Origin: Octopus sinensis
Lineage: Eukaryota
NCBI RefSeq assembly: GCF_006345805.1
Contig: NC_043011.1
Coordinates: forward strand, 20,038,464 to 20,102,463
Direction of reading: 5' to 3'
Length of the DNA stretch: 64,000 bases
Part shown: one piece after another, positions 1 through 64,000 of the stretch
Layout: every line of letters starts with the position of its first letter
Numbering within the stretch: position 1 is the stretch's first letter
Notes under the pieces: model-generated
Databases searched by the model: none
The model's input: the letters and a program-made list of their open reading frames with translations, nothing else
Told to the model about the DNA's origin: nothing
Made by a program: the position numbers and the translations under genes

Positions 1-250
1 TGTGTTAACGTCACGGAGGTCATGTTTTTATTTCGTCAAGAAATGACGAACAAAAGTTCTGTTTACTCGTTTTCATTACTAAATAGAGGTCCAAATGTCA
101 CAAAAAATTGTACTGCACTGCCGAAGGTAATTATGAAAATAAATATGCAGCAAAAAGATAAAATATACTATTTCTGAGATACTTTGGGTACAGAGAAACA
201 TCCCTAGAACTTTAGTATTATCAAGATATATAAATGAATAATATGGGTTG

Positions 251-314
<64 letters not shown>

Positions 315-345
315 TCATACTATACTCTACAAACATTACACTACA

Positions 346-405
346 GGAGTATTGATGATGCTGCATACAGGGAGGTTTGCTGCAACAGAAAAGGCCTCAT
401 GATCC
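346..405 (+). ncRNA. Degenerate type I hammerhead ribozyme motif
   Basis: ggagta-TTGATGA-tgctgca...tgcaaca-GAAA-aggcct-CA-tgatcc. Stems I and II are recognisable and stem III is palindromic (AGGCCT). C3 and U16.1 are mutated. Confidence 0.55.
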
Positions 406-479
406 ATCTATTGACACACAAATGATGGGATGCAATTCATGAAAGGAGAGTGTACTTAGTTCTAGTAAATATTAGAAAC

Positions 480-1300
480 CATTTTACCCAAACTCTAATA
501 TTTTCTCGGCAGACTACTTTATGCAAATAGCTGCACGTGTCTGTATTATTTTTCATATACTGTTTAAATACGCATAGGATTTCCGTCACAGGTTTACCTA
601 CTGGTAGCTTCAGGCAACATCATTCGTTTTTATATTTGTTTGTCGCGAATTTTGACTGTTCGGACCTTTCTTTCTTCTAGATATAATGGATCTTAGTTTA
701 AGGTCATTTGGCTGTAGTAGTTTTACGTATTCATCACCTTGTTCCTTTATAGCATTTTTCATTTCCTTTGACTTGTGTATTCTAGCTAAGCCGTAGACGT
801 TGCTGTATTTCGACTAAAAATTGGTAACATAGACTCTTTCATTAAGAGTGAAGGAGTTATAATGTTTTGAGACGATATATTTGAGTTTCTTCATGATGCG
901 GTGGTCAATATTTGAGGGTATTTCACGGTAGTATGTGGAATTCTTCAAATGATCTTCAGTTAGGTCCCGGTAATATTTGGCATCCATTATAACAATCGCA
1001 CTCCCTTTCTTCGCTTTTTTGGTGATAACTATGTTGCCATTTTTAAGATCTTTCTAGTTTTGAAATGTTTGGTCTGATACTGATGTTATGTCGCAGTGGA
1101 AATCTGAAGAGAATATCAATGAATTGACCCAGATATGTATTTCGTCCTTTTGATGGATTAAATTTTGATTTATTTTTCACCAAGGATTTGTCATTCTCAT
1201 TATTTTCATCCACAAGTCGAGTTACCCACGAAAGTTTTGGATATTTTCCTCTAAATCTTGATGATTGACTGAAGGTGTAGATGTGAATTTTAGACATTTC
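480..1300 (-). mobile_element. Penelope-like element RT N-terminal remnant (pseudogenised)
   Basis: Minus-strand fragments resemble PLE motifs: NIVIT(K)KAKKGSAIVIMDAKYY (ADKG motif), SNVYGLARIHKSK (FYGLPKIHK) and KLRSII (RPII). Many stops and frameshifts. Confidence 0.6.
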
Positions 1301-1508
1301 ATCGGTCTATCCTATGAGTTGTTTCACAGTTGTTTCTTCTTGGACTTTTTTTTTAACGCTAACGAGTCAACAGAACAAATCCGGAACAGTAATGTTCGGT
1401 AAATTCCACTGAGCGAACATATAGAAAAATGTGGTAAGAAAATGCTTCTAATTTTTCCTTTCCAGAAACTACGTGACACAAGTATATGCAATTGCAGCGT
1501 GGAATTTT

Positions 1509-1551
<43 letters not shown>

Positions 1552-1645
1552 GAAATTCAGGGTGAGTACTTGATAATTGTACATATATATATATATACAT
1601 ATATATATACATATACACACATATATATATATACATACATACATA

Positions 1646-1681
<36 letters not shown>

Positions 1682-2899
1682 CATATACATATACACATAT
1701 ATATATGTCGGGGGTGTATGTATATATGTATATATATATACATATACAGATATAGATAAACATGCATTTTCAAACAAATGTGCATAGAAAATGTGTAAGT
1801 ATAAATGGATACATACATGCTTACATACATACATGTACACATACACACGTGCCTATACTCGTACACACACAAACATACGTATTTATATAAAAGTATGTGT
1901 TTGTAAGTCTTCGTGTATACATATATGTATCAATAGATATTTAGTGTATATATATATATACATAACATATATTAACACATACAGGATAACAGGCGTACAT
2001 ATATACATACATACATATCACAAAGGCATATTTCATGGGGAGAGGCCTCTCTGTGATATTGTTCCTTGTTTCTTTAGATCTATGTATTTGCGTGTGTGTG
2101 TGTTTAGATAGATAGATAATAGGTACTCATAGACATATACGTGCGTGTATGTTCGCGCGCGTGTGTTCGCGTGAATGTATATGTGCTCGTGTTTGTGTGT
2201 GTGTGTGTTTGCGTATGCTCGTGCGAATGTTCATGTGTTCCTATGTGTGTGTTTGTGTCGATACAATTGATATAAGTACTTGGTGATATTTGTTTCCAAA
2301 TAGGTTGGATGTAAGATTAAAATATCAATTTCTGATATGAACATAAATTTTCACAACTAAATGAATATGCACCCCTGACACTTCGGTAAAATGATTATAT
2401 TAGAGGAGTGATGTATTAGATACATCCTCATTTAAGCCTTCAGTCTATGTGTTGTATGAATAATGTATGTATCTACACACATACATGTATACATATACAC
2501 GTATGTATGTCTACAGATGTATTCATTGCTCACTTATATATATATACAAGTATATATAGACATATATATATATATATACATAAATATGTATGTATGTATA
2601 TATACTCATGTGTATGCATATGCCATGTTGCCTGCATCATAAGAATTTACAAACTTCGAGAGAACGTACAGGAATTCTATTGTTAAAAATGGCGTGTGTG
2701 TGTGTGTTTATGATTGTGTGTACATAAACACGCATTGAGTCGAACCAGGGGCAGCTGATGAAGGGGAATTTTCCTTGTATTGTTTGTCCTGAACTCTGTT
2801 TTTTCGTTGTTAAAAAAAGTCCGTTTCCTTGTTTGATTTTATGTTTTCGTTTCTCGTTGTGTTCTACGTTTATTTGTGGTGCCCTGTACTCATATATAT

Positions 2900-2995
<96 letters not shown>

Positions 2996-3119
2996 TGTAT
3001 ATATACATATAGATGTAAGTATGTACATATATGTATGTATGTATGTATGCATATATTTTATTTATTTATTATATTGTATATATATATATATAATATATAT
3101 ATATATAAAGAGAGAGAGA

Positions 3120-3159
3120 CAGAGACAGACAGACATACAGACAGGCAGACAGATAGACG

Positions 3160-3242
<83 letters not shown>

Positions 3243-3270
3243 GAATAGATAGATAAATAGATAGATAGAT
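3120..3270. repeat. (GACA)n/(GATA)n microsatellite next to (TA)n
   Basis: Directly visible. Similar GATA tracts at ~13178-13245, 40435-40580, 45085-45140 and 58580-58645. Confidence 0.95.
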
Positions 3271-3287
3271 ATATAACACACACACTA

Positions 3288-3319
<32 letters not shown>

Positions 3320-3937
3320 CCGTGTTTGTGTACTTGTATACGTGTATGAAATATGGTCGTCAGTAGACCAACAATTATCCTTCATATATTGTAGCTAATT
3401 ATGAGTAAACCGGAGCACGTCTCCTTTAACTCTTATCTGTAGATATATGCACTCCGATTAATGAAAGATCTTTTATCAATGGCTAACACATTAGGCTGTC
3501 TGTCTTTGAAGCAAGTGAAGTCATCTCAAGATACTTCATTCCAATTACGTTTACTCAGAAAAGTATTAAAGAAATCTGTGATTCGTATAATCATTGTAGA
3601 TAATTAATGATTGATGTCATAGACGCAATTTCCAATTCCCCTGGGATTAATACAAATTGAATAGGTGCTGGACTAAAGAATACATAAATGACCAAAGTAT
3701 TTCTCTACCAGAAAACTTGGCGATTGGTGAAACTGGAACATGATCAAATATTATAATCGATTGAGAAAGCAACTGAAATCACAAATGAATGAAAATGAAA
3801 TGTGCCTTCGCTTGGTTTCGAACACGGGTACCAAAATAGTTATAATCGGAAGCATCAATGCATTCATTCTGGGGAATAGATATGGATATTTCGCCTGCCT
3901 TTTTCTATATAATAATCATTTCTAACATAGGTGCAAA

Positions 3938-4285
3938 ATTACTAATTTGGGCGAGTAATTTATTTAAATCTATCTCTGCCGTCGCTTCAAGGAAGAATGA
4001 CCAAGTTGACATTATCTATATATATATGTGTATGTGTGTGTGTGGGTGGGTGTATGTATGTATGTATGTATGATGAATGTATATATGCATGTATGCACAT
4101 ATATATATATATATATATATATATGTGCATACATGCATATATACATTCATCATACATACATACATACACCCACCCACACACACACATACACATATATATA
4201 TATATATAGATAATGTCAACTTGGTCATTCTTCCTTGAAGCGACGGCAGAGATAGATTTAAATAAATTACTCGCCCAAATTAGTA

Positions 4286-4287
<2 letters not shown>
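3938..4287. repeat. ~350-bp near-perfect palindrome centred on a (TA)n tract
   Basis: attactaatttgggcgagtaattt... at 3938 is reverse-complemented at ...aaattactcgcccaaattagtaat 4287. The arms differ only in microsatellite unit counts. Confidence 0.95.
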
Positions 4288-4316
<29 letters not shown>

Positions 4317-4489
4317 TATATATATATATATATATATATAGGTATATATATATACGATTCCAATCTCACACGTGTTTCTGCTGGATAAGTATCCTATGAC
4401 CTTTAATATAACATTTATATGCACTTAGCTGATTCAATTGCAGTATACAATCATCCAAGGTAGACATTGTTATGCAGCTTTGTTCAAAG

Positions 4490-5080
4490 TTTTACTTATG
4501 CGTGTGGGTGAAGTGTATTGTCGCATCACTACAACAGCTACTGTAGGTTTTACGCTCATAGATTAATTTCCTCATCATATCAGTCACATACACTAAAAAC
4601 ATTATCGGTTCAATTACACAACTTTGTTTAATATCACCTTCAATACCAAATACGAGGAGAGAAGTTCTATGCAGTAGCAAGAATCTCTTCCGTGAAATAT
4701 GAAAGATTTCATCCAGATGATAAAATACAAGAGTATCGTTATCTGTAAATATAATCGGTTGAGCCGATTCAGCTTTATTCGGTAGAGAATCCTTCCAATT
4801 CATGGTCATACAGAGAAGTTTGTGCAGTTAGTCCAAACCCCATTCGCAGGGTTTGTCAAATTATCTAAATTTTCGAAATGCATTGCAGAAAGACTTTCAT
4901 ATACATATTCGTAGATGAGCTTTCATGCATCACACTTCCAAAATGTATGACTTCGCGGGAACAGAATCAGGATGTTCTTCCGTACACCTCATTTATATCA
5001 GTGTCGTGTTCCTTGTTGGTTAGCGACGCTGGAATACAAACCTATTTGGAAATCATGGTAAGACCAGTATTTTGCTGAAT
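4490..5080 (-). mobile_element. Ancient non-LTR (RTE-like) RT remnant
   Basis: ORF 4492..4809 contains FGIEGDIKQSCVIEPIMFLVYVTDMM, resembling the LINE RT [13 protein letters not shown] motif. Heavily decayed. Confidence 0.45.
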
Positions 5081-5103
5081 TACGATATTTAGACAGAACA
5101 CGT

Positions 5104-5197
<94 letters not shown>

Positions 5198-7595
5198 ATA
5201 TATATATATATTTCCATGATGAGGTTTTTACCCATAAGCATGAATTTTATAAATTAATTATTGGGGCTGAACGGAAACAATTGTAGGATTAGTATATTTA
5301 TATTTGTATGATATCATATTATAACATAATATCATTTTTGCATAGATATACGTATATGCATATATATATAAATTTATATACATTTATATATTTATGTATA
5401 TGTATGTATTTATATATATATATGTATATTTGTGTGTGTATAAATGTATGCGTATTAGTGTATATATACATAGAAAGGATAGAGAGATACAGAGAAAGAG
5501 AAAGAGGGAAATATAAATAAAGGTTTAGATATTGATTTTAGTACACACCCCACGGATGCTCTGGTATGTGTCTTCGATGGGATTTCTGGAATCTCTGGTG
5601 ATTTCGGTTCTTTCTGTATCAGACTCATCGCAGTTGACTCAGACGCATCGAGATTGTAGAAAAAACACCATCATGGTCGTTCCTGCAGACTCAATGATGG
5701 CATTTATAGCCCTTCTCCTTTCTATGCCAGTAACTGCAAATCCAGTCTACGCATGTGTGTATTCTTGTGTGTGCAGGGATCTATAACATATACATATATA
5801 GCATTATATCTATCTAATATATATGAATGATCATGGGTACACATTTATATGTGGGGTGAAGTGTGAGGTGTAAGTGTGTTTCTGTGTGTGCGCTCACCTA
5901 TGTCTATGCATATATATATACATACATACATACATATATACATACGTGTATGCATATATACACACATGTATATATAAGTATTCAACAGAATATGATGGAT
6001 ATGTATAGTGATGAACTGAACGTGATTAAGTTTTTAAAAAACGTTAGAGGACATAACGTCAAAGATAGCCTATAGAAAGAAAAATCAGAAACCAAATAAA
6101 CGAGAAGTACAGAGCAATATGTGAGTTAAATAAAACCCCTAAATTCCTGGAAAACGATATATCTAGTGGAAGTGAAATGTAAGAAGAAAATCAAGGTTTA
6201 AATTATATATAATGCCAGATATCACTTATGTGAACTAAAAGTGTGTTTCTGCCAATGTTTACATCGATAAGCACGCTCTATAACCGTGTTTACAAGGAGA
6301 GTTTTAGAAAAAAGAATAAAAAATAGTTCACAGTTACAGAGAAGACAAAGTGCCTTGCCTTTATCATAAGGGAACGAAATAGAGACAATCAGCCAATCTA
6401 AATTAAATTGTTTTTTATGTTTTTTTATAAACAAAATTAATTTACTAAGCCCTGTTACGTTTATTCCTATCCCTAAATGTAGAGTAATGATTAGAAATTT
6501 TTCACTGGTATATAGAGGTTTTAATCTTACAATTACTTGACATAAACTTAATTCTGTTGGAATTGATTTCAGAGACAATATCCTTGTTATTAATATTTCT
6601 ATGAGGATGGATGATATTATCTAAATTAATGTTAGTATTATTAAATGGATTCTTATTTTTAACAGACTATTATTATGTGAGGAGATAATTTGTAAGGATT
6701 TGTTTGTGATGCAAAAACCAATCCTAACCGTGTGTGAGGTGATAATAGGGTAATACCTAGAATTTTTTGAAAATTCCTTATAGCAGCCTCTCGAAACTGG
6801 AAAGGATGATTAGATTTAATTTTTTCCCATAATGAATAATAAACCAAATAGTTTTCCTATTAGTTGCTTTATTTTTAGTGTAAATATCTTTAAATGATAT
6901 CGATTTACCTTTACATGAAAAAAGGGCTTTAAATAAGGGTTATATCCCTTCCTCTGTTTGGTGTTGGCGTATAAATTAAAATTGATATCGTTTATATCCT
7001 TACAACTATATTTAATGTCTCCATTAGTAAAGGTAGAATAAGATTGAATGGAATTAATGTAGGTAACTTTATCTGTATAACCTGCTTTAAGTTAGGCAGA
7101 GTTGTAAAATTCGGCCTTGTCATTTAAAATGTCAACATTAGCAGATACCTTAGACAATCTAAATGAAATATTCTTAACTTAGTGATTGCCCTAGAATGAT
7201 TACTGAATTAGCTACTATACTTAAGATTGGTCGATAGTTTGTTGTATGGGAAGAAAGAATTATTGTGTAAGTTAAGTGTAATATATAAAAAGCTGTCTTT
7301 CGTCACATCATTATTAAAAACGATGCCTAAGCCCATTCTACGGAAAAACATAACTAAAGAAACTGGAAGGACTGGTACTGAAAAAAGATATCGGGAGTTT
7401 TACAAACCCCTCCAATGGAACACCCCTGCTTCGTACCAAAGGACCCAAATACAAAGCTTAGAATGAGGACTAAGTACTTCTGTAATGTTTTTATTTGTTT
7501 GGTCGTAGCTATTTCATTTCATACCAAAAATATAAGAGGTCTCCAAGAAATAGAGATAGATATATTAAAGAATCACCATGTCACTCTGCGGTCTA

Positions 7596-7644
7596 ACATC
7601 CCTGATGAGCCTGTATAACGGTAGGAACTCATATGAGGGCATCC
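7596..7644 (+). ncRNA. Degenerate hammerhead motif
   Basis: CTGATGA-gcct...gtag-GAA-ctcatatgag (palindrome)-ggcatcc. The core is partly deleted and the stems are imperfect. Confidence 0.35.
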
Positions 7645-7774
7645 TCATCTAAGTCCCTCATTCACCCAAAACCAACTACATGGCTGCTGAGAATGGCTGC
7701 TGACATTCTTATGATAATGACTGTACCCCAGTATTGTCGCAGCCTTTGAGCTGAAACATATATATATATATATC

Positions 7775-7929
7775 CTTTTTCCTCCCCTTGTTTTTTCTGT
7801 GTCCCTTTCTGCAGAAGAGCGTAGGCTCGAATCGTAAAATACTTTTTCTATTCCTGAGCGTTATGCTGATATGTGTTTGTTTTGTACACCACCTGTCTTC
7901 GTCTTTTGTTTTCGTAAACTCTCCCAGTA
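7775..7929 (+). mobile_element. PLE terminal (pLTR) fragment with minimal HHR-variant remnant
   Basis: ctttCTGCAGAaGAGCgtagGCTCgaatcgtaaaatac. Homologous to the terminus of the PLE at 42645-42850 and to 33862-34038. Ends in (TA)n. Confidence 0.7.
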
Positions 7930-8240
7930 TATATATATATATATATACATAAATGTGCACATATATATAATATTTATGTGTGTATATGTATATGTATATA
8001 TATATATATATAATTAATCAATATAGGGTGGCAAAAAAAAATTTTGTAGAATTTTTTTGCCACCAGCGGCCTAGTGGGAAAAAAATTAAATAGTCATAGA
8101 CCATTTTTAAGTTCAACATCACAATCAAGGAACGGCCATAATAGGCCATTCACCCACTAGAAATAACAGCCAAAAGCTTTAACCGCAAAATAACATCAAT
8201 TCCGTAAACCAGGAGAAAATTAAAAAACATTTACCCTGTA

Positions 8241-8346
8241 ATTTCTTATACGATGCACCGTTTCGTCTACTGTTTAATGTAAACTAACCTGATTAAATTA
8301 AATCAAGCCAATCTACCATAGGCCCTTAGATTCATCAGTAAGAAAT
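8241..8346 (-). ncRNA. Type I hammerhead ribozyme (copy 1)
   Basis: Reverse complement of the motif at 8919-9025, with one 1-nt deletion in the stem II insert. Confidence 0.8.
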
Positions 8347-8918
8347 AGCCAAGTCGGAACAGATATTTTCACGAGGCATTCCCGTCCTGCCTCGGCAATA
8401 TCTGACCTAAAATTTTCAAATCATCGCGCTCGCGCCAAATTTATCGGCAGCAAATAAATATAAGCCGCCGATTCCATTACGGAACTAACCAGAAGATTCA
8501 TAATTAATCAATATAGGGTGGCAAAAAAAAGAAATTACAGGGTAAATGTTTTTTAATTTTCTCCTGGTTTACGGAATTGATGTTATTTTGCGGTTGAAGC
8601 TTTTGGCTGTTATTTCTAGTGGGTGAATGGCCTATTATGGCCGTTCCTTGATTGTGATGTTGAACTTAAAAATGGTCTATGACTATTTAATTTTTTCCCA
8701 CTAGGCCGCTGGTGGCAAAAAAATTCTACAAAATTTTTTTTGCCACCCTATATTGATTATTATGAATTTTCTGGTTAGTTCCGTAATGGAATCGGCGGCT
8801 TATATTTATTTGCTGCCGATAAATTTGGCGCGAGTGCGATGATTTGAAAATTTTAGGTCAGATATTGCCGAGGCAGGGACGTGAATGCCTCGTGAAAAAT
8901 ATCTGTTCCGACTTGGCT

Positions 8919-9025
8919 ATTTCTTACTGATGAATCTAAGGGCCTATGGTAGATTGGCTTGATTTAATTTAATCAGGTTAGTTTACCATTAAACAGTAGA
9001 CGAAACGGTGCATCGTATAAGAAAT
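8919..9025 (+). ncRNA. Type I hammerhead ribozyme (copy 2), predicted cleavage after GUA at 9017
   Basis: Stem I atttctta/taagaaat (8 bp). Core CTGATGA at 8927-8933. Stem II (a)tcta...taga(c) encloses a ~58-nt multi-hairpin insert. GAAA at 9002-9005. Stem III A-cgg(tgca)tcg-T with a palindromic loop. The 10.1/11.1 position is A.C rather than G-C. Confidence 0.85.
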
Positions 9026-9147
9026 TACAGGGTAAATGTTTTTTAATTTTCTCCTGGTTTACGGAATTGATGTTATTTTGCGGTTAAAGCTTTTGGCTGT
9101 TATTTCTAGTGGGTGAATGGCCTATTATGGCCGTTCCTGATTGTGAT

Positions 9148-9193
<46 letters not shown>

Positions 9194-9439
9194 TATATAT
9201 ATATATATATAATTAATCAATATAGGGTGGCAAAAAAAAATTTTGTAGAATTTTTTTGCCACCAGCGGCCTAGTGGGAAAAAAATTAAATAGTCATAGAC
9301 CATTTTTAAGTTCAACATCACAATCAAGGAACGGCCATAATAGGCCATTCACCCACTAGAAATAACAGCCAAAAGCTTTAACCGCAAAATAACATCAATT
9401 CCGTAAACCAGGAGAAAATTAAAAAACATTTACCCTGTA

Positions 9440-9546
9440 ATTTCTTATACGATGCACCGTTTCGTCTACTGTTTAATGGTAAACTAACCTGATTAAATTA
9501 AATCAAGCCAATCTACCATAGGCCCTTAGATTCATCAGTAAGAAAT
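9440..9546 (-). ncRNA. Type I hammerhead ribozyme (copy 3)
   Basis: Same motif on the minus strand of the second block. Confidence 0.8.
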
Positions 9547-10121
9547 AGCCAAGTCGGAACAGATATTTTTCACGAGGCATTCCCGTCCCTGCCTCGGCAA
9601 TATCTGACCTAAAATTTTCAAATCATCGCGCTCGCGCCAAATTTATCGGCAGCAAATAAATATAAGCCGCCGATTCCATTACGGAACTAACCAGAAGATT
9701 CATAATTAATCAATATAGGGTGGCAAAAAAAAGAAATTACAGGGTAAATGTTTTTTAATTTTCTCCTGGTTTACGGAATTGATGTTATTTTGCGGTTGAA
9801 GCTTTTGGCTGTTATTTCTAGTGGGTGAATGGCCTATTATGGCCGTTCCTTGATTGTGATGTTGAACTTAAAAATGGTCTATGACTATTTAATTTTTTCC
9901 CACTAGGCCGCTGGTGGCAAAAAAATTCTACAAAATTTTTTTTGCCACCCTATATTGATTAATTATGAATTTTCTGGTTAGTTCCGTAATGGAATCGGCG
10001 GCTTATATTTATTTGCTGCCGATAAATTTGGCGCGAGTGCGATGATTTGAAAATTTTAGGTCAGATATTGCCGAGGCAGGGACGGGAATGCCTCGTGAAA
10101 AATATCTGTTCCGACTTGGCT

Positions 10122-10228
10122 ATTTCTTACTGATGAATCTAAGGGCCTATGGTAGATTGGCTTGATTTAATTTAATCAGGTTAGTTTACCATTAAACAGT
10201 AGACGAAACGGTGCATCGTATAAGAAAT
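10122..10228 (+). ncRNA. Type I hammerhead ribozyme (copy 4), predicted cleavage after 10220
   Basis: Same motif as 8919-9025. Confidence 0.85.
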
Positions 10229-10344
10229 TACAGGGTAAATGTTTTTTAATTTTCTCCTGGTTTACGGAATTGATGTTATTTTGCGGTTAAGCTTTTGGCT
10301 GTTATTTCTAGTGGGTGAATGGCCTATATGGCCGTTCCTTGATT

Positions 10345-10453
<109 letters not shown>

Positions 10454-10484
10454 AATGTGCACATATATATAATATTTATGTGTG

Positions 10485-10521
<37 letters not shown>

Positions 10522-13178
10522 GCGTTTATAGGCGTGTATGTGTAGTCAGATAGGTAGTATGTATGTATGTAGGTAGGTAGGTAGAAACATAGAATTACTC
10601 TGAAACTGAGATTCAGTTAAATTTATGTCTGTTTGAAGAAAGAGCTCCGATCACAGCACACTGAGACAGCTATAACCATTTATTATAATATTATGATCGC
10701 AGGGCAAGTCGCTGCATTTTAATATGATTTAATAGTCAACAAGCAATTTGTTATGCTGCCATAAATATTTTCTGAAAATGCCTAGACCTATATGCAAAAT
10801 AAATTTATTCTAAAGCATTTGAATAGATAAAAGATCTTAAGAAACCGAAGTTTTCAAGATTTATTAAATACGCTGATTGATTATATAAGAATATGCATGT
10901 GCCTGCAGTACTCGAAACGTTCTTAGAATACAAAATATTTGAATATTGTTCAGATATATATGTTCTTCAATACATACCTACACGTGCATTTTGCTTTCTC
11001 AAGTAATTTTCAAAGAATTCCAGGTTTCCATGGTGTCTAGGTCGTAGGGCACCTAACACAATATTTCGTCTTCTTAACAGAATGACGTTTGAGCGAATTA
11101 TCTTCGTGTCGTTGCTTTTTATTTGATTTTCTGTGTTGTTTGCCTGTTTTTATTTTTATTTGTTTGTTTTCCTGAGATCTAGACTTGGTGATCGGAAAAG
11201 CTAAAGCCATTCTAAATAAAAGGTTTTAGAAAATTGCATTTTGAATGGTTCCATCTGCAGTTGAATTTTTTCTTCTTTTTTTGTTTTTGCTATTTCCATC
11301 GTTATTGTTTGTATGTTTATCCTACCTCATTGAAATCTTGTTGAACAGGTCTATGCTCAAAAGTTTTGCCACCATGGAGATCACATTTTTTTAAATATGT
11401 ATTCAGGCCTTATGTTACTCAAAGTTTGCCAGTAACTTTATTACCGTGTTGGTGCTACATCGGATTTTAGTTACTGTTTCTAACAGGTCGAGGAATCACA
11501 GAGATTCTTATTTGTTGTTTTGATTTCAACCAGATGTCAGATACCTTACTTGGTACCTGTCATTATTAACTGCGTGTAGCTATAGTTAATTATACAGGTA
11601 TCTGTCAGAACATCAGCACCAATAATCCTACCTAAAGCTAGACGAGGGCGGACGCTCTTCGCTGTCGAGTGATCTGTTAAAATATAGCCGCTAATATTCC
11701 CTCACATCACATCAAACCTCATCACATTTCATAAAGAAACACAAAGTTGACAATGGATTACCACATGTAGATCATAATCATGGGTAGAATGTTTTTGATC
11801 ACGGTTTGTTAGATCATGTCTGATCTGGAGGCCAAACAATAACAACAACACTTATAAGCAGACACAGCCAAACAGCTAATTGCTAAACTAAGATGCATAT
11901 ATGCGTGTATGAATGTATGTGTGTGAGCGTTTGTGTTGTGTGTGCACGAGAGAGTGGTAAGTGTTCAACAGTTGAAGGCAAACGTGTTTTATACAAGGAA
12001 CAAAACAATCAATCTTTAGCTGCAGTCACTGCTCTTCGCGCATTGCCAGCCACTTCATTTCAGTTAGCAACTGTTATAATTTATTTTTCATTGGGTTCTA
12101 TATTTAGGAACAGTGTGTTTTGATTTATTAACATGCAATATTGATATAAACTAGACTTGGTGGATCATGCACGCCAACGTAGATAGATTATGAGCAACGA
12201 CCCGGGAGACCAGACGCTGGAATCATGTTGCAGCGACTGTGGGGTGTCTTCGACAAATTACTTGAATCCGAAAGAAGAAGTCTTCAAATACATTCTCTAT
12301 AACAATGTAGCATATATTGCATCATTACTTGCGGATATTTGCAAAAAAATCTAGTAGGTGGCTTCGGTATTCAGTATTTGAAGTATTCTATAAAAAGTGT
12401 TTTACGTGTGTATATATCGATTAATATTGTGATGTATCAAACAATTAAATCGATTGTATTATTCGGTCATTCAACAAGACAATAGGTTGAAACTACATCA
12501 ACAAACCGCCAGTTATATGATAATCCTGCAGTTATTTGATAATTCTGCTGATAGTTCGCTTTAAAGACACAATGTACCTCGGCTCAACGAAATTGACTCT
12601 ACCTATTAAAGCAATGGCGTCAAGGAAACGGCAGATCTCCAATGGGATTGTTTGATTTGCTAGAAATTGAGTTCAAATCTCCCTCGACACTATCTTCAAA
12701 AAGAAGTACACATACTCAGTGATCGGTTAGTGAGTGATAGTCAGTGGTCAGTTTGGAACTATTTTGATAATAGCTTTACTCAGTCAAACCTAACCTGGTT
12801 TCTAATCAACAATGAAGTCTAAGAGAAAAACAGCAAAAAACCCACCAAACTACACCTTACTTTCTTTAAAAAATGAAAGACACATTGGATAATGTGGTCC
12901 TCAGTGTACTGTCGAAAATACGACGGGACAATGATAGCCGTAATGCTTACATCGTTCATCTTCTTGATCAGATCTGACTTAAAAAACACCTACAACAGAC
13001 ATCGACTTCATGATTAACTTTTAAATGCACCTTCATAGCCAACAATCGCATGAATACATTAGGTAACAAATCTGATTGATGCTTTTTGTCTGGCTTTGGT
13101 GTTAATGTTCATACTCCACATTAATATTTTAAACGAAACTCTAAAATAATACCTATTTCTCTGTTTTCATTTTAGATT

Positions 13179-13246
<68 letters not shown>

Positions 13247-13332
13247 TAGATATAGATATACAGATATACATCTATAATAATTTACATATATATATATATG
13301 TATACATATATACATACATATATATATATATA

Positions 13333-13395
<63 letters not shown>

Positions 13396-14270
13396 GTATA
13401 TATGTATATATATATGTATATATTTTTTAGTCAGTATAAATCCTATGTCCCTAAGGAAACTATTCGGTTCACCTTGATTATCTCACTTCCATTTCGTAAT
13501 ATATAATTAACATAAGATATTTTTACCTAACTAATTAACCTTTATCCGCGGCTAGTAAATATTATTTCCAACAAATCCTATATTTTAATTCATTAATAAC
13601 AACTCACTATCTATGAAATCTGAATAATTTACTCTTCTAAATCACCTCTCTTCATATTATTAAATTACCTTCTACTAAACCTACGAATACCTTTCCTCTT
13701 TGATTTCTCCTCTTCCATTTTTCCTAGTACATATTTTGACCCCTAATATACTCGCTTGATTAATAAGACTTTTTCCCCCAGCTAATAAGTATTATGCCTA
13801 CTCATAATAAGTGATAGACTTTTCTCTAAATTGAATAAATTTTAGATTTATATTTTTTCCTTTAATCCAACGTGTCAAAGTACTCGAAACCTATAGGCTG
13901 ATTGTTGTGTTGGTGTGCATTGGTTTTATAAGGTCTCTGCATTCTCTGTGAGTGTCATTGTGACTACTTGACATTGACCTAGTTCTCCTAACGCCAAATC
14001 TGTTCACCAAATAGTAGTAATTGGCGTTGTAGTGTGACAATTCTTTTCTCTACATAAATTTATTTATATGGAACTCTGACATCTCTGTCACCCCATTTCT
14101 AAAAATAGAAAATCTTTGTTGTCTCCTTTCATTTGTCCTTTCCTCTCAGAATCTTACAGTGGTTCGGAACAAATGAATTTTAGTCAGTCCACTACCTCAA
14201 ATGTTCTTAAAATTTAAATCCACATATTTGTCTATAATGTTAACACATGATATGAAAATTATGTATTAAT

Positions 14271-14387
14271 GGAAAACCTCTGTTAATGGCTGATGAGTGC
14301 TCAGCATTTTAAAAGTGTTGTAATACTTACAACATTTAATAAATTGATGTAGTGCCAAACGATCGTACCAAGTTACCGGAGTTTTTC
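14271..14387 (+). ncRNA. Type I hammerhead motif with G12->C core mutation
   Basis: tgg-CTGATGA-gtgct...agtgc-CAAA-cgatcg-TA-cca. Long stem II hairpin (tgttgtaa/ttacaaca). Stem I is extended by gaaaacctctgttaa/ttaccggagtttttc. Confidence 0.7.
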
Positions 14388-14404
14388 TTCTTGCTTATTT
14401 TGAG

Positions 14405-14438
<34 letters not shown>

Positions 14439-14460
14439 TGTATACATATATATATATCAT

Positions 14461-15181
14461 AAGTACTCAATACATACAATATACAATAGGGGTGTTCACT
14501 TACATTTTTAATATAGGAAACACTCCGTCACTATAGTGAGTCTTGTAGATGCGTTAGTCATACTGACTTAAATTTGAATTGTTGGACTTCATCTCATGTA
14601 GCAGCACTTTTCCTATCTTCAGCACTATGTTCATTATTCCGGAGATAGAAATGGCAACAATCGCTTCATATTCACATGAAATGGCAAAACCAAGCATATT
14701 GTTTATCCTGCTGCTTAATAGTAATCCCCAAATGTCACACTGATACCAAATTCTCCGTGATACTCGTGATATAAATCTGAGATGGTAAGATACCAATAAA
14801 TGCTTTATTATTATCTCTCCCTTTAGTTTTGGCTCGCAGGCCCAAATAGCACTCCGCAGGAGCTATCTTCAAAGCCCGTACGGAGAGCGGCTTTTAAGCT
14901 AGTGTATAATATTTAACGCAAAAGTTTATACGGTAGTGACATTGATAAAATATATAATATTCGCATACGCCTTATCCAATCAAACATGTAAAATCATTCA
15001 AAACGAAACACACTCGCACACCCCAAAATATATATCAGTGTGTGTTTCTAACAAACGAGAGTAATAAGAACTCAATACATACAATATACAATAGGGGAGT
15101 TCACGTATCATTCTTAATATAGGAAACACTCCGTCACTATAGTGAGTCTTGTAGATACGTTAGTTATACCGACTGAAATTT
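14461..15181. repeat. ~120-bp diverged direct repeats 606 bp apart (pLTR/LTR-like ends)
   Basis: aagtactcaatacatacaatatacaatagggg...ggaaacactccgtcactatagtgagtcttgtagat... at 14461 and ~15066. Confidence 0.8.
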
Positions 15182-15865
15182 AGAATATCAGTCATTTTGA
15201 AGAAGGTTAACGATAGATTCCGATATGTGAATATGTATATGTGAATAAGTACATATTTATATATGCACACATCATTGTGCATACGCTTTCGTTTTTCTTT
15301 TAGTGTCATACATCTCCACTGAATATTAGAATAAGAAATAGCGAAAGTTATAAGCCTATTCCACCAGTATACACTTCAACATGTTTGAGTATATCTGTAC
15401 GCACGAGTATTTGATTTATAACACGGTATTGTATAGTAATCTAAATAATGTTCAAAATGAATCCACAAATTCCCTCAACGTCTGTCTTGCCATAATAACA
15501 TCAAGTATTAATATTGCAATATGTGATTCATCAACATTGCCAAACTAAATGAAATCCCAAAGCTAAATACAGTTTTTCATTTCCAGTTTTATCCATTTAC
15601 TGAAAGATCATACACTGCATTATTTAACTGCACCTACAGAATAAATACTGATGGATATTTCTGGAGCCTCCACGTGATCATTTCGTTTGCCAGAAAAAGT
15701 AGTTACACAAGTTTTGATGCACTCCGTCTTGGAGAAAAAGGCGAACATATGATAGGTTCTGTTGTATCTGGATAAATAATTACGCTTAAGAGAAGATAGA
15801 GGATCTGAGCATTCACTAAGGACAGAGCTGGGACTAACCACTAACATAAACAACAGCAATATATA

Positions 15866-16083
15866 CAAGAGCACTCAGAGAGCGCAAACATCCGCCAAGG
15901 CAGCACCAACGTCCTCTCAACGGTTAGCAGGAAATGATTTTTAAAATGAGAATATCTGAAATAAACACGACTGTTCTCACAAACGAGAATACTAAAAATG
16001 AACCCGACCACTCTCAAAAATTAAGTAAAAACCGGAAACATAATCCAGAATCCTTAACCGGTACGGTACCTGATCGATCCCAA
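15866..16083. mobile_element. Fragment of non-autonomous DNA element (Helentron/DINE-1-like)
   Basis: Subterminal tccgccaaggc. The distal part (aatccagaatcctt...gatcgatcccaa) matches 16715-16750 and 45600-45640. Confidence 0.5.
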
Positions 16084-16089
16084 TGGTAG

Positions 16090-16350
16090 TCATGGAATGT
16101 GAAGGTGGGTGTGCGAGCCGTGTTTGTAATGCTGTGTGTGTGTCGTCTGCAGTGTGAACAGGGGCAGTTTCTTCTATGAAGGTTTTTTTTTAGTCTATCC
16201 ACTGATATAGTGTCTTTACGACCATTAAGGTCCGTAGTGAAAAGTTTCTCCATGCGTTAAAGAAAACTGAAAGGACCTGCGTACTGTGCGGCTAAAGGAG
16301 GTTTAACAACATCGTTTCGCACAAAAACGTGAGTTGAGTCCAAGAAGTAA
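16090..16350 (-). mobile_element. Gypsy integrase C-terminal remnant
   Basis: HVFVRNDVVKPPLAAQYAGPFSFL*RMEKLFTTDLNGRKDTISVDRLKK, matching the GPY/F module and VSxDRLK motif. Confidence 0.7.
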
Positions 16351-16559
16351 AGCTTCCTTGAAGGCAGAGCTAGAAATGCAATTGTCAGATAGATAAGAGA
16401 TTTTAAACAGGAGTGATATATTCAAAATTGGTGAAACTAAAAATTGTCGAGGATAAATTAAATTTCTGATTGTAACTGAATATGTTAGTGTTATTTAATT
16501 TCTGAACGGTTTGGCTGCCATTTGTTTATATAGTTTGATTTCTTTATTCATCAGTTTCT

Positions 16560-16905
16560 ACTAAGATTGTCACACAAGTAAAATTAATATAATGAAAAAA
16601 GAAAATAAAACTTTGGAGACAGTAACGCCACCATATATTACGTGGAAACTATGAGCGTACTTACAAGGGAGATAATCAGAGAGCGTAATACTTCATGTTA
16701 GGTAAAGTATAACAAATAATTCAGAATCCTTGTCCGGCACCGGATCCCAAAATGTAATCAGTTCATGCCAGTCACGAAGCCAATTATCTCTGAAAGTTTC
16801 ATCCGAATCCATCAAGCGGTTCGTGAGATATATTGTCCACGGGCAAAACAAACGAGGAAATATGACTGAAAACAATACCTCCGCCTTCGCTCAGGCGGAG
16901 GTAAT
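16560..16905. mobile_element. Non-autonomous DNA element (Helentron/DINE-1-like) with terminal hairpin
   Basis: Ends in acctccgcc-ttcgctc-aggcggaggt. An inverted homologue lies at 45457-45830 and a hairpin remnant at ~24667-24695. Confidence 0.55.
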
Positions 16906-17066
16906 AATAAAAAGAAACAGGTAGCGTGAGTTTTCATACAGTCATTTGACCTGTTTGATACAGGTCTCAAATTTATTTCAAGCTATACTTTACATCATCG
17001 GAGGAAACATTTGCATAATGCAGTTTTAAATGCACAGTACTTGAGAAACCGGTGGTATGATCATAA

Positions 17067-17642
17067 AGGCGGCGAGCTGGCAGGAACGTTAGCGTGCCGG
17101 GCGAAATGCTTAGCGGTATTTCGTCTGTCGTTACGTTATGAGTTCAAATTCTTCCGAGGTCGACTTTGCCTCTCATTTTTTTCGGGGTCGATTAAATAAG
17201 TCGACCTCGGCGTAATTTGAACTCAGAACGTAGCGGCAGACGAAATACCTATTTCTTTACTACCCATAAGGGGCTAAATACAGAGGGGACAAACAAGGAC
17301 AGACAAACGGATTAAGTCGATTATATCGACCCCAGTGCGTAACTGGTACTTATTTAATCGACCCCGAAAGGATGAAAGGCAAGTCGACCTCGGCGGAATT
17401 TGAACTCAGAACGTAGCGGCACACGAAATACCTATTTCTTTACTACCCACAAGGGGCTAAACACAGAGAGGACAAGCAAGGACAGACGAACGGATTAAAC
17501 CGGTTATATAGACCCTGGTGCGTAACTGGTCCTTAATTTAATGATCCCGAAAGGATGAAAGGCAAAGTCGACCCCAACGGAATTTGAACTCAGAACGTAG
17601 CGGCAGACGAAATACCGCCGATTCTGCCAGCTCGCCGCCTTA
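17067..17642. mobile_element. Two tRNA-derived SINEs tail-to-tail, the second with ~180-bp internal tandem repeats
   Basis: Head ggcggcgagctggcag...gagttcaaatt at 17068 (+) and its reverse complement at 17625-17640 (-). Body motif ggtcgactttgcctttcatcctttcggggtcgat. Confidence 0.85.
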
Positions 17643-18605
17643 AGATAACATATATATACTATCAATTAACAAACAATTCCAGCAATTTATTTTATCAACA
17701 ACATTCTTGAATTATTAATACACAGAGGGCCTCTTGAAAATTCACAATTTGTGCGCAATAGCTTTGATTTCTTTAGTTTCATACATGGTTCTTAACAACC
17801 TGTCATAGATACAATTTTAGCATTGTTCTTCATAAAGATTTTAACAATTTGTACGTGAGTATATTTTTAGTTAGGATGCAATAGATTTAAGAATGCTTTC
17901 CATTAATGTTCAGTATCGTTTGCAGTATGATGTGAATATAGGTCGAACTAATGCAGAGGAGGTGATGTTAAGTTTCCTATAATATTTAACAATGTTACAA
18001 TTTATATTTCCATGTGGAAGCAACTTCTGTTCCATCACCGTGCCAAAGCTGTGCAGAAAGTTATGGTCCGATATAACAACTTTATATTTTTTTACTCTAA
18101 AACTACCCAAAAAATTAATAAAATTCTGAAATTGTTTAGTACTTTCGCCCTGGTTGGACATGCGGTAATTACAAAAGTTGTATGAATAGCAGATGAGATG
18201 GTTTCCATTAAAAATGAGTTAGCAGCAATGTAACAAATACTGACTCTGTAGATAATGAAATAAATCCTACACCTTGAACAACGGAGACAGTGGCCAAGAT
18301 ATGCATTTATAGATGATTTGTCTTTGGGAGACACATTTGGAATATGGACATATGTATATAATTCGTTTAGAGAAACAAAATCAAAGTTACATAATTTATA
18401 AAGAGAGTTTACTGTGGAGTTGCCTACTAGTCTAGAGCTTTTAAATTGCTTAGTGTCAAAAGCTATTATATTTCGTCTACAGACGTTACAAAATTTCTAT
18501 GCACAAAAATACAATAAGTCAAATGGCCACACTCCACTCGCTGATACACATATGAGCATATTGTCACACACACTCACACACATATATATGTATATATATA
18601 TATAT

Positions 18606-18700
<95 letters not shown>

Positions 18701-18757
18701 ATATACATGTATACATTTATTTGTGTATATATATATATTTATACACACATACATATA

Positions 18758-18803
<46 letters not shown>

Positions 18804-18839
18804 TATATATATATACATATATATGGTGTGAAATCTATT

Positions 18840-19480
18840 TCAGAACAAAACTTTCAAATACCATCAGTCGTCCAAGCACTTAACAAAATATCCTCTCATT
18901 TTTCAGCCCCAACATCGAAGCTTCGAATCTAACGTAGACAGGGGAAAATACATGTTCTCTATGCTTTTGTCTCCAACCCAACCAAGGTACTTCTGAGATT
19001 GTAGCCTACTTAAATACCGACATGTCCTTCATGCTTATGATTAGAAAAAGGTCTCCATGCCCCTGGCAGGAATGTGTATTCTCAGGCTAAAAAAAAAATA
19101 GAAACTTCCTCGACGGTCAGGCAAAATTTAAGGCAGCAACCTACATTTGTCAAGCCCTGGAGTGAGAGAGTCGCTTGGGGGAAGTGATACTTATTCCAGC
19201 AGGACAGTCACTGCTCTCACTCTCTCTCTCTCTTTCTCTCAAACAGTGTGCTTGACTCAAGTGTGGATGATCGAACATTCTCATGATCATGTTATTCTTA
19301 AACGCTTGGCCTCTTAGTGAAACCTCCTGGACAAGCAAGCCCACAATTCCAAGGACAGGTTGATAACAGCTTTTGAAAGATATTTTGGGCAACATGAATA
19401 AAGATGATCGGTTCAACGCATTTCATCGTTTTTGAAGCTATCACGGCAGTAATTGACACTGATGGCGGTTATACTAAATA
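18840..19480 (+). mobile_element. Tc1/mariner (maT/DD37D-like) transposase remnant
   Basis: Fragments ...HDHV..., HNSKDRLITA, MNKDDRFNAFHRF and AVIDTDGGYTK* resemble a Tc1-type C-terminus. Confidence 0.45.
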
Positions 19481-19809
19481 GCATTTTTTACGTATATGTA
19501 AGAATATGTGTACCAAATTCTATAAAAATTTTAATAGGTATTCTTAAAGATGCTTTTCTTTCGTTGAATAAAAATTTTGCTTTCGATTAGCTGATCAGCC
19601 AACATATTTCTGAAGACTTCCTATATATATATATAATAATAAATATTAGGGAAAAATCCAAATTTACAGGGAAAAATCAGATTTAGGATTGAATCCAATT
19701 TTATAGTAAAATATTATATAATATTATTAGAGACAGAACCACTATTTTGCAAATCAAACAAGGAAAGACTTAATCAATACATAAAAATTTTAATATAAAG
19801 TAAATAAAG

Positions 19810-19920
<111 letters not shown>

Positions 19921-19922
19921 TA

Positions 19923-20068
19923 TTTCGTCTACCAAATCCACTCACAAGGCTTTGGTTGGCCTGAGCTATAGTAGAAGAACCTTTTCAAAGGTGTCACGCA
20001 GTGGGACTGAACCCGGAAACGTGTGGCTGGTAAGCAAGCTACTTTACCACACAGCCACGCCTACGCCT
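19923..20068 (-). mobile_element. tRNA-derived CORE-like SINE (Octopus OR-type), 5' part
   Basis: Head ggcgtggctgtgtggtaaagtagcttgcttacc...ggttcagtcccactgcg. Homologous to 39849 and 47300. Confidence 0.8.
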
Positions 20069-20083
20069 ATGTGTATATATAAA

Positions 20084-20153
<70 letters not shown>

Positions 20154-20288
20154 ATATATATATATTATATATGTATGCATATATACATATGTATAGATAG
20201 ATAGATAGATAGATATATATATATATATATATGTACATATGTATATATGTACATATGTATATATGTGTGTGTATCTATGTATATGTAT

Positions 20289-20319
<31 letters not shown>

Positions 20320-21169
20320 GAGTGAGTGAGGGCGTGAGGGAGGTAGATAAAGAGAAAGTGAGAGCGTACATGCATACACAGACAGATACGTGCTTATAAA
20401 TATAACTGATAATACATTTGCTGGTGTGTATACGTGAGTGAGATGCAGAAAATATATGTGCGATTTTTATGTGTCTGCGGATAGGACTTTGCGCTCGTGT
20501 AAACATCACTATTTATCTGTCTCTGCCTGGTAAATGCCTATTGACAATATGTCTCAGCGACACACTTAATGGCGACATAATAATACAATATGATGCAGTT
20601 GCCGTTTTCTTTTCAATATCTTGAGGTCACCGACATAACTGTCTGTTTAAAATTACATTACTCTTTACTACACTTTAGCCATGTCTTCGCCAAAGTCATT
20701 TTACAACTTACCTAATGAAGTCCGAAAAGTAATTATTGTTTATTTACTTGTTATTTTTATATGTTTATTTTCCATCATTTTCCTTTTCTATTTTGTTGAT
20801 CTGCGACCATTAGGTTTTTTTGTATTACATTTTTTTACTATTTGATTTCGTTTGATTTTGTTTTTTTTTATTATTCTTATGCTTTTGTGTTTTGTCTTTG
20901 TCAATATGTCATTTCATTTCGTCGAAGGAAACTTGTATAATTCGGTTAGTGTACGTAAAAGTCTCTTGCAAAGATCGCTTGGTTAATAGATTTCCCCGGA
21001 AAATTATATATGTGTATGCGCGTATGTATGTATGTATTTATATGCACATGTATGGATCTATGTACAAGTACGTATGTATACATACAAACACACATACTCA
21101 TATATATATATATATATATATACAAACACTCATACGTGCACACTAACACTCCTATATGTACACACATGC

Positions 21170-21219
<50 letters not shown>

Positions 21220-21262
21220 GCACACACACACAAAATGAGGTATATATTATATAAATACATAT

Positions 21263-21304
<42 letters not shown>

Positions 21305-21376
21305 CATGTACATATATCTGTCTATATACATAAACATATATATGTGTGTATATTTATATATATATGTATATATATG

Positions 21377-21408
<32 letters not shown>

Positions 21409-21451
21409 ATATATGTATGTATGTATGTATATCTATACATACATATGCATT

Positions 21452-21485
<34 letters not shown>

Positions 21486-22131
21486 ATATATATATACATA
21501 TATATTTGAATCTATACATATAGGCATGTGTGTGTGTGCGCACGTGTGTGTGATATTCGTCTCACCTCTCCATATCCTAAGTTCAAATGCTTCCGAAATA
21601 GATTTGACAAATATGCTTTCGAGATCAATGAAATCAGTCAACTATTAAGATCGATTCTTCCCCTATATCTGTATTTGCGTGTATCTTTCTTTGTTTATAT
21701 TGCCTTTCTGTTTCTTTCTTTTTGTCTGTCTGTCTCTCTCTCTCTCTCTTTCCTTATGTCTCTCAATCTCAAACTCTCTTCCTGTCTCCAAGAAACAGCT
21801 CTAGTTTGGCGTCGCGATGTATGTGTTCAAAAACGTTTCAAATTACCAAGTCATGGCATACGACACCAAAATAGGATGAAAATTTAACGGCCCAAAAATA
21901 TAGAAGTATATTAACAACTTTATGTGTGTATGTAAATATGTATATACGTGTATATATATTATATATTATATATATATATATATAATATGTATATATGCAT
22001 ATTTGTATATGTCTGTATATATGTATGAATATATATATATATACATATACATGGGCAGATATACGTACTTATGTAGGTATATATATATATATCAATATCT
22101 ATACATACGTTCATATATGTCTATATATATG

Positions 22132-22296
<165 letters not shown>

Positions 22297-22550
22297 CTAA
22301 TGTAGGATAAACATTTTTTTCGAAAAAAAATGTTATCAATGGCCAGCATATCAGAAAATACCTTTAAAGGTTAAATTTATAAACAGCTAATAAAATAAGG
22401 GCAAAAGAAAAATTCTAATGCCAAATATGCCGAAAAAAAGACAAAATCGTCAATAACCATTATAATGTATGCGTCTCGAAACATGCCGAGACGTATAATT
22501 TTTTTTGGCATATTTGGCATTAAAATTTTTCTTTTGCCCTTATTTTATAA
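22297..22550. repeat. Short hairpin-rich element between (TA)n tracts
   Basis: ~50-bp inverted repeat (22390-22438 vs 22498-22548) plus the hairpins aacattttttt/aaaaaaatgtt and gtctcg/cgagac. Confidence 0.7.
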
Positions 22551-22601
22551 GTTGTATATATATGTGTGTATATATATATATATGTGTGTGTGTTTGTGTA
22601 G

Positions 22602-22700
<99 letters not shown>

Positions 22701-22802
22701 ATAGTACCTCTTTTCCTTCAAATATGAGTTAAAATAGCTCAAATACCACAAAAACACTGAAACTGTTGTCTAACAAAGGGAGGTAAGTCCCCAGCGTACC
22801 TT

Positions 22803-22856
22803 GTCGGATCGTGATTTTGATTTTGATGTAGACTATCTTAATCCTCATCCGCAACT
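22803..22856 (-). ncRNA. Degenerate hammerhead (336-bp family)
   Basis: gttg-CGGATGA-ggatt...aatc-AAAA-tcacga-TC-cgac. Confidence 0.55.
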
Positions 22857-23120
22857 TTGAACGCCTACCGTTGAACTCATTTACCTCTGTCAGTATTATA
22901 ACAAAAACCTTTGAAAACATGGTAAAAGTGTAAATAACAAATTATAAACAGTGGCGTACTAGAAATTAGAACCTACAGGCAAAATTAATAGAACTCACGA
23001 AAATGACAGTGTGTACTGACTAGAACCCCTTTTGCTAAAAGTAACAGTTAAAACAACTCAAAAGTCAGAAAAGCACTGAACTTAATGACTGACAAAGGGA
23101 AGTAAATCCCCAGCGTACTT

Positions 23121-23176
23121 AGCTGAATCGCGATTTCGGATTTTGATGTAGACCATCTTAATCCTCATCAGCGAAT
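23121..23176 (-). ncRNA. Hammerhead (336-bp family), core intact, stem I decayed
   Basis: CTGATGA-ggatt...aatcc-GAAA-tcgcga-TT. Confidence 0.7.
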
Positions 23177-23460
23177 CTTGACGCATTGAGTTAAACTCAA
23201 CTATCTCTGTTAGGCTTATAAGAAAAACCGCTGAAAATATGTGCTGCTTTTCAAAACAGTAAGTGTAAAGAACAAATTAAAAAGGGTGGCTTATTAGTAA
23301 TTAGAACCTCTATAAAGTTTGCCTTTAGGTCCTAATTGCCAATAAGCCACAATTTTTTTAATTTGTTGTCTACTATTTTAACGTTTTGAAAATTAACACG
23401 TTTTCAACGTTTTTTCTTATACGACTGACAGAGGTAGTTGAGATTAACCGTAGGCGTTAA

Positions 23461-23517
23461 GAGTCGCTGATGAGGTTTAAGAAGGTCTATATCAAAATCC
23501 GAAATCGTGATCCATCT
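23461..23517 (+). ncRNA. Hammerhead (336-bp family), core intact, stem I decayed
   Basis: gagtcg-CTGATGA-ggttt...aatcc-GAAA-tcgtga-TC. Confidence 0.7.
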
Positions 23518-23694
23518 ATGTACGCAGGGGATTACCTCCCTTTGTCAGTCATTAAATTCAGTGCTCCTGTGGCTTTTGAGTTGTTTTAACTCTTACTTTT
23601 AGCAAAAGAGGTGCTAGTCTGTACCCATTGTCACTTTTGTGACCGCTATTAATTTTGCCTTTAGGTTCCAATTGCTAATCTATTTGATCTGTTG

Positions 23695-23774
<80 letters not shown>

Positions 23775-24949
23775 ATAGAGAGAGAGAGACATATATAGAT
23801 ATATAGATATGTACTATTTTATTGAAGACAAAAGAATTGCACAAACTGTTTCACATGTCCTTTAGTCAGACATTTGAGATGATACTGAATAATAATTTTT
23901 TAAAAATTTGTTTGTATATATAATGTTTTGCACATACTAGGTAATGTTTAATCATTTAAATTTAATTAGGTAAAATGGCTAAGTGGCTACCAGTGTCAGT
24001 TGACAGTAGCGGGGAGATAAATATAATCAATAGCTGAATCCAAACACTTTTCGTGAAAACAGGTGAGGAGGTGTATGAAATATAATAGACTACGTCAAGA
24101 AGTAAACTTTGCATATGATTAAAATGAATATATAATAAATAAGCCAAACGAGGAAGGATGAATTGAAATTAAAATTAAAATTAAAGATTTAAAGGCGATA
24201 GTTGAGATTAAGAAAAGTGAACAAATAAAAGTGCACTCTTCATAAAAGGAGGAAAAAACGGAACAAAATAGTGAAGGAAAATAGAAGAGAAAAAAGAAAA
24301 GTAAGGAAATAAAGAGTCGAGGCGTAAATAAAAGCGTAAATAAAAGTGATAAGGTAAAAGTGGTGAAATGACAATGCTACATATATAAAAAGAAATGTTT
24401 TGGTGTATATGATGGTTCGAAATGGTGAATGCTAGATAATAGAAAAATTGTGGGCGAAATATGTGAAAGAGTATAAATAACATGTAAATTAAAAGAGTAA
24501 AAAACAAAGCACGAATACAGTTAAAGTAAAAAATGAATTATAGATACTTTGTTTCTGAGAGATTGGAATTATGTCATAGTTGCAACGTTCAAAATGGGCA
24601 GATGGTATGTGCAAAACTTCATAAATGTGGAACCAGTTGATGGATGAATAATAACATTACGTAATAACGGCTTCCTTCGTCAGGCGGAGTAATTGGGAGA
24701 TAAGCAATCTTCCAATTTCTCCTCTTGACATAACGCAAGTTTCTCTAGGCATCCATTTATTAGTTGCATATCCATAAAAGAAAATGTGGGCGAAACACAG
24801 TGTTAAATGTCAACAAAAACCAAATTATATATAATTTTGAAAGGTCGATTATGTTTGACGAAGCTTAAATTGATTATCCATAAGAAATATTCTAGCAACA
24901 CAGAAGGAACCTAGATAAGTGTTTCAGAAATTTGGGAGCTCCATCTTGT

Positions 24950-25800
24950 GATTTAATACATATTTTTTTTAGAATACTCTAAAGTACGTTCTTGCTCAAA
25001 CGCAACGGACATATAGAATTTGGGTACGATGTATGCCTGTAAGTGTTAGCATTCTCAAAAATAGACCAATGTCCCTTCAATGGGACAGAGCGGTTTTCTT
25101 TTAATTGCCATACTCGCTTAACTTTGGTCGTTGCCTAATTTCTCTGTGAGTGAAGTTTCATTTTGAAGATATTTTTTGTTGCAGCAGTATAAGTTTCATA
25201 TGTAGAGGTGCTGGCAATCTATACCTTAGCTCTATATACAACGCCTTTAATTAGGCATTTACCGTCTAAAAGATGGCATCCAAGTCTTTAAAATTGCATA
25301 GACGTTCTTCAGCAAATTCGTTCTCTAGTCAGGTTATGCTGGTTGAAAATGGCGTTGTTATGATGGTTAACTAAAGGTACGAAGTTCTTCCAACATGAAT
25401 AGCTGACATTTAACGATCATCTTTTGAAGATTCTGTAATATTTATGATAAATGCTCAGAAACTAAATTTTAAAATCTCCTGCCCATATAAGTTCTAACAC
25501 TAATGATGAATATTTGATTATGCCACAAAACCTTTCTATTATTTTAACAATGACTACTTGTAGATTCGCTCCCACTAGCGATGTAGGTTATCTTCTCAGA
25601 GAATACAGTACTGCACAGTAGATCATTTTCACTCCGGAGGCATCCTTAAATGCTGCCTCAACCGATGACAATGAGGAAATGTGTTTATCTATACTACTCA
25701 ACAAATTCTTAAGCATACGAGGACAGTGGTTTAATTCTGTATTGATGTAGAATAACCTTTTTTTAGGCACGAGGTCCAAAATAAATTATAATAAGGGCAA
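24950..25800 (-). mobile_element. Penelope-like element 3' remnant (RT thumb plus GIY-YIG), decayed
   Basis: YINTELNHCPRMLKNLLSSIDKHISSLSS (SNHPP-like), VSYSC, LDGKCLIKGVVYRAKV, VWQLKEN...WSI...CPL. Confidence 0.65.
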
Positions 25801-26243
25801 CTACCAAGTAATGCCACATGCTAGAATACGCTAATGGCTCTAAAACTATTTCATTTATCACACAGACACGGGCTGGAAGCGACGGAATGAACAAAGAAGA
25901 TTCTTTGAAAAAGTTCAGCCATAGATCGATTTCTGGTTTAGTAATGTAATATAACTTTAACGTCTTCAGTATGACATAACCGAAAGTACATAATTATAAA
26001 CATCTATAAATACCATACAAACACAACGGATCCACAGTGCATTTACAAATGTTCACACTTATATACAAGCTCGTCCATCTCAGCCACTTGTGAATAACCA
26101 AAATAATTCAGCCGCGAATAAATTTGGTTTAAGCGAATTCAGAATCTTATGATATTTATATTTATTCCTCCCGTCGTTCTACCTTTATTCTCTTACTTTT
26201 CTTTCTTTTCTTTACTACTTTCCTTTTCTCTTTGTTATTTTTC

Positions 26244-26562
26244 TGTTGTATAATGAAACTGTACATCCCTCCTGGTAAACTGTGGTAGTAAACAGCCATT
26301 ATAAACAGACAAGTAGCCAGTCGAAGGTCAGAAAGTCAAGAGTACTTGTAGACTGCATTGATAGTCGTGTCTGTTCTGATAGAGTAATACTGATATTCAG
26401 TAGACGTTATATCGATCTAAACTTTTGGGGATAATAACACTGTATGACTGCGGGTTGTGCAGTTGCAGATAGAACCATTCTTCGGAATATAACAATATCT
26501 ATCAGAGTGACAATCCTAGCCAAAACACAGATACTGTAGTGGTAAAAGACTGCTTTACAACA
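26244..26562 (+). mobile_element. 5' LTR of a Gypsy (Mag-like) retrotransposon
   Basis: TGTTGTA...TACAACA inverted termini and an internal TATAAA. Followed directly by GAGGCGACGAGG, a decayed TGGCGACGAGG-type PBS. Confidence 0.8.
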
Positions 26563-26680
26563 GAGGCGACGAGGAAAAACAACTTTACGTGTGGTGAAAA
26601 AAAAAGTAATTCACACGGAGAGTTTAAACTAATCCATGTAGAAAATTTAATACCTCGACAAAAAAAAAAAATCATAAAAT

Positions 26681-29480
26681 ATGAAAGAATTATTAGCTGG
26701 GATAGTTGAGTTGCAAAAACAGCAACAACAACAACAAATCAAGAAACAACAAGAAGAGCAACAAGAATTGTAGCAGCAAACCTTATACCTAATGAAGTTG
26801 ATAACCAATTCGGAGAATATATTTTCACCTGACCATGTAGCAAATTCCACAAGCGAATGCAAATATAAGCCCGAAGAAGGAGTAACTTTCGGGGCTTACT
26901 TTCAGATATTTAAAAAACAAATTTGGAAAAAAATGTCAAGATTGGACGGACGATATGAAAACACATTTAAATTTAAGAAAACTAGCGACAGCAAAACATG
27001 AGATGTATAGTAACTTCATACTGCCACAAAAAAGTGTCTGACATAAATTTCACTTCACTGTTTAATACTAGATGGAAATGTGGCAGAGTCAACAAACAAG
27101 TGGAAAGATTTAGGCAAGATATGCTTACTCCACATTATTTCAAGTGTTTGACTTTTGCACTAGAATTGACAGATAGAAGGGATGCAGAAATCCGAAAGAA
27201 AATAGAACGGAAGAAATTCAACGGAAGAAATTCAACTTACGACCAGTGCAAAAAAAAAAGTCCGAAGACAAATAGTGTTGCAGGACAAACAGAAAAAAAT
27301 ATGGAGATGTTGAACCGTGTATGGCATGTGGTGAGATGCACCAGTAAAAAGGTAGTCCGTATAAAAAAGCAAAGTGCTTTCGCTGCGGGTAAATAGGACA
27401 TATAAAATCGCACTGCAAAACTAGATGATAGGAAAATGGAACAAACAAGAAAAAATTAATAGTTTGTCAACAGGAAATGTTGTGACTACAACAAACAGAA
27501 AAATTGTGAATGTGAGAATTGAAAAGAATAGTGTCTGAATGTAATTAGACGCAGGGTGTGATATCACAATCATAAATGAGAAAACATGGGAACAAATGGG
27601 TAAACCAAAATTATATATTTCAAACAAAATAGCGCACGGTGTTACGGGAAGAAAATAATATTTCACGAATGAACGCGTTTTTAATAAAATGTTCAAATCA
27701 GAACCAAATAAGCGAATGTTTATGTATCGAAAAACTCCATGAATTTATTTGGCACCGAATGTATGGAGAACTTTAATTTATGGGACACACCCATAAGCGT
27801 TTTGTGCAATAACGTAAATGGTGCAGTCAAACGAACGATGAAACAAGAGATGAAAGAAACATTCCCGAAAGAATTTCGGAACGTTTAGGCTGTTGCACAA
27901 AAACAAAAGCACGGATTGCTAGCAAAGAAAATTCAACACTTGTTTTCAAGCCCAAACAGAACGTGTCGTTTGCGGCGGTAAACCAGGTCAATAAAAAACT
28001 AGAAAGGCTGGAAAGCCTGAATATAATTGGAAAGATTGAACATGCAGACTGGGTAGCGCCGGTGATGTACGTAAAAAAATAAGAATAAGCAAAGAGTGTG
28101 CGCAGGCTTCTCAACCAGGTTAAAAGACTGTTTACTGACACACAATTATCAAATTCCAAGCCCAGAAGAAGTATTTGCTAAGCTAAAAGGAGAGAAAAAT
28201 TTTCAAAGTTAGATATCTCAGAGTCGTACTTTGAAATTCAGTTAGAAGATTGCACACATCTACTAGCAACCAACACGCAGGGTGGATTATACAAGTTCAA
28301 AAGACTGCCGTTTGGAGTAAAAGTGGCACCCACATATTCCAACAAATAATGGATGCGATATAAGTGATTGCCTAGATGGCATTCTGATAAAGAGTCTCGG
28401 GTGCAACATGTCGAAAACATAAGGACAGTGTTCGAGAGAATAAGAGAATATGGACTAAAACTGACAGAAGAAAAATGCCAAATTTTATGGAATAAATAAA
28501 ATTCGTATGTCAACTAATCGGCATAAATGGAGGTAGACCGAACCCATGAAGGCGGACGGCAATACGAAACATGCCGCCCCCGAAGAACGTGGCAAGGCTA
28601 CAAGTATTGCAAGACTTAGTAAATTATTACCAAGTGTATTTACCAAATATACATAAGGTAAGGGCACCACTTAATGAATTATTTTAAAAGATGCCAAATG
28701 GGTTTGTCATTTCTCACATTTCTTTTCATTTCTTCCAAAGTTACTGGTAGTTCACGCACGATGTTCCACATTACTTTTCTTGTTTGTCGATGGTCTGTCT
28801 AGGCTAATTCCGAGAAACAACTAACCGCTGGAGGACACCATATTAGCAAGCCTAAGAACAGAGGCAGAAACAAAGACAAAGAGAAATGACAGAAAGCATT
28901 TAACGAGTTAACAGATGTGTTAACTTCAGACTTGTATCTTACGCATTTTGACCCAACGTTACAGATAATACTAGCTACAGATGACAGCGAATATAGGATA
29001 GGAGCTGTGTTCGTACAAAAAGATAACGATGGCAGAAGAAAGGCTATAGTTCACATATCAGGGACATTATTGCCGGCGGCTAACAGCTCTAGCCAGATTG
29101 AAAAAAAGGCGTTGGCTATTATATTTGGCATGTAAAAATTTCACAGGTTCATGCACGACAGACGTTATGGGTTACAAACGGATTATAGATATCTAATAAC
29201 GATATACAAGTCCAAGAAAGGTATCCCGACAAATACGGCAAACAGAAAGCAGCGATGAGATACCATTTTATTAAATTACGATTATAGAATGGAATATCTT
29301 CCTTCAGAAGAGATGGGGCATGCCGATGCTCTGTCTAGGCTAATTCCGAAGGACAACGTAATAGCTGTGCTAAACCCGGAAACAGAAACAAAGAGTGATG
29401 TGGAACATTTTGCGTGAACTACCAGTAACTTTGGAAGAAATAAAAAGAAATGCGAGAAATAAGAAATTTGTTAATGAGAC
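26681..29480 (+). pseudogene. Gypsy/Mag-like (K02A2.6-type) gag-pol, pseudogenised and truncated before integrase
   Basis: gag FSPDHVANS...YKPEEGVTF; CCHC knuckle CFRCG*IGHIKSHC; protease LDAGCDITII; RT WVAPV, SKLDISESY, LYKFKRLPFGV; RNase H LATDDSEYRIGAV...QIEKKALAIIFG. Confidence 0.9.
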
Positions 29481-30909
29481 AACAGTTGGTTCATCTTTCA
29501 AACAATCGTTAATTGTATTTAATCGTCATCACCTTTGCTGCATTTCTTGCTTTTTGAATTAGGGCTGAATCTGTTTTCTTTTCTGTATTTGTCACCTCCA
29601 GTTTCCAGTAGTCTTTTACTCTTCTTCGCTGTCATTACGTTCCCCTTTTCAGAAGACGATGAACTTATGTTCTTGTGTGAGGAGTTGGCACACTGGCACT
29701 TATGCACGCCTAAAATCGAGGATGAAACTAACTCTCCGATCATTTAAGGATCTGGGTTAGATAATATTCACAGATGTATGAGCTGTAAACCATCCAGCTC
29801 CTCCTCTATTTCTACCTATGTCTCACAGCTCACTAAAGCCGGAAACAGGAATTCCCCAGCTTTCTGAGAGCGTTAGGGACTGAGAAACAATGAACTTTTA
29901 TTCCAGTGCCGAAATTTTCATGACAACTTGGTTGGGACATCAGCCATTGGAGTCAATTGTTGTTGCCGTTCTTTTCGTGTTTTCCTTCTTTTAACTTCTA
30001 CTAACATGTGTAGCATCAAATATAACTGCTGGGCTTTCTACTTTGCGCTATCCCCGTCTTTTTAAAGGCGGAAACTATTTTGAGCTTCAGAATCGTTGAG
30101 TAGTTTTACTAACTATTAAAGATTGGAAACCCATGCTAACTCCACATGACTTTATATACTGGTGATAATAGGCTATATATTGTAATCATGGGGAGAAAAT
30201 ATTTGCCTTGTACATGGTGAATTTGTATATTCTATAGGCTTGGTAAAACCAAGGAAAGATGGAAATCATTTCAGAAATATTTCAATGTTAGAAATTTTCT
30301 GAGGTTAAGGAGAAACAAAAAAAATTCAAATATCGTAATATGGAAACGGTGCAGAGGAATCTAAAATATTAATACACGAATTTTCAATTTGAAATTTGAG
30401 AAATGCAAGCATAAATATTAAGCATAGGTAACAAGGGGTGAATATGTTAAATCATATATATATTATTGGTATTTATCATTAGGGAACTGACGTTAGATAT
30501 TAAGGCTAAACTGTAATGGAAATTCAGAAATATAGATTACAGTTGAATTAATGTTTCGTATTAGGGAAAAAGTGAAGTCGCGCGCGCTAAAACACATAAG
30601 GAAATACTATTCAAAATTCTGTGTGTAATTGAGGTATAACATATAAAGAGATTCGGGAATATACGCTAAGAAATAGAAATTAATAATTTATGCAAACGTG
30701 TATTGCTATCAAAATCATAGGAAAGGTGCGTATCTTAATATTCAGTAGAAAAAGAGCTGATTGAGGGAATCATATATTGCAAGAAATCCGATAAGGAAAT
30801 TGTGTTTAATGAAATTAAAAACAAGAGTATAATAGCATGAATGATATTGAATTAATGAATATGTTTCATATGAATGCACATAAATAGGAACATAGATATT
30901 TATGAATCT

Positions 30910-31740
30910 ATTGCGATATCCCATAAATAATGCGGATTTTTCAATTGCATGAAGTAAAAGTTATGTGAGGGACGGGATAAACTGGCTGCATCAAAAGCAA
31001 GAAGTAATTTTATCTTGGCCCTATTCTTAGTGCAAGTTTTAAAGATTGCAGTTCAATTTTAACAGTTACGGTTTCAAAGCTATAATGGCAGTGACAAAGG
31101 AGCATATTTGGCATGTTTTGCTTTATGAGTTCAATAAAGGCAACAACGCAATGGAAAAAGGTGAGGAATGTTTATACAGTACGTGGGGATCAGAAATAAG
31201 CATATGCCACTGACAATGGTGGTTCCAGAAATTCCGAGCTGGAAACTACAGCCTAGAAAATCTATATATGCTTGACTAGGGCATCTTACAAACCCTAGAG
31301 GAACAAAAATCCATCATAACTGTTGAGAAACTAGCAGAGATGTTTGGATTTGATCATTCAACCAGTCGTTCGAGCCAGTGCTAGGAGACGTTTCAAGTTG
31401 AAAGATGTACCTCCCTCGGGATAATGCTCGGCCATATGCAGTGAGGATGACATTCCAAAGGCTAGAGCAGTTTGAATGGGAAACGATACCCCACCCACCA
31501 TATACGCCGGCCATTGCCCCATCTGATTATCATTTATTCTGCAGTTTTCAAAATTATTTGAACGGAAAAAAGGAATTCTGTAGATGAGGTCAGAAGAGTA
31601 ATAGAGGTGTATTTTTCGTCAGAGGCAAGTGAGATTTGGAAGAGGAGCCATGCAAGTCTGCCGGATAGATGGAAGAGCATTGTAGAAAATGAAAGAGAGT
31701 AATATTTTTGAAAATAGAAATAATACATTTCCTGTGTCCT
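30910..31740 (+). mobile_element. Internally deleted mariner (Mos1-like) transposon
   Basis: From ATG 31085: MAVTKEHIWHVLLYEFNKG...WFQKFRAG (HTH). Then DNARPY...HPPYTPAIAPSDYHLF (YSPDLAPSDY motif). Confidence 0.85.
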
Positions 31741-31999
31741 TATGTTTTCAAAGTTGAGACAAGCACCTCCACCCAGTGTTTCCAAGGGCTAAATAACAGT
31801 AGCATTCTTCTCTTTAATGGGAAGAATGTTGACAACATTAAGTTGACAACATACTGTCATTTTATCCTGCTGCTACTGCATAAATCTGAGAGATTTAGAA
31901 ATGTATTGTTTCTATTTTCAAAAATCGGTGAATGTATTTCACTTGAAATATATGTTTCCAAAGGCGGATAGGCATCGACAGCTAGAAGGCCATTCTACT

Positions 32000-32047
32000 C
32001 CAGACTGATGACGAGCAATGACACTGAAACTAGTCACTGGTTGCTCG
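32000..32047 (+). ncRNA. Hammerhead motif, GUC site, stem II incomplete
   Basis: ccaga-CTGATGA-cgagcaatgacact-GAAA-ctag-TC-actgg-ttgctcg. Confidence 0.6.
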
Positions 32048-32118
32048 CTTTGTCCTGCAAAAACATCATAATCAATGAAAGAAGGAATTCTACAACTTAA
32101 CCATGTCATTGAAGCCAC

Positions 32119-33717
32119 TTAGAAACCAAAATCATCTAAATAATTAATATTCTTTATATTGTTTACCATTTCTGGTGGGTAGATTTTTCTGAATAAAGCT
32201 TCTTCACCTATGTAACTGCAGCATCCATTAAGTTGTTTCAGTAAACCAATCTCTTTCCTCGCACATAGGTCTTTAAGGGAAACAAACTTGCACGAAGAAA
32301 GATAAATGTCTGCCAACAGAGGGCTACAATTGCTACCCATTGGAATTCCCCATATGCTCAAACACCCTGCCCGCAAAAATAACAAACGAATTATTAATAA
32401 TACAACTAACCATTTCTTTCATCTTTCTTATACTTATATTAGTGCATCACTTATAACAACAATTCGACAAGAAACCTTTATCATTCTTTAAAGATATACA
32501 TTTATATCCTTTATTAAAAATAATACCATCTTCCACACCTTTAAGACTTAAATTTGTATATAATGTCTAAATATCAAACACAAAAATACTCTTAGATTAT
32601 CTAATACTCCAAAATAATTAATTCCTGAACTGTTATAACTTTTATCCCAATTTTTTTTTAAATATGTATTTACAACTTTTAAAGCATCATTAACCAATAT
32701 AGATAGCTGCTTAATTGTACAGTTACTAGCTCTTGCTATGAATCTACTTTTAAAAGGAACTGTATGTAGTTTAGGAATAAAAAAAAGCCTAGGGATATTT
32801 TTATCCTTTTCTTCCACTTCTAAACCATTCAATATTTCTACCGTGAGTATAAGTCTATTAACTAACTCATTAACGTTTTCTGATATAACTTTGTATGTAT
32901 TATTACTTATAAACTTACATTCCTTATCCACTCCTAACTGTTTACATACAACCATCATATAATATTTTCTTACAAACTACTACAAAATTCCCAGCTGCTT
33001 TATCTGCTTGTAATATTACATATTCTTTAATGTAATTCATCTATATATTCTTTAACTAGTGGTTTATTCAAAACTGAATATTTCCCTATTCGCTTATCAT
33101 ATTTTTCAAATGTCTAACTACCATATAAGTTAATTTGCTAATTGCTAATCAAGCTACTGAATTCCTAGAATTTGACATTATATGTGAGACTTAATTTAAC
33201 TATAAATTCATTAATGATTTTTGATATAACTTTCTTTAAATTGTATTTACTAATTTTACCTTGTTCTGTTTATTTTGTTCCTTTACTCATAATCTCCCTT
33301 AGTTCCTTATTTTAAATAATATCTAAATATCCTCTATAGACATGTTCTAGTTCTTTATAACAAAATTCCGAATTATCACATTTACAAACTTCTAAGTAAA
33401 TTACTTTCAAACTTCCAAGACCGATTTTTTGATAGGATCTTATTATAATTAAATAAAGTATTACATATCTTCTTACCAAGCTTATAACAAATCTTGACAT
33501 TTATACGTCTAACATTTTCCGGCAAAAGGTTTATTGTTTTATTTTTTCTAATTACATTACCTAAATTAACATCATCAATGAAATTACTAACATGAGGTAT
33601 TTTTAAGTATTCAACTTTAACATTATTGCTTTTCACTTTAGCCTTTTCCATTAACCTATTACAAAAACTATCCACTAAAAGAATAACTTCAGATAACTCT
33701 CTATGGCATATGTACAT
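32119..33717 (-). mobile_element. Penelope-like element (Naiad-like) RT remnant
   Basis: CKCDNSEF..HVYRGYLDII, ADKAAGNFVVVCKK, IPRLFFIPKLHTVPFKSRFIA, GIPMGSNCSPLLADIYL. Confidence 0.8.
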
Positions 33718-33817
33718 TATTTTTTTTTAAGTTCGGCACAGGAACATGCCGAATATATAACAATATATAACAATATGTAACAACCGTGATATTCTTTCTT
33801 TATATATGAATCATTAT

Positions 33818-33861
<44 letters not shown>

Positions 33862-33864
<3 letters not shown>

Positions 33865-34038
33865 GAAATTTACAGAAGCACAAAAGGCGAAGACAACAAA
33901 CAGGTGTATTATTTAACGCTCAGAAAGGTGAGAAAATCTTTCACGTTTTGAGCCTACGCTCTTCAACAGAAAGGAACTCGAGGAAATAATCAGAGAGAAT
34001 AAAAAAGCTTTTGGAGCTAGCGATCAATCATGTCGGCT
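33862..34038 (-). mobile_element. PLE pLTR fragment with minimal HHR-variant remnant
   Basis: ctttCTGTTGAaGAGCgtagGCTCaaaacgtgaaaga on the minus strand, between (TA)n tracts. Confidence 0.7.
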
Positions 34039-34067
34039 ATACACATACATATATCTATATATATTTA

Positions 34068-34142
<75 letters not shown>

Positions 34143-34149
34143 ACATATA

Positions 34150-35300
34150 ACAAAAAAGCAAACTCCACAGAATAGAGCAGTGAGCATTAAAACCAAAAGT
34201 TAAATTCCGGTTATAGAGTGACCAATAATTTCGTATCCCCGAAAGCTACAGCCATGTGGAGAGCTCATTAGACACTATACAAAAACAAATTTAACTTTTC
34301 ACCACGCGGACGTGAGTAAACGCCTGAGCTATAAAAACGTTATTGAGGACGGTTTATCTCCCCTGGACCAGTGGATTACTAGCAGCAACAATAAAAAAAT
34401 ACCTTTTCGTTCTCATAGCAGCGTAATCCGCAAACGGGGAGATCCAATATTCCAGAAGGTGGTGCTTGAAATGAACAGATCTTGTGTAGACTTCTTCATG
34501 ATTATTTAACACCCGAAGCTTAGCATAGTACTTCAAAAGTTTGTTACTCCCTGCGATACAGATTTGTATCGGACGCTCCCATTAATATATGGGCCTGGAT
34601 GTTCTATGATCTTCCGCCTGATATTATATGGGATCCTTTGATCTTCCAGGTGCCACACATGACTGGTCAGGGACAAAACCTCTTTCTAAGACTCGGAAGG
34701 ATGACTGGTGGTTGGGAAACCGTCGTTTGAAAGATGTACTGGCTGATACGGTATATTTATGAGCCTGGGAGTGGGTATATTCGTACTCCTGGTGTATCTC
34801 TGGTAGGCACCGAGTCTTGGGATGTTGTTGGTATCACCAGTATTGATGTTTCGTTATGGCACAATGATCCGCCGGTGCTGGTACGTCTGCCGTCTCTGTG
34901 GTTGTTATCGCCATGCTTATCGTCTCTGGTCATATGGTTGTCGTATTGTTGCTGCTTTTAGTATGGGTACGGCTGATGGTAACTTACGGTGCGTGGCCGG
35001 TCACTCCATCAGTGTCGATAATAATGGTTCGGTCATCTTCTGTGGTGGTGGTGGTAATAGGGTTGTCGTTTACTTCTACTATGTTGCTGGTCCTGGACTG
35101 ATCATCATTTCTAGCTGCAGCGATTGTACTGGGGTCAATGGCGTTAGAGCTGGTTAATCTGCTACTGTCATCACTTCCGGTGCCATCATTTCTGCTAATG
35201 GCTGGTCTAGGTGTCACCATACCTTCACAGATGACACCTTCGGCCTCGTATCGGGCTCCTACTGGACAGTTATTGTATATCCTGCCAAAGCAACCTGCCT
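34150..35300 (-). mobile_element. Penelope-like element 3' remnant (GIY-YIG) with terminal region
   Basis: NNCPVGARYEAEGVIC...; STSFKRRFPNHQSSFR; SHVWHLEDQRIPYNIRRKII; LNNHEE..H..HLL. HHR remnant downstream. Confidence 0.6.
34212..34279 (-). ncRNA. Degenerate hammerhead in PLE 3' region
   Basis: tatagtgt-CTAATGA-gctctcc...ggggatac-GAAA-ttattgg-TC-actctata. Stem I has 7 of 8 pairs and G5 is mutated to A. Confidence 0.55.
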
Positions 35301-36984
35301 CCCCACTTGTTTTGTGGGTGTTTATTAAAATACTTATTTATGTTAGGAGCACAGATAAAGGAGTCTCTTAAGTTGTGCTTGTTAAATAAATACCTGTATC
35401 TATATGTCTGTGGGAAGTGCTTATATATATATATATGTATATACAAGTATGTGCCTTTTTACTTATCCTCTACCACCGCTTGACAACCGGTGTTGGTGGC
35501 TTCACTCTCTCCATAACTCGGCACTTCGGCAAAGAGACCGATGGAAAATGGAAAATGTACCAGGTTTAAAGGAGAGGGAAATAAATAGTACCAGTGTAGA
35601 CTTGCACGAATAAAACACAAGGCATAGCTCCATCATACCCGCATTCCAGGAAACAATCAGACAAACAGACAGACAGAAAGTGAGATAGAGAGAGACAGAG
35701 AGAGAGATAAATTATGTGCGCGTGTGAATTTATAAATATCTTCATCCATTAGCTATTCTTCGCAGGCACTTTGTAATACTAGCATAAATCAAACCATTCA
35801 ACCACAAATAATGTATTATAGCTTACACAGTTGCGAATGACATTCACAGATTTTTGTTTTAGAATAATGTCTCCATGTACTTTCTCGTCCATCCTCATTC
35901 CTGATGATTATATACAGCTAGTTTTTATATTACGAAATGCTTATCATCCTTATAAATCGCCAGAATGCAGATTTCATTAATTGATTTACAATTACAGCTC
36001 ACCAAATATTTCTGCTCTTTTCAATTTACGACTATATTTTACAACTTAACTATGCAATAAAGTATCTTCGTATATAAACATGCATATATATATGTGTGTG
36101 TGTATGTGTGTGTGTACGTATGTATGTATGTATGTATGTATGTGGCTTTGTATGTGTGTGTTCGTCTATTCATACATATTGCCTTAAATTTTTGTTAGAA
36201 CAGGTAGTATTAACCCCACTCCCTCTAAATTGAATTTTAGTGATATGCTTAGCTTGAAAATGTGAAAAGAAATCTGTCTGCTATGATTTTAATACTCTTC
36301 TTGAAATCTTTGAAGTGTTAATAACTTATTTAATTTGTTACATTCAACACACTTAAAGCCTGTGTTTGCTTTCAACTTACTTCTACGGAACAGAAACTTC
36401 AATATATTTCCAAGTAAACAGCAAGTTCCAATGGCAAAGATCATGTTGAAGTTTTCAACTTTGGTATGAGACTTAGCTATCTATTCACTCTTTAAGCTTC
36501 ACGATAATTACATAAGAATTTAGTTTATTGCTGTGATAGTTCAAGGCTATCTTGAAGCAAGATGAAACGCTGTTGTTGTTGCTGCTGATGTTGTTGTTGT
36601 TGTTGATGCTGCTGTTGTTGTTTTTGTTGTTGTTGTTTAGCGTGTAGTCAGATATGAGAAAGCAAATCTATAACCACAATTATAATGTATCTAAGAGTAA
36701 AAGATTTCATGTACCCTCACATTTTGTCAAGATGATAGAATGTGATTTTATTGATGTGACTGATATTTTCAACGGGTAAACGGGTGTCATAGAGCAGGAG
36801 TTGACGACAGCTGATCCCCGTTTGAACGTAGTCCATCGAGGGCCCGTAATGAGCCCCAATTCTAGTTTTGAAACTATTTTCAAATTTTAATTTATTCTTG
36901 AGTCATTGAGCAGTGGATGGCTTTTGGAGAGACGTTTATGTTACAATTTGTTTTATTTTGTGTGTATGAATTTTGTCTATGAAG

Positions 36985-37302
36985 GTAAGGGTTTAGTGGT
37001 TAGTGTATTCGACTCACGATCGTCAATAAGTAAGTTCGATTCGTGGCGGCGCGTTCTGTCTTTAAGCAAGATCCTTTATTACACGTTACTGCAGTCCACT
37101 CAGCTGGCAAACATTAGTAGTACCTGTATTTCAAAGGGTCAGCCTTGTCACATTTGGTGTGTCATACTGAATCTCTCTGGAATCTCCATTGAGGCTACAC
37201 GTATCTGCGGATTGCTCAGTCACTTGGACGTTAATTTCAAGGCCAGTCTGTTCCAAAGATCACATCAGCTAGAACACTCCTCGTTGTAACCGCCGATGTG
37301 CC
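36985..37302 (+). mobile_element. Diverged tRNA-derived SINE (same family as 58843-59222)
   Basis: tRNA-like head (gtttagtggttagtg...gttcgattc) and shared body tacctgtatttcaaagggtcagccttgtcac...gttaatttca. Confidence 0.7.
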
Positions 37303-37359
37303 CTGGCATGATGTAAATTCAGGGTAGCTATAGAGTTTTATAAGATATTAGACTATATA

Positions 37360-37616
37360 CAGGGTGAAGCAGAGAGGACAGACGTTTTTTGGAACGGCTG
37401 TTACTCAACCCCAGGAGGTGGGGACATATGTCCAACATGTACCATTCGGTCCATGGTGTCTTAGTATTTCATTTCCTTTTCAGGTGAAGCCATGGCGCTG
37501 TGGACAATAGAGCATCACGTGTTTACCTACGACAGTTACGTGAAGAATAACGAGACTGTCATAGCAGTTCAGCGTGAGTTTCGGCACCACTTCAAAATTC
37601 ACCGAAATCAGGCACC
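37360..37616 (+). mobile_element. 5' end of a Tc1/mariner-superfamily element (DUF4817-type HTH)
   Basis: TA|CAGGGTG terminus. From ATG 37492: MALWTIEHHVFTYDSYVKNNETVIAVQREFRHHFKIHRNQAP. Confidence 0.7.
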
Positions 37617-38366
37617 TCAGCCCCGCTCAGTAGTTCTTTCTCACCAGAATATAACTCCAGGACATTAAACACCCCAGTCGCCAAGAGCCTGCAAAGGACC
37701 CGGGTATGGCCCCATCTCTCAGACGCAAAATGTAAAATCAAAAGGTCAGCTCAGACTCAATTGATTTACGACTGAATGATTTCAACAACTAGCATTTGCA
37801 TTTAAAAACCAAAGACTCCTACCCGGAGCACGTCACGGCTCCAACACACAAAACACCAAACTATACAATATGATTCTTATATCATGTCAGACATTTATTT
37901 CAATATGGTACATCATAACTGTAATTTATAATCTAATGACAATAATACTGTCACGATTTGAACCTGTAATGGTCCGAGAATATTCTCACATCTTATCAAT
38001 TCAATTTGATCTCATCTGTCTACGAAACCATTGGCATTGCTATCCTCCTTCATCTGTTAAATATATACTGTGTCTGTTTCTATTCACAAAACTACTTAGT
38101 ATATTGACTTTGGAAGCTTTACAATAGTCATTTCTTTCATTAACCGGGACACATTGTGTTCTTTGTTATTTTACCCAAAGATACCTCGTAATATTGCTCG
38201 AAGCTATTCTATTATTATCATGCCACTTCGAAAACATTGTTTGTTTATCATATGTGTCCATCTCAATCTATGTAAACTGTAAGCAATAAGAAGGATAGGA
38301 TTGTATTTCTATTGCAATAAAATACGTGATAGGTTTACGGGATATCTAGTAAGCTCACAATATATT

Positions 38367-38418
38367 GTTCATTCTGACGAGACTACATACGGTCGAAAAA
38401 TATTTATGAAATGACTAT
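38367..38418 (+). ncRNA. Hammerhead motif, core intact, stem I imperfect
   Basis: CTGACGA-gact(acatac)ggtc-GAAA-aatatt-TA-tgaaatgactat. Confidence 0.55.
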
Positions 38419-38646
38419 TTCTAGGCACATATTCACATAAATAACTCGTGTAATTCGAAATATTTGCATGTCTCTGGTGAAGAAATCTGTATTTATACGA
38501 TCGTAGACGCACATATCCACGCACAGGGTAATACTATATGTGTGTATATTTTATATATATATAAAGAAAGAAAGATAGAAAGAGAGAAAAAGAGAAAGAG
38601 ATATGTAGGTAGATAGATAGTTTGATAGATAGATAGATAGAGTGGG

Positions 38647-38681
<35 letters not shown>

Positions 38682-38721
38682 AAGATAGATAGATACAGAT
38701 ATACCTATAGATTAAAGTGTA

Positions 38722-38762
<41 letters not shown>

Positions 38763-38956
38763 GCATATATATATATATATATATATTATGTATGTATACA
38801 GATAGTGTGTATATACTTATACATATACTTGCATATATGTGCATTGCACATGATGTATATATATTTATATAAGTGTATATAAATATGCATGATATATTTT
38901 GCATGAATAAGTGTGTATATGCATATATGAATATTTATTATATATATGTATGTATA

Positions 38957-39103
<147 letters not shown>

Positions 39104-39776
39104 TATATATATATATATTATATATAAATACATATACACACACATATATATAGGTTAACATGTACATATATACATACCTACGCACATACATACATACATA
39201 TATACACACATGCATGCATACATACATATGCTTCTGTTAGCGGGCGCTAGACATCCGTGTATAGACATTAAAATATGTTTATACTTATGCCGATAATATG
39301 TAAATTGATTTTTTTTTCTTATCAATGAGTTTCTGTATGCATCTTTTGCAGCATCCGTTTCTTCTCTAAGTTTCGTGATGTGTGTGAGAATGTGTGCGTG
39401 TGTCTGTGTGTAGCTGCGGTAATCTGGCTGTTACTGAATGTATGAATATATGCATTGACCACAATAACTTTTTTTTAATAAATGTAGCTCAAGTAAAGGT
39501 TGCCACAGAAGCCAAACGCTTATATATGGAAATGATATGTGTACGTGTCAGTCTAAACAAAAACCCATAAGCACAAGCATATATCAGCTGCCTTCAACTT
39601 ATTTGCACAGAAATACAACATGAAACTGAGGACCTAACAAAGCTAATGTGTGTTAGATTTTGACGCAGGGCGATGAGATGCATCTTAGCTGCAGCTGCTT
39701 CAAGAGGAAAATATATTTGCATGAATAAATGCGTCTATGGAAATGTATAGCTGTCCGATATGTAAATACATGTAAC

Positions 39777-39832
<56 letters not shown>

Positions 39833-39848
39833 CACACATATATCGAAA

Positions 39849-40010
39849 CGCAGGAGTGGCTGTGTGGTAAGTAGCTTGCTTACCAGCCACATGGTTCTGG
39901 ATTCAGTCCCACTGCGCAGCAACTTGGACAAGTGTCTTCTACTATAACCTCAGGCTGACCAAAGCCTTGTGAGTGGATTTGGTAGACGGAAACTGAAAGA
40001 AGCCCCTCGA

Positions 40011-40050
<40 letters not shown>

Positions 40051-40292
40051 GTATGTATGAATGTATTATGTGAGTATGTGTTTGTGTGTCTGTGTTTGTC
40101 ACCCCACCAAACATCACTTGACAACCGATGCCGGTGTGTTTACATCCCCGTAACTTAGAGGTTCGGCAAACGTAACCGATAGAACAAGTACAAGGCTTAC
40201 AAAGAATAAGTCCTGCGGTCGATTTGCTCGGTTAAAGGCGTTGCTCCAGCATGGCCATAGTCCAATGACTGAAACAAACGAAAGAGTAAAAG
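39849..40292 (+). mobile_element. Full-length CORE-like tRNA SINE with internal (TA)n/(TG)n
   Basis: tRNA head, CORE-like cttggacaagtgtcttctact, tail gactgaaacaa..aaagagtaaaag. Confidence 0.85.
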
Positions 40293-40378
40293 TATATATA
40301 TATTGATAGTAATATAAAATTTCATTTCCATATTGTTGCATTTATATATGTGCATATATAATATATTCACACACACAC

Positions 40379-40446
<68 letters not shown>

Positions 40447-40454
40447 TAGATAGG

Positions 40455-40580
<126 letters not shown>

Positions 40581-41581
40581 CGTGTCTTTGTGTGGGAGTG
40601 TATGTGCATGTTTGTATGCCAAATAGAGACGCACAAAACACTGTTGTGTGATATATACATGTATATTTAACACATTCGTATATTTAATACCTTCGGACGT
40701 GGAAATATCTTCGCTGCAGAATTTGTCTCGGCTAGAAATTCGCCTTATAGTCACTATGTGTGAAATCAAAGCACTGGACTACAAGTGACATCACCAAACC
40801 GAAGGATGTCGTTAAAATTCGCAGTTCGTGCTCGTAGTTGATGGTATATAACGTCTGAGATGTCCGAGATGATTTAATAAAAATTTCAAGGAAATTTCTT
40901 GACCATCGAATAAGTGTAGAAGTTGTGAAAATATAATGTAGATTTGCTTTTGCAAACAAAATTACTGAGAAAGTTATTTCCAACAAAATACACACTATAC
41001 AAATTTATTAGAAAACAATTTTAACTAAGAAATGGGTTCTCTTAAATTTATATATACAACAGTCTATTCAACGAAGACATGGTTATTTCTAAAACAATTT
41101 CCATCAAAATGTTTCTTACCGATTGAAATACTGGCTTGCTCTGTGACCTTGTAGTGTTTCCTGATCTAATACCATAACTTTCGTGTTGCAAAGTTCATTA
41201 AATGAGAGCTGAATTCCATCAATTTCACAGGCAAAAAATAAAATTGTAGGTTTGCGGCAGTTCATTGAAAATAGAGCGAATTACAAATGGCATTATTTAA
41301 ATGACTGCAGACTGTTCTGTAAAAATAATTCAAAAGCTGCAAGTTAATATAGCCGTAAGCAATGGTTATTAAATCCTCATTATGTATAAATATAAATTCT
41401 GTTATTTTGATATATAAATGCAATGAATTATATCATTTCAGTAATAAATAGCTTACGATCACATATGTGAAAGTCGAAAAACTTTGCAACAGATTAAACG
41501 TATCTAGGCATATATCTATGTGCGTGCGTGTGAAAGATAGATAGATAGACAGATAGATAGACAGATAGATATATAGATATT

Positions 41582-41975
41582 GTTTTACTTGTTTCAGTCA
41601 TTTGACTGCGATCATGCTGGAGCACCGCCTTTAGTCGAGAAAATCGACCCCAGGACTTATTTTGTGTAAGCCTAGTAAGCCTTGTACTTATTCTATCGGT
41701 CTTTATTGCCGAACAACGAAGTTACGGGGACGTAAAGACACCAGCATCTGTTGTCAAGCGATGTTGGAGGGGACAATCACAGACACAAACACACACACAC
41801 ACACACATATATATATACGACGGACTTCTTTTCAGTTTCCGTCTACCAAATCCACTCACAATGCCTTGGTCAGCCCGAGGCTATAGTAAAAGACACTTGC
41901 CCAAGGTGCATGCAGTGGGACTGAAGCCGGAACCAAGTGGTTGGTAAGAAAGCTACTTACCACACATCCACTCCT
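41582..41975 (-). mobile_element. CORE-like tRNA SINE
   Basis: Reverse-complement homologue of 39849-40292. Confidence 0.85.
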
Positions 41976-42337
41976 ACGATATATGTGTATGAAATCCTTC
42001 TATGTGAATAGTAAAGAAATATTCACGTGCAAACATGCATCTTTATCCTTTACTTGTTTCAGTTAGCAGGCTGTGGCCATGGTAGGATTCCGCTGAGAAG
42101 AATTTTTAGTCGAATGAAGCGACACCAGTACTAATTTTTATTTTTTTAAACCTGGTATTTATTCTTTTACAGAAATGTAGGTTATGGGAAAGTAAACCCA
42201 CCAACACCGGTTGGCAAGTGGTGGGGGGACCAACACAGAAACAAACACACACAACATTATAGTAGGGTTACTTATCGGTTCATTTTAAACATGTGTGTGT
42301 CTATGTAAATCTGTATATATATATACATATATATATA

Positions 42338-42585
42338 ATTAAAATCGTCGAATGTGTTTATAAGCCATTAGATTCAGTTCAACATTCTTGCAGCACGAGG
42401 CTTTGTCAGTGAACAGGTCGCTGTCTCAAAGCGACGAAAATATTTTGACAAATTAAATTTAAATGTTGAAGTGAATCTGTTTTTGTGTGTTTCTTAAATG
42501 GCTTATAAACATTTTCCACGCTGCAATTGTTTTCGTTTCAGCACACGATCTCAGATCAGGTCACTTGCTATGCAAGTACATCTTA

Positions 42586-42588
<3 letters not shown>
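42338..42588 (+). mobile_element. ~250-bp fold-back element between (TA)n tracts carrying an HHR variant at 42402-42452
   Basis: tttgtca-GTGAACA-ggtcgct(gtctcaa)agcgac-GAAA-atat-TT-tgacaaa, nested in longer stems (gattcagttcaacatt/aatgttgaagtgaatc and tgtttataagccatt/aatggcttataaaca). Confidence 0.65.
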
Positions 42589-42622
<34 letters not shown>

Positions 42623-42644
42623 ATATATATAATATATATATATA

Positions 42645-43947
42645 TAAAGGGAAAATTCACAAAAATCACAAAAGACCAAGACAAGTGGTGTAGGCAACAA
42701 ACGGATGTACTAGTTTAACCCTCGGGAAGTGAAAAAGTCTTTAACGTTTCGAGACAACGCTCTTCCACATAAAGGAACATTGAAAGGAGAGAAAATAAAG
42801 AATGTGTAGTGGCTAGAGATCTATCATGGCGAATGCTCAACAGATGCGTCAGACAGGACAGCTAGGAAGAAGGGGAGATAATAAAGTAGTGGTGATCCCA
42901 AAAGGAAGGTGCGCGTGCGTGTGTATAAGAGAGCATGTATGTGCGTGAAGAGAAGATGTAGCAGTCGGTACAAGAGAGGAGAGGTGATGGGGAGGAAGTA
43001 GGTGTGAGAGGGAGAGAGGAGAGGGGAGGAGAGTAGACGAAGAGGAGAAGAGAGTTGAGCCCAAGTGGCACAAAGGAGCGAAGAGAGAAAGTTAATCCCT
43101 GTTCACGGCGCAAACGGAAGTCCGGATGGCACCTGTGCAAAGACAATCAGAACACGACAGGTTTGTCAAAGAGTGACCAGTAGAGCGGGAATGGCGCGAG
43201 ACCGGGGTGTCATTGCCGAGTCGGATATTTCGGAGGTGTTCCGCGAACCAGTCAGTCAAGCGGCGTCCCGTTTGCTCTATGTATAGAGAAGGGCAGAGTG
43301 AGCAAGAGGTGCACTAGATGACATTGATAGAAGTACAGGTGAAAGAGTCGGTGATATGATAGGGTCGATGATGGGTGTCGGTGAGGCGGTTGGTGTTGGA
43401 GTGGCAAGGGCAAGTGCCACAGCGTGGGTGGGAGCAGGGGAACGAGCCGGGTTGGGAGATTGGGTTAGGGAAGAGGCTGTGGAACAAGCGGTTTCGTAGG
43501 TTCTGGGCTCGTTTGAAGGAGAGGAGGATGTGCGTAGTGGAGGTGTCGGACTGTAGTCGACGGAGGGCTTGGAGATTGGTGCATTCGAGAGGTAGGGTGG
43601 TGGGGAGGTAGGCGTGGGGAATCGGGAGATGGGAAACGGTGGGTCGAGTGCAGGGGGAGAGTGCAGATGCATGGTCAACGGAACGTGCTCCGGGAAGGTA
43701 AATGTGGATAGTGGTAAGGGGATATCCACGTAGGATGAAGTGGAGAGCCATGAGTTGAGAGTGAGTCTCAAAGTCATGGTCTTCATACATAGCCTGCGTA
43801 GACGGAGGAATTGGGAATAGGGGATGGAAAGCTTGGTATGTTTAAGATGGGAGGAGTAGTAGCAGAAATATGAGTGTGAGTCTGTGTGTTTGTAGTGGAT
43901 GGAGGTGGTGAGAGTGGAGTGATGAATGCTGACCGAAATGTCAAGAA
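42645..43947 (-). mobile_element. 5'-truncated Penelope-like element (thumb, GIY-YIG, pLTR)
   Basis: FLDISV...YKHTDSHSY...IPYSQFLRLRRLC; CSHPRCGTC; FTCTSINVI*C..C.LC.SLYIEQTGRRL..F.EH. pLTR with HHR variant at 42736-42777. Both ends abut (TA)n. Confidence 0.9.
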
Positions 43948-43948
43948 A

Positions 43949-43986
<38 letters not shown>

Positions 43987-44098
43987 TTAAACGTAATGCT
44001 GTGCCGCTTCGTAGTAACCTGTATTATCTTTATTGTTGACACATACATACATACATACATACATACATACATACATACATACATACATACATACATAC

Positions 44099-44257
44099 GA
44101 CAGGGTTCTTTTCATTGCCTGTCTACAAAATCCACTAAAATAGTTTCGGTCGGCCCGAGGCTATAGTAGAATATACCTGCCCAAAGTTCTGGACAGAGGG
44201 ACTGCACCTAGAATTATTTGGTGGGAACCAAGCTTATTATTATACAGCCACGCCTAC
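44099..44257 (-). mobile_element. Diverged CORE-like SINE 5' part
   Basis: Homologous to 19923-20068. Confidence 0.7.
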
Positions 44258-45079
44258 GCAATATTTTCTATGTGAAGATATTACTCTTCACATTGTCATT
44301 GAAGCTCCAGTCATATACATATTAAAAAAACAAAACCGTAGTTAAAAATGTGTATCCGCATATCTGCCGTATGCATTTGGTGTCAATAGCCATCCCTTAA
44401 AAGCTATCTTATGCGCCTATCCCACCAACTATTTTCTGTCTGTAGCCAACCATTCAAATCACTGATATTTACAGACATAAAATTATATTAAACTAACCAG
44501 GGACTTCATAACAAAGAGAGAAATAGAGGAAATGAATGTCAGCAATAGGGATAAAGGAAAACACCTCAAGGGAACGATCTGCATGCTTAATATAAATAAG
44601 TTAATGAATAAAATGAAGTGGAAACATTCTCTTACAGAGATTATGCAAGCAGTAATAGGAAAATAATCCCTCCAGCGATAATTAAATCTAAAATCAACAC
44701 TCAAGAGATACCAATTGATGGTAGTGTTTGAATGATGCAATATATAAAATACGGATTAAGTTTTTTTTGTTTTTGTTTTTAGAAGTCGGAAAAGCAAGCG
44801 ATGTGTTTTAGTATTATTTCAATTCATCCGTAAGCACATTTTAATTCGATGGAAAGAAAAAGAGTGACCCAGATATATAGATAGACAGACAGACAGAGAG
44901 ACAGACAGACTGATAAATAAATAGATAGAGAGAAATAAAGAAAGAAGGAAAGAAAGAAAGAAAAAAGCAAGAAAGAAAGATAAACAGACAGACAAACAGA
45001 AAGACAGACAAACAGACAGATAGAGAGATACATTGATAGATAGATGGATAGATAGATAGACAGACACACACACACACAT

Positions 45080-45141
<62 letters not shown>

Positions 45142-45192
45142 GCACATTGTGAATGCAATGACACATTAAAATAGCAATAGTATAACTGTGGA

Positions 45193-45319
45193 ATTATTAT
45201 TATTATTATTATTATTTTTATTTTTACTATTATCATCATCATCATCATCACCATCATCATTATCATCATCATCATCATTATTATTATTATTATTATTATT
45301 GTTATTATCATCATTATTA

Positions 45320-45371
<52 letters not shown>

Positions 45372-45456
45372 CATCATCATCATCATCTTTATTATTATTA
45401 TTATTATTTTTATTATTATTATTATTATCATTATAATTATTATTATTATTATTATT
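45193..45456. repeat. (ATT)n/(ATC)n microsatellite
   Basis: Directly visible. Confidence 0.95.
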
Positions 45457-45830
45457 ACCTCTGCCTTTGCAAAGGCGGAGGTATTGTTTTCAGTCGTGTT
45501 TGTTTATCCGTTAACAATATATCTCAGGAACCGCTGGATAGATTTGTATGAAACTTTCAGAGATGTTTGGCTTTGTTACTGGTACGCACTGATTAGATTT
45601 TGGGATCGATCCGGTATCGGACAAGGATTTTGGATTATTTGTTACATATACTTTAATTTACATGAAGTATTACGATCTTACGTTTACTTTTAAGTCTTTC
45701 CCTGATCATCTACCTTGAAAGTACGCACATAGCTTCCACGTAAGTTATGGCGGCGTTGCTGTTTTCAAAGTTTTATTTTCGTTTCTCTATTATGAATTTT
45801 ACTCGCGTCTCTATCTTAGTAGAACTGATA
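45457..45830. mobile_element. Helentron/DINE-1-like non-autonomous element
   Basis: Terminal hairpin acctctgcctttgcaaaggcggaggt. Inverted homologue of 16560-16905. Confidence 0.55.
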
Positions 45831-47299
45831 GAATTCCCTAAAACAACAAGAACTTTATCAACAGAAAAAACACAGAATGCCCCGCAATATTTATTTCTTA
45901 GAATTAGACATGTCCTGCTGTGAGAAGGAGCAGGAAGTTCCTAATGGCAAAATGTTTGTAGATCAAAGGAAAACGAAGTAAAGCAGCACCGATGTTATCA
46001 CAAAAAACTGGCAGGTAACCAGAAGTTGTGGAGAGACACCATCGAAAAGTGATTTTCAAATACCTCCCTCAACAGCAGCCACACCATTACCGTCAACAAG
46101 AACATCGTCCCCATCAACACCACTACCACCATTATCACAGACACCATCATCATTAGCACAGCCTAATTCACACACAGAACTTTCAGATCTCAACACAAGC
46201 AAATGTCAAACATCTTGAACTGCACAACAATAAACACGGGACTGACAACCCCACCAAGCTTGCCTGGTGAAGAGGGGGATTGTTGGACATCTTGCGGAAC
46301 AAAAAACAAGACCCGTCAAAGAGCAGAACTCATAAGTAGTCAACGTTTATATTTATTGTTTCGCCTACCATAACTCAAAGAGGTCAAACGTATCCACATA
46401 ATTTTAGCATGTCCACGAATGTAAGTCATTTAAAATATACCGAAATTCTCAGACAATCCTAATCCAAGCATTCTTTCATCGTGCTTCTGTTTGCATTTCA
46501 TAATCTATTTTCTTTTCTTTTTGCGTCTAATCCATTTCCTCCCCTCCACCAAATTATTCATTTATTCCTACCTACACGTATTTTTCCACGTCTTTCTCTT
46601 TTTCTTCTCTTCTTTTTCTATACAATTTATTTTGTCGTTGTATTTTGCTTCCTCTGTCCGTCTATTTTCCCAAATCACACTCCTTTGCCATCTATTTTAT
46701 CCTTCCCATTACTTTTTATTGTATTACCTTTTAGATTATTTATTTCATCTCCATTACCTGATACATGATTGCATCACTACATATCTAACTTTAAATTTGT
46801 CTTGATGTTTTGAGTCTTTCGTATCGAATCATTAAATGGATATTTTTTACAAGCAAGCTTCTAACGTTTCAGCTGTCACCTGGCAATGATAAACAAAAAA
46901 ATTACTACACTGGCACGAAATCTCCGCACATGTATGTATTTATGTATACATATAGACATTTATTGTGATAAATGCAAGCGAGTTTGCCTCTGCAGAGCTG
47001 CCCTCACAAATCACAAACACAAAGCTGCTCACACACCTCAAGTTGAGTACAACCAATTTCTAGCAGCTAATTTGTTAGGCGATTTATGTGGCAAGGCATG
47101 TTCAAGTCGAACGGATATTTGATCTTACAAGCCATATGAAAGAACACAACCAAGATTCTATACTTAACAAGTCCCTGATTGCAAAACATACTAATAAAAG
47201 ATCTCCATGAAGTCACGCACCGGCTTTAAAATGCCACAGTTGATCCATGAAAGATAAAAATGATTAGATAATTTGTTACACAAGGGTTTCATACACATA

Positions 47300-47703
47300 C
47301 AGGCGTAAAAGTGGTAAGTAGCTGGCGTACAAACCACATGGTTCCGCGTTCAGTCCCACTGCATGGCACCTTGGGCAAGTGTCTTCTACTATAGCCTCGG
47401 GCCACCAAAGCTTTGTGAGTAGATTTGGTAGACGGAAACTGAAAGAAGCTTGTCATATATATGTATATAAATATGTATATATGTGTGTGTGTGTCTGTGT
47501 TTGTCCCCTCACCCCAACATCGCTTGACAACCGATGCTGGTGTGTTTACGTCTCCGTAATTTATCGGTTCGGCATAAGAGACCGATAGTTTAAGTACTAG
47601 GCTTACAAAGAATAAGGCCTGGGGTCGATTTGCTCGACTAAAAGCGGTGCCCCAGCATGGCGGCAGTTAAATGACTGAAACAAGTTAATGAGTAAAAGAG
47701 TAA
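47300..47703 (+). mobile_element. Full-length CORE-like tRNA SINE
   Basis: ggcaccttgggcaagtgtcttctactatagcc... Same family as 39849. Confidence 0.85.
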
Positions 47704-47831
47704 GGTACGAGATGACACAAGGTTAAACAAATTTACATTTGTGCATTTGTTCAAATAACAAAGCAGTGCATTCGAACTCGAAACCAAGTGATTAAGAACC
47801 GAAATCCTTATTATTCGATCAAACTACACTA

Positions 47832-47865
<34 letters not shown>

Positions 47866-47933
47866 TATATACATATATATATACATATATACATATATAT
47901 ACAAATATATACATATATATATATATATACATA

Positions 47934-49496
47934 TTGTTTGGCATCCTTTCTGTCTCGGGAGACAATGGAGTTGCGCATTTTTTTTTTTTCCTAGGTCTAG
48001 TCCGGCTGTTATATTTTATTTCCCGTTACATTTCTTGCTGTGGCTGTGTAGTCCTATCCTGGACAAACACTCCCTCTGGCAGGTACTGCAAATGTAGCGA
48101 AGACTGTTCCTGGCTGATTGTAGTGCCATGGTCTCTTGTTTATGTCTCTTCCTTTCTTTCCATTTCTCCTCTCTCTTTTTGTCACTCCTCTGTATACCCT
48201 CTTTTACTGTACGTCGCCATTCTCCACGGTTGCCGGCGACTGCCTCCCAACCGCTAATGTTGATGTTGCAGGCCTTCATATCCCTTTTGCAAACATCCTT
48301 GTAACGTAAGATCGGTCTACCCACAGACCTAGTACCCCTAGCAAGCTCTCCGTAGAATATGTCCTTGGGGATTCTGCCATCTTTCATACGGCTAACATGC
48401 CCAAGCCATCTCATACGTCTTTGTGTGAGGAGTGCAAACATGCTTGGTATTCCTGCTTGCCTGAGGACATCTTTGTTGGGGATATGATTCTGCCATTTGA
48501 TGTGGAGGATTTTTCGGAGGCAGCGCAGGTGTAAGATGTTTAGGCGACGCTCTTGGCGTGTGTATAGCGTCCAGGTCTCGCTTCCATACAGTAGAGTGCT
48601 GAGTACACATGCCTGGTAGATCTTCATTTTTGTGGTCTTGGTCAGCTTATTGTTGTCCCAAGCCCGTTTGGAGAGTTGGGCCATCGCAGCAGCTGCCTTG
48701 CCAATGCGTATATTGAGCTCAGCGTCAAGGGATAGGTTGTAGGTGACGGTAGAGCCCAGATAGGTAAACTTCTCCACCTCTTGTAATCTGTGGTCTCCAA
48801 TATGTATGTTTGGGATGTCCGATGTAGCCTGGCCCATGATGTTGGTCTTCGTAAGGCTGATAGCTAAGCCAAAGTCGTTACATGCTTGCTCAAAACAGTT
48901 AATGAGCCTTTGGAGGGCTTCTTCTGTGTGTGATACCAGAGCGGCATCATCAGCAAATAACATCACCTTGATCAGGACGTTTCTGATTTTGGTCTTGGCA
49001 CGCAGGCGCGAGAGATTGAACAGTTTCCCGTCACTTCTACTGTGCAGAAACGCTCCATCATCTGATGTCTGAAAGGCATGTGACAGCAAGAGTGAGAAGA
49101 AGATGCCAAACAATGTAGGAGCGAGGACACAGCCTTGCTTTACCCCGTTTTTTATTTGGAAGGCGGCTGATGTTGAACCGTTGTGCTGTATGGTGCCTTG
49201 CATGTCATCATGGAAAGACTTGATGATCCTCAGCAGCTTTGGTGGACATCCGATTTTTTGGAGCAGGAGGAAGAGGCCTGTTCTGCTTACCGAGTCAAAA
49301 GCCTTTGTTAGATCAATGAAGGCCATATATAATGGCATTTTCTGCTCTCTGGACTTCTCCTGAAGTTGGCGTATGGAGAATATCATATCGATAGTTGATC
49401 TGCTTCTTCTAAAGCCACACTGCGATTCCGGATAGATTCGAGAAGCAAGTAGTTGTAGCCTGGCCAGGATAACGCGGGCAAAGGTCTTTCCAACAG
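47934..49496 (-). mobile_element. 5'-truncated RTE-clade LINE inserted in (TA)n
   Basis: RT ORF plus a short 3' UTR ending tccattgtctcccgagacagaaaggatgccaaacaa. Both ends abut TA tracts. Confidence 0.95.
48016..49496 (-). CDS. RTE LINE reverse transcriptase (partial, ~490 aa, no internal stops)
   Basis: [53 protein letters not shown] and a C-terminal CxxC...HxxxC. The N-terminus of the listed 554-aa ORF is microsatellite read-through. Confidence 0.9.
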
Positions 49497-49561
<65 letters not shown>

Positions 49562-49575
<14 letters not shown>

Positions 49576-49734
49576 GTATATATGTATGTATGTATGTGTG
49601 TATGTATGTATGCATCTACGAATATATGTATGTTTCATAGAGACGTTTACATATATGAACATAATATATAATTTATCCATATGCGTACATTATATATATA
49701 TATGTATATATACATATATATGTAGATATATATG

Positions 49735-49766
<32 letters not shown>

Positions 49767-49781
49767 TAATATATATATATG

Positions 49782-49850
<69 letters not shown>

Positions 49851-50050
49851 TATATGTATGTATGTATGTATATATGTATGTATGTATGTGTGTATGTATG
49901 TATGCATCTACGAATATATGTATGTTTCATAGAGACGTTTACATATATGAACATAATATATAATTTATCCATATGCGTACATTATATATATATGTATATA
50001 TACATATATATGTAGATATATATGTATATATATATATGTATATATATATA
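49562..50050. repeat. ~292-bp tandem duplication bounded by (TA)n
   Basis: gcatctacgaatatatgtatgtttcatagagacgtttac...ccatatgcgtacatt at 49612 and 49904. Confidence 0.9.
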
Positions 50051-50053
50051 TAT

Positions 50054-50102
<49 letters not shown>

Positions 50103-50559
50103 TATATATATTATATATATATATAATATATATATATATATATACTTGTATGTATGTATGTATTATGTGTAAATGTACAGAAACATACACGTACACATAC
50201 GAAGAACCCTTCAAGATTTAATGTAAGTCATCATCCACAATAACACATCATGTATGAAATTACTGTCTGCTCCTCCGTTTTTGTCAAACCTGATTAATAA
50301 CAAAAACTAATACTGGAAATAGACTTCCAAGATCACAACAGACATCATAATCGTTGCACAAGGCCTGGCAGACCTGTCACGGTCTTAGGTGAATAGCCTG
50401 TCGATAAATCTTTATTCCGCAGATTAAACTGAATTGGGCAAATCAATTTCCGACGTCAGCATAGACAAAGCCTAAAAGATTAATTTCACTTAACTCTTTC
50501 CTCTTTGTAGAATATTTTTACTTATCTTAAGATTAATTTGCTACAGACATGCTACATTT

Positions 50560-50601
<42 letters not shown>

Positions 50602-50810
50602 AAAACAGGAATGGATTTCTTTTCCTGATCTTATGAGACAAAACTTTCACTTTAAGAGAATTTGCTGCATTGCTTAGCAAACACTGTAATAGCAGTATTG
50701 CAAATATAATAGGCTAAGTGGCACGCTCTGAGAAGATCTACTACGCAATTTCGATTTCGGGATGGAGCTAGTTTTTCCACTAATGTTGTTTAAAGTTGAA
50801 TGCAATACTG

Positions 50811-51191
50811 GTATCTTTTCGGTTTGACCAGCAGTTTTCAAAAATAATTTCCACGTAACTAAATACTTTTAAACTTCGTATACTGGTAGAATGTGTTTAC
50901 AAAGCATCTTTTTCTCTTGGTTTTTTTGTTTTATTTTTCTTCAATTTCTGTAATTTCAACCAATCAATGACGTCTATTGAGGAAGAAATTATTATGTGCC
51001 GTATGAATATGTCCCTCGTTTAAGAAACAGATTGGGTTTATTTACCTTTGTGAAGAAAAAAGATACCCTTCCCCCCATCCCTAACCCTAAAACAGATTGA
51101 AATGCAATAGATCGATACTAAGGTCATAATTATGGGTGACACTTTCATATGACACCGCTAGAAAAAACTGCCGTTCAAACCGATAAAGATC
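50811..51191. mobile_element. MITE with ~27-bp TIRs and 8-9-bp TSD
   Basis: atcttttcggtttgaccagcagtttt / aaaactgccgttcaaaccgataaagat, flanked by (g)caatactg and (a)caatactg. Internal ccctaaccctaa. Confidence 0.8.
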
Positions 51192-51289
51192 ACAATACTG
51201 TCTTGCTTAGAACTCAGTAACCCTTTTTCTGAAAGTATGTATTTGCAATTATTACTTGTTCAGATATATTACATCTAAGACTGAATTTT

Positions 51290-51810
51290 CCAAATGTGTT
51301 CGTGTAAGGCGGTATATTTGGAAAAAGTTAGGTACTAAACTCTCTACAGTCTGTGTTCATGCTACGTCTTGCCTTTCTCCAGCCCCCACTTTTCGCACAG
51401 TACCCAATGTAGCACTTTCGCTACCTGGTTGTGTTGTCACAACTTGTAGTGGTTTGGGGCAAGTCTAGGGCATTCGTTCGTGATATGAGCAATGGTTTCA
51501 CCCACTCTGTTGCAGATGCGGTACAGCGGAAATACTTGCTCATTCCTAAGGTGACTCTCCAGTTCGTGGCCAGAGCTTGGTCCTGCGCTGCCAGGATAGT
51601 ACTTTCGGTCTCTTTTTGGAGGGGGTTTCTTTCATCAGCCAATCCCACCTATTTTTTCCAGCAACTTCTGGTGTGGCTACATGGAATTGATTGTGTAGTC
51701 TCTTTTTGCGTAATTCTTAATCATGTCATTTGTGTAATTCTTCCTTTGTTTTTCTTTTTCTCTGCTTTCAATACTTCCTCGTTCTTAACTGTCACTAGCA
51801 AGCTTTATTA
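51290..51810 (-). mobile_element. R4/Dong-like (REL-endonuclease) LINE fragment, zinc-knuckle region
   Basis: LQKETESTILAAQDQALAT...ETIAHITNECPRLA..HNQVAKVLHW. Confidence 0.7.
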
Positions 51811-52390
51811 AAAGCGGCGAGCTAGCAGATTCGTTAACACGCCGGGCGAAGTGCGTAGCCTTATTCCGTCTGCCGTTAAGTTCCGAGTTCAAATTCCGCC
51901 GAGGTCGACTTTGCCTTTCAACCTTTCGGGGTCGAAAAATAAGTACCAGTTACGCACTGGGGTTGATGTAATCGACTTAATCCGTTTGTCTGTCCTTGTT
52001 TCTCCATTCTGTGTTTAGCCCCTTGTGAGTAGTAAAGAAATAGGTATTTCGTCTGCTGCTACGTTCTGAGTTCAAATTCCGTCAAGGTCGACTTTGTCTT
52101 TCATCCTTTCGGGGTCGATTAAATAAGTACCAGTTACGCACTGGGGTCGGTGTAATCGACTTAATCCGTTTGTCTGTCCTTGTTTGTCCCCTCTGTGTTT
52201 AGCCCCCTGTGGGCAGTAAAGAAATAGGTATTTCGCCAGTCGCTACGTTTTGAATTCAAATTCGAGTTAGGTCGACTTTGTCTTTTATCCTTTCAGCTTC
52301 ATAAATTAAGTTTCAGTGAAACACTGGGGTCGATGTAATCGACTAGTCCCCTCTCCTCAAATGTCAGGCTATGTGCCTTTAGTAGAAAAG
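51811..52390 (+). mobile_element. tRNA-derived SINE with three ~180-bp internal tandem units
   Basis: Head gcggcgagctagcaga..., repeated gagttcaaattcc...ggtcgactttg, tail gtgcctttagtagaaaagattatt. Confidence 0.85.
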
Positions 52391-52559
52391 ATTATTATTA
52401 TTATCATCATCATCATCATCATCGTTATTTTGTTGCAATGCGGTATTGCTGTTTTTCCAGATTTACATATGCTTTCTCTGGAACCAGAATTCGCAGTTTA
52501 GGATTAGAATTATTTTGTGTCTTTGCTATATGTATATATTTTCTTTCTTCTACTCATCA

Positions 52560-53030
52560 TATTTGTTCTTACCATGGGTAGTTGTATTTCAAATGATTCT
52601 TTCGTAACCTCGTATTAAGGTTTTTGGTCTTCACCCTAAAACAGATTAAAATCTAGCATTCCAGTGTATTCTCTCAAATACATTGTCACTGTTCCCAAGC
52701 CGTAATGATAATTGGCAGGATCTTAACCTTGTTAACTTATTTGGTCCAGCATTTGAGAATTTTCGTAGTTCAAGTACACTACTTTTTTCATTTACTCCAG
52801 AATCAAGTGGTATGCCACGTCGATCTCAATACAATATTTCTTATTTCTATCAAAGATTATAATACCGGTTTGTTGTGTTCTATTCTTCTTTCAGTTTCTA
52901 TAGGAAAATGCCTTAAGAACTTCACTCCATCATCTTCAAGGATTTCGTTTCTAATCTTCTCAATGTATAGTCTAAGCATTTTCCATTCAAAATAATTCTT
53001 TGCAAAAATTACACTCCGTCAATGCAGCAT
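52560..53030 (-). mobile_element. R4/Dong-like LINE 3' remnant (REL endonuclease)
   Basis: ILEDDGVKFL..FPIETERRIEHNKP...C.EIDVA...V.ILP...LGTV. Confidence 0.55.
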
Positions 53031-55729
53031 TTGTGTCATACTTCAACTGTTTTTATTCTAAACTAGCAATCTGAGTCACGATTTCACATCGCACATCTTT
53101 CAGTGGGGTTCTTGTACTCATTACCGACTTTTTATCTTTTTTCTTGTTATGTCAGTGTCCTGGCTTATTGCAAAACTGTTAAATAACTCACTAGTTAAAT
53201 CGTTGTTTTAAGTCCCATTTTAGGGATCTGTTTTGTCTCTCAATTTATTTAAGCTAAATATTTAATTTAACTTGGCCATGCAGTTTTATATGATTTGATG
53301 AGAACGTGAAACGAGACGAAACAATAAGTAACAGAAGGGAACTATTGTAACAAACTTTTCATTAATACAATTCGGACCATATCATATGGCTTCCCTACTC
53401 ACACGCCGATATCAACATTATTTCATAGCGGCGGCGATATTACCTTAGCATTCGTCAGTAAGACAAACAGATCCAAGCCAACCACCAACACCACAAACAC
53501 TACCATACGCGATACTATCTCCACTCATGCTGAAGTTGACGACGGTGACATGGAGCCCAAAAAAATGTTATAGTGAAAGTTTAACGTCGTCAACAGATGA
53601 CAACGCCACTGCTGGAAGCCATATCTCTAGCACCATAGCATCACTGCTACTCTAAGATTAACAGTCTATAAAAGAACTGGAAACAGCCATAACAACACTA
53701 ACAAAAATATTACCATCGCCAGTATTAGCATCAGCCATAAAAACATTAAACTTTCATCATGTTCTTTAAAACGGGATCATGGTAAAATAATATACACGAC
53801 AATTCAATGTCGACAGGAATATTATGAGGTAAGTTCAACTATCCCTTTCACAATAGTGGCCAAGGATAATTCTTGGAGCGTTGCTATTAATATCACCTGA
53901 AGATTCGGCAAGCACGTAGATCTTTCTTTTTGCTCCAAGTGTTGAAGATAGGTTCGCATGATGATGAAAATGAAAGAAAACAAGAAAACGCAACATGAAT
54001 GTAGGAATCTTTTACGAGAGCACAAAACATCACTACAATTACCTCAGCAATAAGAACAACACCAAAAACATTACGTAATATAACTAAACTGACGACTCCA
54101 ACCACAGGAAAAGTCGCAAACACATCAACTACAACAGAAAAATAAGAACAAGAGGCATAACATTTTCTATAAGTGCAACAACAAAAGCCACCGAAAAAAA
54201 AACAACTAAAAAGAAAAAACAGTAAGCACAGCTAAAACAAAAACCAAGAGTAATAACGTTAGCATTGGCGCAGCCACATCAAACCTTAAATATTCTACCA
54301 ACCTTCTACTCAGCATCATTGCTGCACAAAAGAAACAATTGTTAGTTGATGGGGTAAATAAAATAGTTTATCACACTGGAAAACCTTACAACACCTCTTC
54401 ATGAAGGTAAATCCTGGTCAACTTTTCACATAGCATCAGAAGTTTTGGAAGTGCTTTTTAAGAGCTCCTTTCGTCAATAGCATCGAAATAACGATTCTTC
54501 AAAGTTAAGGTAATTTCCTGTTGGTTACTTGCTGGTTATTCACAATTTCAGGTAGTAGTCTACACAAAATAGAAGTTTGTGTTATACACAATCAATATTG
54601 ATACGTAGTGCAGACAGAAGTCTTGGTGTGAGAGGGATGTCCATGCCAGCCAACGTCGGTTAAACACTGGGGCAATCTTTCAGTTTAGTTTCTTGGAGGT
54701 TTGCTTCTCAACAGATTTCCGTGTGAATTATAATCAGGAATAGATTACGGGCAGTGGGGCCAATTTCATATTGGAATCGACTGAAACGAATCTGTGAAAC
54801 ATTAAAAGGTAGTGACGAATGCGCATGCATTGCTTCCGTTATTTGTTCAGCGATTCTTTTCATAGATCTTGTCTAACCAGGCTGAGGCAACCAATCTTCC
54901 CAATTCTTGTATAAGTAACATATATTATTTGCCAGACAAACTCTATATGAAAAACTGTATTTATTGAAAGTATTTATCTGTATATTACAGTCTTGTATAT
55001 TACAGTCTTTGTATATACCGTATTAAGCGACTCCCCGAAAATCTCTAACCTTGTTCTAGTTTAAGATATTATTAACATCAGGATAATAAAGACAGATTGA
55101 GGGAATCTTCAGAATATCAGACATAATGATTGAGTATTAGCAGCGCTGCACTCCGAACCGAATTCAAAATCCCTCCGATGTTACCTTCCACTTAAACTAC
55201 TACTGCCTCAGTTCTGTAGTGATATAGTCGATTGAAACCTCATCGCAAATTTGTAGTTTGAGTCTATGTAAGAAATTGTTATTACTGTGATGTTGCTATG
55301 GGGTACACATAAATGTCTAGATTAATGTAATACGGTGTATATTTTCGATGCGCTATGATGTATGTTTCTGTGGAGGGGGCATGTATCTGTGTGTGAGGGG
55401 AGGTGCGTGTGAGTGTGTTTGTATTTACTATTTAATATCTTCTATATATGTTCGTTGCTGTACGGTATCCCAGCAGATCCTGTTTCATTTCATCATTCTG
55501 TTCTCATAAATACATAGCAAGCAATTACAGCTTTCTTTTTAGTGGGCGATACACCTGCTCTTCCATTATAGTCGAGTATTAGATAGTAATTGACTTCATA
55601 TATAAAGTGACATATGTCGAAATGTAAATTTTGAAACTGCTATATCAGTTAATGATATTATTTACAATGTCAAGCCACTGATGCAACAGTTACTTTCTTC
55701 GTGTTGCAAAGAGCGTTCGCGTTGGGCAA

Positions 55730-57480
55730 CGAAGCTTGTTGGCAGTCATATCGCCGAATTATAGGATGTTTTTTTATTGCAATAACAGTCTTCACTATGA
55801 CACAAAGAAGATAATAAAAACAGACCGAATGATACGATGGGCCCAAAACATTATGCTATTTCTTAGAAATAGCGTAATATATTGCTGCAGAAGTCAACGA
55901 AATAGTCTCTAGGAATTTCAGCAGTTATCCGTTTTTAAAATGAATACAAAGGAAAGGCATTTTTAAAAGATTTGTAAGATACAGGGTAGCGTCCGTTTTG
56001 CTCAATATATATATATATATATTTATTGCCGTATTTCGTCAATAGACTCTTCGATTAGCAGTCTTTACTAGCACCAATTTCAGGACATCCGTATTATGTT
56101 TTATATCTGAAAAGAAACAAGTGTCATGTTAAGGGCGTAGGCAGCCATAATTAATAAATAGTGCACCAATAATGATATTACGAACCACCGAGGGGGCTCA
56201 AACATGGTCACTCGACTTTCTAAAAATAGAGGCTAAATTCATTCAAATTATTACAGGATAGCCCTAAAATGGCGAGTTGACCAAACATGGAATATAATTT
56301 AATCGTAGGTTAGATCAATCCGTGCTGTACTCGTGCTAGACAACTGCAACAAAAGCCAATATAAGAGTATCTCTACCAGAAACATGAAGTTAGAACTTGT
56401 AACGGTTCGATGGGAATCACTACTGTCGAGTAATGCTGTTAACTTTCTTCCTTATTTCTTGATAAAATTTTATTTCAACACATCTTTTAAAATAATATCG
56501 AATTAATTCGACAAATCAGTCGGATAAGAACCCCTACCATCTTTACAAACGATTCTAGTTAAATATAATTGCCATCTGATTGTAAAGTGTAAGATGATTC
56601 TGTATGCTTTTATATATGTAATTTTGTCGAAGCTGCATTATTGAAGGATGTGTAACAAAAATGTTGAAATAGCCTTATAAGGGAAAATAACATTAGTTAA
56701 AAGATATTCTAGAAGGAAAACTTAATGCTATTTTATCTTTCATGCATTCCTGGAAAGCATTAGATTCTTAATTCTTAAGCATACTAACACATTGCTGTAA
56801 GCAATTATGTAAACCTCATTCAATTGAAAAAGATTCAACAACGATATCTAAAGTTTTTAAAATTCATTTGAGTTTCTTACAGAATGTAATGGGGATATAC
56901 AAATTAGATGTTGCAGAAATGATAAAAAGTGATATTTGCCTAAATACATTCAATATTTTGTCTAGTTTGAAAACAAATTAAATAAACGATGCGACGATGA
57001 TTTTTCCCTTTAGTTATGAAGTTTTAAAACATTTTAAAGATTTACATGTTGTATAAACTAAGAGGATTACTAAAAACGTCAACGATTACATATTTGGAAA
57101 CAAATTGACTATAACAGAAAAATTCAAACATTTGACAAAATATCATACCTAATTTTTCTAAACAGTTAATTTCGAACTTGCCAGCCAAAAACATTAAAAC
57201 CTAAATTGGAAACCTAATTCTATAGTGGAGGACTTTTCAGTATGAGGCAACGTTAATTAGAAACAGTTATCAAAGGATTCATGTCCTCCTGTACAGATAG
57301 CAAATGATATATGGTCTTGAAAACTATTGACAATCACGAAGCTTGCTGGCAGTCATGTTGCCGAATTATGGGATGTTTTTTTTTCTCTCCTGAAACAATT
57401 TTACCTATTGCAATAACAGTCTTCACTACGACAAAGAAGATAATAAAAACAGACTGAATAATACGATGGGCCCAAAACAG
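55730..57480. repeat. ~120-140-bp diverged direct repeats ~1.6 kb apart
   Basis: cgaagcttg[t/c]tggcagtcat...attgcaataacagtcttcacta...gatgggcccaaaaca at 55730 and 57337. Confidence 0.8.
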
Positions 57481-58322
57481 CTTAGGTGTTTACAAAAGAG
57501 TCTCATTTGTGTTTTCAATTTTTGGCACATCAGGATACTGCGGACAATTTCTTAGCGTAATGAATTCTAAATGAAGAAATGAAACACACATGTTTGGTTG
57601 AATTAATATACTGTTAGTTTTTATATTTTATATATTTCAACTAACGGAGAGAATATTCAATTCACTTTTGCTGGGGAAAAAATACTTTCACTCTTTCGCT
57701 GAAATACATAGAAACCGAAGATAACAATATATTTGTATATGTTGTGAATTTTTTGTATTAATGAAATATTCGGTTAAATTCTGTAAGAATGTAGAAGTAA
57801 AAATAACTTTAGTAAATATATCACAAGCATTAGTCTAACTTAGGACTGTAGCGACAACATTTACAATTTCAACTATTATTAGTATTAGTTATTATTAGTA
57901 CAATGTCATTATTGTATATTTCTTAAGTTCAAAATTGTTTTGGTCCCACTTTCGTTGTTCTTGAAAATGCTGGCAACACTTAAGTAGGAATAACATATTT
58001 ACGTCTCAAGCAAACCCCATGGATTAAAGAGTGAAATGCCTTTAATTAGAATTCTGCTTGACTGAAGCTGATCTGGAGTTATCCATTCTATCTTTCAATT
58101 TACTTATTAGATATATATATTTGGTTATATGTATGCATAAAATGAATTATAATTATAAATATAAATATAAATTAATAATTTTAAATTTAAATAATTTATA
58201 TTTTAAGCATATTTTATATATTTTGTAAATTATATTAATTATTTTTATTTTTAAGTTTTGGTTTATGTTTTTCACTGTTTGATTTGCCTAATAGTGGTTT
58301 TATCTCTAATTTAATTTAAATT

Positions 58323-58406
<84 letters not shown>

Positions 58407-58521
58407 GTTTAAATATTTGTTGTGCAAGATTTTTTATGTGAAGTCGTGTTTTGAAACAGATATTGTTATATTGTTAAATTTATTGGCTGAACTGGCAAAA
58501 TGACCATTCCGAAATATAACA

Positions 58522-58580
<59 letters not shown>

Positions 58581-58589
58581 GATAGATAA

Positions 58590-58647
<58 letters not shown>

Positions 58648-58842
58648 GTATATAATTACACACACGCACAGACACACACTCACATGCACATATATAAGGG
58701 GGAGAAAAAGAAAGATAGAGGAGAAGGAGCGAGAATGAGGCAAATCGATAACGAGGAATTAAAAACCTTCCATATTTATGTTCGTGTATTTCTGTTTTTG
58801 TGTGAAGGTGTGTGTGCGTGTGCTCATATAAATGTATATATA

Positions 58843-59222
58843 AGTGGAAGTGGAAGCACTCCGTCGGTTACGACGATGAGGGTTCCGGTTGATCCGAATC
58901 AACGGAACAGCCTGCTCGTGAAATTAACGTGTAAGTGGCTGAGCACTCCACAGACACGTGCACCCTTAACGTAGTTCTCGGGGATATTCAGCGTGACACA
59001 GAGAGTGACAAGGCCGGCCCCTTGAAATACAGGTACAACAGAAACAGGAAGTAAGAGTGCGAGAAAGTTGTGGTGAAAGAGTACAGCAGGGATCACCACC
59101 ATCCCCTGCCGGAGCCTCGTGGAGCTTTTAGGCCTTTTCGCTCAATAAACACTCACAACGCCCGGTCTGGGAATCGAAACCGCGAGTCCGCTGCCCTAAT
59201 CACTGGGCCATTGCGCCTCCAC
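58843..59222 (-). mobile_element. Full-length tRNA-derived SINE (third family)
   Basis: Head gtggaggcgcaatggcccagtgattagggc...ggtttcgattcc (A/B boxes). Tail ...ggagtgcttccacttccac. Confidence 0.85.
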
Positions 59223-59591
59223 ATATATAAGTATGCATATGAATAAATGTATGTATTTCTGCATTTTTATAACAATATTTTTATTTATTAATCAGTTTCT
59301 AAAAGAGCTAACCATTTGGTCAGTACATTTCTGAAGAGCAGAGTGAAAACGCAGGGACTGCAACCAGTCCTTGTGCAAACAACTATTGCAACAGACATCG
59401 TTTACACTTTTCTCAAGCATATCAAAGAAATACACGCGAACAACAGACACACACACACACGCACACACACACACACGCACACACACACACAAACAGCATA
59501 CACGCACGCACACACATACACAGATACAAACGCTTGCGCACGCACGCACGCAAACAAACAATCATATGCATGCTATATATTTGTGTAAAAT

Positions 59592-60345
59592 TTCTTATTT
59601 CTTTACTGCCTACAAGGGGCTTAACACAGAGTGTACAAACAAGGACAGACAAACTGATTAAGTCGATTATATCGACCCCAGTGCGTAACTGCTACTTGCT
59701 TAATCGACCCTGAAGGATGAAAGGCAAAGTCGACAACGGCGGAATTTGAACTCAGAGCGTAGCGGCAGACGAAATACCTATTTCTTTACTTTACTACCCA
59801 CAAGGGGTTAAACACAGAGGAGACAAACAAGGACAGACAGACGGATTAAGTCGATTATATCAACCCCAGTGCTTAACTGGTACTTAATTTATCGACTCCG
59901 AAAGGATGAAAGGCAAAGTCGACCATGACAGAATTTGAACTCAGAACGTAACGGCAGACGAAATAGCTCTAAGCATTTCGCCCGGCGTGCTAACGTTTCT
60001 TATTTCTTTACTGCCTACAAAGGGCTAAACACAGAGCGAACAAACAAGGACAAACAAAGGTATTAAGTTGATTATACCGACCCCAGTGCGTAACTGGTAC
60101 TTGTTTAATCGACTCCGAAAGGCTGAAAGGCAAAGTCGACCTCGGCGGAATTTGAACTCAGAACGTAGCGTCAGGCGAAATACCTATTTCTTTACTACCC
60201 ACACGGGCTAAACACAGAGAGGACAAACAAGGACAGACAAATGGATTAAGACGATATGTCGACTCCAGTGCGTAACTGGTACTTATTTAACCGACTCCGA
60301 AAGGATGAAAGGCAAAGTCGACCTCGACGGAATTTGAACTCAGAA
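59592..60345 (-). mobile_element. Array of four ~180-220-bp SINE-derived tandem units
   Basis: Repeated caaggacagac..gattaagtcgattatatcgaccccagtgcgtaactggtact...ggcaaagtcgac...atttgaactcaga. Confidence 0.85.
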
Positions 60346-60499
60346 TTATCAAACAAAAAGCACATTCTGTTAGTTTTAAGAACATATGTTTTCCAAATCA
60401 ACATGAAATGAATCAGAATTATCAACATCAAAGCAAATGAACGTAAAAAAAATTATGCTCCTAATACTTAGCCTATATATTGATTTAAAGGAAAGAGGG

Positions 60500-62351
60500 C
60501 CGCTTTGATTTCCGTTTGTGCTGCACATCGAGACCATCATGTTTCAATGACCAGAAATAATCCGCCATCATACTGACATTCCATTAACCCTGGTATCGAG
60601 TTTCCATGCTCTTGATGGAACCGCTCTCCTTGTTCTTCACTGTAGACCCCACAATTCTTGGGGAAAATAGTCAAGATGCGAGTGCAAAAAAATTCATCAT
60701 CACACTCATTCTAGAACCAAATTGTTGGAAACTTGATGTCAGGTCTTGGATCATTTTTGCATATTCTGGGGAGCGGCTGTTTCTCAAGAAGTTTTGAACA
60801 ATCTATCTTGAGAGAAATCCAGGTATTCGCTTTGACACCTGCTAATGCTTCCTCAAAATGCTTGTCCCTCAATTCCCGAATCTGAGGGCCATAAAGATTC
60901 CTGCTTTTAGCTTCCTTCTCTTATACGAGGAAACTTTGACTCCAGGTGCTTGAAAGTAACTCCATTCTTGTTCAGGGCCTTCGCAAAATTTTTCATAAGC
61001 CCTAATTTGATGTGAAGTGGTTGCAGTAGAATTTGCAGAGGGGTCAACTAGTGGCACAGCTTTGACGTTGTGATTTCCGAGTAAGAAGCTAGTTCTTGGT
61101 GGCCAGTCTTTTTGTTCATAAAGCTAGCTGTCTGCATTACTATCCCAAAGACACAAAAAAACAGGGATACTTAGTGTATCCCCCTTGAAGACCCAGTAGG
61201 AGAGCAATAGCTTTTAAATCACCACAAGTGAGAAAATTAGGGTGGTACATGATTGCAGTTATTACTGCCTTCATATTTTCGTAAGTTTCTGGCATTTGAG
61301 CACTATGGTCAATTAGCACAGATGCAGCTGTGTTGCCATTGTAGAGAAGAACAGCCTTTAAACGTCTGTTAGACGAATCAATGAATAGCTTCTATTCATC
61401 TCCTTTGTACAACATCACCATGTGTTCAATAAGGCCAGGAATATTTGAACAGAAATCTAAAGAATCCTCTTCCTCAAAGAACTGATTGAATTCCGCTTCA
61501 CGATGACGGTATCGGTCGGGGTGTGTTGTTTCAGGAGCTAGAAGGAGTCTAAAGCCAAGTAAATGTACACTTTCTTTTGGAAGGTTGAAGTCTCTAACCA
61601 AATCATTGAGCTCAACTTCGTTGAAGAATCTGAGATCGTCATTTGTTGGTGGCTCATAGTCTACTTCCATTAGTATCACTAGTATCAGACTCTGATGACG
61701 TTTCCCGTGTCTCAGGTGACACAGGTACAGGAATATCATATCAGTGTGAAACAGGCCTTATTGCTGAAGGAATATTTGTGTATATTATACGATCTTTAGT
61801 CTTTTTGTTGAATCCAGCTACTAGTCATACAAAAGTAGCAGTCATCATAGTGATTCATCTGCTTCCTCCATACCATTCGTACTCCAAAGGGCATACATTT
61901 ACGTTTTCCAACTGACCACATTTGAAGCATACCGATGCAACTCTTGCAATCTTTGTGAAGTGGAAACGGCTTCTCCTGGTTTCCCAGTTTGCTGGCAAAA
62001 TAAGCTATACAACAGCGCTTCAACAAAGGAGTAATGTTGCTCCGGGAATCTGAACGGTTGAATTGCCCGCAGACAGAGCAGAATATATCTGGTGAATTGA
62101 TGCAGCCTCTAGACATATTCACAGACTGAAAATAAAGAAAACTATTAGATGTAACATTGAAGTCAATATAAGTTAAGCATTTTAATTTACCATTTACTTA
62201 TGTTATACAAAAAGAGAAAAGTAACGTTTCCGTATAACTTGAGAAGCTGATGTGATAGAGAAGAATAAAAAACACAATGACTCATTATTTTTCTTATATA
62301 TTCAGAAAAAAATATCATACAGCAAATAGAAAAAAATCATGCAGACCAGTG
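60500..62351 (-). mobile_element. Chapaev3-like (CMC superfamily) DNA transposon, pseudogenised
   Basis: FCSVCG...LGNQEKP..H..C..C..W...VWR..NHYDDCYFC; LFIDSS..LKAVLL; CGDLKAIALLLGLQGGYTKYPVFLCLWDS; LHIKLGL; GERFHQ; MMADYFWSL. Terminus CACTG (62347-62351, minus) followed by TTA. Left end not found. Confidence 0.8.
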
Positions 62352-64000
62352 TTATCTTGAGAAATGCAAATACATCATGTTATTCAATTTACTATACTCT
62401 TTAAATACATAGGGGAGATTTGCTTCCTCGAAGAGAAGAGCGAGCATTTCTCAAATATATGCATTCTTATATACACACATGACTGATTATATGGAAGAAT
62501 ATGATGATTTCCTTTTTATCGTATTCTAAAGTAAAAAAAATAAAACAAACATATGGTAAATGGGTTGTCATTGTATGCACAGTTTTAGTGTTTCCATGGA
62601 AATTGTTATAGATTCTACATGGAATGTTAGGAATAACATAGCAAAAGAATTAATCTAAAATTCTTCCACTAACTTAACAATTTTAGAACATATTTGTATT
62701 AACTATTATTCAATAAACATAAACATATTTTAGAAAGCATTTACTTCGTTTTTATATTAGAGAAACTTTATCGAATCTAATGTTAGAATCTCCGTGAAAC
62801 AAATGAAATGGACTGACCGAAACTGATCGATAATGATGTACAACAATCTAATATAATTAATGGATTTTACAGCTACAGGGCTTTCGGACATTACAGTCAA
62901 TTATAATAAATAAATTGTTCCATATATCATTGAACCTGTGATTGTGAGAATAATCTGAACAAGAATAATGCTGCAGTCATTCGAAGACGAGAAGTCTGAC
63001 AAATAAGTTGGAATACCAAAGGTCTATTATACTTCAGCTTAGGATAAAATATATTTATATGTATATGACTAGCTAGCTAGATAGACAGAGAGGATATAAA
63101 TATTTATGCATATACATGTATGTGTGTGTATGTGAGTGTGTTTCTGTGTGTGTATGCACGCATATACACAGACATATGTATTGTTTGTTCAATGTTCGAT
63201 GAACAGTGTTTCTATATATCTGGAACTACTTGCGCTCTCTGTGAAATAATATTCTTCAAAGTGAAATATCTTGTGTTCTTGTGGACATCGTTTATTTGTG
63301 AAATGATTCATTAGCACAAACTATTACACTTGTCTTATGTAAATACTTTTTCCATATGATAAATAGATTATTTATTTCCCAAATTGCATTAAATATAATC
63401 TGAATGAATGCGTAATTGTTATTTATATCACTGCAATATATATATTAGATTGTAGCCTGATGTTTCTGATGTTGTAGTCCTGCTTAAAAGCAGATATATT
63501 TTTACTGCTACAAACATCGCGATCTATGACTCTCTAGAACAGTATATTAGTAATTTTGTAGTCGTCCTTACTGCATTCACGCACTTAATTCCAGACCAGG
63601 ATCAGAATAACCTCGTAATTCATCAGCTTCTTTCTTAACATTCTTCCCAATCGAATAGTTCCCCGCCTCTTGAGACATTTCCTCGATGTGTTCTGGACAT
63701 ATCCGATTTTACATTAGTATATGTTTTGCTTTATATTAGGACTGATAAATTTCATGAGTATTTTATAACAATGGCAAAAGTAGAAAAGTTTCGACGTATC
63801 TACTCGGCCAAATTTAATTTCCTAATGAACAATAACAGAATCAACGTAGTAAATAATAATTATAAATTATAGATGAATAAATCATGGCAACGTTTGTAAA
63901 TTTTCTCTTCACAAACAGAATCTAAAAACTGGCAATAATTCAGCATAAATGATGTTCAGTGTCAGCTTTATAGTTGAAGGTAATAATTTAATTTATATAT

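What the first reader, a model, noticed from the sequence alone, without database searches (positions are those of the whole stretch)
8502..8560. Inversion junction coincides with the predicted ribozyme cleavage site
Seen: the predicted 3' cleavage product begins TAAGAAATTACAGGG (9018). The plus arm begins (AA)GAAATTACAGGG at 8529-8531, and at 9731-9733 in block 2, joined through AA microhomology to the A-run of the opposite arm. The arm therefore starts 1-3 nt from the cut site within a 490-nt unit. Inference: reverse transcription ran off the ribozyme-generated 5' end of the RNA, leaving a genomic record of in vivo self-cleavage. The two blocks are duplicates, so they count as one event.
Basis: partly seen in the sequence, partly recalled or inferred. 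Interest (0 to 1): 0.8.

Follow-up and report, generated by a model that had tools for sequence, protein, structure and literature searches.

The report
Twin-primed hammerhead retrozyme, head-to-head arms
This is one copy of an abundant non-coding jumping element with a self-cutting-RNA (hammerhead) motif, whose two mirror-image arms each end at their own fixed site, likely because both DNA strands prime copying of the same RNA; the junction next to the predicted cut site is real but only weak evidence that the RNA cuts itself in the cell.

Summary
In detail: the plus arm starts 1-3 nt after a predicted type I hammerhead cut (9017/9018), and the two blocks are one event. 5' ends are enriched 2.3-fold in the 30 nt downstream of the cut (48-49 vs 21 expected; best window of 490). 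There is no sharp spike at +1 to +4 under strict calling (6 vs 3.2, P=0.11), and 89% of passes read through the cut. The excess comes from insertions where both arms stop there; this copy is not of that class. A sister family shows no peak at its own cut (8 vs 7.3) but piles up at the same distance from its start site. The cleavage record is therefore possible (about 0.4), not shown. The firmer result is different: inverted copies pair one arm ending at unit position 131 with one ending at 236, both on (TA)n. Either arm can be longer, their 5' ends are coupled, and they share rare variants. This is the Penelope 'tail' signature on a retrozyme and points to two-strand, two-site priming rather than fold-back.

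The parts
8010..8530 (-). Block 1 'B' arm: 5' end in the T-run at about u207, 3' end at fixed site u236 on (TA)n; about 1.06 units
8529..9148 (+). Block 1 'A' arm: 5' end at u2-u4, reads through one cut site, 3' end at fixed site u131 on (TA)n; 620 nt
8523..8542 (.). Head-to-head junction: 8-A run of the B arm then GAAATTACAGGG; up to 2 nt of microhomology
8919..9025 (+). Type I hammerhead motif: stem I 8919-8926/9018-9025, CUGAUGA 8927-8933, long stem II 8934-9001 (A.C at 10.1/11.1 in this copy), GAAA 9002-9005, stem III, predicted cut after 9017
8241..8346 (-). Hammerhead copy in the B arm of block 1 (first base after cut 8248)
8659..8762 (+). About 105-nt 'tail' between the two fixed 3' ends (u132-u236), holding a 13-bp hairpin
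9146..9211 (.). (TA)n between the duplicated blocks
9209..9732 (-). Block 2 B arm (duplicate); first base after cut 9447
9731..10350 (+). Block 2 A arm (duplicate); first base after cut 10221
7928..8012 (.). Left copy of an 85-nt TA-rich target duplication (core at 7948)
10430..10521 (.). Right copy of the target duplication (core at 10450), behind (TA)n 10348-10449

Best explanation
This is a copy of a high-copy, protein-less repeat with a conserved hammerhead motif whose two head-to-head arms end at two different fixed sites on (TA)n, likely because a borrowed Penelope-type enzyme nicks both DNA strands, copies the same multimeric or circular RNA from both sites, and the two cDNAs are then joined by microhomology. 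SHOWN: 490-nt unit; at least 450 and 580 exact 3' junctions at u131 and u236; one of each per inverted insertion; variable 5' ends; ends coupled between arms; shared rare variants; seamless read-through of the cut; a 2.3-fold excess of 5' ends in u0-30. INFERRED: mobilisation by a Penelope-like RT-endonuclease; two primings in one complex; circular or uncleaved multimer template for the roughly 90% of passes that cross the cut. The pile-up after the cut is most simply a minority (about 10%) of templates that end at the ribozyme cut, with both cDNAs trimmed back to A/T microhomology, but I give that step only about 0.4, and about 0.3 that this particular junction arose so.
For: Partner arm ends at the other fixed site in 83 of 87 A-selected and 87 of 90 B-selected rows; A-A once, B-B never (rows overlap for insertions caught by both patterns). 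Sister family: 38 of 39 and 32 of 32. A arm reaches further 5' in 70, B in 30, tie in 21 of 121 pairs; fold-back of a B-primed cDNA cannot make A longer, and an A-primed one cannot supply the tail. Ends within 5 nt in the same lap: 21 of 121 vs 1.7 in shuffles; sister family, modulo the unit, 8 of 44 vs 1.4. Rare variants shared between arms 44%, between insertions 0.4%. (TA) on both flanks in 105 of 137. Hammerhead core nearly invariant, N7 variable (T86/C30/A28), six compensated pairs in stems I and II. Intact RT + GIY-YIG ORFs of 775-781 aa in the genome. A purified Penelope-like protein cuts and extends both strands and starts at two internal sites that bound the tail (PMC11167929).
Against: No autonomous partner sharing DNA with the unit among 50 GIY-YIG loci. 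No read-level RNA data. Shared variants show one source lineage, not one molecule (same lap 0.44 vs other lap 0.37). Tail is 105 nt (129 in the sister family), against 30-40 nt in print. For the cut step: strict u0-4 not significant, later laps marginal, sister family negative, and in vitro ribozyme mutants did not affect insertion and no RNA-seq ends were found at the cut in anole. Compensated pairs mark subfamilies, so they count few independent events.
Confidence: 0.68

Rival explanations
1. One reading: reverse transcriptase ran off the ribozyme-made 5' end, and the excess of ends after the cut (and this junction) is a genomic record of self-cleavage in vivo.
For: Best 31-nt window of all 490 starts at u489-490; 48-49 vs 21; 0 of 5000 simulations reach it; rate ratio 2.8 after AT content and distance strata. 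Only 6 ends in the 20 nt upstream vs 12.7 (K=0 and 8). Both arms stop in u0-35 in 12 of 88 first-lap pairs vs 3-5% in four control windows. Feet of stronger hairpins show no excess (0.84, 0.66). A few junctions sit at u0-2 (L212, L043, L184, both arms of L153). The sister ribozyme is predicted to fold less readily (5.6 vs 0-2.9 kcal/mol above the minimum), which could excuse its missing peak.
Against: Strict u0-4: 6 vs 3.2, P=0.11. Beyond 300 nt from the start: 14 vs 8.7, P=0.054. Uncoupled ends, the window's class: 1 of 146 vs 1.7 in u0-4, 12 vs 10.6 in u0-30. Sister family: 0 in u0-4, 8 vs 7.3 in u0-30. Distance strata were 100 nt wide and cannot exclude a narrow distance effect.
Confidence: 0.4
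2. The leading (A) enzyme tends to stall about 100-130 nt after its start, just upstream of the conserved module that both families share, and the trailing arm stops with it; in this family that distance happens to coincide with the cut.
For: A-arm stops peak at 102-132 nt in both families: 21 of 130 here and 10 of 43 in the sister family (P=0.0004 against longer distances), where the cut lies about 31 nt further and its bin holds 3 of 37. The families are alike from about u39 here and about u68 there (a two-sequence alignment), and both pile-ups lie just 5' of that edge.
Against: Some excess persists in later laps here (ratio 1.6). The sister pile-up overlaps a palindrome and its neighbouring bin is also high (u62-92: 19 vs 9.3). 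The cut bins of the two families do not differ significantly (P=0.29).
Confidence: 0.35
3. The pile-up is a joining hot spot: A/T runs and a small hairpin at u9-38 offer microhomology between the two cDNA ends or to (TA)n, with no template end there.
For: u1-36 is in the top tenth for self-complementary 4-mers; recurrent ends at u9 (7) and u22 (6-7) are microhomology sites; identical end pairs recur at palindromes elsewhere (89/89, 63/63).
Against: Ten other AT-rich windows give ratios of 0.5-1.3; more self-complementary windows (u163-220, u433-468) show smaller excess.
Confidence: 0.15
4. The inversion arises by self-priming or fold-back of a single strand at palindromes, the published proposal for head-to-head Penelope copies, with the tail left by endonuclease resolution.
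For: PMC3846280 and PMC8557442; 15 of 121 pairs meet within 1 nt in the same lap, often at short palindromes.
Against: 73 of about 124 pairs end more than 30 nt apart; the tail-less arm is the longer one in 70 of 121.
Confidence: 0.12
5. The shared stop is a transcription start near u1-30, not a cleavage end.
For: Pseudo-LTRs are reported to hold promoter-like motifs; it would also allow a differently placed peak in the sister family.
Against: No promoter evidence here; coincidence with the cut would be unexplained.
Confidence: 0.1

Closest known systems
Metazoan non-LTR retrozymes (Cervera and de la Pena 2020, PMC7229834; Li et al., bioRxiv 10.64898/2026.07.22.740005)
   Same: Protein-less tandem repeats of low G+C with one type I hammerhead per unit; dispersed monomers to multimers; Penelope-like elements proposed as mobilisers.
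   Different: Unit of 490 nt is slightly above the 150-450 bp quoted. Head-to-head arms with two fixed 3' ends were not found in the parts read ('inverted' occurs 0 times in the first paper and once, in a reference title, in the second). Long stem II; no RNA, circle or cleavage data here.
Endonuclease-bearing Penelope-like elements, e.g. anole Poseidon PAc (PMC11167929), Naiad/Neptune (PMC8557442)
   Same: Partial tandems, inverted 5'-truncated copy, tail at one end only, (TA)n or AT-rich targets, hammerhead upstream of two internal RT start sites.
   Different: No ORF; tail 105 nt rather than 30-40; arms up to 12.7 units; no autonomous element sharing the repeat was found.
L1 twin priming (recalled, no call)
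   Same: Two primings from the two target strands give an inverted 5' part joined by microhomology.
   Different: In L1, as recalled, the second priming is at a variable internal site and the arms barely overlap; here both starts are fixed and both arms copy the same stretch.
R2 with a 5' ribozyme (recalled, no call)
   Same: [quoted passage not shown]
   Different: There it is the rule for full-length copies; here at most about a tenth of passes stop near the cut.

Membership tests
Type I hammerhead ribozyme | Core CUGANGA / GAAA / NUH with three stems, stem I open | tested here: met
   Core 141-159 of 142-159 per position, N7 variable; stem I 8 bp; stem III 3-4 bp. Numbering recalled. Rfam gave no hammerhead match at gathering or E<=10.
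Type I hammerhead ribozyme | Covariation in stems | tested here: met
   399:1 AT126/GC15; 395:5 TA107/CG26; 396:4; 392:8; 410:471; 411:470; subfamily-level changes, few independent events
Type I hammerhead ribozyme | G10.1-C11.1 pair | tested here: not met
   A-T 79, A-C 29 (this copy), T-T 25, A-A 10 of 144
Type I hammerhead ribozyme | Self-cleavage | not testable with these tools
   Catalytic fold 2.9 kcal/mol above the minimum in this copy, 0-2.6 in four others
Non-LTR retrozyme | Tandem units, each with a hammerhead, at least two consecutive | tested here: met
   Arms up to 6.2 kb; cut region intact in length in 403 of 440 passes
Non-LTR retrozyme | No coding capacity, low G+C | tested here: met
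   Unit 63% A+T; none of the 40 longest open frames in the loci lies in an arm by its coordinates or look
Non-LTR retrozyme | Expressed as monomeric linear and circular RNA | not testable with these tools
   No RNA holder on record; contigs only
Penelope-like element (autonomous) | ORF with RT and GIY-YIG | tested here: not met
   None in the element; present elsewhere in the genome
Penelope-mobilised element | Inverted 5'-truncated copy with tail at one end | tested here: met
   147 of 191 insertions with a detected inverted partner; ends u131/u236 complementary
Penelope-mobilised element | AT-rich or (TA)n target | tested here: met
   105 of 137 with TA on both flanks; one flank is selected by the search pattern
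Penelope-mobilised element | Repeat shared with an autonomous partner | tested here: inconclusive
   No DNA match in 50 of 149 listed GIY-YIG loci, of 5029 candidates

The most novel reading that the evidence does not exclude
These insertions are a readable fossil record of the Penelope integration cycle: a dimeric enzyme primes both target strands at two fixed RNA sites, one per arm, on one circular or multimeric retrozyme RNA, which explains the inverted repeat and the tail at once; and about a tenth of templates were ribozyme-cut linear RNAs, giving genomic evidence that a metazoan retroelement hammerhead cleaves in the germ line.
Probability: 0.3. Interest if true: 0.75.

Novelty: new variant of a known kind. 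Interest (0 to 1): 0.55.

Why it matters
How Penelope-like elements make their inverted repeats and one-sided tail, which enzyme moves animal retrozymes, and whether these hammerheads cut in vivo are all stated as open in the papers read. A young family of roughly a thousand short copies gives countable tests. The strict one-A-one-B rule and the coupled ends favour two-strand priming over the published self-priming idea and tie retrozymes to Penelope machinery by insertion anatomy rather than by sequence kinship. The cleavage question becomes directly testable by comparing families with different cut-to-start distances.

Tried and rejected
Rfam: no match at gathering threshold, no hammerhead at E<=10. 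The first sample was biased by ranking and by a pattern at u14-40, so I resampled by 3'-junction patterns and left out 23 of 191 insertions that came only. BLAST ends overran some junctions (L086, L175, L260 called at u1-2 are u5-9); strict calling removed the sharp spike. Stalling at the foot of a stem: not supported by two stronger hairpins. AT content: no effect. Sloppy template jumps at the cut: length at the cut preserved in 403 of 440 passes, like controls at 90-98%. Autonomous partner: not found. Public runs: no RNA holder listed; contigs only; one contig starting at 9018 is explained by a variant at 9017 and was not counted; junction not bridged in listed pieces. Monomer circle versus multimer: variants shared by subsets of laps occur in 13 of 27 long insertions, some at period 2, 4 or 5; this fits multimeric templates or later duplication and was left undecided. 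An alternative 3' end in the sister family is rare (3 hits). Earlier scan notes: none.

Full report
OBSERVATION. The window holds, twice in tandem, a head-to-head pair of arms built from a 490-nt unit. With u1 = 9018, the first base after the predicted cut, the minus arm (8010-8530) runs from about u207 to u236 one lap later and the plus arm (8529-9148) from u2-u4 to u131 one lap later. The uncertainty comes from an 8-A run that can belong wholly to the minus arm. The blocks are 98% identical with the same junction, sit between (TA)n runs and are flanked by an 85-nt target duplication; unequal exchange between TA runs or an assembly artefact would both give this.

THE RIBOZYME. Rfam has no match, but the motif is a type I hammerhead by its core and stems; the region folds far better than shuffles (z -4.7). 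Across about 140-160 insertions the core is nearly invariant (0.3% non-majority letters against 2.9% for all columns), position 7 varies freely, and six pairs of stems I and II show compensated changes. The predicted cut is therefore well placed. Activity is untested; the usual G10.1-C11.1 pair is absent and this copy has A.C there.

THE FAMILY. The genome (2.72 Gb) holds 1042 exact matches to a 27-mer of the unit, 450 exact u131-(TA)n junctions and 580 exact u236-(TA)n junctions. I took all 100 listed places of the first and 93 of the 100 listed of the second, in genome order, plus loci. Of 191 insertions, 147 have a detected inverted partner, and the partner ends at the other fixed site in 83 of 87 and 87 of 90 rows; A-A occurs once and B-B never. 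Several partner-less copies show a 10-20-nt stub of the other end. Arms reach 6.2 kb. The two arms share 44% of rare variants, against 0.4% between insertions.

After dropping 23 insertions that came only from the ranked search, 168 insertions gave 291 arms and 281 uncensored 5' ends. Against a constant stop rate, u0-30 holds 49 ends for 20.7 expected; it is the best of all 490 windows, none of 5000 simulations reached it, and it survives adjustment for AT content and coarse distance (ratio 2.8). Four results cut the other way. First, 399 of 449 passes cross the cut, seamlessly. Second, with strict end calling u0-4 falls from 9 to 6 against 3.2 (P=0.11), while u0-30 stays at 48 against 21. Third, the signal lies in insertions where both arms stop there: 12 of 88 first-lap pairs against 3-5% in four control windows; among the 73 pairs whose ends are more than 30 nt apart, the class of the window's copy, u0-4 holds 1 of 146 ends against 1.7 (at a 15-nt tolerance 5 of 168 against 1.9). 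Fourth, beyond 300 nt from the start the excess is marginal (14 against 8.7, P=0.054).

A REPLICATE THAT FAILED. A sister family turned up beside a Penelope locus (L314): unit 535 nt, its own hammerhead, fixed ends 162 and 291 nt after the cut, 345 and 649 exact junctions. In 83 insertions (60 loci from the A patterns, 30 from the B pattern; 120 ends) the A/B rule holds in 38 of 39 and 32 of 32 rows and ends are again coupled (8 of 44 within 5 nt against 1.4), but u0-30 holds 8 against 7.3 and u0-4 none. Ends pile up at u31-92 instead (35 against 17.4). A arms in both families stop most often 102-132 nt from their start (21 of 130; 10 of 43), just upstream of a module the families share. This gives a real rival: a stall tied to the start site. 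The sister ribozyme has a 2-bp stem III and is predicted to fold less readily, and such motifs are reported to cleave poorly as monomers, so the failure is not decisive. I put run-off at the cut at about 0.4, the distance stall at 0.35, microhomology alone at 0.15 and a promoter at 0.1.

MECHANISM. The robust pattern is one arm from each fixed site. The tail-less arm reaches further 5' in 70 of 121 pairs, the tailed arm in 30. Fold-back of one cDNA cannot give the first class, so two RNA-templated primings are needed for most copies. Ends coincide within 5 nt in the same lap in 21 of 121 pairs against 1.7 in shuffles, which suggests one complex and probably one template. Junction overlaps of 1-8 nt and short insertions are common. 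I infer that an RT-GIY-YIG dimer nicks both strands of (TA)n, starts at u131 on one and u236 on the other, copies a circular or uncleaved multimeric RNA, and the cDNAs are joined head to head. Intact RT + GIY-YIG ORFs exist in the genome, but none of 50 loci examined shares DNA with the unit.

KNOWN WORK. PMC11167929 (parts 1-2 of 4 read) shows both strands cut and extended, two internal starts bounding the tail, a predicted dimer, no need for ribozyme cleavage in vitro and no RNA-seq ends at the cut. PMC8557442 (passages) describes inverted copies, a one-sided 30-40-bp tail and (TA)n targets. PMC3846280 (passages) proposes self-priming on an antisense template. PMC7229834 (passages and Discussion) and bioRxiv 10.64898/2026.07.22.740005 (part 1 of 5 and passages) define animal retrozymes and link them to Penelope-like elements. 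PMC4209133 and PMC6431247 were seen as passages. Seven searches listed no paper whose title or abstract start maps retrozyme breakpoints to the cut or states the one-site-per-arm rule; the library lacks most subscription papers and supplements were not read. L1 twin priming and the R2 comparison are recalled.

VERDICT. Observation confirmed; interpretation partly supported at family level and not shown for this copy. It works like a Penelope-mobilised non-LTR retrozyme, meets the sequence-level tests for that kind, and adds an unusually clear insertion anatomy. New variant of a known kind; interest 0.55.

Noticed in passing
L314:7764-8875 (G000:C6): Sister retrozyme family: 535-nt unit, different hammerhead, same head-to-head anatomy, 129-nt tail, several hundred copies; shares the start-site module with the window's family.
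   Followed up: yes
window:7780-7927: The left flank is the (TA)n-joined end of another repeat found beside 26 other fetched loci and at three Penelope loci; these elements pile into each other's TA runs.
   Followed up: partly
window:7598-7635: Degenerate hammerhead-like motif (CTGATGAG, short hairpin, no intact GAAA) about 400 nt upstream of block 1; seen by eye only.
   Followed up: no
L311:3753-6092, L312, L313, L314, L315, L316:2745-5069, L318: Intact 775-883-aa RT + C-terminal GIY-YIG ORFs of at least two families; in L311 and L318 a hammerhead-like motif with TTGATAA in place of CTGANGA lies about 65 nt before the (TA)n end.
   Followed up: partly
L316:6286-7228: Third head-to-head hammerhead element, with unique sequence between its inverted repeats.
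   Followed up: no
L220, L215, L278, L064: Rare variants recur at periods of 4, 5 and 2 laps within long arms, as multimeric circles or block duplications would give.
   Followed up: partly
window:9017: Contigs of three guessed-RNA runs often carry C at the cut position (GUC), against 4 of 159 genomic insertions; the runs may be other species or DNA.
   Followed up: no
L067:3196: An arm of this family is joined directly behind a sister-family end, a possible template switch between families.
   Followed up: no
window:17198-17616, 51862-52344, 59789-60345: Tandem 182-217-nt units of an abundant short interspersed repeat; it resembles repeats I recall from octopus genomes, untested.
   Followed up: no
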